41,415 nucleotides of DNA from Thermoplasmatota archaeon (lineage in GTDB: Archaea > Thermoplasmatota > Thermoplasmata > Thermoplasmatales > ARK-15), in NCBI GenBank assembly GCA_031961865.1, contig JAVRLB010000003.1, forward strand, positions 1 through 41,415, read 5' to 3'. A program made the translations under genes and the position numbers. Positions 1 to 41,415 of this stretch are shown here, in pieces (within the stretch, counting starts at the first letter, position 1; each line of letters starts with the position of its first letter). A model generated the notes under the pieces. The model was not told where the DNA came from and searched no databases. It saw only the letters and a program-made list of their open reading frames with translations.

Positions 1-212
1 TGAATGATACAAATTACCAGGTTTACGTGAACTCTATAAGCCAAAATCAGACCATTTCTATAACGGTAATTGCTACTCCCATGACCTTATTGCCTGGTGG
101 AGGAATAATAGAGTCTGTAAACAGCACTACTATATCAATAAACTATAACAAAGAAGTTGCAGGACAAACACTTTACTTTGTGGTAACAGTAGTAAAAGTG
201 TCCTCTGCCTAA
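1..212 (+). CDS. FKBP-type peptidyl-prolyl isomerase (SlyD-like), 5'-truncated by window edge
   Basis: Frame is open from nt 3. C-terminus INYNKEVAGQTLYFVVTVVKV resembles the FKBP/SlyD motif DFNHPLAGKTLxFxVxVV. Confidence 0.7.
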   Translation, partial: NDTNYQVYVNSISQNQTISITVIATPMTLLPGGGIIESVNSTTISINYNKEVAGQTLYFVVTVVKVSSA

Positions 213-245
213 GCTTCAGAACCTTTTACTATTTTTCATTTGTTT

Positions 246-896
246 TTATAGTTTTACTTTTTTCCAGTCTTCTAAAAATCGCTGTATTCCTTCATCTGTT
301 TTTGGATGCTTGAACAGTTTTTCCAATACATTAAACGGCAACGTTACTATATCCGCTCCAATCAATGCAGACTGATAAACATGGATCGGATGCCTTACGC
401 TTGCTACTATAATCTCTGTCTCGATATGATAATTATCAAATATCGTTCGAATATCTTCAACCACTTGCATGCCATCTTCTCCAATATCGTCAAGTCTGCC
501 AACAAATGGAGATACATAACTAGCTCCTGCCTTTGCTGCTAACAGTGCCTGTATGGGCGTAAATATCAGCGTCGCATTGGTTTTGATTCCCAAGCCTGCC
601 AATATTTTTATCGCTTTCACTCCTTCTGCAGTGATCGGAACCTTGATTACCACGTTTTTTCCGAGCTTGGCCAACTTTTTTGCCTCTTCTACCATCTTCT
701 CAGATTCTAGCGATATCACTTCCAGGCTTACGGGCCCGTTGACCATGCCCAGAATCTTTTTTACTAGCTCATTAAAGCTAAGCTTATCTGCTTCTTTAGC
801 CGCTAAAGATGGATTTGTAGTTACTCCATCTATAATGCCCCATTCTACGCCAGTCTCTATCTCTTTCAAATTCGCAGTATCCAAAAATATTTTCAT
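246..896 (-). CDS. tal: Transaldolase (small TalC/Fsa family)
   Basis: Motifs [19 protein letters not shown] (Schiff-base Lys), [13 protein letters not shown]. Glu in SLEV and Phe in SPF favour transaldolase over F6P aldolase. Confidence 0.95.
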
Positions 897-1828
897 TTTT
901 TCAGCTCCATTATTCTTTGTATTTTATCTATTATGCCCTCTTCACTTAATTTATATTTTTTCATCAGGTCCCAGCTCTTTCCAGACTCTGCAAACTGATC
1001 GTTCATTCCCAGCCTCAATACCGTGGCAGGATACTCTTCAGCCACCACTTCAGCTACACGGGACCCTAATCCATTAAAGATGTTGTGCTCTTCAGCAGTA
1101 ACTATTCTGCCAGTCTCTTTTGCAGCCTTGATGATAAGTTCTCTATCGATGGGCTTAATCGTAGGCATGTTGATCACTCTCACATCTATGCCTTTGTCTT
1201 TCATAATCTGCGCTGCATTAATGGCACTGTTTAACAATATTCCGGTAGAAATTACAGTAATGTCTGATCCATCTTTTATCACATACCCTTTTCCAAGCTC
1301 AAAATCGTAATTTTCAGTTAATTCAGGCACCTTTTCTCTACTTAACCTCACATAAAAAGGCCCGTAAATGTCTGCAATCTGCTCTATTACACGCTTGGTT
1401 TCCGATGCGTCTGCAGGAGCGATTACACGCATGTTTGGCAGACTGGTCATCAGCCCGATATCTTCGATCATCTGGTGTGATGCTCCATCTTCGCCGACAG
1501 TTATGCCTGCATGCGTAGCAACTATCTTGACGTTAAGATTGGGATAACAGATACTCTGCCTCACAAAATCGTACGCTCTGCCTGCAGCAAACACTGCGAA
1601 AGTGCTCGCAAAAACAATGTTTCCAGATGCAGCCAGCCCTGAGGCAATGCCCATCATGTTCTGTTCCTGTATTCCTACATTGAAAAAGCGGTCTGGAAAC
1701 TTCTTGCCAAATTTAGTGGTCTGTGTAGAGCTTGACAGATCTGCATCCAGCACTACGAGCCTCTTATATTTTTCACCCAGCTCTGCCAGAGTCTCTCCAT
1801 AAACTACCCTCTGTGAATTATAATTCAT
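893..1828 (-). CDS. Transketolase, C-terminal subunit
   Basis: Motifs [37 protein letters not shown]. Start moved to the ATG at 1828, which overlaps the upstream gene's end. Confidence 0.95.
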
Positions 1829-2654
1829 ATTTATTACGCTCCATTTCCAGCTCTTCCATAGCTTTTTTGAACTCTTGCTCATTTTCAGGTGGCTTGCCAT
1901 GATATGCATGCGTATTTTCCATATACGATACACCTTTGCCTTTAATTGTATGTGCCACTATCATTGTAGGTTTATTTGCTTCATTTCTTGCCTGTTTTAT
2001 CGCCTCTATGATCTGTGCTATATCATGTCCGTCAATGGTAAGCACATTCCAGTCAAAAGCTCTCCATTTTTGTTCTAAATCGCCTAACCTTAATATATTT
2101 TCAGTGCTACCATCAAGCTGATACATATTTCTATCCAGAAACACTATCAAATTCGATAGCTTTTTTGATGCGGCAAATAATGCGGCTTCCCATATGCTTC
2201 CTTCATCACACTCTCCGTCCCCGATCATGGCAAATACCCTGTAACTTTTATTGTATATTCTTGCATTTAAAGCCATTCCGATTGCAGAGCTCAATCCTTG
2301 CCCTAGAGAGCCTGTAGACATATCCACGCCCGGTACGTGCATTGAAGGATGTCCCTGCAACATAGATCCTATCTGCCTGAATTTTAAAAGTTCTTGTATA
2401 TCAAAATAGCCGCGCATGGCTAACGCGGAATAGAGTGCCGGAGTTGCATGTCCTTTGCTCAATACAAACCGATCTCTATCTTCCCACTGAGGGTTCTGAG
2501 GATCTATGTTCATTTCCTTGAAATACAGAACTGTGATTATATCTGCTGCAGACAGCGATCCGCCAGGATGTCCTGATTTTGCATTATATACCATCTTTAT
2601 AATACTCTGCCTGATCTCATTGGCTTTTAATTTCAGTCTTATAATTTCATCCAT
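1818..2654 (-). CDS. Transketolase, N-terminal (ThDP-binding) subunit
   Basis: Motifs SGHPGGSLS, DRFVLSKGH, GSLGQG, and the GDGE...N ThDP motif. Confidence 0.95.
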   Translation of the reverse strand: MDEIIRLKLKANEIRQSIIKMVYNAKSGHPGGSLSAADIITVLYFKEMNIDPQNPQWEDRDRFVLSKGHATPALYSALAMRGYFDIQELLKFRQIGSMLQGHPSMHVPGVDMSTGSLGQGLSSAIGMALNARIYNKSYRVFAMIGDGECDEGSIWEAALFAASKKLSNLIVFLDRNMYQLDGSTENILRLGDLEQKWRAFDWNVLTIDGHDIAQIIEAIKQARNEANKPTMIVAHTIKGKGVSYMENTHAYHGKPPENEQEFKKAMEELEMERNKYEL

Positions 2655-2669
2655 TATCTCTACCTTTCT

Positions 2670-3095
2670 TCAATATTCTTCAAACTCTTTTTTACTAAAG
2701 TAAAGAATATCTGTCTTCTTATAACTCATCTTTAAAAATAAATTTTGTGATTTATTATTTTCTTTTTCAATAAGTGCCGCATATAGTTTTATGCCTTTGC
2801 TTTTAAATATCTGCTCTGCCATAGCTATCAATTTTTTTGCTATACCTTTTCTCTGATAGTCTGGATCTACAGCCAATCTATTGATCCATCCTTTTCTTCC
2901 ATCATCTGTAATAAACGTTACAGCCACCAATTTTTCGTTATCTAAAACGCCCAGGATCATGTCTGGATGCTTGTCTAATTGCTTTTTTATGTTTTCCTGA
3001 GAATCTCTGCCGTTCGGTTTAAAATCCAGTCCTGCTCTTTTCCACAGTTCTGTGATCTGAGAATAGTAGCTTTCATCTAAAAACTTAAAATCCAT
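2670..3095 (-). CDS. GNAT-family N-acetyltransferase
   Basis: RLAVDPDYQRKGIAKKL acetyl-CoA motif A. Confidence 0.9.
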   Translation of the reverse strand: MDFKFLDESYYSQITELWKRAGLDFKPNGRDSQENIKKQLDKHPDMILGVLDNEKLVAVTFITDDGRKGWINRLAVDPDYQRKGIAKKLIAMAEQIFKSKGIKLYAALIEKENNKSQNLFLKMSYKKTDILYFSKKEFEEY

Positions 3096-3184
3096 GAGCC
3101 TTGTAATATTATGAAAAATTTAAAATTTTCGTAATGTTAATTGCAACAAAAAACCTAATATTGCAGATCTCATTTTCAATTAAT

Positions 3185-3568
3185 ATGGGTATCGTAGACA
3201 TCACAGAAAAAAACTTTTCGATCGAAACGTTGATGAAGAGCTTGAAAGATGACAAAACCGGTGCAATAGTGACTTTTACCGGCATTGTGCGAAAAATTGA
3301 CGATAACAAAAATATTCAGCGTTTAGATTATGAATGTTACAGAGAGATGGCGATAATAGAGATGAACAAGATTGTAGACCGTGCCAAAAACAAATTTGAT
3401 ATACTGGACGTATCAGTGGTTCATAGAATTGGATCTCTATCACCACAGGAGAACGTGGTAGGAATTGTTGTTACTGCCTCACATCGAGAAGATGCTTTCA
3501 AAGCTTGCAGTTTCATTATTGACGAGATTAAAAAGAGCGTTCCAATCTGGAAAAAAGAAATTCTATAG
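3185..3568 (+). CDS. moaE: Molybdopterin synthase catalytic subunit MoaE
   Basis: Motifs GAIVTFTGIVR, LDYECY, HRIG, HREDAF, KKSVPIWKKE. Probable start is the ATG at 3185. Confidence 0.93.
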   Translation: MGIVDITEKNFSIETLMKSLKDDKTGAIVTFTGIVRKIDDNKNIQRLDYECYREMAIIEMNKIVDRAKNKFDILDVSVVHRIGSLSPQENVVGIVVTASHREDAFKACSFIIDEIKKSVPIWKKEIL

Positions 3569-3612
3569 ATAACTTTTAATATTTGATATTACTTCATTTG
3601 ACGATTTGTTTA

Positions 3613-6600
3613 ATGGCTAATGAGATAATATATATTAATAAACCTACGAGCAAAGAAGAGTTACTCTCTTTATTTGATCCGATAGTAAGAGATTGGTTCA
3701 ACTCAAAATACAGCACGCTTACAGAGCCGCAGGCATATGCAGTCAAGTACATACACAGTGGCAAAAATGTTTTGATCTCTGCGCCTACAGGTTCGGGAAA
3801 GACGCTTACTGGATTTTTGACTATAATCAATGAATTATTTTTGCTTGCAAAACAAGAAAAGCTGGAAGATCAGGTGTACTGTGTTTATATTTCACCGCTT
3901 AAAGCACTTGCTAACGATATTCACAGAAACTTAGAAGTGCCGTTAAATGAGATCTATGAGCTTGGCAAAAAAGAGAATATAAATCTTCCAAAAATCACGG
4001 TAGGGGTCAGATCTGGAGATACTCCGACCAGCGTGCGCCAGAAAATGTTAAAAAAGCCGCCAAACATATTCATCACCACTCCCGAATCTCTGGGAATGGT
4101 ACTTTCATCAATAAAATTCAGAGAGAAATTCAAAAATGTGAGATATGTGATCGTTGATGAAATACATGAGCTTTCATCTTCTAAGAGGGGTGTGATGCTA
4201 TCACTGAACCTCGAGCGACTTGCAGAATATGCAGGAGAATTTGTGAGGATCGGGTTATCTGCCACGCAGTCTCCGATTGAAGAGATGGCAAAGTACCTGG
4301 TTGGATACAGAGACGGACAGTTGAGAAAAGTGTATATTTCAGAAGTCGAGACCAGAAAATCATTAGATTTAAAAGTTATTACGCCAGTTCCTGACCTGAA
4401 TGCAGTTCCTTATGAAATAGCAAACGAGAAGATGTACGATATTCTTGAGGACATAATCAACACTCACAAAACCACCTTGATTTTCACAAATACCAGAAGT
4501 GGCAGTGAGCATGTTGCCATAAAATTAAAACAGCGGGGCATAGATTCGTTAGAAGTACATCATTCATCGCTGGGAAAGATCACCAGAATAAATGTAGAAG
4601 AGTCATTAAAGCAGGGAAAATTAAAATGTGTGATCACCTCTACATCGTTAGAGCTCGGAATTGATATTGGCTACATAGACATAGTAGTTCAGATAGGATC
4701 TCCAAAGAGCATTTCTAAAGGATTGCAGAGAGTTGGAAGAAGCGGCCACGCATATGGATCGGTAGCGAAAGGGAGATTTGTGGTGTTTGATAATGATGAT
4801 CTGATAGAATGTGCAGTGCTTGTAAAACAAGCTTATGAAAACAAACTGGACCGGATATTCACGCCTAAAAATTCTCTGGATGTGCTGTCGCAGGTAATAG
4901 TGGGCATGAGCCTTGAAAACGTATGGGATCTGGACAACGCTTATAAGCTTATAAAAAGGTCATATTGTTATAGTGATCTGGATCGAAAAGAGTTCATGAA
5001 TGTAATAAATTATCTGTCTGGAAAAACATATGGTGAGCCTTTTTACTCTAAAATATGGTATGATGAAGAGCAGAACAAGTTTGGAAAGAAAAGAAGTACG
5101 AGAATGATCTATTTTATGAACATGGGAACCATTCCAGAAGAGGCAGATTATACGGTGTTGGATGAACGAAACGTACCATTGGGCATGTTAAGTGAAAAGT
5201 TTGTTGAGCGCTTGAAAAGCGGGGATATTTTTGTACTGGGCGCCAAATCGTATGAATTTCAGAAAACCAGAGGCTCGAAAGTGTATGTCAAAAATGCAGC
5301 AGGGAAGAAGCCCACAGTGCCGTCTTGGAGTGGAGAGATGTTGCCCAGAAGCTATGATCTGAGCATTGAAGTAGGCAAGTTCAGAGGCGAGATTGCACAG
5401 ATGCTGAAAAATGGTGAAAATCCAGTGCAGTATCTGATCGATACTGCGCATGTAGATGAGTATGGTGCCAAAAGCATAATAACTTACATTAAAGAGCAGA
5501 TGCTTGAAACTGTGCCTACTGATAAAAAACTGTTGATTGAAGGGTACATAGATAACTCCAAAAAATCAAACATAATATTTCACTATCCTTTTGGCAGAAG
5601 AGTAAACGATGCACTTTCAAGGGCCTATGCTTATGCAATATCTGGAAAATACAGCACTAATGTCAGATTATCCATTACTGACGATGCTTTTATGATTACT
5701 ACAAGCAAGAAAATAGATCTTGACGATATACCAATGCTTTTAAAATCCCAGTATCTGGACGAGATACTAAAATCTGCCTTAAACAGTACCGAACTTTACA
5801 AACAAAGGTTTCGTCACTGTGCAGCAAGGTCGTTCATGGTGCTAAGAAGATACAAATCTGCCAGCATATCGGTGGCACGACAGCAACTTAGAAGTGATAA
5901 AATACTGGACATTTTGAGAGAGATTAAAGATTTTCCGATTGTGGATGAAACATATAATGAGATTTTTAATATAGCGATGGATCTGCCACATGCAAAAGAG
6001 GTTTTAGAGCGTATAGAATCTGGAAAGATCAGTATTGTATTAAAACCCTATTCTGAGACTCCAAGCATATTTTCAAACAGCATAATTTTAGCAAGCATTT
6101 CAGACATAGTTTTAATGGAAGATCGCAACGCGCTGTTAAAAGAGATACACATGAAAGTTTTAGAGAGGGTACTGCCAAAAGAGCAGTTGTATGCAACCTT
6201 TGATCCTGTGCAGGTTACTAATTATTTCAACTCAAAATTCAAACCCATAGAAACTGAAGAAGATATACTATCTTTTTTAAAGCTGGTAGGTGCAAGTGAG
6301 CTGTTTTTGCAGAGAGGCACAAACATTTATTCTCACAGCACTTTAAAATATGAGACTTTAAGGAACATGGCCATAGATCTGTTGAAAAAAGAGAAAGTTA
6401 CTACCATTTACACCACTCAGATTACATGGACCATTAAGGAGTATCTGCCCTATTATTTAGCACTGTATCAACAAGACTCTAAGTCAGAGTATGCAGATAT
6501 GTTGAGAGTGCTTGATCACAAAAAATCAAAAGATGCGATCAAAGAGCTGAACATGAGAAAAGACCTTTTTTTCGACCAGTTAAAAGACATGGAACGCTCT

Positions 6601-8814
6601 AATTTAATTTACAGATTAGGCATGGACGAGGGGGATATCATGTGGGGAGTCAGGTCTGAGAAAAAAGCAGATTATCAGGAATCTTTAAGGTTTTTAGTTA
6701 CCAAGCTATTAGGTTCTTATGGTCCGCTCACAAAAGATGAATTATTGTTCAAGATCGGGTTTACGCCAGATCGGTTTGATGCTTTGCTAGAGCAGCTTTT
6801 GAAGGAAAATTACATAAAGTACGGCAGGTTTCTGGCAGGCTATGAAAATCAATATATGCTTGCTGAAGACTATGAAAATATAAAAAATATAAAAAACCTG
6901 GATTTTGAAACTATAAAAAGATACAGGTTTTACAAGCTAACAAAAAAAGTAGATAACATACTGGATTATTTTGATAAGTACCTGTTTGCATATAGCTCAT
7001 ACGCTGTGTTTTTAAGGGTTGACAGTCTTGAAGATTGGAAGATGTTAAGGATAAATAACAGGATCGTGTATGCAAAGTTTTTGAAAAATAGGCTTTGTTA
7101 CACCACCATCGATCTTGCAGCTTTGTTCAATTACAAGGCATATAATGTTAACAGCATAGAAGCAAAGATTTTGCAGGCTATTAATTCATTAGACAATGCC
7201 AATGTTCAGACCATATCTAGGTATTTAAATGAGGATTCTGCAATCGTGAGAAAAGTGTTAAATGTACTAGATGAAAATTTGAAGATTGGCAGGAAATTTG
7301 AAGAGTTTGAAGAAAACAATAAAGCTTTGAATTGTGTGAGTTTAGACATTGGAGAATATGGCACTAAATCGGATCTAATTTATAACATTATAACCAGGCT
7401 TGGGCCATTGAACGTGTATGATCTTGAGAACATAACCGGGCTGGAAAAGTATGAGTTACAGCAAGTTTTAGATGCTCTAACAGTTGAAAACTTGGAGCTG
7501 GATAAAGTAAAATATTATTATTCAAAAGGAGAGAACATTTTGGATAAAAGTGTTTCTGAAACTGTATTGATGGATATCCATGACCCATATTTGCTACCAT
7601 ATTACAGTGAGATTTTTTCAGACTATGGCTATGATTTTAACTACTTTATGGTAAATGATGGAAAGATTATAGCTGCATTAAAAATTAATGATCGAAGCTC
7701 ATATTCCGAGATTGAAGATATAATAGTATCTGAAAAGAGGCAGTTTAATGAATCTTTAAAAACGCTGGATAAGTATCTAAAATTCAAGAATCAGGATCTT
7801 CTGATTCTGAGAAAACAGATAGACCCGGATAATATGGATTCTTTATTGACTTTCGGGTTTAAAAAATTGAATGATGTTTATTATTATGGTAACGTATATG
7901 AAAAAAAGTTTGAATTTAAAGATCTGTACTCTTATATTTTTTATAAGCAGGGATTAGGTGGATATAAAAGATCTGTAAATGAGATTGAAGCAATGAATCT
8001 GGGAATAAGGTCAGACCTGGAAAGTATAGCAAGGTGCAATACTGTAAGCACAGGTGAAAAATATTTGAAAAACAGGATTTTTTATTTGGGTTACACCATC
8101 CCCGACACGATAGCTTATTGCAGCATCGAGACGCTAGAGCTTTTGAAAAATGTAAAAGCTGGAAAACTAACAAAACAGAAATCTGTAGTGTTAAACTTGA
8201 TTAAAAGAAACCCATACTACACAGAATCAAATTTACTTGAAGAATCTCCGTTAGGAGCACAAGTTACAAAAGACATATTAGAAGAGCTTTTTAAAGAAAA
8301 CTATATTGCAAAAAGTGATAAAGATACGTATATAGTGATCGAAAAAGACCGAGATTCTTATTTCTCTCAATATTTGCTTGTCAAAAAGCTGTTTGAGGCA
8401 TTTGGAGCATTAAACGTTCAGAAAATCAATGCTCTTGTTGAAAGACTGGTCAGCACCAGCTTGATCTTTGAATTTTTAAAAACGCTTGAACGTGAGGGTC
8501 TGATAATAAAAATATTTGTAGATGATGAACTTTACTGGGTCTTAAAAGAGGATTTTAAGTTAATTGGATCCATTGATATCAAAGGATTTTTTATTCTGTC
8601 TCCACAGGATATTTTGTACAGGCTTTTATCTGAAAAATTAAAGCAGAAAAAAATAAAAAATGCGTATTTAATATTTGATAACGGCACTCTTGCAGGATAC
8701 TTTAAAGCCTCTAAAAAGAAGAATGAGATCAAGATTCTCAGCTTTGATGCTGCTGTAAAATACAGAAACATAGTTAAAAACGTAATTAACAAAATAGGAT
8801 TGAGGATGACCTAG
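3613..8814 (+). CDS. lhr: Lhr-family SF2 ATP-dependent helicase, long form with ~900-aa C-terminal extension
   Basis: Motifs APTGSGKT, SPLKALANDI, TTPES, DEIH, GLSAT, TSLELGIDIG, QRVGRSGH, N-GTIP and PSWSGE. Start taken at the ATG at 3613. Confidence 0.93.
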   Translation: MANEIIYINKPTSKEELLSLFDPIVRDWFNSKYSTLTEPQAYAVKYIHSGKNVLISAPTGSGKTLTGFLTIINELFLLAKQEKLEDQVYCVYISPLKALANDIHRNLEVPLNEIYELGKKENINLPKITVGVRSGDTPTSVRQKMLKKPPNIFITTPESLGMVLSSIKFREKFKNVRYVIVDEIHELSSSKRGVMLSLNLERLAEYAGEFVRIGLSATQSPIEEMAKYLVGYRDGQLRKVYISEVETRKSLDLKVITPVPDLNAVPYEIANEKMYDILEDIINTHKTTLIFTNTRSGSEHVAIKLKQRGIDSLEVHHSSLGKITRINVEESLKQGKLKCVITSTSLELGIDIGYIDIVVQIGSPKSISKGLQRVGRSGHAYGSVAKGRFVVFDNDDLIECAVLVKQAYENKLDRIFTPKNSLDVLSQVIVGMSLENVWDLDNAYKLIKRSYCYSDLDRKEFMNVINYLSGKTYGEPFYSKIWYDEEQNKFGKKRSTRMIYFMNMGTIPEEADYTVLDERNVPLGMLSEKFVERLKSGDIFVLGAKSYEFQKTRGSKVYVKNAAGKKPTVPSWSGEMLPRSYDLSIEVGKFRGEIAQMLKNGENPVQYLIDTAHVDEYGAKSIITYIKEQMLETVPTDKKLLIEGYIDNSKKSNIIFHYPFGRRVNDALSRAYAYAISGKYSTNVRLSITDDAFMITTSKKIDLDDIPMLLKSQYLDEILKSALNSTELYKQRFRHCAARSFMVLRRYKSASISVARQQLRSDKILDILREIKDFPIVDETYNEIFNIAMDLPHAKEVLERIESGKISIVLKPYSETPSIFSNSIILASISDIVLMEDRNALLKEIHMKVLERVLPKEQLYATFDPVQVTNYFNSKFKPIETEEDILSFLKLVGASELFLQRGTNIYSHSTLKYETLRNMAIDLLKKEKVTTIYTTQITWTIKEYLPYYLALYQQDSKSEYADMLRVLDHKKSKDAIKELNMRKDLFFDQLKDMERSNLIYRLGMDEGDIMWGVRSEKKADYQESLRFLVTKLLGSYGPLTKDELLFKIGFTPDRFDALLEQLLKENYIKYGRFLAGYENQYMLAEDYENIKNIKNLDFETIKRYRFYKLTKKVDNILDYFDKYLFAYSSYAVFLRVDSLEDWKMLRINNRIVYAKFLKNRLCYTTIDLAALFNYKAYNVNSIEAKILQAINSLDNANVQTISRYLNEDSAIVRKVLNVLDENLKIGRKFEEFEENNKALNCVSLDIGEYGTKSDLIYNIITRLGPLNVYDLENITGLEKYELQQVLDALTVENLELDKVKYYYSKGENILDKSVSETVLMDIHDPYLLPYYSEIFSDYGYDFNYFMVNDGKIIAALKINDRSSYSEIEDIIVSEKRQFNESLKTLDKYLKFKNQDLLILRKQIDPDNMDSLLTFGFKKLNDVYYYGNVYEKKFEFKDLYSYIFYKQGLGGYKRSVNEIEAMNLGIRSDLESIARCNTVSTGEKYLKNRIFYLGYTIPDTIAYCSIETLELLKNVKAGKLTKQKSVVLNLIKRNPYYTESNLLEESPLGAQVTKDILEELFKENYIAKSDKDTYIVIEKDRDSYFSQYLLVKKLFEAFGALNVQKINALVERLVSTSLIFEFLKTLEREGLIIKIFVDDELYWVLKEDFKLIGSIDIKGFFILSPQDILYRLLSEKLKQKKIKNAYLIFDNGTLAGYFKASKKKNEIKILSFDAAVKYRNIVKNVINKIGLRMT

Positions 8815-8858
8815 TGTTTTTAAAAAACTCTCTATTAAAATATTGGCTTTGTAATATC

Positions 8859-8980
8859 TTCGTTGCTACACAAAGATATAACTGTGTTTTTACCTTCACC
8901 TTAAAATTGAACATGACTACGGTACCGTAATCTATCCCTGATCAAAGAGCAAGTAAAATTTTCAACTAAAATTGGCACTC
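8859..8980. repeat. Partial copy (right half) of the MITE-like element at 10521-10787
   Basis: 8859-8941 aligns ungapped to 10653-10735 with 10 mismatches in 83 nt. Similarity continues to a shared end (aagtaaaatttt...tgrcactc). Confidence 0.85.
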
Positions 8981-9033
8981 CCAAATATTGAAAAAAGTTA
9001 ATAGTAAGTTATTTATAATGTCACTATAAAATT

Positions 9034-10128
9034 ATGAGCTTAATAGACGATCAAATTGCAGAAATTGAGGCAGAGATTCGAAAAACGCAATATAACAAAG
9101 CCACAGAATTCCACATTGGGAGATTAAAAGCTAAACTTGCAAAATTGAAGAGAGAGCAGGAAAAGCGTAGAAGTGCCAGAACTGGCGGAGAGGGCTATGC
9201 TGTTAAGAAATCTGGCAATGCTACAGTAGCTATGGTAGGATATCCGAGCGTTGGAAAAAGCACAATTTTGAACAAGATCACAAATGCAAAAAGCGAGACT
9301 GCAGCCTATGATTTTACAACGCTTACTATAATACCTGGAATAATGGAATATAACGGTGCAAAATTACAGCTTCTGGACATGCCAGGAATAATAATCGGAG
9401 CTTCAAAGGGAAAGGGTAGAGGCAGAGAAGTTATCAGTGTTGCGCGAAACTCAGATCTGATTTTGATAGTGGTAGACACAGACCATTATCAAGTTAAACC
9501 TATTCTGGATGAACTGTATGAATCCGGAATAAGATTGAACACCAATCCGCCAAATATAGTATTAACAAAAAAAAGCAAAGGTGGCATAGATATCAATTCA
9601 ACGGTAAAACTCACAAAATTGAGCGCGCCCATGATCGAGATAATATTAAAAGAGTACAGAATCTCAAACGCGAGCATAATATTTAGAGAAGATGCATCAG
9701 TAGATCAGCTTATAGATTATCTGAGCGAAAATAGAGTTTATCTGCCAGCTATGGTAGTATTAAATAAAATAGATCTGGTAACTGAGGCCAGGTTAAGAGA
9801 GATCATAGCCACCATACCTCGCGATTTAGCTTTTGTAAAAATATCTGCAGAGTCAAATAAAGGGCTGGATGATCTGAAAGAACAGCTTTTTCGGGCACTA
9901 AACTTTATAAAGATATATTTGAAGCCGCAAAATAAGCCGCTGGAAACCATGGTTGTTAAGAATGGTACTAATGTAGAAATGCTGTGCAGGGCAATACACA
10001 AAGATTTTATTAAAAAATTCAAGTTTGCGCTCGTAACCGGAAAAAGTGTAAAATTTACACAGCAACGTGTTGGTTTAGAGCATGTACTGCAGGACGGAGA
10101 TCTTGTTTCAATTTTTTTGAACCTGTAA
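9034..10128 (+). CDS. DRG/Rbg (OBG-family) ribosome-interacting GTPase with TGS domain
   Basis: TQYNKATEFHIGRLKAKLA, GYPSVGKS, YDFTT, DMPG, NKID and a C-terminal QRVGLEHVLQDGD. Confidence 0.95.
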   Translation: MSLIDDQIAEIEAEIRKTQYNKATEFHIGRLKAKLAKLKREQEKRRSARTGGEGYAVKKSGNATVAMVGYPSVGKSTILNKITNAKSETAAYDFTTLTIIPGIMEYNGAKLQLLDMPGIIIGASKGKGRGREVISVARNSDLILIVVDTDHYQVKPILDELYESGIRLNTNPPNIVLTKKSKGGIDINSTVKLTKLSAPMIEIILKEYRISNASIIFREDASVDQLIDYLSENRVYLPAMVVLNKIDLVTEARLREIIATIPRDLAFVKISAESNKGLDDLKEQLFRALNFIKIYLKPQNKPLETMVVKNGTNVEMLCRAIHKDFIKKFKFALVTGKSVKFTQQRVGLEHVLQDGDLVSIFLNL

Positions 10129-10211
10129 ACTGGATTAAGCCTCTTATTTACAGATTTAAACGCTCTAATTTCAACTGCCCCTGATTTCCAGAATCTTGGA
10201 AACACTTATAT

Positions 10212-10484
10212 TTAGTAAAGTATTTTAAACCCTTTTAAGTTTTCAGGATTTTCCCATTTTATATCAATTTTGCTTATTCGAGCTCTAGGATGCTCAGTCT
10301 GGCATAATTCTAATATTGTATTTATAGTGGGCTCTGTACCCTCAAACACAGCCTCTACTCTTCCATCCTCTAAATTTCTGACCCATCCATTTAAGCTTAA
10401 TCTTTTGGCTTCATCGCGGACGAACGCTCTGAAGAATATACCCTGTACTAATCCTGAAAAGTAAACATGTGCTCTTTTTATCAT
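10212..10484 (-). CDS. acyP: Acylphosphatase
   Basis: SGLVQGIFFR and GWVRNLEDGRVE signatures. Confidence 0.93.
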   Translation of the reverse strand: MIKRAHVYFSGLVQGIFFRAFVRDEAKRLSLNGWVRNLEDGRVEAVFEGTEPTINTILELCQTEHPRARISKIDIKWENPENLKGFKILY

Positions 10485-10520
10485 CAACTATTATAAAGTG
10501 AAAGTGGTCTAAAAATCTTT

Positions 10521-10787
10521 CTATTTTTAGAACGTGTCAACTTCTATTTGAAACAAGTTTACATACTACTATTCCGTTATTATTTTCTTGCACATTTAAA
10601 TATCCACAACATATCTTTTCATTATGTAATAAAAAATAGAGTCTGTCAAGTATTCGTTGATAGACAAAGATATAACTGTGCTTTTAGCTTCACCTTAAAA
10701 ATGAAAATGACGACTGTACCGTAATCTGTTCCTGACATCCAAAAAGTAAGTAAAATTTTAAAAGAAAAGTGACACTCTAAAAAATAG
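10521..10787. mobile_element. Putative MITE (non-autonomous, ~265 bp) with imperfect terminal inverted repeats
   Basis: Left end ctatttttagaacgtgtcaacttctatttgaaacaagtttac resembles the reverse complement of the right end, ctattttttagagtgtcacttttcttttaaaattttac. No transposase ORF. A second partial copy lies at 8859-8980. Confidence 0.6.
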
Positions 10788-10843
10788 TAAAGTTTTTAAT
10801 AATGTATGAATAATGATTTATTGAAAAAAGAGGTGTTTAAAAA

Positions 10844-11209
10844 ATGAAAAAGTTTGGAGATGTAATAGTTTCTCCTGAAAAAGAAGGAAAAGAAAAGCAT
10901 GTGCCAATTATAGACGCACCGAAAAAAGTTAAGGCAGGGCAGTTTTTTACAGTGAATGTGACTGTGGGAAAGGATGTGCCACATCCAAATCTGGTAGAAC
11001 ATCATATCAAATGGATACAGATTTATGCCCAGATAGATGGAAGACCATTCAATCCCGTGCATGTTGCTACTTTTGACCTGGGCCCAACGTTCGCAGACCC
11101 CAACGTGACATTTAGAATGAAAATTGACAAAAAAACAACGCTCTATGCGCTTGAATACTGCAATCTCCATGGTGTCTGGGAAAACTCTGTAGAAATTGAA
11201 ATAGAATAA
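10844..11209 (+). CDS. sor: Superoxide reductase, neelaredoxin type (1Fe-SOR)
   Basis: Iron ligands EKHVP, HPNLVEHHI and YCNLHG. GAGGTG RBS upstream. Confidence 0.95.
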   Translation: MKKFGDVIVSPEKEGKEKHVPIIDAPKKVKAGQFFTVNVTVGKDVPHPNLVEHHIKWIQIYAQIDGRPFNPVHVATFDLGPTFADPNVTFRMKIDKKTTLYALEYCNLHGVWENSVEIEIE

Positions 11210-11256
11210 AAAACTTCTTTTATTTTTTTATTAAGTAAGTTTATTTGTATATACCG

Positions 11257-12183
11257 TTAAACTATGGTCATCCAGTTCTTAAATTTCTCTATTTTTCCAT
11301 GAACCGTATCAAAATATAGATTCATTATCTGTTTTGTTATTTCTCCCGCAGTTCCGTTGCCGATCTTTATATTATCTACATTTGTGATAGGCGTGATCTC
11401 AGCCGCGGTTCCGCTGAAAAAAGCCTCGTCTGCAGTATAAAGCTCCTCTCTGTGAATATTTCTTGCGGTTACAGGTATGTTCACTGACCTGGCAAGCTGC
11501 ATTACAGTATCTCTCGTAATGCCCATTAAAATATTCGCATTAGCGTCTGGCGTGAACAGCGATCCATTTTTAACAATAAATATATTTTCTCCAGGTCCTT
11601 CAGCCACATACCCGTTATATGACAGTAAAATTGCCTCATCAAATCCTGAATTTTTGGCTTCTATACTCGCTATGATAGAATTGATATAATTGCCGCTAGA
11701 TTTAGCCTGAACTGGCAAGATATCTGAGTTGATTCTGCGCCATGATGAAACTTTGCATTTAACACCATGGTCTCCCGTGCTCAAATATTTTCCGAACGGA
11801 ACTGCAGCGATGAATACGCTCACTTTCTTATTGGTGACATTCAGGCCTATTGCGTCACTGCTATAAAATGCAAATGGGCGGATATACGCAGCATTTAATT
11901 TATTTGCTTTAATAACAGAGATAATCGCCTCTCTGATCTCATCTTGAGAATAGTGCAGATCCATACTATAAATTTTGGCAGTTTCAAAAAAGCGTTTGAC
12001 ATGTTCATTCAGCCTGAATATCTCTGCGCCCATAGGAGTATCATAAGCTCTGATCCCTTCAAAAATGCCGCTTCCGTACTGCAGTGAATGTGTTAAAATA
12101 GGAACTTTAGCAGCGCTGTAATCTATAATCTTACCATCCAGCCAGACCTTCAAATCCAAATTCTCATATACAGATTCTATCAT
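11257..12183 (-). CDS. ilvE: Branched-chain amino acid aminotransferase (class IV)
   Basis: Motifs LQYGSGIFEGIRAY, AKSSGNY, EGPGENIF, LMGITR, GTAAEITP. Confidence 0.95.
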   Translation of the reverse strand: MIESVYENLDLKVWLDGKIIDYSAAKVPILTHSLQYGSGIFEGIRAYDTPMGAEIFRLNEHVKRFFETAKIYSMDLHYSQDEIREAIISVIKANKLNAAYIRPFAFYSSDAIGLNVTNKKVSVFIAAVPFGKYLSTGDHGVKCKVSSWRRINSDILPVQAKSSGNYINSIIASIEAKNSGFDEAILLSYNGYVAEGPGENIFIVKNGSLFTPDANANILMGITRDTVMQLARSVNIPVTARNIHREELYTADEAFFSGTAAEITPITNVDNIKIGNGTAGEITKQIMNLYFDTVHGKIEKFKNWMTIV

Positions 12184-12275
12184 ACAAGCACCTCAAAAAC
12201 TAGTTATTACGGGAAATGCGTTTAATATTAATAAACTTTATTAATCACACTAAAAAAATAAAAAAGGTGTTGTTT

Positions 12276-13364
12276 CTACAGTTCTGTTAGCTCTTTATTG
12301 GCTGTGGTAATAACTTCGCAGCCATCTTGCTTTAATATTACATCATCCTCAATTCTTACTCCGCCAAATCCTGGCTGATACACACCAGGTTCGACAGTTA
12401 TCACCATATTTTCTTTAGTTTGCAAATCATAGCCAGGTGCAAAACCAGGATGATCATGCGTAGCCAGCCCTATTCCGTGCCCTAGAGAATGTATGAACAG
12501 CCCCTTATATTTAGTGCTGTCTATGTAATTTCTTACTGCCCCATCAATATCCTTTCCGAGTCTACCAGCCCTGGCATTTTCAATGCCTATTTTTTGGGCA
12601 GTTAGCACAGTTTCGTACATTTCTTTCTGAGCATCATTTGCCCTGCCAAACACATAGGTTCTAGTCATATCAGAGTTATATTTCTGGTACCTTGCACCAA
12701 AATCCATCAATACAAAATCTCCTTTTTTCAATTTTACAGCACCTGCGAAATAATGAGGTTCCGCACTGTTTTTGCCGAACGCAATAATTGGCGTGAAAGC
12801 ATTGTCTGATGCCCCATTCTTGAGCATTGTATAAGTCAATAACGCTGCAATTTCGTATTCTTTAACCCCTTCCTTCAGATCTTTCAGTATAGCTTCCACA
12901 GACTCTGATGCTATCTTTGCCGCTTCTCTTAGAATATTGAGCTCTTTTGGCTCTTTGACCATTCTTAATTCCTGTATTGCCTTTGATATGTCCACAAATT
13001 CTTTGTCTTTTAAATTCTCCTTAAGTTTATTGAATGCCGAAACGCTGAAATAATCCATATTTATTCCAATTTTACCTGCTTTCTTAGTTAGCTCGCTAAT
13101 TTTAGCAGTTCGTTCTTTGCTATCTTTATAGACTGATACATTTAAGCCACTTTTCTTAGCGCTGAACTCTTCAAGTCTTGAGGTTAATATTGTGCTTTCA
13201 TCTGAATCTCCTATCAAGTAAGATTCTTCAAACAAGCCACTGTCAAAAAGTTGTGTTAAGTAAAAAAAGTTCAGTTCTAAAGACGGTTCTCCACCATTGT
13301 ATATCAATATTTCATCCACACCGGTCTTTTTAACTAACTCCTGTATCTTATTCAATTTTCTCAC
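12276..13364 (-). CDS. pepQ: Xaa-Pro aminopeptidase/prolidase (M24)
   Basis: Motifs DFGARYQKYNSDMTRT, HSLGHGIGL, VEPGVY, GVRIEDD. Confidence 0.93.
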   Translation of the reverse strand: MRKLNKIQELVKKTGVDEILIYNGGEPSLELNFFYLTQLFDSGLFEESYLIGDSDESTILTSRLEEFSAKKSGLNVSVYKDSKERTAKISELTKKAGKIGINMDYFSVSAFNKLKENLKDKEFVDISKAIQELRMVKEPKELNILREAAKIASESVEAILKDLKEGVKEYEIAALLTYTMLKNGASDNAFTPIIAFGKNSAEPHYFAGAVKLKKGDFVLMDFGARYQKYNSDMTRTYVFGRANDAQKEMYETVLTAQKIGIENARAGRLGKDIDGAVRNYIDSTKYKGLFIHSLGHGIGLATHDHPGFAPGYDLQTKENMVITVEPGVYQPGFGGVRIEDDVILKQDGCEVITTANKELTEL

Positions 13365-13391
13365 CGGTAGGCGAAATACATTCTAGCTATT

Positions 13392-13982
13392 TTATAATTT
13401 TGCTTCTAGATGCTTTTTCAGTTCCATCCATACTGTATCCAGATCTCTATTTGAATCTATTACTATAAAGTCCCTGCATTTGGATAGATACATATAGAAC
13501 TCCTGTACTTTATCCAGAGTTTCCAAGTTTTCAAAGTACTCTTTAACTGTTCTTTTTGAAACCCTGTTAGTCCCGAGTTTAGGATCTACTATAAACAAAA
13601 ATGTCAGGTCTGGATCTAAACGGAACGGATCGTAAATATGATCTAAATACTCATATGCTTTTTTCTTACTTTTAAATAAAGGCTCTAAAAGGCTGCCTTG
13701 ATACGCAAATGTAGAATCTACGTATCTATCTATTATCACAATCTCATTTTTCTGCAAATGCTCTCTGATCTTTTTAATATGTTCAACCCTATCTGCCATA
13801 AAAAGTAGTGCTTGTGTAAAAGGATCTAATTTTTTCTCGATTAAATTTTTAACATTGACCAGAGAATCTGTGGGCTCATATGTAAAATACACTTTTTTTC
13901 CAGAGCTTTCAAGATATTTTTTAGTATATTTTGCAAACGTAGTCTTTCCGGTACCATCAATTCCTTCAAATGAAATGAACAT
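13392..13982 (-). CDS. tmk: Thymidylate kinase
   Basis: FEGIDGTGKTT P-loop, LLFMADR, IDRYVDSTFAYQ. Confidence 0.95.
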   Translation of the reverse strand: MFISFEGIDGTGKTTFAKYTKKYLESSGKKVYFTYEPTDSLVNVKNLIEKKLDPFTQALLFMADRVEHIKKIREHLQKNEIVIIDRYVDSTFAYQGSLLEPLFKSKKKAYEYLDHIYDPFRLDPDLTFLFIVDPKLGTNRVSKRTVKEYFENLETLDKVQEFYMYLSKCRDFIVIDSNRDLDTVWMELKKHLEAKL

Positions 13983-14041
13983 GATTATAAGAGAAGAGAT
14001 ACCATAACATTAATTTTATTGTTTTACATACTGTTTTATTA

Positions 14042-15304
14042 ATGATCAACAAAAGAAATGATTTTGAAGTTGGCGATTATATTGAAATATTGACTGACAA
14101 AGGTATTTTCAGAGGATTTGTAATGCCTAACAACATATTCAGTTCTCCAGATATCATTATTTTGAAACTTGACAATGGCTATAACATTGGGGTCAGATTT
14201 TCAGCGTTAGAAAATATTAAAGTATTAGAAAAAAGTGAAAAGAAAGAAAAAAAAGAATCTACGAAAAAGGTACATTTTAAAGATAACTATATTTCCATAC
14301 TGGGTACCGGAGGCACAATTGCCAGTTATATCGATTATAAAACTGGGGCAGTTCATCCAGCTGAAACTCAGGAAGAACTGTTGATCTCAGTGCCTGAACT
14401 GTCCGGAAAACATCGCATCAATTCGCGCATTATATTTTCAATACTCAGTGAAGACATGAAAATTCCGTACTGGCAGACTCTGGCAAAAGAGATTGTTTCA
14501 GAGCTGAATAATGGTGCTAAAGGAGTCATCATACCTCACGGAACGGATACTATGGCCTATACTGCTGCCGCGCTCGCATTTATGATCCCCGATTTATCTG
14601 GTCCTGTCTCGTTGGTTGGCGCACAGAGATCTTCAGACCGTCCAAGCAGTGATGCTTATCAGAATCTGTTAAGTGCAGCAGCATTGATGGACACTAATTT
14701 AGGAGAGGTAGCAGTAACCATGCATGAATCACCATCTGATGATTACAGTGTGGTGCATAGAGGCGTACGAGTTAGAAAAATGCACACATCTAGGAGAGAT
14801 GCATTTAAGAGTGTAAACGGGCATCCAATTGCGAGGATCAAAGGGGATAATGTTGAATTTTTAAAAGAATATAAAATGAAAGTGGACAGGAATATAGAAG
14901 TGTATGATAAGATGGATGATAAGGTCACGATACTATACTATTATCCAGGATTTGATATAGAGCATTTGAAGATCGTAGGTGAGCACGTAGACGGAATAAT
15001 ATTTATGGGAACTGGGCTTGGTCATGTGGGCACCTATCTGATCGAAGAGATAAAAGAGCTCACAGACTCTGGAAAGCTTATAGGTATGACCTCTCAATGT
15101 CTTGCAGGATCTGTAAACATGAATGTTTACTCATCAGGTAGAGAATTAATTAAAGCAGGCGTGATACCGTTAGGAGATACATTACCGGAAACTGCGTTTG
15201 TGAAAATGATGTGGCTTTTAGGAAATTATACAAAAGAAGAAGCGAGACAGCTAATGACTAAAAACTTGAGGTTTGAGATGTCTGAAAAAAGAGTTTTATG
15301 GTGA
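14042..15304 (+). CDS. gatD: Glu-tRNA(Gln) amidotransferase subunit D
   Basis: KLDNGYNIG N-domain, TGGTIAS, HGTDTM, GAQRSSDRPSSD. Adjacent to gatE. Confidence 0.96.
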   Translation: MINKRNDFEVGDYIEILTDKGIFRGFVMPNNIFSSPDIIILKLDNGYNIGVRFSALENIKVLEKSEKKEKKESTKKVHFKDNYISILGTGGTIASYIDYKTGAVHPAETQEELLISVPELSGKHRINSRIIFSILSEDMKIPYWQTLAKEIVSELNNGAKGVIIPHGTDTMAYTAAALAFMIPDLSGPVSLVGAQRSSDRPSSDAYQNLLSAAALMDTNLGEVAVTMHESPSDDYSVVHRGVRVRKMHTSRRDAFKSVNGHPIARIKGDNVEFLKEYKMKVDRNIEVYDKMDDKVTILYYYPGFDIEHLKIVGEHVDGIIFMGTGLGHVGTYLIEEIKELTDSGKLIGMTSQCLAGSVNMNVYSSGRELIKAGVIPLGDTLPETAFVKMMWLLGNYTKEEARQLMTKNLRFEMSEKRVLW

Positions 15305-15310
15305 TTTAGA

Positions 15311-17161
15311 ATGGTTAAGATAGGGTTAGAAATACATCAGCAATTAAATACGAAAAAACTGTTTTGCGATTGTGAAAGCTATTTGTCAGAAACTGTTTTA
15401 GGAACCATTAAGAGGGAGCTAAGAGCAGCACTGGGAGAGTCAGGCAATGTAGATATAGCAGCATTAGAGGAGGCTAAGCGAAAAAGAGCGTTTACTTATG
15501 AACTTACTGAAAACTCATGCTTGGTAGAAGCGGATGAAGAGCCGCCTCATAAAGTAAACAGTGATGCGCTGGATACTGCATTAATGGTATCTATACTATT
15601 AAATTGCGTGATCATAGACGAGATCCAGTTTATGAGAAAGATTGTAATAGATGGCTCGAACACGAGCGGGTTTCAGAGAACTGCGCTGATAGGCAAAGAT
15701 GGATACATAATGGTCAATGGCTCAAAAATATCCATTAGTTCAGTCTGTCTGGAAGAAGAGTCTGCAAGGAAGATCAGTGAAAAAGAGGGCAATGTCATAT
15801 ATCGCTTAGACCGATTAGGGATACCGCTAATCGAGATCTCTACCGATCCTGATATGACAAACGGATTGCAAGTAAAGGAAGTTGCCCAGAAAATCGGAAA
15901 CATATTGAGGTCCATAAGCACTGTGAAAAGAGGGTTAGGAACAATAAGGCAGGATATTAACATTTCCACGGACGGATCGCGTGTTGAAGTGAAAGGAGTG
16001 TCGCAGTTAAAGCTTATTCAGAAGATTGTAGAAAACGAGATTAAAAGACAGCAAAATCTATCATTGTTGAAAAGTGAATTAATAGCTAGAAATTTCAGTA
16101 AATTTGAATTGAATATACTGAATGTCTCAGATATTTTCAAGAACACAGAATCGAAGATCATAAAAGATTCTCTTAAAACCGGTGCCAAGGTTATGGGGTT
16201 CAGGGTTCCATTTTTTGCAAGGCTGTTAAAATCCGAAAAGTTCAGGTTTGGCAAAGAGCTTGCTGAACATGTAAAAGTGTTTGGCATAAAAGGCATATTT
16301 CATTCTGACGAATTGCCAGCTTACGGAATAACAGAAACCGAAGTTGATGCTCTGAAAAAGGTTTTTGCGCTTGGTCCTGATGATTCGTTCATACTGATCT
16401 GTGAGAAAGAAGATCGTGCAAAACTGGCATTAACCGAAATTTACGAGCGCATAAACAGGGCTATAGAAGGTGTGGTGGGAGAGACGCGGGGTCCGAAAGA
16501 TGATGGTACCACAGAGTATTTGAGGCCTCTGCCAGGAAAAGAGAGAATGTACCCAGAGACTGACGTGCCACCGATACCGGTATTACCAGAAAAAATAGAG
16601 TATATCAAAAATAATTTGCCAGAGCAATATGATGAAAAAGTGTCCCGTTTTTTGAATACCTATAAGATATCAAAACAGGAGGCTGAGCAGATAATCAACA
16701 ATGGGCAAGATGAGCTTTTTTGCAGTCTGGCAAGTGTTTATGATCAGTATTCTATAATTTCCAGAACGCTTTTAAGCACGCTTTCAGAACTGGAAAATGA
16801 GGGTTTGCCTGTTGAGTCTATCAGTGATGCAGACCTGATCTCTATTTTCAAGGCTCTGGCTGATAAAAAATTTGCCAAAGAGGCGATACCGGATATACTG
16901 AGATCAAAGGTAACAGAAAAAAAGAACATAAAAGAGATACTGGAACAGTTAGAAAATAACATGTACAGTGAAGATAAGGTTCGAGAAACCATAGATGGCA
17001 TCTTACATAAAAACAGGGCTATAATAAAAGAAAAAGGAGAAAATGCATTTTCAACTATAATGGGTATTGTCATGAGCGAGATGAAAGGCAAATATGATGG
17101 CAAGAAAGTCAGCTTGATTTTAAAAGAGGAGCTATCTAAGTTTGCGAGACAGATAATTTAA
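15311..17161 (+). CDS. gatE: Glu-tRNA(Gln) amidotransferase subunit E
   Basis: GLEIHQQL, RKIVIDGSNTSGFQRT, LDRLGIPLIEI, HSDELPAYGI, RMYPETD. Confidence 0.96.
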   Translation: MVKIGLEIHQQLNTKKLFCDCESYLSETVLGTIKRELRAALGESGNVDIAALEEAKRKRAFTYELTENSCLVEADEEPPHKVNSDALDTALMVSILLNCVIIDEIQFMRKIVIDGSNTSGFQRTALIGKDGYIMVNGSKISISSVCLEEESARKISEKEGNVIYRLDRLGIPLIEISTDPDMTNGLQVKEVAQKIGNILRSISTVKRGLGTIRQDINISTDGSRVEVKGVSQLKLIQKIVENEIKRQQNLSLLKSELIARNFSKFELNILNVSDIFKNTESKIIKDSLKTGAKVMGFRVPFFARLLKSEKFRFGKELAEHVKVFGIKGIFHSDELPAYGITETEVDALKKVFALGPDDSFILICEKEDRAKLALTEIYERINRAIEGVVGETRGPKDDGTTEYLRPLPGKERMYPETDVPPIPVLPEKIEYIKNNLPEQYDEKVSRFLNTYKISKQEAEQIINNGQDELFCSLASVYDQYSIISRTLLSTLSELENEGLPVESISDADLISIFKALADKKFAKEAIPDILRSKVTEKKNIKEILEQLENNMYSEDKVRETIDGILHKNRAIIKEKGENAFSTIMGIVMSEMKGKYDGKKVSLILKEELSKFARQII

Positions 17162-17187
17162 AATAGATTAAATTGAATATTAGCCTC

Positions 17188-18978
17188 ATGGAAAAATACA
17201 TACCTGATACGTCAGTAATAATTAACGGCAGATTTTATGAATTTATAAAAGATAAGAGTGATGTTATGCTCATTATACCCGAGGCTGTAATTTCCGAGAT
17301 AGAAGCACAGGCAAATCGGGGTTTAATGATTGGATTTACAGCCATATCTGAACTTGAGAAAATCATAAAATTTGCAAAAGATAGCAACATAGAAATTTCA
17401 TTTTATGGTAAAAGACCTGAAAAATGGCAGATTGAAAAAGCTAAGTCTGGAGAAATTGATAACATTATCAGAACCATAGCGTTAGATACAGAAGGCACTT
17501 TGATAACCTCCGATTTTATACAGTACAGTATTGCGAAACTGAGAGGGGTCAAGGCCATATTTTTTGAAGTTGAGAAAACTATCACTTCAAAGATCGAGGA
17601 TTTTTTTGATTCTGGCACTATGAGCGTTCATTTAAAAACAGGTACCATACCTATCGCAAAAAAAGGAAGACCTGGAAACACCGAGCTTGTTAAGCTTAGA
17701 ACAGTGCCGATTTCAGAACAGGAGTTAAATGACATTGCGAGAGACATAATAGAGAGAGCCAGAACTGACAAATTTTCACTTATAGATCTGGATTTAAAAG
17801 GTGCTACTGTGATACAGTTAAGAGAGTATAGAATTGTAATTACCAGGCCACCATTTTCAGAAGTTTCAGAGATCACGGCTGTCAGGCCAACAGTAAAGTT
17901 AATGATTGAAGATTACAATATTGATGACAAACTGTTTTCGAGACTCAAAAAACGCGCTGAAGGCATACTGGTCTCAGGTGCACCAGGTGCTGGCAAATCC
18001 ACATTTGTCCAGGCTCTGGCTGAAATGTATCTTTTTGAAAACAAGGTTGTGAAAACAATGGAAAAGCCGAGAGATCTATTGTTATCTAACGAGATCACAA
18101 GATATACTGCACTGGAAGGGGATATGGAGAAAACAGGAGATATATTATTGTTAGTAAGGCCTGACTATACGATATTTGACGAGATGAGAACCTCTTATGA
18201 CTTCAAGATCTATGCAGATCTCAGAATGGCGGGGGTGGGCATGGTCGGTGTTGCGCATGCGAGCAGAGCCATAGATGCTGTGCAGAGACTGATTGGCAGG
18301 GTTGAACTGGGTGTAATACCGCAGTTAGTAGACACGATAATACACATTGAAAATGGCAAAATCGGGAAAGTATATATTATTGAATATAAAGTAAAAGTTC
18401 CAACCGGTATGCTGGAGCAGGATCTGGCAAGACCCGTGATTGATGTTTTAGATTTTTATACTGATAAACTAGAGTATGAGATATACACATATGGAGAGCA
18501 GATTGTGGTAGTTCCTGTAGAAGAAAGAAAAACCAAGGTTTTATCGTTAGCAGAAAAAGAGCTGGAGAGACAGTTAAAAACTGTAATTCCAGACGAGAAA
18601 TTTAAGGTAGAGATAGTTGGAGAGTCGCAGATAAAATTGTATGTAAGGGAAGATTATATACCTGCAATAATAGGAAAGAATGGAAAAAACGTTAATTATC
18701 TGGAGAATCTGCTCGGGGTGCACATTGATGTAAAGGGCATGAAGGTAGAGGGTAAAAAGTGCAAATTATTGGTTCAAAAAAAGAAAAATCACATATATCT
18801 TTATGCTGGCGAAGACTTTAAAGATCTTTCAGGTCAGATTTTCGCAGAGGATGAATATTTATTTACTGCCAAATGTTCAAAAGAGGGAACTATCAAAGTG
18901 CGTGAAAACACAGACAATGCGAACCTGATAATCACTAAGTTAAAAGATGGAAAAGAGCTGTACTTTGAAACAATCTAA
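17188..18978 (+). CDS. PINA: PIN-domain + VirB11-like ATPase + KH protein
   Basis: PIN (DTS...TSD), Walker [21 protein letters not shown] motif IIGKNG. Probable ATG at 17188. Confidence 0.92.
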
Positions 18979-19457
18979 ATTTCTGAAAATTTTTCAAAAT
19001 ATTTATCTTCAATTTCATACTGCCTTGTTTTAACAGTGCTTTCTATCAATATAAGTTTTGCCAGGTCGTCAGGATAGCCGTTTGCATAAACAATCTCTTT
19101 TATTCCTGCATTGATAATCATTTTTGCGCACACTACGCAAGGATGATTGGTTACATAAATAATCGAATCTTTTACGCTTACTCCGTAAACTGCAGCCTGT
19201 ATAATGGCATTTTGTTCTGCATGAAGACCTCTGCAAAGTTCGTGTCTTTCCCCAGAGTTCACGTTCAGTTCTTCTCTTATGCAGCCAGTAAGATCACAAT
19301 GTGCAAGGCCAGAAGGAGGGCCATTGTATCCTGAAGAAAGCAATCTTTTATCTTTGACTATTACTGCTCCCACTTTTCTTCTGGTACATGTAGATCTGCT
19401 TCCTACCAAGTATGCCATTCGCATAAAGTATTCGTCCCAGCTAGGTCTGTTTATCAC
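18975..19457 (-). CDS. dCMP deaminase (ComEB-like)
   Basis: [23 protein letters not shown] and PCVVC zinc-deaminase motifs. Confidence 0.95.
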
Positions 19458-19497
19458 GATTTTTGATATATGTAGTTCTTATATATTATCTCTTCTA

Positions 19498-19854
19498 TCA
19501 TCCCTGACCGATCCATGATAGCACATTTACGATCGTTGCTGCTCCGAATATTATGATTGTAGCAATAACCATTACTGGCAGATCTCTTTTAAACTTTAAC
19601 AGCCCTTCTTTATCATCTTTATGCAGGATTAAAAATAATGCCTCATAGATCCATACCACTCCTATGATAGATCCTGCAATAATATTTACAGTATAGGTAA
19701 ATCTTCCAAGCATGTTTGTTAGTGCTTGTGTTGCATTTGTCGCCAGTATAGGCACATGGGTATTTACAGCAAATCCCATTGCACTGCCAGTTCCATAAAA
19801 TAAAGTGCTTATAAACAATATCGCAAATATACCTAAAAGAACTTTTTTGTTCAT
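19498..19854 (-). CDS. Small membrane protein with signal peptide; VirB2/TrbC (T4SS pilin)-like
   Basis: MNKK + hydrophobic leader, then two hydrophobic helices separated by the charged loop HKDDKEGLLKFKRD. GAGGGG RBS upstream. Pilin call is pattern-based. Confidence 0.6.
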   Translation of the reverse strand: MNKKVLLGIFAILFISTLFYGTGSAMGFAVNTHVPILATNATQALTNMLGRFTYTVNIIAGSIIGVVWIYEALFLILHKDDKEGLLKFKRDLPVMVIATIIIFGAATIVNVLSWIGQG

Positions 19855-19993
19855 TTATTTTCCCCTCGAATAGTGAGAGGATACATATTTTAATATTATT
19901 TAAAAATTGCGCTATCTAACAAAAAGTATATCTGGCTATGAAAAAGATTTTAAATATAAAGTTTATATTCCTTTTTAATATAGGTGTAACAAT

Positions 19994-21202
19994 ATGGAAT
20001 TTATCGAAGATGCAAAAATCAGGAAAGTCATAGATTCTCGCGGTAACCCGACGGTAGAGGTAGATATCATAACTACTAATGGAGGATTTGGCAGGGCTAT
20101 TGCTCCCAGTGGCGCGAGCAAAGGAGCATTTGAAGTAAAAGATTATCCTATTAAAGGGATAGATGAGGGCATTACAATATTCAAAGAAAAACTTGTTTCA
20201 GAACTGGTAGGAATGGACACTTTAAATCAGAGAAAATTGGATTTATTATTGCATGAGCTTGATGGCACTACCAACTTTTCAAACATTGGTGGAAATGTTG
20301 CCGTTGCAACGTCTCTAGCAAATGCAAAAGCTGCAGCGAACAGTCTGAACCTGCCATTATACAAATATTTAGGAGGAATGAATGCAGATTATTTACCAAC
20401 TCCAGTCAGCAATATTATTGGTGGGGGAAAACATGCCATTGGCGGAACTGTAATGCAGGAATTTTTATCCATTGCATTTGGCAAGACTTTCAACGAATCG
20501 ATATTTGCAAACATACAGGTTCACAAGAACGTTGGAAATCTACTGAAATCCAAGTTTCCAAACATTCCTCTGGGATTAGGAGATGAAAAAGCTTGGGTTG
20601 CAGCAATGGATGATCTGGATGCATTGGAACTTTTGAGCCAGGCAACTAAAGAAGTTTCAAGAGAATATGGAATAGACATATTTGCAGGCATAGATTTAGC
20701 AGCATCAGAGTTTTATAAAAATGGTAAGTATGTGTATAAAGATAAGATTTTGAGTGCAGAAGAGCAGATTGAATTTGTAGCAAAACTTGTAGAAGATTAT
20801 AATGTATATTATGTAGAAGATCCCCTAGACGAAAATGATTTTGATGGCTTTGCAAAATTAACTGAAAAGATAGGAGATACAGCTCTTATCGTTGGAGATG
20901 ATTTATTCGTAACTAACAAAGAGAGGCTCAGCAAAGGAATAGAGTTGGGTGCTGCAAATGCAGTGTTAATCAAGCCAAATCAGATTGGTACGCTTACAGA
21001 CATGATGGATACTGTGAAGTTGGCAAAAGAAAACAATTATACTGCAGTGATATCACACCGCAGTGGAGAAACTGAAGATAGCACGATCTCTCATCTGGCA
21101 GTAGGCCTGAACATAGAATATATAAAAGCAGGAACTATTGGCGGGGAGAGAACTGCAAAGTATAATGAACTGATAAGGATAGATGAAGATTTGGAGGAAT
21201 GA
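19994..21202 (+). CDS. eno: Enolase
   Basis: DSRGNPTVEV, PSGAS, VGDDLFVTN, KPNQIGT, SHRSGETED. Confidence 0.96.
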   Translation: MEFIEDAKIRKVIDSRGNPTVEVDIITTNGGFGRAIAPSGASKGAFEVKDYPIKGIDEGITIFKEKLVSELVGMDTLNQRKLDLLLHELDGTTNFSNIGGNVAVATSLANAKAAANSLNLPLYKYLGGMNADYLPTPVSNIIGGGKHAIGGTVMQEFLSIAFGKTFNESIFANIQVHKNVGNLLKSKFPNIPLGLGDEKAWVAAMDDLDALELLSQATKEVSREYGIDIFAGIDLAASEFYKNGKYVYKDKILSAEEQIEFVAKLVEDYNVYYVEDPLDENDFDGFAKLTEKIGDTALIVGDDLFVTNKERLSKGIELGAANAVLIKPNQIGTLTDMMDTVKLAKENNYTAVISHRSGETEDSTISHLAVGLNIEYIKAGTIGGERTAKYNELIRIDEDLEE

Positions 21203-21209
21203 ATAAACT

Positions 21210-21809
21210 ATGAGTGAAAATTTATTGATACCGGAAGAGCAATATTTAACAGCTGGAGTGCATATAGGAACGCAGATAAAGTCAAAGGATATGGTCCCGT
21301 TCATATTTCGTATAAGAAATGATGGATTATATATTTTGAACATAGCTAAGACGAATGAGAGAATTGCGATAGCGGGTAAATTTCTGGCAAAGTTTGAGCC
21401 GTCGGAAATTCTGATTCTCGCACAGAGACAGTATGCTCAGAAACCTGCATCTTTGATGGCAGAAACCATTGGCGCAAAATCAATTTCAGGCAGATTTATA
21501 CCCGGAACGCTGACCAATCCTAGCTTAGCAGGCTATATTGAGCCGCAGGTAATATTTTTAAATGACCCTATCGCAGATAGCCAGGCTTTGAAAGAGGCAC
21601 TGCAAGTAGGTGTTCCAATTATTGCACTTTGCGACGCAAATAATCAGATCTCGTTTATAGATCTTGTGATACCTACAAATAACAAAGGCAGAAAAGCGTT
21701 AGCGCTCGTATACTGGTTGCTTACCCGAGAAATTCTAAAAAACAGAGGCGATTTAAAATCGTACGAAGATTATAGCCTGAAAGTGGAGGACTTTGAGGCA
21801 CCTATATGA
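21210..21809 (+). CDS. rps2: 30S ribosomal protein S2 (uS2)
   Basis: AGVHIGT, GRFIPGTLTNP, IPTNNKGRKAL. Confidence 0.97.
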   Translation: MSENLLIPEEQYLTAGVHIGTQIKSKDMVPFIFRIRNDGLYILNIAKTNERIAIAGKFLAKFEPSEILILAQRQYAQKPASLMAETIGAKSISGRFIPGTLTNPSLAGYIEPQVIFLNDPIADSQALKEALQVGVPIIALCDANNQISFIDLVIPTNNKGRKALALVYWLLTREILKNRGDLKSYEDYSLKVEDFEAPI

Positions 21810-22624
21810 GAAATTCTGCTGTAGCAGGGCAGTTCTATCCAGAGGATAAAGAAGATCTAAAAAATTTGATCAGAGAAGTTTTTTTGCACAATATAGGCCC
21901 TGGAAAAATTGCATCTCTAGCAGTTTCAGGGCCAAGAAATATTATAGGCGGCATAGTGCCTCATGCAGGATATATTTATTCAGGGCCTGTGGCTGCTCAT
22001 TTTTATAATGCTTTAGCAGAGGATGGTTTTCCAGAGTCTTTTATTATAATAGGGCCAAATCATTATGGTATAGGGCCAGGTGTAGCAATAACCACACAAG
22101 ATTTCAAAACGCCGCTGGGTATAGTCAAAAATGACCCAGAGCTTTCAAGGATGATATATAGGGATTTTGTAGATTCAGATGTCAATGCTCATTTATACGA
22201 GCATTCAATAGAGGTACAGTTACCTTATTTACAATTTTTTAAAACAAATATAAAATTCGTTCCTATTTTAATGTTAGATCAAAGTTATGAAACCGCTGTA
22301 AAATTAGGAGAAATTATAAAAAATGCAATAAATGGAAAGGATGTTGTGGTAATAGCGTCGTCCGATTTTTCGCATTATGTACCAAAAGAGATAGCCTATA
22401 AAAATGATCATTTGCTCATAGAAAAAATTATAAAGATGGATCTCTCTAACTTTTACAGTACACTGTTAAAATATGATATATCTGCATGTGGATATGGCCC
22501 GATGATGGCCATGCTGTACGCATTAAAAGGCAAGCCAAGTCTTTTAAAATATGCGACCAGTGGCGATGTATCGAGAATGGACAAAGTGGTCGGATATACT
22601 GCAATTAAAGTAGATAGAAGGTGA
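21806..22624 (+). CDS. MEMO1-family protein (AmmeMemoRadiSam protein B)
   Basis: AVAGQFYP, PHAGYIYSG, GPNH, EHSIEVQLP, SSDFSHY, CGYGP. Confidence 0.93.
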   Translation: MRNSAVAGQFYPEDKEDLKNLIREVFLHNIGPGKIASLAVSGPRNIIGGIVPHAGYIYSGPVAAHFYNALAEDGFPESFIIIGPNHYGIGPGVAITTQDFKTPLGIVKNDPELSRMIYRDFVDSDVNAHLYEHSIEVQLPYLQFFKTNIKFVPILMLDQSYETAVKLGEIIKNAINGKDVVVIASSDFSHYVPKEIAYKNDHLLIEKIIKMDLSNFYSTLLKYDISACGYGPMMAMLYALKGKPSLLKYATSGDVSRMDKVVGYTAIKVDRR

Positions 22625-22628
22625 TTTT

Positions 22629-24044
22629 ATGGCACAAAAAAAAGAGAATTTAGAAAAGAAATTGAGTTTGAACAGAGAAAATGGTTGGAACAGGGTCTCG
22701 GAAAAAGAGAAAAAAGAGATTCACGAGTTTGCAAAAGAGTACCGGCAATTTTTAAATACTGTAAAAACAGAGCGTGAAGCGGTCAGCTACTTTGTAGATA
22801 GAGCAGAAAAGATAGGTTTTAAAGACCTGCACACAGTAAAATCTATTGAACCTGGCTCTAGATTATACATAACCAAAAATCATAAAGTAGCAGCATTTAT
22901 CGTGATTGGAAAAAAACCGTTGTTAGAAGGTATCAGATACATAGTATCACACATTGATTCACCAAGGCTGGATTTAAAACCCAATCCATTGATCGAGGAT
23001 TCTGATTCATCAACGGCGCTTTTAAAGACTCATTACTATGGTGGCATAAAAAAGTATCAGTGGGTCAGCAGGCCTCTGGCCATTCATGGAACGGTAGTTA
23101 CTAAAGAAGGAAAAAAGATAGACCTAAAAATCGGAGAATCTGAAGAAGATCCAGTATTTGTGATACCTGACATAGAACCTCATTTAGCGCGAAAAGTACA
23201 GGGTGAAAAAAAGCTATTTGAGGGATTTGAGGGCGAAGACTTACAGATTCTAGTATCGAGTGTACCGATAAATGATGAAGAGATAAAAGCAAAGGTAAAA
23301 ACTGCGGTTTTAAACAATCTTTTTGAAAGATATGGAATAATGGAGCAAGATTTTCAGTCTGCGGACATTGAGATAGTGCCAGCAGATAAAGCCAGAGACG
23401 TGGGGCTGGATAATAGCATGGTTGGAGCCTACGGTCAAGATGACAGGATCTGTGCTTATACTTCGTTCCGGACTATTATAGATTTAAAGGTGCCTGAGTA
23501 TACTTCGATAATAATAGTATATGATAAAGAAGAGATTGGCAGTGCTGGCAGCAGCGGTGCAAGATCCAACTTTATAGATTATGTTGCCACCACATTACTC
23601 GGCAAAGCATTAAAAGAATATACGTACGGTGATTTTGTGTCTATGATGCACAATTCCAAAGCTATAAGCGCAGATGTTAATGCTGCCCTTAATCCATTAT
23701 ACAAGCAGGTGCAAGACCTTGCAAATGCCGCAAAAGTAGGATATGGTACCATAATAACAAAGTATACAGGCAGTGGCGGAAAGTACAATAGCAGCGAGGC
23801 TAATGCTGAATATCTAGCATACCTGCGCAATCTTTTTGATTCGAAGGGCGTAATATATCAAAGTGGGTTGCTTGGTAAAGTTGACGAAGGTGGTGGCGGT
23901 ACTATTGCACAGGACTTTGCAAAATACGGAATGGATGTGATAGACATGGGCCCAGGCTTACTTTCTATGCATTCTCCTTTCGAACTGGTAAGCAAGCTGG
24001 ATCTGTGGAGCACCTATCGCGCTTTCAAAACATTTTTACTTTAA
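22629..24044 (+). CDS. M18-family aminopeptidase
   Basis: KTERE, SHIDSPRLDLKP, HYYGGIKKYQW, GQDDR, DKEEIGS, SMHSP. Confidence 0.92.
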   Translation: MAQKKENLEKKLSLNRENGWNRVSEKEKKEIHEFAKEYRQFLNTVKTEREAVSYFVDRAEKIGFKDLHTVKSIEPGSRLYITKNHKVAAFIVIGKKPLLEGIRYIVSHIDSPRLDLKPNPLIEDSDSSTALLKTHYYGGIKKYQWVSRPLAIHGTVVTKEGKKIDLKIGESEEDPVFVIPDIEPHLARKVQGEKKLFEGFEGEDLQILVSSVPINDEEIKAKVKTAVLNNLFERYGIMEQDFQSADIEIVPADKARDVGLDNSMVGAYGQDDRICAYTSFRTIIDLKVPEYTSIIIVYDKEEIGSAGSSGARSNFIDYVATTLLGKALKEYTYGDFVSMMHNSKAISADVNAALNPLYKQVQDLANAAKVGYGTIITKYTGSGGKYNSSEANAEYLAYLRNLFDSKGVIYQSGLLGKVDEGGGGTIAQDFAKYGMDVIDMGPGLLSMHSPFELVSKLDLWSTYRAFKTFLL

Positions 24045-24060
24045 TTTTTTTGTGATAAAC

Positions 24061-24498
24061 ATGGATTTTTTAACAATATTAAAAAATACAAAGACTATCG
24101 CTGTTATCGGTGCTTCCAAAGATCCAAAAAAGCCGAGCAGATCAGTTATGAGATACTTGATGAGGCATGGTTATGTCTGCTATCCTGTCAATCCTACAGC
24201 AAACGAAATTGCAGGATTAAAATCATACAAGTCCATTATAGATATTCCTGTTGATATCGATGTGGCAGAAGTGTTCTTGCCTTCTGAACGTGTCAATGAT
24301 GTGATAGACGATATTATAAAAAAGAAAGTAAAAGTGTTATGGTTACAGGAGGGCATTATTAACGAAAAAGCAGCAGAATTAGCTAGGAAAAACGGTATTG
24401 AAGTGGTTATGGATCGATGCATGATGAAAGAGCATGCCAAGCTCAGGAAAGAAGGACTGATCCATTCTGAGATTTTAGAAATAGAGAAAGACTATTAA
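24061..24498 (+). CDS. CoA-binding protein (YccU-like)
   Basis: IAVIGAS, YPVNP, WLQEGI, VMDRC. Confidence 0.9.
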   Translation: MDFLTILKNTKTIAVIGASKDPKKPSRSVMRYLMRHGYVCYPVNPTANEIAGLKSYKSIIDIPVDIDVAEVFLPSERVNDVIDDIIKKKVKVLWLQEGIINEKAAELARKNGIEVVMDRCMMKEHAKLRKEGLIHSEILEIEKDY

Positions 24499-24512
24499 CA
24501 GGGATTATTTTA

Positions 24513-25130
24513 ATGTCTTTTTCAATTGTAGCATGGTTTATAACTCAAATAATCTCTTTTTTAGAATATGGTGGCTATTTTAGCGTTTTTACTTTAATGA
24601 CTTTGGAGAGCATGCTTCTACCGATTCCCTCTGAGGTAATATTGCCATTTGCAGGATACCTTGCTTACAGAGGGTCCATGAACATGATTCTGGCTATAGT
24701 AGCAGGCACGTTAGGTGGACTGACAGGGTCTCTGATCAGTTATGGAATTGGCTATTATGGCGGCAGACCGTTTATTATAAAGTTTGGAAGATATATAATG
24801 TTGAGAGAGCAAGAGCTTTCAGTTGTAGAAAACTGGTTTAAAAAATATGGATCTATCTCTGTATTTTTGACAAGACTGGTACCGATATTCAGAACTTTTA
24901 TCTCTATTCCGGCAGGAATAGGAGAAATGAATATCTTCAAATTTACAATTTACACAACCCTGGGATCACTAATATGGAGCATAGTTCTTGTCTATCTCGG
25001 TTTTATGCTTGGAAAAAATTGGATTGTTATTTTCGGATTTTTCAGTGCGTTAGATTACGTAGTTTACGCAGTAGCTATAGCCATAATACTATATTTAGGG
25101 TACCGGGCATATAAAGCATGGCAAAAATAA
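24513..25130 (+). CDS. DedA-family membrane protein
   Basis: LESMLLPIPSEVILPFAG, RLVPIFRTFISIPAG. Confidence 0.93.
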   Translation: MSFSIVAWFITQIISFLEYGGYFSVFTLMTLESMLLPIPSEVILPFAGYLAYRGSMNMILAIVAGTLGGLTGSLISYGIGYYGGRPFIIKFGRYIMLREQELSVVENWFKKYGSISVFLTRLVPIFRTFISIPAGIGEMNIFKFTIYTTLGSLIWSIVLVYLGFMLGKNWIVIFGFFSALDYVVYAVAIAIILYLGYRAYKAWQK

Positions 25131-25135
25131 AAAAA

Positions 25136-25492
25136 TTAGAGAAATTTTTTTAGGCCTGCAATATTAGAATCTACGAGATCTATTTTGGATTTCAGGTCTC
25201 TTTCTATATCTTCAATGATCTCTTTGAAGGGCTTGGATAATCTATATCCAAAAACAGGCCTGCCTTTTCCTTCTTTTTTAATATCTCTTTTTATGATCCA
25301 CTGCTTTTTTTCCAACCACTGCATAGCTATAGACACTTCTGGCTGTCTTAGCCCCGTAGCACGTTCTATTTCTACAGACGTGGTTTCTTGCACCTTTCGT
25401 AAATATGATATTGTTTTACCGATATTTTTCTTAATGCCAGCAGACACAAGAAAATTTACCAATTCTTCATCTTCTTTTGTGAATTCAACCAT
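25136..25492 (-). CDS. Archaeal winged-helix transcriptional regulator
   Basis: SVEIERATGLRQPEVSIAM HTH and a KGRP wing. ATG at 25492 is preceded by a GGTGA RBS. Confidence 0.85.
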   Translation of the reverse strand: MVEFTKEDEELVNFLVSAGIKKNIGKTISYLRKVQETTSVEIERATGLRQPEVSIAMQWLEKKQWIIKRDIKKEGKGRPVFGYRLSKPFKEIIEDIERDLKSKIDLVDSNIAGLKKFL

Positions 25493-25656
25493 ATAATTCA
25501 CCTGAATATATATATAAAATCAAGTATATAAGAATTTCTAATATTCAATTCTTTATATTTAAAAGTTAGATTTAAATTTACTGAAAGTTAAGAAAGTTCT
25601 TAGTATTTACGTCATTCTATAAAGTTTTAAATATTTTATCAACATTTCAGCTCGAG

Positions 25657-25959
25657 ATGATAATTGAACAGATCAAACTAAAAAATCAGACTGCTTTAGG
25701 CATAAAATTGGATTTAGACCATGCACCTTTGCTGATCATTAAAGCTAAAAAAGGATATCTTATGTGCGGATATTTGAACCTAAACGTTTCTTCAAAACTT
25801 GGCGATGTTGCTGCAAGAGTTACTGGCGTTAAAAGCTTTGAAGATATGCTTAACGCAAAGATTTCTGAATTTTCTGAACCTGCGCAGAAAATGGGGTTTA
25901 AAGATGGGATTACTGGCTTAGATTTTTTGAATGGACTTGATGAACATGATTCAGTTTGA
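25657..25959 (+). CDS. YunC/DUF1805-family protein
   Basis: LLIIKAKKGYLMCGYLN, AARVTGV. TATA-like TTTTAAATA about 25 nt upstream suggests a leaderless transcript. Confidence 0.85.
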   Translation: MIIEQIKLKNQTALGIKLDLDHAPLLIIKAKKGYLMCGYLNLNVSSKLGDVAARVTGVKSFEDMLNAKISEFSEPAQKMGFKDGITGLDFLNGLDEHDSV

Positions 25960-27154
25960 GGATATCAAGAAAGCAGAACAGGCCTTGAAAAATGTAGTTA
26001 AACATACTCCTGTAGAACATTCTAGAATATTCTCAGAGCTCACAGGCAATAATGTTTACTTGAAACTGGAAAATTTACAGACTACTGGCTCTTTTAAACT
26101 CAGAGGCGCATATTATAGGCTCAAAAATTTAACAGCGGAAGAAAAAAAGAGAGGAGTGGTTGCTTCTAGTGCGGGCAATCATGCTCAGGGAGTTGCGTAT
26201 TCTGCAACTTCTTTAGGAATATCATCTACGATCTTTATGCCAATCTTCACGCCTCCTATGAAAGTGATCGCCACTAAAAGTTACGGTGCTGAAGTAAGAT
26301 TAGTAGGTAACACCTATGATGATACATACATAGAAGCTATTGCTTTTGCCAAAAATGAAAACAAGAAATTTATACATCCATTTAACGATGAGCTTTTAAT
26401 AGCTGGTCAGGGAACTATAGGACTGGAGATGTTTGAGCAGGTAAAGGATCTTGATGCAGTTTTAGTGCCTATTGGTGGTGGAGGATTGATATCTGGAATT
26501 GCGCTGGCTCTTAAATCACTTAATAAAAATATCAGGGTAATAGGTGTGGAAGCAGAAGGTGCTCAATCTATGAAAATTTCAGTTGAGCAAAACCATATTG
26601 TTCCTCTAAAAAACCTGGACACAATTGCAGACGGAATTGCAGTTAAGACCCCTGGAGATATCACTTTTGAGCTTGTCAAAAAATATGTGGATGAACTGGT
26701 CTCTGTTAGCGATGCAGAGATATCCACAGCCATTTACATGCTCTTAAGCCGTGGCAAAATCATAGCTGAACCTGCGGGAGCAGTTACCCTGGCTGCGCTT
26801 TTATCAGGCAGGATCAATTTGAAAAATAAGAATATCTGTGCGCTTATTAGTGGCGGTAACATAAATTTAAGCTTGTTGACTCAGATCATAGAAAAAGGGT
26901 TGACAGAAGAGAAACTTTTAACGCGGGTTTCTATAATTATACCTGACAAACCCGGAGCTTTAAAAGATATCTTGAACTTTATCTCTAATTTAAAAGCGAA
27001 TGTGCAGGCTATAGAGGCAGATAGGCTTGATAGAGACATAGCTGTAGGAATGGTAAAAATCATTATCACGCTTCAAACCTTAGGTACGTACCATATTAGT
27101 TCACTCGAAAAGTTTTTCAGCGAAAATAACATCAAATATGAGATCATCAGTTAA
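25940..27154 (+). CDS. ilvA: Threonine ammonia-lyase with C-terminal ACT domain
   Basis: KLENLQTTGSFKLRGA, SAGNHAQG, PIGGGGLISG, SGGNI, PDKPGAL. Start uncertain (25931, 25940 or 25946). Confidence 0.93.
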   Translation: MNMIQFEDIKKAEQALKNVVKHTPVEHSRIFSELTGNNVYLKLENLQTTGSFKLRGAYYRLKNLTAEEKKRGVVASSAGNHAQGVAYSATSLGISSTIFMPIFTPPMKVIATKSYGAEVRLVGNTYDDTYIEAIAFAKNENKKFIHPFNDELLIAGQGTIGLEMFEQVKDLDAVLVPIGGGGLISGIALALKSLNKNIRVIGVEAEGAQSMKISVEQNHIVPLKNLDTIADGIAVKTPGDITFELVKKYVDELVSVSDAEISTAIYMLLSRGKIIAEPAGAVTLAALLSGRINLKNKNICALISGGNINLSLLTQIIEKGLTEEKLLTRVSIIIPDKPGALKDILNFISNLKANVQAIEADRLDRDIAVGMVKIIITLQTLGTYHISSLEKFFSENNIKYEIIS

Positions 27155-28457
27155 ATCTCACATACTTGTCCAGTTCTTCTTTTGCAACTTCTCTTTTTTC
27201 CTTTAAGTCTTTCAGAAACAGGTTGATTTTTTCAATAGCTTCTTTTTTACAGTTTCCGCACAGTCTGGTGCCTGCTTTGCACGTGTCATGTACCTCTTTT
27301 AGATAATTATCATCATCTACAAGATGATAAACATAATATTCGTATACTGAACATTCTTCAGGCTTACCACCAAATTTGCGATGCTCTTCAACAGTTGAGC
27401 CTCCACCAGTTTTGGCGTTCATCATCTTTTTCTTTACATCTGCAGGCTCTTCACTTAAAGATATATATGATTCTGGAACCGAAGAAGACATTTTTCTGGT
27501 ACCATCCAGAGAACTCATCAGTCTATGATATGTGGCTGCAGGCAAATAAAAACCGTAGCCACCTTCTTGCTTTTCTATCTCTAATAGCTTTTTTTCGATT
27601 ATAGATTGCTTTGCAAAATCAAAGTTTTTTATGTAAAGTGCCTTATATGGTATGTTTAATTCTATCTCTTTAATTCCAATTTTTTTAAGGTTGTCTGATA
27701 CAGTATTTAAAAGCTCTGCAACGTTATTATCTTGCTTTATAAAAATTCCCAGCCCGTTATCCGTTTGCTGGACACTGAAAAAACTGACCCTTCTCGTAAA
27801 CTCCCTGGCCAATCTTATGTGCGGGTCCTGGTCTATGCCCACCGGCACCACGGTAGGGATCGGACCTGAATATTTGTCAAGCTGAACATGCAGAATATCT
27901 CCTGACTGTACTAACGGACTTTCAACGTGCGCTAACGAGGTTTCATCTTTAAACCCATAGATACCTTTCATCTCAGATATATTGGTTCGTTTCGAAAAAA
28001 TAAATGCTAGATCTGTAACGTCCTTTCTGAGCGACTGAAAATAGATCTGTGAATGCTCTGGTTTTAGCCCTAATGCAATATAATTTAAAAAATACTCTTC
28101 TTCTGCGATTTTCAGAGTTTCTTTAAAACTTTTTCCTCGCGTAGCATATGCTTCTAGATCCGCAACCGCGATGTATATATCTGCACCTAAAGATTGGTAA
28201 TATATTACCTGGTCAATTGTCATTTTATGACCAAAATGCATCTTGCCAGATGGCATCAATCCTGTTAAAACCGCAAACTTCTCGTGATTGACTATTGCAT
28301 CGTAAACGGTATCAAACCCTCTGTGCCCGAATATTATATTTCTCCTGAACAGTTTTTGCGGATCTGGCAATTTAAAATTAAACTCTTCTATTCCAAACTC
28401 TCTTCGAAGCCTGTTATAATCAATAAACTGCTGGGATGACCAAGGATCTATAAACAT
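27147..28457 (-). CDS. trpS: Tryptophanyl-tRNA synthetase (archaeal type)
   Basis: TGLMPSGKMHFGH (HIGH-like), GIDQDPH, KMSSS, and a C-terminal Cys cluster. Confidence 0.95.
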   Translation of the reverse strand: MFIDPWSSQQFIDYNRLRREFGIEEFNFKLPDPQKLFRRNIIFGHRGFDTVYDAIVNHEKFAVLTGLMPSGKMHFGHKMTIDQVIYYQSLGADIYIAVADLEAYATRGKSFKETLKIAEEEYFLNYIALGLKPEHSQIYFQSLRKDVTDLAFIFSKRTNISEMKGIYGFKDETSLAHVESPLVQSGDILHVQLDKYSGPIPTVVPVGIDQDPHIRLAREFTRRVSFFSVQQTDNGLGIFIKQDNNVAELLNTVSDNLKKIGIKEIELNIPYKALYIKNFDFAKQSIIEKKLLEIEKQEGGYGFYLPAATYHRLMSSLDGTRKMSSSVPESYISLSEEPADVKKKMMNAKTGGGSTVEEHRKFGGKPEECSVYEYYVYHLVDDDNYLKEVHDTCKAGTRLCGNCKKEAIEKINLFLKDLKEKREVAKEELDKYVRFN

Positions 28458-28492
28458 AGAAAAAAGAATAAAAAGTAATTATTTAATAGTTT

Positions 28493-29452
28493 CTATCTTA
28501 TTTCCTGCATTACTTTTAATGTATTGCCGTCTAACGTAAATACCATTGTCTCTTTTCCTTTGTACAAATATTTCAATACCCAGATAGGCACATGCAATAA
28601 CTCCCCATCTGAAACATTTACGTTAGTCTGTATTGACTGAATCATATGGTGCTCTGAATGTGCTTTTTTATCCTGCAGCTGATTTATATAACCTTTCGCA
28701 GAATTTTTGGCAGCCTCTTCTCCTAGGTCTCCATTCAAAACTTTTATATTTTTTGGTATTTTGGTCGTATCAAACAATTCTCTGTTCTGTATATTAAATT
28801 GATAATCTAACGCCTGGTACTGCTGATATCCTTTAACAGCGACCACGGGATACTGATATTCTCCATGTATCGTATAACTCTTTTTTATGTCTACGGGTGC
28901 ACCTACAGCAAGTATGGGCCCGCGACCACGACTTACCGCACTGCTCAAAGCTGCCGCAGCAACCATTGTACCAACTGTCGTAGCTATGCTCTCTCCTGTT
29001 TCTGAAGCCACATAAGTTGTAGTTGCAGTTGCCGGTATTATCCAGTATGGTACCATGCTCACAGAGATCTCCTTTAATTCAGAATGCTCAGCTACATGCT
29101 TGTGAAATATACCTTTATCCATCCATTCTTTTACTATCTCTATGACCTGATTGTTGTCGAGTGTCTTTGGTGGTAACATAGTATGGCTCTGAATCTGTTT
29201 CCAGCCCTCATTCGAAAGCGTGATAGAACTGCCACAGTACTCACAGGTAATTATCATCTCTCCAAACTTCGGAGAAAATGGCGCACCGCAGTTTGGACAT
29301 TTCAGCTCTTTGAGTATATGTGCCTCTTGAGCTGGTTTTGCCTCTGCCTGCTGAGCAGGTTGCGTTGTAACTTTTGCACCGCATTTATAACAGAATTGCG
29401 CATCATCGGGTAATTGTGCTCCACATTTACTACAGTATATCATTTTTTTCAC
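28493..29452 (-). CDS. Zinc-ribbon protein, YdjG-like
   Basis: CSKC..CYKC and CPNC..CEYC ribbons, then VPYW and HVPIWVLKYLYKGK...DGNTLKV. GTG start overlaps the upstream stop. Confidence 0.75.
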   Translation of the reverse strand: MKKMIYCSKCGAQLPDDAQFCYKCGAKVTTQPAQQAEAKPAQEAHILKELKCPNCGAPFSPKFGEMIITCEYCGSSITLSNEGWKQIQSHTMLPPKTLDNNQVIEIVKEWMDKGIFHKHVAEHSELKEISVSMVPYWIIPATATTTYVASETGESIATTVGTMVAAAALSSAVSRGRGPILAVGAPVDIKKSYTIHGEYQYPVVAVKGYQQYQALDYQFNIQNRELFDTTKIPKNIKVLNGDLGEEAAKNSAKGYINQLQDKKAHSEHHMIQSIQTNVNVSDGELLHVPIWVLKYLYKGKETMVFTLDGNTLKVMQEIR

Positions 29453-30588
29453 GCTCCTGCAATTTTATAACCGCAGTTAGGACAGAATTTTGTACCCACT
29501 GGCACCTCTGCATGACAGTTTGGACATGTTATTGTACCTGACAATTTTGTGCCACAGTTAGGACAGAATTTTGTGCCTGCCGGCACAACAGCCTTGCAAT
29601 TTGGACATGTGATCGTAGCTGCAGCTGGAGTTTGATCCGCACCGCACACAGGACAGTATTTTGCATTGGCATCTATCATAGCTCCACATTTAATGCACTT
29701 TTTTTGATTCTGTTGTTGATACATCTGCCCGGACATCATACCGCCTACACCCATTCCAGCTCCTAACCCTACACCCAATCCTGTCATAGCACCTGCACCT
29801 CCACTTGGATTTTTCGCAGCGTCTACCATTGCTTGACCTGCCTGATATTGCATATAGTTCACTCCCAGAACTGACATTTGAGATCTTAAATCAATTGCTT
29901 TTTGTACCTCATCCGGCAAATTTATAGACAATCCTGATATCTTATTGATTTCCAATCCGTACTGGTCAAAATGCGAGGTTGAATTTGCAAGCACAGCCTG
30001 CTCTATGTTAGTCAGGTTTGCTGCCAGGTCTGTGACTTTCAACCCCTGCGCCTTCATCTTTCCTAACGTATCATATACTAATATTACCATCTGGTCTTTC
30101 ATTCTTGCTTCAACATCTGCAGAGGTTTCAGCATTGAAAGTTCCTACAAACTGATTTATAAAATTCTCTGGATGAGATATTCTATATCTATATTCCCCGA
30201 ATACACGCAGGTTCACTATGCCAAAATCTGCATCGTTGAATATGTATGGCTCTTTGCTGCCAAACTTGCCGTCCAGAAACCTGCGCTGCAGATAATAAAC
30301 TTCAGCTTGCTGTTGAACTCCTGACAAAAATTGGACCAGTTTTCCTGCCACCGGAGCATTTAGTGATGTTAACGCATATCGATCTGGTTTATCAAAATAT
30401 GTTAATACTTTACCATCCCTGAAAAAAACAGCAATTTCATCTTCTCTTACTACTATGTTATCATTTAATCTGATATTTCTTGGAACTTTCCACATAATAT
30501 TGGTCTCTTTGTATTGATCTTCCCATATTATTGTGGTAGCACCTATTACGCTATCGCCACTTCCTACCTGCGCTTGCTTTTTAAACAT
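29449..30588 (-). CDS. SPFH/Band-7 (YdjI-like) protein with three C-terminal CxxC..CxxC ribbons
   Basis: VREDEIAVFFRDG, KFGSKEP...LRVFGEY, INLPDEVQKAID, Gly-rich GLGVGLGAGMG, three zinc-ribbon units. GGAGG RBS. Confidence 0.88.
   Translation of the reverse strand: MFKKQAQVGSGDSVIGATTIIWEDQYKETNIMWKVPRNIRLNDNIVVREDEIAVFFRDGKVLTYFDKPDRYALTSLNAPVAGKLVQFLSGVQQQAEVYYLQRRFLDGKFGSKEPYIFNDADFGIVNLRVFGEYRYRISHPENFINQFVGTFNAETSADVEARMKDQMVILVYDTLGKMKAQGLKVTDLAANLTNIEQAVLANSTSHFDQYGLEINKISGLSINLPDEVQKAIDLRSQMSVLGVNYMQYQAGQAMVDAAKNPSGGAGAMTGLGVGLGAGMGVGGMMSGQMYQQQNQKKCIKCGAMIDANAKYCPVCGADQTPAAATITCPNCKAVVPAGTKFCPNCGTKLSGTITCPNCHAEVPVGTKFCPNCGYKIAGA
29471..29619 (-). repeat. 81-bp-period intragenic tandem repeat (27-aa zinc-ribbon unit)
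   Basis: cc(g/a)cagttaggacagaattttgt occurs at 29471 and 29552. Encodes TITCPNCxAxVPxGTKFCPNCG twice. Confidence 0.85.
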
Positions 30589-30603
30589 AATATATTCCTC
30601 CGT

Positions 30604-31134
30604 TTATACCTTTATACCTTGTATTACTATCATCCTCTCATTAAACTTATCTCTCAGATCCCTTATAGCACCAGATACAGATTGTAGCTTTGCATAGCTA
30701 TCCTGAGAGTTTCCGCTCATCACCGCACTCACAAGTTCCTTTATTTCATTATTTAGTGTATCTGCCTGCGCTATAAAATTATAATCATACTCGTACATCG
30801 CATTAAGATTTTCTGCCGTAATTCGAATAGGCGGCGAGATCCCGGAGTATCCTTGCTGTGCATGTCTTATCGCTCCTTCCAATTGCTGGATCTCAGAGAA
30901 CAGTGTTTGAAACTGGGATAATCCTGCATACAAGCCTCTGTCTACAAGCATTTTTCTTAAATCCTGAAGGCTGTTTATGTTTTCATGCACTCTATTTGCA
31001 ATCTGGATTCTAAGATAATTATCTGCTTCTCTTATATCTTCTAATTTCCTATACCCTGAATATCCTGGTATTAATAACTGCAACTTCTTTAAAACTCCTC
31101 TGCTATCTTCGACCTGATCTCTTATATCTGCCAT
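30604..31134 (-). CDS. Conserved hypothetical alpha-helical protein
   Basis: IPGYSGYRKLEDIREAD, GYSG, YEYD; predicted helical. ATG at 31134 is preceded by a GAGGTG RBS. Confidence 0.8.
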   Translation of the reverse strand: MADIRDQVEDSRGVLKKLQLLIPGYSGYRKLEDIREADNYLRIQIANRVHENINSLQDLRKMLVDRGLYAGLSQFQTLFSEIQQLEGAIRHAQQGYSGISPPIRITAENLNAMYEYDYNFIAQADTLNNEIKELVSAVMSGNSQDSYAKLQSVSGAIRDLRDKFNERMIVIQGIKV

Positions 31135-31135
31135 A

Positions 31136-31510
31136 TTATTTTGCACCTCGGCTTCTTTTAACACTCTCTAAAGACCTTACCCTCCAGTATATAAATACCA
31201 GAGAAATTACAAAAATCAGAAGTAGAATTAATAGATATGGAAAACTGAACTTTATTGCTGTATTTGCGTAAAAAAGTGCGCCAAACCCAAAAATATAGTA
31301 TATCCATACAAAGCTTTTTAATACTATGTTTGTACCTGTAAAAGCGTATAATATATAACCAGTAAGAGAGAATACTAAAGACAGTATGCCAATATAAACT
31401 ACTGCCACTAATTTATCTGTATTGGATACTAAGAGATAATAGAATAATAGTACTGCAAACAATGTCAGTACTATCGCAATAATTACACCAATGAATGTGC
31501 TCCTTTTCAT
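31136..31510 (-). CDS. Hypothetical 4-TM membrane protein
   Basis: Four hydrophobic segments, basic C-terminal tail, GAGGT RBS. First gene of the operon. Confidence 0.8.
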   Translation of the reverse strand: MKRSTFIGVIIAIVLTLFAVLLFYYLLVSNTDKLVAVVYIGILSLVFSLTGYILYAFTGTNIVLKSFVWIYYIFGFGALFYANTAIKFSFPYLLILLLIFVISLVFIYWRVRSLESVKRSRGAK

Positions 31511-31712
31511 TTAAATCATACCTCATAACTTTATCAAATATATCTATTTTTCCATATATTTATATTTTTGTGAAATGATAAAAACATGCTAATTAAACTT
31601 TAGCTGTAAATATATAGATGTTTCATAGACCCGGGATGTAAGGTAAAAAATAAAAATTTTTATATAGTAGATTACAAATGCCGAAACTATTATAAAAAAA
31701 AGGTGAACTTTT

Positions 31713-31877
31713 ATGTCAACAAAGTTGTTCGAAGTTGAAGTGGTAAGGGATGGAGATATATTTATTGCAAGAATTACGCTGCAGAGTGGAGAAGTAGTGA
31801 GCATAGAAAGCGAGAATCTAGACGAAGTGCTAGAAAACTTGAGCTCAGAACTACAAGAGAAATATGATGCTTTATAA
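31713..31877 (+). CDS. 54-aa acidic protein, possibly HicB-like fold (not in ORF track)
   Basis: AGGTGA RBS at 31701-31706. ATG..TAA ORF MSTKLFEVEVVRDGDIFIARITLQSGEVVSIESENLDEVLENLSSELQEKYDAL. Confidence 0.8.
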   Translation: MSTKLFEVEVVRDGDIFIARITLQSGEVVSIESENLDEVLENLSSELQEKYDAL

Positions 31878-32486
31878 AAAAATCACTCTTTTCCCATTAA
31901 TTATATACTTTTTTTCAGTAATATTTTTAAGTGCCTCAATTAGTGTTTCATGTTCATATGGCAATATTCGTTCTGCCAGACTTTTTGGCGTATCTGTATC
32001 TAGAACATTCACAGCAGTTTGAGCAATTATAGGACCACCATCGATATCTTCAGTTACAAAGTGCACAGTACATCCAGAAACTTTACATCCCGCTTTTAAC
32101 ACTGCCTCGTGCACATGTTCTCCATAGTACCCTTTACCGCCAAATGCTGGAAGTAGTGCAGGGTGAATGTTTATAATTTTATTTTCATATCTTCTTATAA
32201 ATTTAGAGGTTAAAATCTTTAAATATCCAGCAAGTATCACTAGATCTACATTATGCTCTTCTAAAATTTTCAGCACTAATTCATCAAATTCTTCATCACT
32301 CTTGTTTTTTGGAGAAATATATAAAGCAGGGATTTTATTGATGCTGGCACGTTCTAACCCATATGCATCTTTTCTGTTGGATATTACAACCTTGATCTCG
32401 CAGTTAAGTTTGCCAGCTTTTATAGCATCTATTATAGACTGAAGATTAGTGCCATGTCCAGAAATCAATACACCTAAATTTACCAT
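31872..32486 (-). CDS. purN: Phosphoribosylglycinamide formyltransferase
   Basis: LISGHGTNLQ, LAGY, INIHPALLP, GCTVHFV, DGGPII. Confidence 0.95.
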   Translation of the reverse strand: MVNLGVLISGHGTNLQSIIDAIKAGKLNCEIKVVISNRKDAYGLERASINKIPALYISPKNKSDEEFDELVLKILEEHNVDLVILAGYLKILTSKFIRRYENKIINIHPALLPAFGGKGYYGEHVHEAVLKAGCKVSGCTVHFVTEDIDGGPIIAQTAVNVLDTDTPKSLAERILPYEHETLIEALKNITEKKYIINGKRVIFL

Positions 32487-32520
32487 TGTCTATATAATAG
32501 AATAGAGATATTTAAATTTA

Positions 32521-33510
32521 TTAATCTATATTTACAATCTCATCGAATTTCAATTGACTGATATCTCTTATACCAATCGCAATTTCAAGTTCTATTGGAG
32601 TTATAATTGGTTTTTTGAATCTGTTCCAGTCATCGATTGCAATCCTTGGGCAAGCAAATGAAACAAATGCATCTACATTATAGTTCAACATTTGATCTGG
32701 ATCCAGCAGATCTAAGTAAACCACATATGCTTTCTTGCCTTGCTTCTCTAGAACTTTTTTTATGTACTCAGCATATTTGCCTCTGAACTGACCCGCTTTA
32801 GTAGAAACTATAAGTGCAAAAGTGCTGGCATTTTTTACCATTTCAATGGCTGCATACCTCTGCCTAATAATCTTATCAACCTTTTCTGTAACAGTTCTTA
32901 TCTCTCTCATCAAAGGATCAATTATATAGACCTTCTTGCCAGTAACCATCTCAATGCCAATCGCATGAAAATCACCATTGCTGAGTAGGATATAACAATC
33001 CACTTTTTCGGCTATGCTGCGTGCAGAACTAAAGTTACAACCAAGCACCTGCCCATTGTAAGTGATTCTTGAATCGCTGTCACCTATATACGAATTAATA
33101 TGCTTTTTCGAAAGAAACTCAGAGATTTCTGGTAATATATCTATGTATTGTAATGTTGCTGTCAAACCTATTTTTCTGCAATTTATCTTAATAATTTGAT
33201 CCTTGATCCATTCACTATCCATTTTTGCTCTCATTTCTACAAAATAAACAGGTATGTTAAGCTTCAGGTTTGGAATAATAGAATGCCCAAAATGCAGAAT
33301 CATGTCACATCCGTACCGATTATCTGGAATGTCACAAGCCCCAAAACAAGGATCTCCAGAAAACACCAGCTCGAACCCATGCAGTTGATCTGTGATGTAT
33401 GAATAATACTGTTTTAAGCCTTCAGGCAACTGTATCAGTATCTTTTTCACCTTTTTATCTGCAAGCATCTTTCTTATTTCGTGCCAGTTGATATTATATT
33501 CTTCCATCAT
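32521..33510 (-). CDS. dph2: Diphthamide biosynthesis enzyme Dph2
   Basis: QLPEGLK, PCFGACD, HFGH, GQVLGC, ACPRIAIDD (three Fe-S Cys). Confidence 0.95.
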   Translation of the reverse strand: MMEEYNINWHEIRKMLADKKVKKILIQLPEGLKQYYSYITDQLHGFELVFSGDPCFGACDIPDNRYGCDMILHFGHSIIPNLKLNIPVYFVEMRAKMDSEWIKDQIIKINCRKIGLTATLQYIDILPEISEFLSKKHINSYIGDSDSRITYNGQVLGCNFSSARSIAEKVDCYILLSNGDFHAIGIEMVTGKKVYIIDPLMREIRTVTEKVDKIIRQRYAAIEMVKNASTFALIVSTKAGQFRGKYAEYIKKVLEKQGKKAYVVYLDLLDPDQMLNYNVDAFVSFACPRIAIDDWNRFKKPIITPIELEIAIGIRDISQLKFDEIVNID

Positions 33511-34646
33511 TTCCGCCCCATCTTTCTTTCCAGATCCATTACAAAGTCGTCTATGATGAACTTAGTAATATGTGGCATAACTACAATTCTTAATAGATTA
33601 TCATATTTGTTGTATCCTACCATCCATTTTGGTTTTAGGCTGTTAGCTATCTTCTCGGATGATTCTGTTTTTATGTTTATAATGTTCATAACCGGTTTTA
33701 ACAAAACATCGATGTTTTTTTCCTGAAGCAGATCATACATATATAATGTGTTTTCATAACATTTCTTGACCATGAGTTTATACCCTTCCAGCCCCATTTT
33801 TCTCATTACTGCGTATGCTGCCACTACATTGCTGCTACTTCTGGTGCCAAGGAGTGTAGTACTTATCTTGCTGGTCAGATACTCAGAAGAAAAACTAATG
33901 AGATCAAAATAGTTGTCTTTGAACAGTAATGCTCCCGCACCTATGGTGCTTAGCCCCATCTTATGTGGATCTATAGATATAGAACTCACACCCCCTATCT
34001 TAAAATCAAAATCTGGTAACTGGTATCCCAGCAACTTTAAGAATGGTATTACAAACCCACCAAATGCCGCATCAACATGCAAAAAAATGTCATTTTTTCT
34101 TGCAAAATCGGCCAGTTTGTCAATAGGGTCTACAGTGCCATACTCAGTAGTGCCAGCAATGCCGACTATTGCCATAACATCATCAGGATTGATCTCTTTG
34201 ACAATTGAATAGTCAATAACGTAATTATCTGTAAGGGGTACCAGATTCAGGTTAAGGTTCAACAAATCCGCAGCCTTAACAATTGAAAAATGCGCAGCTT
34301 TGGACACTATTACTGTATTTTTATTCTTTTTCATCTTTTTAGCTACCCATAAAGCGGTAATATTTGATTCTGTACCGCCACTAAGCACTCTCCCATATGC
34401 ATTTTTGTTATGCAACAACTCTCCAATACTTTTAATCACTTTTTCCTCTATTTTCTTCGTGCCAGGAAATAAGTAAGGATTTCCAAGATTTGATTCTATA
34501 AACTTGCTATTTGCCCAAACAGCTATGCTTTCAGGTTCACTGCTCATAGAACTCAAAATCGTACCATCCCTATATTTATAATTTTCATTATAATATTTTA
34601 ATAGTTCCTTCTTTATATCCTTCTCAGATACTCCTCTTTTTTGCAT
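33507..34646 (-). CDS. mfnA: Group II PLP decarboxylase MfnA (tyrosine / aspartate 1-decarboxylase)
   Basis: ILSSM, SNLGNP, SGGTESN, HFS, HVDAAFGGF, DPHKMG, GTR. ATG at 34646 follows AAGGAG. Confidence 0.9.
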   Translation of the reverse strand: MQKRGVSEKDIKKELLKYYNENYKYRDGTILSSMSSEPESIAVWANSKFIESNLGNPYLFPGTKKIEEKVIKSIGELLHNKNAYGRVLSGGTESNITALWVAKKMKKNKNTVIVSKAAHFSIVKAADLLNLNLNLVPLTDNYVIDYSIVKEINPDDVMAIVGIAGTTEYGTVDPIDKLADFARKNDIFLHVDAAFGGFVIPFLKLLGYQLPDFDFKIGGVSSISIDPHKMGLSTIGAGALLFKDNYFDLISFSSEYLTSKISTTLLGTRSSSNVVAAYAVMRKMGLEGYKLMVKKCYENTLYMYDLLQEKNIDVLLKPVMNIINIKTESSEKIANSLKPKWMVGYNKYDNLLRIVVMPHITKFIIDDFVMDLERKMGRK

Positions 34647-34648
34647 AA

Positions 34649-35437
34649 TCAATCTCCTTTTTTTAGAAAATATATATATTCATGCTTGAATACAAAATAG
34701 CCACTTTTGAGAGCTCGATATCTCCATAATGAATACTTTCCATGCTTTTCTTTGTTTTCTTCAATATTTTTTACAACTATCCCCTTCAGAATATAATTGT
34801 ACTTTAATATGACCTGCAATGTGTAGTAGCTTAATGGAACTAATGCTCCGTTTTCATATTTGTCACCTATGACAAATACCATGTATCTCCCAGGATCCAG
34901 AAGATCATATGTATTTTTTATCACTATATCTATCCTCTCTAAAAATTCAGTTAACGTTGCAGAATTTGATAGGTCCATTACTTTCGCTGTAAAATGTATA
35001 ATATCCCAATATGGTGGATGGATCATCAATAACTGAAAATTGCTCTTAATTTCTTTTAATTTCTTATATGTAGCAGGATCGGTAGAGTCAGCACTAAAAA
35101 CTTCTGAAATTGTATCAGATTCTATTTTTTTTAATTTTTCCTTTGCAACCTCTAAGATTTCATTATTAATATCGATACCTATTGCATTTCTACCCTGATA
35201 CTTTGCTTCTATTAATGTTGTGCCCGAGCCCATAAAAGGATCAAGTATCCAATCCCCTTTTTTTGTAAATCTTATAATCGCCTGTCTCGGTATCTGTGGT
35301 ATGAAATTACCATGAAAACTGGGATCATGGACTCCATAATTATCCCTGGAAGAAAATAGCCAGAGAGAATCTGTGATAATATCATCGTACTGTTTCCATT
35401 TTTTCATATCTAGATTGTTAATAGACACAAACAACAT
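34649..35437 (-). CDS. SAM-dependent amino-methyltransferase (N4-C/N6-A DNA MTase-like), solitary
   Basis: Motif I LDPFMGSGTT precedes motif IV IHPPY. Also HGNFIPQIP and FKHEYI. Confidence 0.85.
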   Translation of the reverse strand: MLFVSINNLDMKKWKQYDDIITDSLWLFSSRDNYGVHDPSFHGNFIPQIPRQAIIRFTKKGDWILDPFMGSGTTLIEAKYQGRNAIGIDINNEILEVAKEKLKKIESDTISEVFSADSTDPATYKKLKEIKSNFQLLMIHPPYWDIIHFTAKVMDLSNSATLTEFLERIDIVIKNTYDLLDPGRYMVFVIGDKYENGALVPLSYYTLQVILKYNYILKGIVVKNIEENKEKHGKYSLWRYRALKSGYFVFKHEYIYFLKKGD

Positions 35438-35572
35438 AAACAAGTTTACAGATTTAAAATTTTGTAAGAATTAATTTGAATAAATAGCCTTTAACATATA
35501 AATCTCAGCACAATAAAGTTCAAAAATTAAATTATTATACGTTTTAAAAATAATAAAAGAGATAGAGATAAT

Positions 35573-35854
35573 TTACATTCGCATAGTTATTTCAATTGAA
35601 GATACATTACTTTCTCTATCTTCATTTTTTACTTTTTCAGTGTCTATTTTTACCTCAGCTTTTACATCTGGTAAAAATCTATGTTTAACTATCTCAGCTA
35701 TGTCCACAGCTTTAGCAATTGTACGACCTCTTGCCTTTATAACCACCAGTTTAGCACCGGTCTTAAACTGTGTGATTACCGCAAGAACATAGTTCATAGT
35801 TGGCTTCTTTCCAATAAACACCACATTTTCGTCGTTTTTTTGTATTTCTGCCAT
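35573..35854 (-). CDS. albA: Chromatin/RNA-binding protein Alba
   Basis: [35 protein letters not shown]. Confidence 0.96.
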
Positions 35855-36032
35855 ATTAGTACCTCCGTAAGATTGTTTACGTATTATATTGTTTGATACT
35901 ACTTATATTTTTTGGTTTTGTATGCGTGGCACGTATTATTTTTCTGTAACTTATATTTTAAATTGAATTTGTTTATACCTGCACTGATCACCTCAATATC
36001 CTCTTGACCATTTGAAGAGAGATATTAAAGTT

Positions 36033-36045
36033 AAGTTTAAATATA
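36033..36045 (+). promoter_or_regulatory. Putative BRE/TATA promoter for a leaderless lsm-rpl37e-purF transcript
   Basis: aagtttaaatata ends about 20 nt before the ATG at 36066. No RBS in between. Confidence 0.5.
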
Positions 36046-36065
36046 TGGTTCGGTTTATACCCACT

Positions 36066-36293
36066 ATGGATAATACAGCTAAACCATTACAAATACTACA
36101 GAATGCATTAAATAAGAATGTTTTGATCTCTGTCAAAGGTGGTAAAGAATATAGAGGACAGTTAAATGGATACGATCAACACATGAATCTCGTACTAAAA
36201 AACGCAGAAGAAGTTATTGAGAACCAGTCAAAAGGAATATTAACTACAGTAATAGTTAGAGGAGATAATGTTATATATATCTCTCCATCATAA
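36066..36293 (+). CDS. Sm-like archaeal protein (Lsm/SmAP1)
   Basis: GQLNGYDQHMNLVL and VRGDNV Sm motifs. Directly upstream of rpl37e, as is typical. Confidence 0.95.
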   Translation: MDNTAKPLQILQNALNKNVLISVKGGKEYRGQLNGYDQHMNLVLKNAEEVIENQSKGILTTVIVRGDNVIYISPS

Positions 36294-36316
36294 TTAAATT
36301 AAGAGGTGTAATATTT

Positions 36317-36481
36317 ATGGGAGCAGGTACTCCTGCATTAGGTAAACACGGGAGCCGAAAGACGCATATTAGGTGTAGAAGATGTGGATATCATGCATAT
36401 AATATCCACGAAAAGAGGTGCTCACACTGTGGCTATCCCGCACCAAGACTCAGAAGCTATAATTGGGCGAAAAAGCACTGA
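36317..36481 (+). CDS. rpl37e: 50S ribosomal protein L37e (not in ORF track)
   Basis: MGAGTPALGKHGSRKTHIRCRRCGYHAYNIHEKRCSHCGYPAPRLRSYNWAKKH. GAGGTG RBS at 36303. Confidence 0.96.
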   Translation: MGAGTPALGKHGSRKTHIRCRRCGYHAYNIHEKRCSHCGYPAPRLRSYNWAKKH

Positions 36482-37880
36482 ATATTGTGGTGTTGTGGGA
36501 TTTAAGAGCCACAGTAGCGTAGTATCATTGCTATATTTTGGATTAAGAAGTTTGCAGCATAGAGGTCAAGAGTCTGCCGGAATAAGTGTATATAATGATA
36601 ATAATAAAGTCTCTACATATAAGGGTATGGGGCTGGTACATGAAGTTTTTACAAAAAATATATTAGATTCTTTATCTGGAAACAGCGGAATAGGTCATGT
36701 GAGATACTCAACTGCCGGATCTTCGGTCATATCTAACGCACAGCCGATAATGATCCATACTGCCATAGGTGATATGGCTATTGCTCATAATGGAGAGATT
36801 TCAAATGCGGCAGATGTTAGAGAATATCTTGAAAAAGCAGGAGACTCTTTTTTTACAGAATCGGATACTGAGCTAATCTTAAAATTGATAGCTTTAGAAG
36901 CTACAAAGCATGGAAACATTATAGACGGAATTAAGAGAAGCATGAGGTATCTTAAAGGCTCTTATTCCTTAGCTTTTCAGATAAACGATAGAATATTTGC
37001 AATAAGAGATCCCTTAGGAGTTAGACCTCTTGTGCTTGGCAAACTTGATGGGGGATATGGTATTGCGTCAGAATCAGTTGTATTTGATACTTTGGGTGGG
37101 CAAACGATAAGGGATATCTACCCAGGAGAGATCTTAGAAATTACTCCAGACACAGCTATAACACAGTATAGAATAGAGAATGTACAGACTGCTTTCTGTA
37201 TGTTCGAGTATGTGTACTTTGCAAGAGCAGATAGCACAATGAACAGCAAAAACATATATTCAGTCCGCAAAAACCTTGGCAAGTTTCTGGCCCGTGAGCA
37301 TCCTGTAGATGCGGATATCGTGGTGCCTGTGCCTGATTCTGGCAGAACTCACGCACTTGGATACGCGGAAGAAGCAAACATTCCATTCGCTGAAGGATTG
37401 ATGAAAAACAGATATATTGATCGCACATTTATTATGCCTTCAGAAAAAGAAAGAGCCCAGGAAATTCAGCTAAAATTAAATCCTATTAAAGAAGTGATTA
37501 ACGGCAAGAGAATAGTGCTTATAGATGACAGCATTGTTCGTGGAAATACAACAAAGAAGATTGTTAAATTGTTAAAAAATGCAGGGGCAGAAAAAGTTCA
37601 TGTTAGAATCGCATCACCGCCCATCATTGCACCCTGTTACCTGGGAATAGATATGAAAACCAGAAGCCAGTTTATTGCTGCAGGAAAGACCGTAGAAGAA
37701 ATAAGAGAAATTATCAATGCTGATTCATTAGCCTATTTAAGCATAGAAGGACTCGTTAAAGCTATTGGAATAAATAAAAATGATCTATGCCTTGGCTGTT
37801 TAACCGGCACATATCCAGTACCTATAAAAGGCGAAAAATACAGAGATCAGCAAATTCTCAGCAATTTTTATAAACTCTGA
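36429..37880 (+). CDS. purF: Amidophosphoribosyltransferase
   Basis: CGVVG, QHRGQESAG, GHVRYST, HNG, CMFEYVYFAR, DDSIVRGNT. GTG at 36429 follows GAGGTG at 36415-36420. Confidence 0.94.
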   Translation: MAIPHQDSEAIIGRKSTEYCGVVGFKSHSSVVSLLYFGLRSLQHRGQESAGISVYNDNNKVSTYKGMGLVHEVFTKNILDSLSGNSGIGHVRYSTAGSSVISNAQPIMIHTAIGDMAIAHNGEISNAADVREYLEKAGDSFFTESDTELILKLIALEATKHGNIIDGIKRSMRYLKGSYSLAFQINDRIFAIRDPLGVRPLVLGKLDGGYGIASESVVFDTLGGQTIRDIYPGEILEITPDTAITQYRIENVQTAFCMFEYVYFARADSTMNSKNIYSVRKNLGKFLAREHPVDADIVVPVPDSGRTHALGYAEEANIPFAEGLMKNRYIDRTFIMPSEKERAQEIQLKLNPIKEVINGKRIVLIDDSIVRGNTTKKIVKLLKNAGAEKVHVRIASPPIIAPCYLGIDMKTRSQFIAAGKTVEEIREIINADSLAYLSIEGLVKAIGINKNDLCLGCLTGTYPVPIKGEKYRDQQILSNFYKL

Positions 37881-38752
37881 CCCGTTTTTAAAATTCTATC
37901 TACACTCTTGTTAATTTTATCTTTTAGATCAAATCCAATATTGGTATTTCCATAATAATCCATCTTCGCAGCAATTAATATTTTACCGCTCAGCATTCTC
38001 GCTATTTTTCCACGTTTTGATGCCGGTGCATTGTGCACTGCCGGATGTTTGAATAAAATACCGTACTTTGGTGGCTTTGACCCTTTTTTTAAATGCCGGA
38101 ACATGGCTGTTTGCGCTCCTAAAACCTGCAACTTGCTGGCTGGCATATTTGCCAGTTTTTGAAGATTGCCAGCGTGATAAATGAGCAGTGCACCGATCAA
38201 CGGTCCTGCAACAATCTTCAAATTCGGTGCAACTTGATCCATAGTAGATTCTACATAATTTTCTAATTGTGATTTAAGCAACATTGCGTTTTTAGCAAAT
38301 TCTGAAAAGGATAAAAGCGCTTTTTTATCGTATTCTGTTCTTGATATTAAAGTCTCAACATTTTCCTGAATATTAGAGATAGTCTCATCGGTAGATCGAT
38401 CAGCTTTTAGAGTGTATACCCCGTACCATTCTGACAGATGCTCAAATAAAAAATTTGTGTATATGTCCAGGTCCTGCAGTGTTGATATCGCCTGCAATAT
38501 TCCTTCTTCTTTAAGTGTTTCTTCCTTAATTCTCAGCTTTCCATATTCTAATAAAGACACTTGTAAAAGCTTCATATCCTCTTCAGTATCCTGTATTTCA
38601 TTATAATCTGCATATTTTCTTATAAAATCATTGAACTCGCCATTTCTGAGTTTTAGAAAATATTCTGGTAATCTCTCTTTTTCAAATTCGATTTTATCTA
38701 CCATTAACCCGTCTTTTATTGCATAAATCCCATGCCATCTAACATATGCCAT
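37868..38752 (-). CDS. nop5: Box C/D sRNP protein Nop5 (Nop56/58)
   Basis: EWYG, APNL..VAGPLIGALLI, MPASKLQVLGA, PPKYGILF, RGKIAR. Confidence 0.92.
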   Translation of the reverse strand: MAYVRWHGIYAIKDGLMVDKIEFEKERLPEYFLKLRNGEFNDFIRKYADYNEIQDTEEDMKLLQVSLLEYGKLRIKEETLKEEGILQAISTLQDLDIYTNFLFEHLSEWYGVYTLKADRSTDETISNIQENVETLISRTEYDKKALLSFSEFAKNAMLLKSQLENYVESTMDQVAPNLKIVAGPLIGALLIYHAGNLQKLANMPASKLQVLGAQTAMFRHLKKGSKPPKYGILFKHPAVHNAPASKRGKIARMLSGKILIAAKMDYYGNTNIGFDLKDKINKSVDRILKTGQSL

Positions 38753-38847
38753 AATGATACAATTGGTTTAAGCTCATAACTTTTTCTATTTTTTTGATGT
38801 TCATCATATTTTTCCTCACATTCATTAGGAATAAATATCTTCTGGCT

Positions 38848-39433
38848 TTAATTGATTTTTGGCAGAAGATACAGAATAGACCCTGAACAGTAAGTATGAG
38901 GTCGCAACAATTCAATTGCCCATATGAAAGATAATAAAAATAAGTAGCTACTGTTAAATGATATTCCTCCAAAAGAATAACAGAAGTACCTTCCTGTTCC
39001 TATTTCAAAAGCTGAGTACAATGATTTAAATGGTGAGGAATAAATGAGTGTAGTGGCTGGTGTCCTGTTTACCTGTAAGCCTAAAACTAACAAAAATCAT
39101 AGGTATCAAGAATGAATACCTAACAAATTTGATACTTTTCAAATGCAATAACAAGTAAGTAAAGAAAGGATCAGAATTGCCAATAGTATGTACCCGGGGG
39201 TTTACTGTCTTAAATATTCCATAGGGATTGCAATTAAATAAGAAATAATGACCACGATCAAAGTGAATATGAATGTCGAAAGAGTTATTGAACGCAGCAA
39301 CGTAGATAATCCGTGTCTTTGTAAAGTTAAATGTGTAAATTACATCATTTGCTACTCTGTATGCCACAGTGGTAAAGAAGGAAACTGCGGTAAGCATTAC
39401 AATAAATAATACCTAGGAGTGCAAGTATTTCAC
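38848..39433 (-). pseudogene. Probable decayed gene for a secreted/surface protein
   Basis: GTG at 39433 gives MKYLHS*VLFIVMLTAVSFFTTVA, a signal-like N-terminus broken by TAG at 39413-39415. Overlapping short ORFs in three frames follow. Confidence 0.35.
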
Positions 39434-39463
39434 TTTGTATTATGAGTGCGGAGCTTGAGTCCT

Positions 39464-39601
39464 AAAAGAATAGTTTTATTGAGGTGTCGAAACCAGTATA
39501 TCTGAGCTCTTGACTTCTTCCTTTAACGCTTTAACCGTTTCTGGAGTACCATCTTCAAGATCCTGATAAATAGTGGAAAGGTTCTTAAGATCAAATATTG
39601 C
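39464..39601 (-). pseudogene. Fragment of NAD(P)H-dependent FMN reductase (SsuE/ChrR family)
   Basis: Translates AIFDLKNLSTIYQDLEDGTPETVKALKEEVKSSDILVSTPQ*NYSF. Matches the family pattern ...QDLE..P..V...K...D..L.STPEYNYS, with TAA at 39476-39478 replacing Tyr. Confidence 0.7.
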
Positions 39602-39635
39602 CTAAATAACAAATTTTCAAGTAGAGTCTTAATAC

Positions 39636-41141
39636 CTAAACTACAGGAACCAGGCTAATATTCGGAAATCCTTTAACATTATCTATGGATATTACATAGT
39701 ACATGGTTTTAGGTTTTATACCATAAATGAGCATCATATTCTCTACTAAAACTATTTTGAATTGATAATCGGATATATTTGCAATCTCTTCCTTTATTTT
39801 CTGCCCCGGTTTTGTCAAAGATATAACTACCTTTTCTGCTGTTTTTGAGACCGTAAGATTTTCAAAGATATTTTTTAATGCTAGATCTACACCATAGATA
39901 TACTCAAGTACATCATGATTTAAAATAATTAATCCTGGCTTATCTTTTGGGGTCATAAATTCCCGCACGGTTTTTACATGTAAACTATGGGCAGTGTTAA
40001 GATCTAAGCCACCTAAAGGAATAACTGAGGGGTATTTTGATTCAGTGCTAGAATAGTCAATAAATTTCATATGCTTAAGCAGATCTTTTTCCGGTATCCA
40101 TCTTTTGTAGTAGTTCAAATAAGATTCAAGTGACATGCCCGGCACTGGCATAATCAGTAAATCTAAATTATGAGAAATAAAATTTAAAATTAGAGTATTT
40201 GTAATAAAAGAATAATATTCATGTGATATCTCTTTATCAATCTCTATATTAAAAAATGCACCTGGTCTAATACCTCCTCTTAATATAGCATCAAAATCTT
40301 CAATGCCGGTACTATAAAGTCCAGGTTTGTTAGGAATCGGTTCCCATTTTCCAATATTCAATTTTTCATAAGAATCTGTAGAAAATGATCTAAATCTACC
40401 ATTATTAAGAGTATAACAATAACTTGGCTTTTTTATTCCTGTGCTTCTAAGTTTATTTAAGTATATGGTTCTAAGCCTCTTAGAATCTTCTATTTTATAA
40501 TTTAAGTATACTACTCCATCCACAATATAATCTTCTGGGCCAGGCGTGCTCTCCTCTGAAACAAACACTATGTTTGTGTTCACTCCCTCAACCAGATCTT
40601 TTTGTAACATAGCCACAAAATTCGGTACAGAAAGATCATATCTAGATGTAATTCCTTCAATAGAGTCTACTACCAACATACTTTTTTCAGGAAGGTTAGA
40701 TTCAATGCTATCATATACTCTTTTTACTTCTGCCGCTTCTGAATCTTTGAGATATTTTTTAAACATCGTTCTATAAACTTTTTTAGGCGGTTCTCCAGTC
40801 ATTTCTTCAAGCAATTTTCTTCCATATACATTTACTGGATTTTCCTCTTCGAGTATCTCCTGAAAAGTCTGTTCGATAAAAAGCTTGGATGTTATAAGCA
40901 ATTTCAAATTTTTTTCCATTTCCTTTAGCCATGGAAACTGTTTATGCAAACTTACATCTCCAACCCTGGTAGACAGATAAATAATCTTGTTTTTATCTTG
41001 AAATTTTTCTAATATCTGAAGTGCAAGAGTGGTTTTACCAGTGCCTGGAGGTCCCTTGATAATGAGTGATACTCCAGTTTCACTGGATAGAAATTCTTCT
41101 ATTTCCGTAGGGAATTCAACAAGATTATATGTTTTATCCAT
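39636..41141 (-). CDS. GvpD-like / KaiC-RAD55 family double-domain ATPase
   Basis: GPPGTGKTT, YLSTR, VVDS, DYIVDGVV, KLR. The second domain (STGIEDFDAILRGGI) lacks a Walker A. AGGTG RBS. Confidence 0.85.
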   Translation of the reverse strand: MDKTYNLVEFPTEIEEFLSSETGVSLIIKGPPGTGKTTLALQILEKFQDKNKIIYLSTRVGDVSLHKQFPWLKEMEKNLKLLITSKLFIEQTFQEILEEENPVNVYGRKLLEEMTGEPPKKVYRTMFKKYLKDSEAAEVKRVYDSIESNLPEKSMLVVDSIEGITSRYDLSVPNFVAMLQKDLVEGVNTNIVFVSEESTPGPEDYIVDGVVYLNYKIEDSKRLRTIYLNKLRSTGIKKPSYCYTLNNGRFRSFSTDSYEKLNIGKWEPIPNKPGLYSTGIEDFDAILRGGIRPGAFFNIEIDKEISHEYYSFITNTLILNFISHNLDLLIMPVPGMSLESYLNYYKRWIPEKDLLKHMKFIDYSSTESKYPSVIPLGGLDLNTAHSLHVKTVREFMTPKDKPGLIILNHDVLEYIYGVDLALKNIFENLTVSKTAEKVVISLTKPGQKIKEEIANISDYQFKIVLVENMMLIYGIKPKTMYYVISIDNVKGFPNISLVPVV

Positions 41142-41157
41142 AATTATACACCTATTT

Positions 41158-41415
41158 TTATTGTTTAGATTTTACTTTAGTAAGAAAGTCATTAATTACC
41201 TGATCAGGATCCATGGTGACCGGAACTAAAATTGCCCAGAAATTTTTTGACTCGTTTGGAAAGATAAAAAGATTTGCATCTTTACCAAATAAAGCTATTT
41301 TTGACGGAGCCTGGTAACCAATTTCATTATATATTTTTAACGCACTGGCATGAATAGTAGCACAAAGTATAGCAAATGTGTCTTTGTCCATATTTACAGG
41401 TAAAACAATGTCTTC
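41158..41415 (-). CDS. Roadblock/LC7 (MglB-like) protein, 5'-truncated by window edge
   Basis: Frame is open to the window end (EDIVLPVNM...). DTFAILCATIHASALKIYNEIG helix followed by beta-strands. Confidence 0.65.
   Translation of the reverse strand, partial: EDIVLPVNMDKDTFAILCATIHASALKIYNEIGYQAPSKIALFGKDANLFIFPNESKNFWAILVPVTMDPDQVINDFLTKVKSKQ

Follow-up and report, generated by a model that had tools for sequence, protein, structure and literature searches.

A compact cluster of four genes, p1 to p4, in a Thermoplasmatota archaeon (GTDB ARK-15; GCA_031961865.1, contig JAVRLB010000003.1; locus 28493-31510 of the window, i.e. the whole 41,415-nucleotide stretch of DNA analysed) probably encodes a PspA-independent SPFH membrane scaffold, a relative of YdjG/YdjI (SamG/SamI) from the Bacillus subtilis pspA-ydjGHI operon. 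What is new here is a known scaffold system, that of the YdjG/YdjI type, in a variant that is devoid of PspA and carries an unstudied helical protein, p2. What is conserved is p2 with p3, plus an anchor of the p4 type, rather than all four genes together.

The genes are tightly packed on the minus strand in the list of open reading frames (Table 1), and their junctions, read directly from the letters, are those described in a prior sequence-only reading: p1 and p2 are separated by 1 nt and p2 and p3 by 15 nt, and p3 overlaps p4 by 4 nt, the last holding for the GTG start of p4 (an ATG at 29443, three codons downstream, leaves a 5 nt gap and yields a 316-aa protein; it is the start used in relatives, and the cluster representative P0121 is likewise 316 aa long). 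For p2, an upstream GTG offers an alternative start giving 186 aa. The three clear ribosome-binding sites noted in that reading are found as Shine-Dalgarno-like purine-rich motifs at p1 (GAGGT), p2 (GAGGTG) and p3 (GGAGG), with a weaker one, GGAGCG, at p4. Its account of the encoded proteins (four TM segments in the first, a helical chain of 176 aa in the second, three zinc ribbons in the SPFH protein, and in the last two ribbons and a hydrophobic stretch within the chain) is confirmed as well, with all ribbons intact. The relatives of p2 and p4, the PF13421 score of p3 and the profile score of p1 indicate that these are real genes rather than chance ORFs. The neighbours are housekeeping genes, among them a tRNA-synthetase-like and a formyltransferase-like ORF.

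Table 1. Genes and features of the p1-p4 locus, in the direction of transcription (positions are those of the window)
Feature	Position	Strand	Description	Basis
Leader upstream of p1	31511..31590	(-)	AT-rich, TATA-like runs and GAGGT; presumed promoter and ribosome-binding-site region of p1	sequence
p1	31136..31510	(-)	124 aa, four hydrophobic (TM) segments	ORF
p2	30604..31134	(-)	176 aa from ATG at 31134; all-helical	
p3	29449..30588	(-)	379 aa, soluble SPFH protein of YdjI/SamI type	
p3 SPFH (Band_7_1) domain	29872..30480	(-)	residues 37-239	Pfam
p3 linker	29719..29805	(-)	Gly/Ala/Met-rich, low complexity, about residues 262-290	sequence and p3 alignment
p3 C-terminal zinc ribbons	29458..29703	(-)	three CxxC..CxxC ribbons, residues 296-377	Zn_Ribbon_1 in three stretches, DZR in two
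p4	28493..29452	(-)	319 aa from GTG; zinc-ribbon protein, YdjG type	
p4 N-terminal zinc ribbons	29228..29437	(-)	two ribbons, residues 6-28 and 51-75, Q/A/P-rich spacer	Zn_Ribbon_1, E 8.2e-12; DZR
p4 alpha/beta domain	28496..29200	(-)	residues 85-319	AF2, pLDDT 80.6
p4 insert	28889..28990	(-)	hydrophobic, Gly-rich, about residues 155-188	pLDDT under 50 at 155-178
Spacer after p4	28458..28492	(-)	35 nt, T-rich, from p4 stop to co-directional aminoacyl-tRNA synthetase-like ORF; may be an oligo-T terminator	sequence

The SPFH protein p3 matches PF13421 (Band_7_1) at E 7.6e-36, with 124.1 bits against a Pfam cut-off of 24, and the same match was recovered in the genome search, in which B. subtilis, the control, also has a PF13421 member. 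Its C-terminal ribbon cysteines are invariant in the alignment, where relatives carry two or three ribbons, and neither p3 nor the SPFH ORFs of its relatives contain a TM segment (a rough hydropathy scan of the latter gave 0). Identity to relatives from other archaeal phyla amounts to 59-69%. Together, the Band_7_1 domain, the Gly-rich low-complexity linker, the C-terminal ribbons and the lack of a TM helix reproduce the YdjI/SamI layout, in which, in the accounts of YdjI consulted, a low-complexity region also precedes the zinc finger; the proposed likeness to YdjI thus stands, the comparison for both YdjI and YdjG being drawn from published descriptions and bacterial relatives rather than from the B. 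subtilis sequences. A PDB sequence search with the SPFH part of p3 gave no match, and the PDB sequence searches of the proteins returned zinc-ribbon matches only, such as the ArnA ribbon at E 4e-4 with the p4 profile.

The ribbons of p4, which has 1112 relatives at E<=0.001 among 3038 candidates, are likewise built on cysteines that are invariant across the alignment, residues 51-75 additionally matching Zn_Ribbon_TF under the Pfam cut-off. When compared by hhalign, the p4 profile aligns to a Paracoccus zinc-ribbon protein (L084:6109-7395) with a probability of 97.1% and E 6.9e-11 over 133 columns, which extend across the two ribbons and halfway through the following domain; this sequence comparison shows p4 to be homologous to a bacterial anchor encoded beside an SPFH gene. 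In the AF2 model the domain consists of helices on antiparallel sheets in a PepSY/YpeB/cystatin-like arrangement, and VIA-align pairs it with 4exr_A (Z 6.0, rmsd 2.0, 64 aligned), with the YpeB C-terminal domain (5boi_A; Z 6.0, rmsd 2.3, 67 aligned) and with YpmB (2gu3_A; Z 5.4, rmsd 2.2, 62 aligned), all weak matches (Z under 8) at a level which, the tool warns, may reflect a common arrangement alone; Foldseek of the model against the PDB returned nothing at E<=0.001. The hydrophobic insert, presumably a membrane-dipping hairpin, sits between the long strands 124-151 and 189-204 of the model, and in relatives this position holds one hydrophobic, Gly/Met-rich segment or two. The claim that p4 is YdjG-like holds for the two ribbons and the link to a bacterial SPFH-associated anchor; the YpeB-like fold is a possible further likeness, and the hydrophobic stretch lies inside the domain. 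Look-alikes of p4 in the Protein Atlas, to be taken as leads only, are bacterial clusters labelled 'Primosomal protein N'.

The first gene is of a different standing. A profile was built from 29 positional counterparts, co-directional 4-TM ORFs of about 180-194 aa that precede p2 in related loci. On this profile p1 reaches 44.9 bits (E 2.2e-15) and the best of 200 p1 shuffles 1.1 bits; no Pfam family was found over its cut-off (best DUF3021, E 0.026, 15 bits vs. 24.7). An ORF with at least three predicted TM segments precedes p2 in 32 of the 66 loci with the p2-p3-p4 triad, mainly Thermoplasmata-labelled ones, and p1 is thus a lineage-restricted accessory membrane component. Its proposed role as a replacement of YdjH was not borne out: YdjH is described as a TPM-domain protein (PMC11237479), and p1 has no TPM_phosphatase (PF04536) match. 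A gene upstream of the Nitrosotalea module, considered as a YdjH counterpart, was rejected, as it matches no Pfam family and reads as a secreted repeat protein, probably a passenger.

The remaining three genes travel together. Among 80 loci with p4 relatives, 66 carry co-oriented p2, p3 and p4, nine are truncated by the end of the contig, and in five there is space for p2 and p3 but neither is present, so that the order is kept in 66 of 71 informative loci from Thermoplasmata, Nitrososphaerota and others. The expectation that the four genes co-occur in other genomes is accordingly upheld for p2-p3-p4, and in part for the accessory p1. Within the class (121 genomes searched, including one unpublished genome, G098), p2 is found in 79 genomes, all 79 of which also have a Band_7_1 match, and the SPFH gene directly follows 30 of 33 p2 copies in the 32 class loci examined. 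Six genomes have a full-length Band_7_1 gene and no p2 match in the genome search, and inspection of the loci placed p2 directly upstream in four of them. Genes of the p4 type occur less regularly than p2 in the class loci, and several p2-SPFH loci (L100-L105, L111-L114) have no p4 profile match nearby. Flanking genes vary between lineages, with no protease or client gene conserved nearby. The p2 profile found no relative in the four bacterial loci examined, located on plasmids or chromids and carrying Band_7_1 genes. An apparent p3-p4 fusion of about 700 aa, flagged by script in 11 loci, was dropped because an in-frame stop, mostly TAG, separates the genes and because chance would put neighbouring genes in frame in one-third of loci, more than the 11 of 66 seen.

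The YdjI-type SPFH protein of Bacillus is mainly read as a PspA recruiter. For p3 this does not apply, since no PspA was found in its own genome or in the 121 class genomes: the former, 98.8% complete, has no match to PF04012, PF04536 (TPM) or PF03357 (Snf7), and PF04012 exceeds its cut-off in none of the latter. The sequence-only reading was therefore correct in calling the system PspA-less. A scaffold-anchor pair that is widespread in a class where PspA was not found, and to which p2 is almost always coupled, points to a PspA-independent core function of this SPFH subfamily.

What p2 contributes is best approached through its fold and family. AF2 predicts a compact four-helix bundle (helices 31-65, 72-90, 107-140 and 143-175; pLDDT 77.6, pTM 0.74) with a conserved N-terminal peptide. 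A search for relatives of the protein gave 209 candidates, 154 of them at E<=0.001, and its family numbers at least 1404 clusters at 50% identity (E<=0.001). No Pfam family is matched over the cut-off, and p2 aligns nearly full length with NCBIfam NF047596 (LIMLP_15305 family; E 1.4e-9), as do all 38 aligned p2 members at E<=0.001 (best 7e-18); at 38.1 bits, far under the equivalog cut-off of 210 bits, p2 is a distant homologue and not a member of that family, whose Leptospira namesake LIMLP_15305 was found in the literature only as a locus tag in a table. Fused forms occur in the p2 family, namely ZnR-p2, p2-DUF4178 and a single case in which an N-terminal piece of p2 is linked to Band_7_1, and DUF4178 adjoins the SPFH gene in Ralstonia. 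Protein Atlas look-alikes of p2, again leads only, come from Chloroflexota and Methanobacteriota clusters.

The sequence-only reading had p2 replace PspA and proposed that it be held against PspA, Vipp1 and ESCRT-III. As a replacement in kind this was not supported: p2 has no match to PF04012 or PF03357 at E<=0.1, sequence and profile searches of the PDB to E 10 returned no PspA, Vipp1 or ESCRT-III chain, and none appears among the Foldseek and VIA matches listed for the model, for which Foldseek against the PDB gave nothing at E<=0.001. The middling fold matches, to the MLKL N-terminal bundle (Z 7.5), apolipoproteins, IncA and SPECT, fall in the range under Z 13 in which helical matches are uninformative by the tool's own note. 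Partner binding, which the same reading had suggested modelling, found weak support: in a model of p3, p4 and p2 scored for p2, the score was 0.40 against 0.00 for the best control and 0.00 upon replacement of p3. Of 157 solved complexes, 116 attain the mark, as do 2 of 215 mismatched pairs; with a score of 0.60 or lower it is attained by only 18 of these complexes, yet by both of the mismatches that pass. The runs share at least 92% of contacts, with a partner pLDDT of at least 65.

In light of these results, we propose that p3 would serve as a soluble SPFH scaffold, which, by analogy with other SPFH proteins, probably assembles into a ring or cage beneath the membrane. The localisation of YdjI to the membrane requires YdjG and YdjH in the published accounts (among them Ravi et al. 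2024, PMC11237479), and from such YdjG genetics we infer that p4, which would combine its ribbon pair with a hydrophobic hairpin set in a PepSY/YpeB-like domain, would be the membrane anchor of p3. The helical p2 would be a dedicated soluble partner of this SPFH subfamily, in line with its gene linkage and, faintly, with the modelled p3 contact, acting as a regulator, adaptor or effector where PspA stands in Bacillus without being its homologue, and p1 would probably form a second membrane component. The module as a whole would likely organise or protect the cytoplasmic membrane under stress, a role carried over from Bacillus.

Prokaryotic SPFH genes typically have dedicated operon partners, a feature that would also suit a quality-control cage of the HflK/C or stomatin/NfeD kind, in which p3 rings a membrane protease or client, p2 acts as adaptor and p4 as tether, and membrane repair plays no part. 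Both general SPFH behaviour (HflK/C assembles into a cage of 24 subunits in work cited by Makarova et al., PMC11188069) and the conservation of p3 across phyla, as befits a structural assembly, agree with such a cage, but the variable flanks and the lack of a conserved protease or client gene make it unlikely. We also doubt strongly that p2 is a functional stand-in for PspA or ESCRT-III, a helical protein which, brought by the SPFH scaffold to sites of membrane damage, would bind the membrane and polymerise: while p2 occupies the place of pspA relative to the SPFH and anchor genes, in a genome and class where PspA was not found, with several lipid- or membrane-active bundles among its fold matches and a weakly supported contact to p3, the searches for PspA, Vipp1 and ESCRT-III described above argue against it, those fold matches lie in the uninformative range, and the model is a compact four-helix bundle rather than a long hairpin. 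A regulatory device in which the ribbons bind nucleic acid or sequester a regulator at the membrane, mainly for control of gene expression, is very improbable: Popp et al. 2022 note that the YdjG ribbon type is known from DNA-binding proteins, and Bacillus cells without SamI are reported to differ in global transcription, but the present ribbons are of the generic Zn_Ribbon_1/DZR kind common on membrane proteins, the module has no HTH or other DNA-binding domain, and the Bacillus effects are there ascribed to unbalanced SamH activity. The least credible reading is the antiviral defence or abortive-infection module at the membrane raised in the sequence-only reading, to which p3 adds a marginal PADLOC match (LeoBC, E 0.0013, 16 bits) and which is countered by the absence of any PADLOC family at E<=0.001 (best for p4 REase_II, E 0.017), by the housekeeping neighbours, by the presence of the module in 79 of 121 class genomes, mostly as a single match, and by strongly conserved proteins unlike those of typical patchy, fast-evolving defence islands.

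Returning to the PspA-independent scaffold, SPFH proteins are found across every domain of life, and their mode of action is still debated. As a tentative extension, possible rather than probable, the p2 family may be a universal dedicated partner of Band_7_1 SPFH proteins, comparable to NfeD for stomatin and flotillin: a membrane-active bundle that would be caged or released by the SPFH ring and would seal or reshape stressed membrane. If true, the p2-SPFH pair would be an ancient membrane-maintenance machine, independent of PspA and ESCRT-III and common to archaea and bacteria. In either case p2 is a concrete partner candidate, and a tractable host of the pair, archaeal or bacterial, would allow the question to be tested directly. 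We found no literature description of the archaeal p2-SPFH-anchor module, such contexts possibly being listed in the supplementary tables of Ravi 2024, Popp 2022 and Makarova 2024.

Among known systems, the closest comparison is with pspA-ydjGHI of B. subtilis, since renamed pspA-samGHI (Scholz et al. 2021, PMC8581546; Ravi et al. 2024, PMC11237479; Baur et al. 2026, PMC13713150), for which recent work links SamGHI to development as well and not to repair alone. Each system is encoded in one operon; p3 and YdjI are both soluble Band_7_1-type SPFH proteins with a low-complexity segment and C-terminal ribbon(s), three in p3, and p4 and YdjG both have two N-terminal ribbons, to which p4 may add a YpeB/PepSY-like domain such as that of YdjG, its fold match being weak. 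The order of genes is p2-SPFH-anchor in the archaeon as opposed to pspA-ydjG-ydjH-ydjI in Bacillus, and neither pspA nor a TPM-domain YdjH was found in the archaeal module and genome, with p2 and p1 present instead. In the outline of Ravi et al. 2024 (PMC11237479), YdjG has two ZnRs and a YpeB-related domain followed by its TM segment. The hydrophobic segment of the Paracoccus relative likewise follows the domain, whereas that of p4 lies within it, and the topology of p4 may differ accordingly. The 'Meth_adaptin' ESCRT loci of methanogens, described in the preprint by Makarova et al. 2024 (PMC11188069) as encoding SPFH, coiled-coil and zinc-ribbon proteins, share an archaeal SPFH protein with a zinc ribbon and are discussed there with ESCRT-III/PspA-type systems, but contain ESCRT or adaptin-like genes, whereas neither Snf7 nor PspA was found in the present genome. 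In the proteobacterial TelA-DUF2927-SPFH-zinc-ribbon operon of Paracoccus pFER4 (L084), an SPFH gene is again followed directly by the homologous two-ribbon anchor, which there ends in a C-terminal TM helix, while TelA and DUF2927 lie upstream and the p2 profile has no match. Finally, stomatin and flotillin genes form operon pairs with NfeD, as in QmcA-YbbJ and FloT-YuaF. YuaF/YqiJ is mentioned in the text of Ravi et al. 2024 (PMC11237479). NfeD proteins are membrane proteins with an OB-fold domain that partner another SPFH subfamily, whereas p2 is predicted to be a soluble helical bundle; what the two arrangements share is a small gene that is dedicated to the SPFH gene and accompanies it almost invariably in its operon.

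ORF calling on the window places four reading frames head to tail on the minus strand (28493-31510), encoding a 4-TM protein (p1), a helical protein (p2), an SPFH protein (p3) and a zinc-ribbon protein with a hydrophobic stretch (p4). The junctions agree with those of the sequence-only reading (gaps of 1 and 15 nt, then a 4-nt overlap, the last becoming a 5-nt gap with the ATG start of p4). The motifs GAGGT, GAGGTG and GGAGG lie 5' of p1, p2 and p3, respectively, with a weaker GGAGCG before p4; the leader upstream of p1 reads as AT-rich, and a 35-nt T-rich spacer follows p4. Judged by sequence reading, both flanks are housekeeping-looking ORFs.

Coordinates of the module genes, their neighbors in the window, and p2-family copies elsewhere that have no SPFH neighbor
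Feature	Coordinates	Strand	Description
p1	31510..31136	minus	124 aa, four hydrophobic segments
p2	31134..30604	minus	176 aa
p3	30588..29449	minus	379 aa
p4	29452..28493	minus	319 aa from GTG; 316 aa if from ATG at 29443, where relatives start
Downstream neighbor	27147-28457	minus	436-aa aminoacyl-tRNA-synthetase-like ORF, 35 nt off, co-directional; name from sequence reading
Upstream neighbor	31872-32486	minus	204-aa formyltransferase-like ORF; name from sequence reading
p2-family copy	L106:9784-10338		second copy, no SPFH neighbor
p2-family copy	L107:4318-4977		extra or lone copy, no SPFH neighbor
p2-family copy	L108:1533-2069		extra or lone copy, no SPFH neighbor

In a scan of species-representative genomes p4 has 414 relatives; the 80 best loci were taken forward and searched by tblastn with the window's proteins. 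Co-oriented p2, p3 and p4 genes occur in 66 of these 80, with median gaps between hits of 57 and 24.5 nt; nine others end at a contig edge (the SPFH gene is still visible in three), and five (L037, L038, L057, L065 and L080) have room but lack p2 and p3 and show unrelated neighbors, so that 66 of the 71 informative loci have the triad. Their record titles name Thermoplasmata, Nitrososphaerota/Thaumarchaeota (including Nitrosotalea), Methanomassiliicoccales-labelled bins and one Methanomethyliaceae bin. Compared with the window's proteins, p3 relatives are 59-69% identical, most p4 relatives 45-54% and most p2 relatives 37-48%. At the p3/p4 junction of 11 of the 66 loci (L002, L006, L018, L021, L040, L041, L043, L072, L074, L075 and L076) the SPFH stop, TAG in nine, shares the frame of the anchor gene 3-5 codons on; such adjacency is probably meaningless, since the proportion is below the one-third expected by chance. 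Separately, in many Thermoplasmata loci (e.g., L008:149-3634 and L008:7241-10579) the module sits between very large genes of the same orientation, encoding a TPR protein of ~1100-1240 aa upstream and a PKD/beta-propeller protein of ~1110 aa downstream.

Within the window's own class, the p2 profile matches 79 of 121 genomes (54 of the 88 high-quality ones; one of the 121, G098, is unpublished). p3 matches PF13421 (Band_7_1 SPFH) at 124 bits against a cut-off of 24, and this family is matched in 95 class genomes, 87 of them above cut-off; all 79 p2-positive ones are among the 95. The control search also gave matches in Bacillus subtilis, presumably YdjI, and in the archaea Sulfolobus acidocaldarius and Methanosarcina acetivorans. 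Inspection of 32 p2 loci, comprising the 12 best hits and 20 chosen ones (the six weakest single hits, three loci carrying additional copies, and 11 on long contigs), places an SPFH gene directly after p2 in 30 of 33 copies, the three exceptions being extra or lone copies. Conversely, six genomes carry a full-length Band_7_1 gene with no p2 hit, and in four of them a divergent p2 appeared directly 5' of the SPFH gene once the loci were fetched. Genes of the p4 type are less constant: none lies near the pair in ten loci (L100-L105, L111-L114), one stands upstream or on both sides of it in L118 and L119, and several weaker paralogues accompany it in L106, L110 and L117. What is firmly linked is therefore p2 and the SPFH gene, in most cases with at least one p4-type anchor beside them. 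The proposed co-occurrence of all four genes holds for p2, p3 and p4, and for p1 in part, a candidate ORF being present in 32 of 66 triad loci. Outside the window, the same genome has a second SPFH-like match, a weak one (G000:C12:15378-15566), which scores 22 bits on PF13421, under the cut-off; the 292-aa open frame around it is probably a stomatin-type paralogue, and similar weak matches in frames of ~270-300 aa recur across the class.

No family was found above cut-off for p1. The 32 candidates are co-directional ORFs with at least three predicted TM segments ending at most 450 nt upstream of p2; 13 further loci, all of Nitrosotalea type, carry an unrelated protein of ~255 aa there, and by this crude test the remaining 21 have no such ORF. 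A profile built from 29 of the 32 (omitting the near-identical relative L001 and the oddly sized L021 and L067) scores the window's p1 at 44.9 bits (E 2.2e-15) and 200 shuffles at no more than 1.1 bits. This match and the presence in 32 of 66 triad loci make p1 a real, yet lineage-restricted, module member. Its suggested role as a replacement for YdjH fares less well: YdjH is described as a TPM-domain protein (Ravi et al., PMC11237479), and profile searches find no TPM domain in p1 or in its own genome, so that nothing ties the two together. Two loci with no p4-type gene have 4-TM ORFs of 121-125 aa directly upstream of p2 (L100:4050-4427 and L111:4161-4526), which the p1 profile does not detect at E<=0.001; these may represent p1 in a highly divergent form or another small membrane partner. 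The Nitrosotalea-type protein (L009:3485-4246 and counterparts in 12 other loci), directly 5' of p2, has a signal-peptide-like start, a Trp-rich C-terminal motif repeated twice, and no Pfam family.

p4 has two N-terminal ribbons, after which a well-modelled alpha/beta domain (pLDDT 80.6) is broken into at residues ~155-188 by a hydrophobic, Gly-rich stretch of low model confidence. Foldseek returned no match in the PDB at E<=0.001, and a structural search against representatives was topped by PepSY-type domains at scores weak by the tool's own note: 4exr_A (Z 6.0, rmsd 2.0, 64 aligned), 5boi_A, the YpeB C-terminal domain (Z 6.0, rmsd 2.3, 67 aligned), and 2gu3_A, YpmB (Z 5.4, rmsd 2.2, 62 aligned). 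These accord, by description, with the account of YdjG in Ravi et al. (PMC11237479) as a protein with two zinc ribbons, a YpeB-related domain and a TM segment. Stronger evidence comes from a profile comparison with the "zinc ribbon domain-containing protein" encoded directly 3' of an SPFH gene on Paracoccus pFER4 (probability 97.1%, E 6.9e-11, 133 columns), an alignment that takes in the two ribbons and the domain's first half. The C-terminal strands of the Paracoccus protein share p4's motif and lead into a TM helix, and with the profile match this makes p4 a homologue of bacterial SPFH-linked anchors; the hydrophobic segment, however, follows the domain in the Paracoccus anchor and lies within it in p4. 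The likeness to YdjG stands for the two ribbons and for homology to an SPFH-linked bacterial anchor, YdjG itself entering by description.

For p2, no Pfam family was found above cut-off. Its model is a compact four-helix bundle (pLDDT 77.6, pTM 0.74) preceded by a poorly modelled, strongly conserved N-terminal peptide, with 20 invariant columns in 38 sequences. The comparison with PspA, Vipp1 and ESCRT-III that had been suggested yielded no match: PF04012 and PF03357 gave no match at E<=0.1, PDB searches by sequence and profile gave no such chain up to E 10, and none of these folds is among the matches listed, the best of which, the HIP1R THATCH core (Z 10.7, rmsd 3.5, 143 aligned), is below the level informative for helical bundles. 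The proposal of a system lacking PspA is borne out, as the 98.8% complete genome has no PspA, TPM or Snf7 match and PspA exceeds its cut-off in 0 of 121 class genomes; the module therefore could not work through PspA recruitment. Clustered at 50% identity, the p2 family itself counts 1404 clusters with a threshold of E<=0.001 and 759 with one of E<=1e-10. Each of the 38 aligned members matches NCBIfam LIMLP_15305 along almost the whole length, far under cut-off, which indicates distant bacterial homologues. p2 also occurs fused with zinc ribbons, with DUF4178 and, in a single fragment, with Band_7_1, and a DUF4178 gene adjoins an SPFH gene in Ralstonia. In that locus (L085, R. wenshanensis plasmid p56D2) the Band_7_1 gene is flanked by DUF350 and DUF4178 genes, the latter connecting to the p2-DUF4178 fusions P0314 and P0357, and adjoins polyamine genes (aminopropyltransferase, speD), an arrangement that matches the account in Ravi et al. 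(PMC11237479) of band-7 operons linked to polyamines.

Modelling p3, p4 and p2 together, with p2 as the scored partner, gave a verdict of weak support: the score was 0.40, against 0.00 for the best control and 0.00 with p3 replaced. Of 157 solved complexes 116 attain the mark, as do 2 of 215 mismatched pairs; at 0.60 or below, only 18 of those complexes attain it, together with both passing mismatches. At least 92% of contacts are shared between runs, partner pLDDT is at least 65, and the model hints that p2 contacts the SPFH protein. We infer that p3, by analogy with other SPFH proteins, would build a ring or cage beneath the membrane, tethered by the hydrophobic hairpin of p4 and served by p2 as a dedicated soluble partner, and that the whole module would act in membrane organization or stress protection. 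It may instead, though less probably, have a protease-cage or regulatory role. The antiviral option raised earlier, a defense system, is unlikely given that none of the four proteins has a PADLOC match at E<=0.001, that the flanking ORFs look like housekeeping genes, and that the module is broad, mostly single-copy and strongly conserved.

The literature searched yielded the Bacillus system and general PSP/ESCRT surveys and no account of the archaeal p2-SPFH-anchor module. In the B. subtilis operon, YdjI is reported to need the membrane proteins YdjG and YdjH to get to the membrane, and PspA foci to require YdjI (Scholz et al., PMC8581546); the same operon picture appears in Popp et al. 2022, and the genes were renamed samGHI by Baur et al. 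2026 (PMC13713150). Set beside that system, p3, in which a Gly-rich linker and three zinc ribbons, all intact, accompany the Band_7_1 SPFH domain, fits the published description of YdjI, as the sequence-only reading had proposed.
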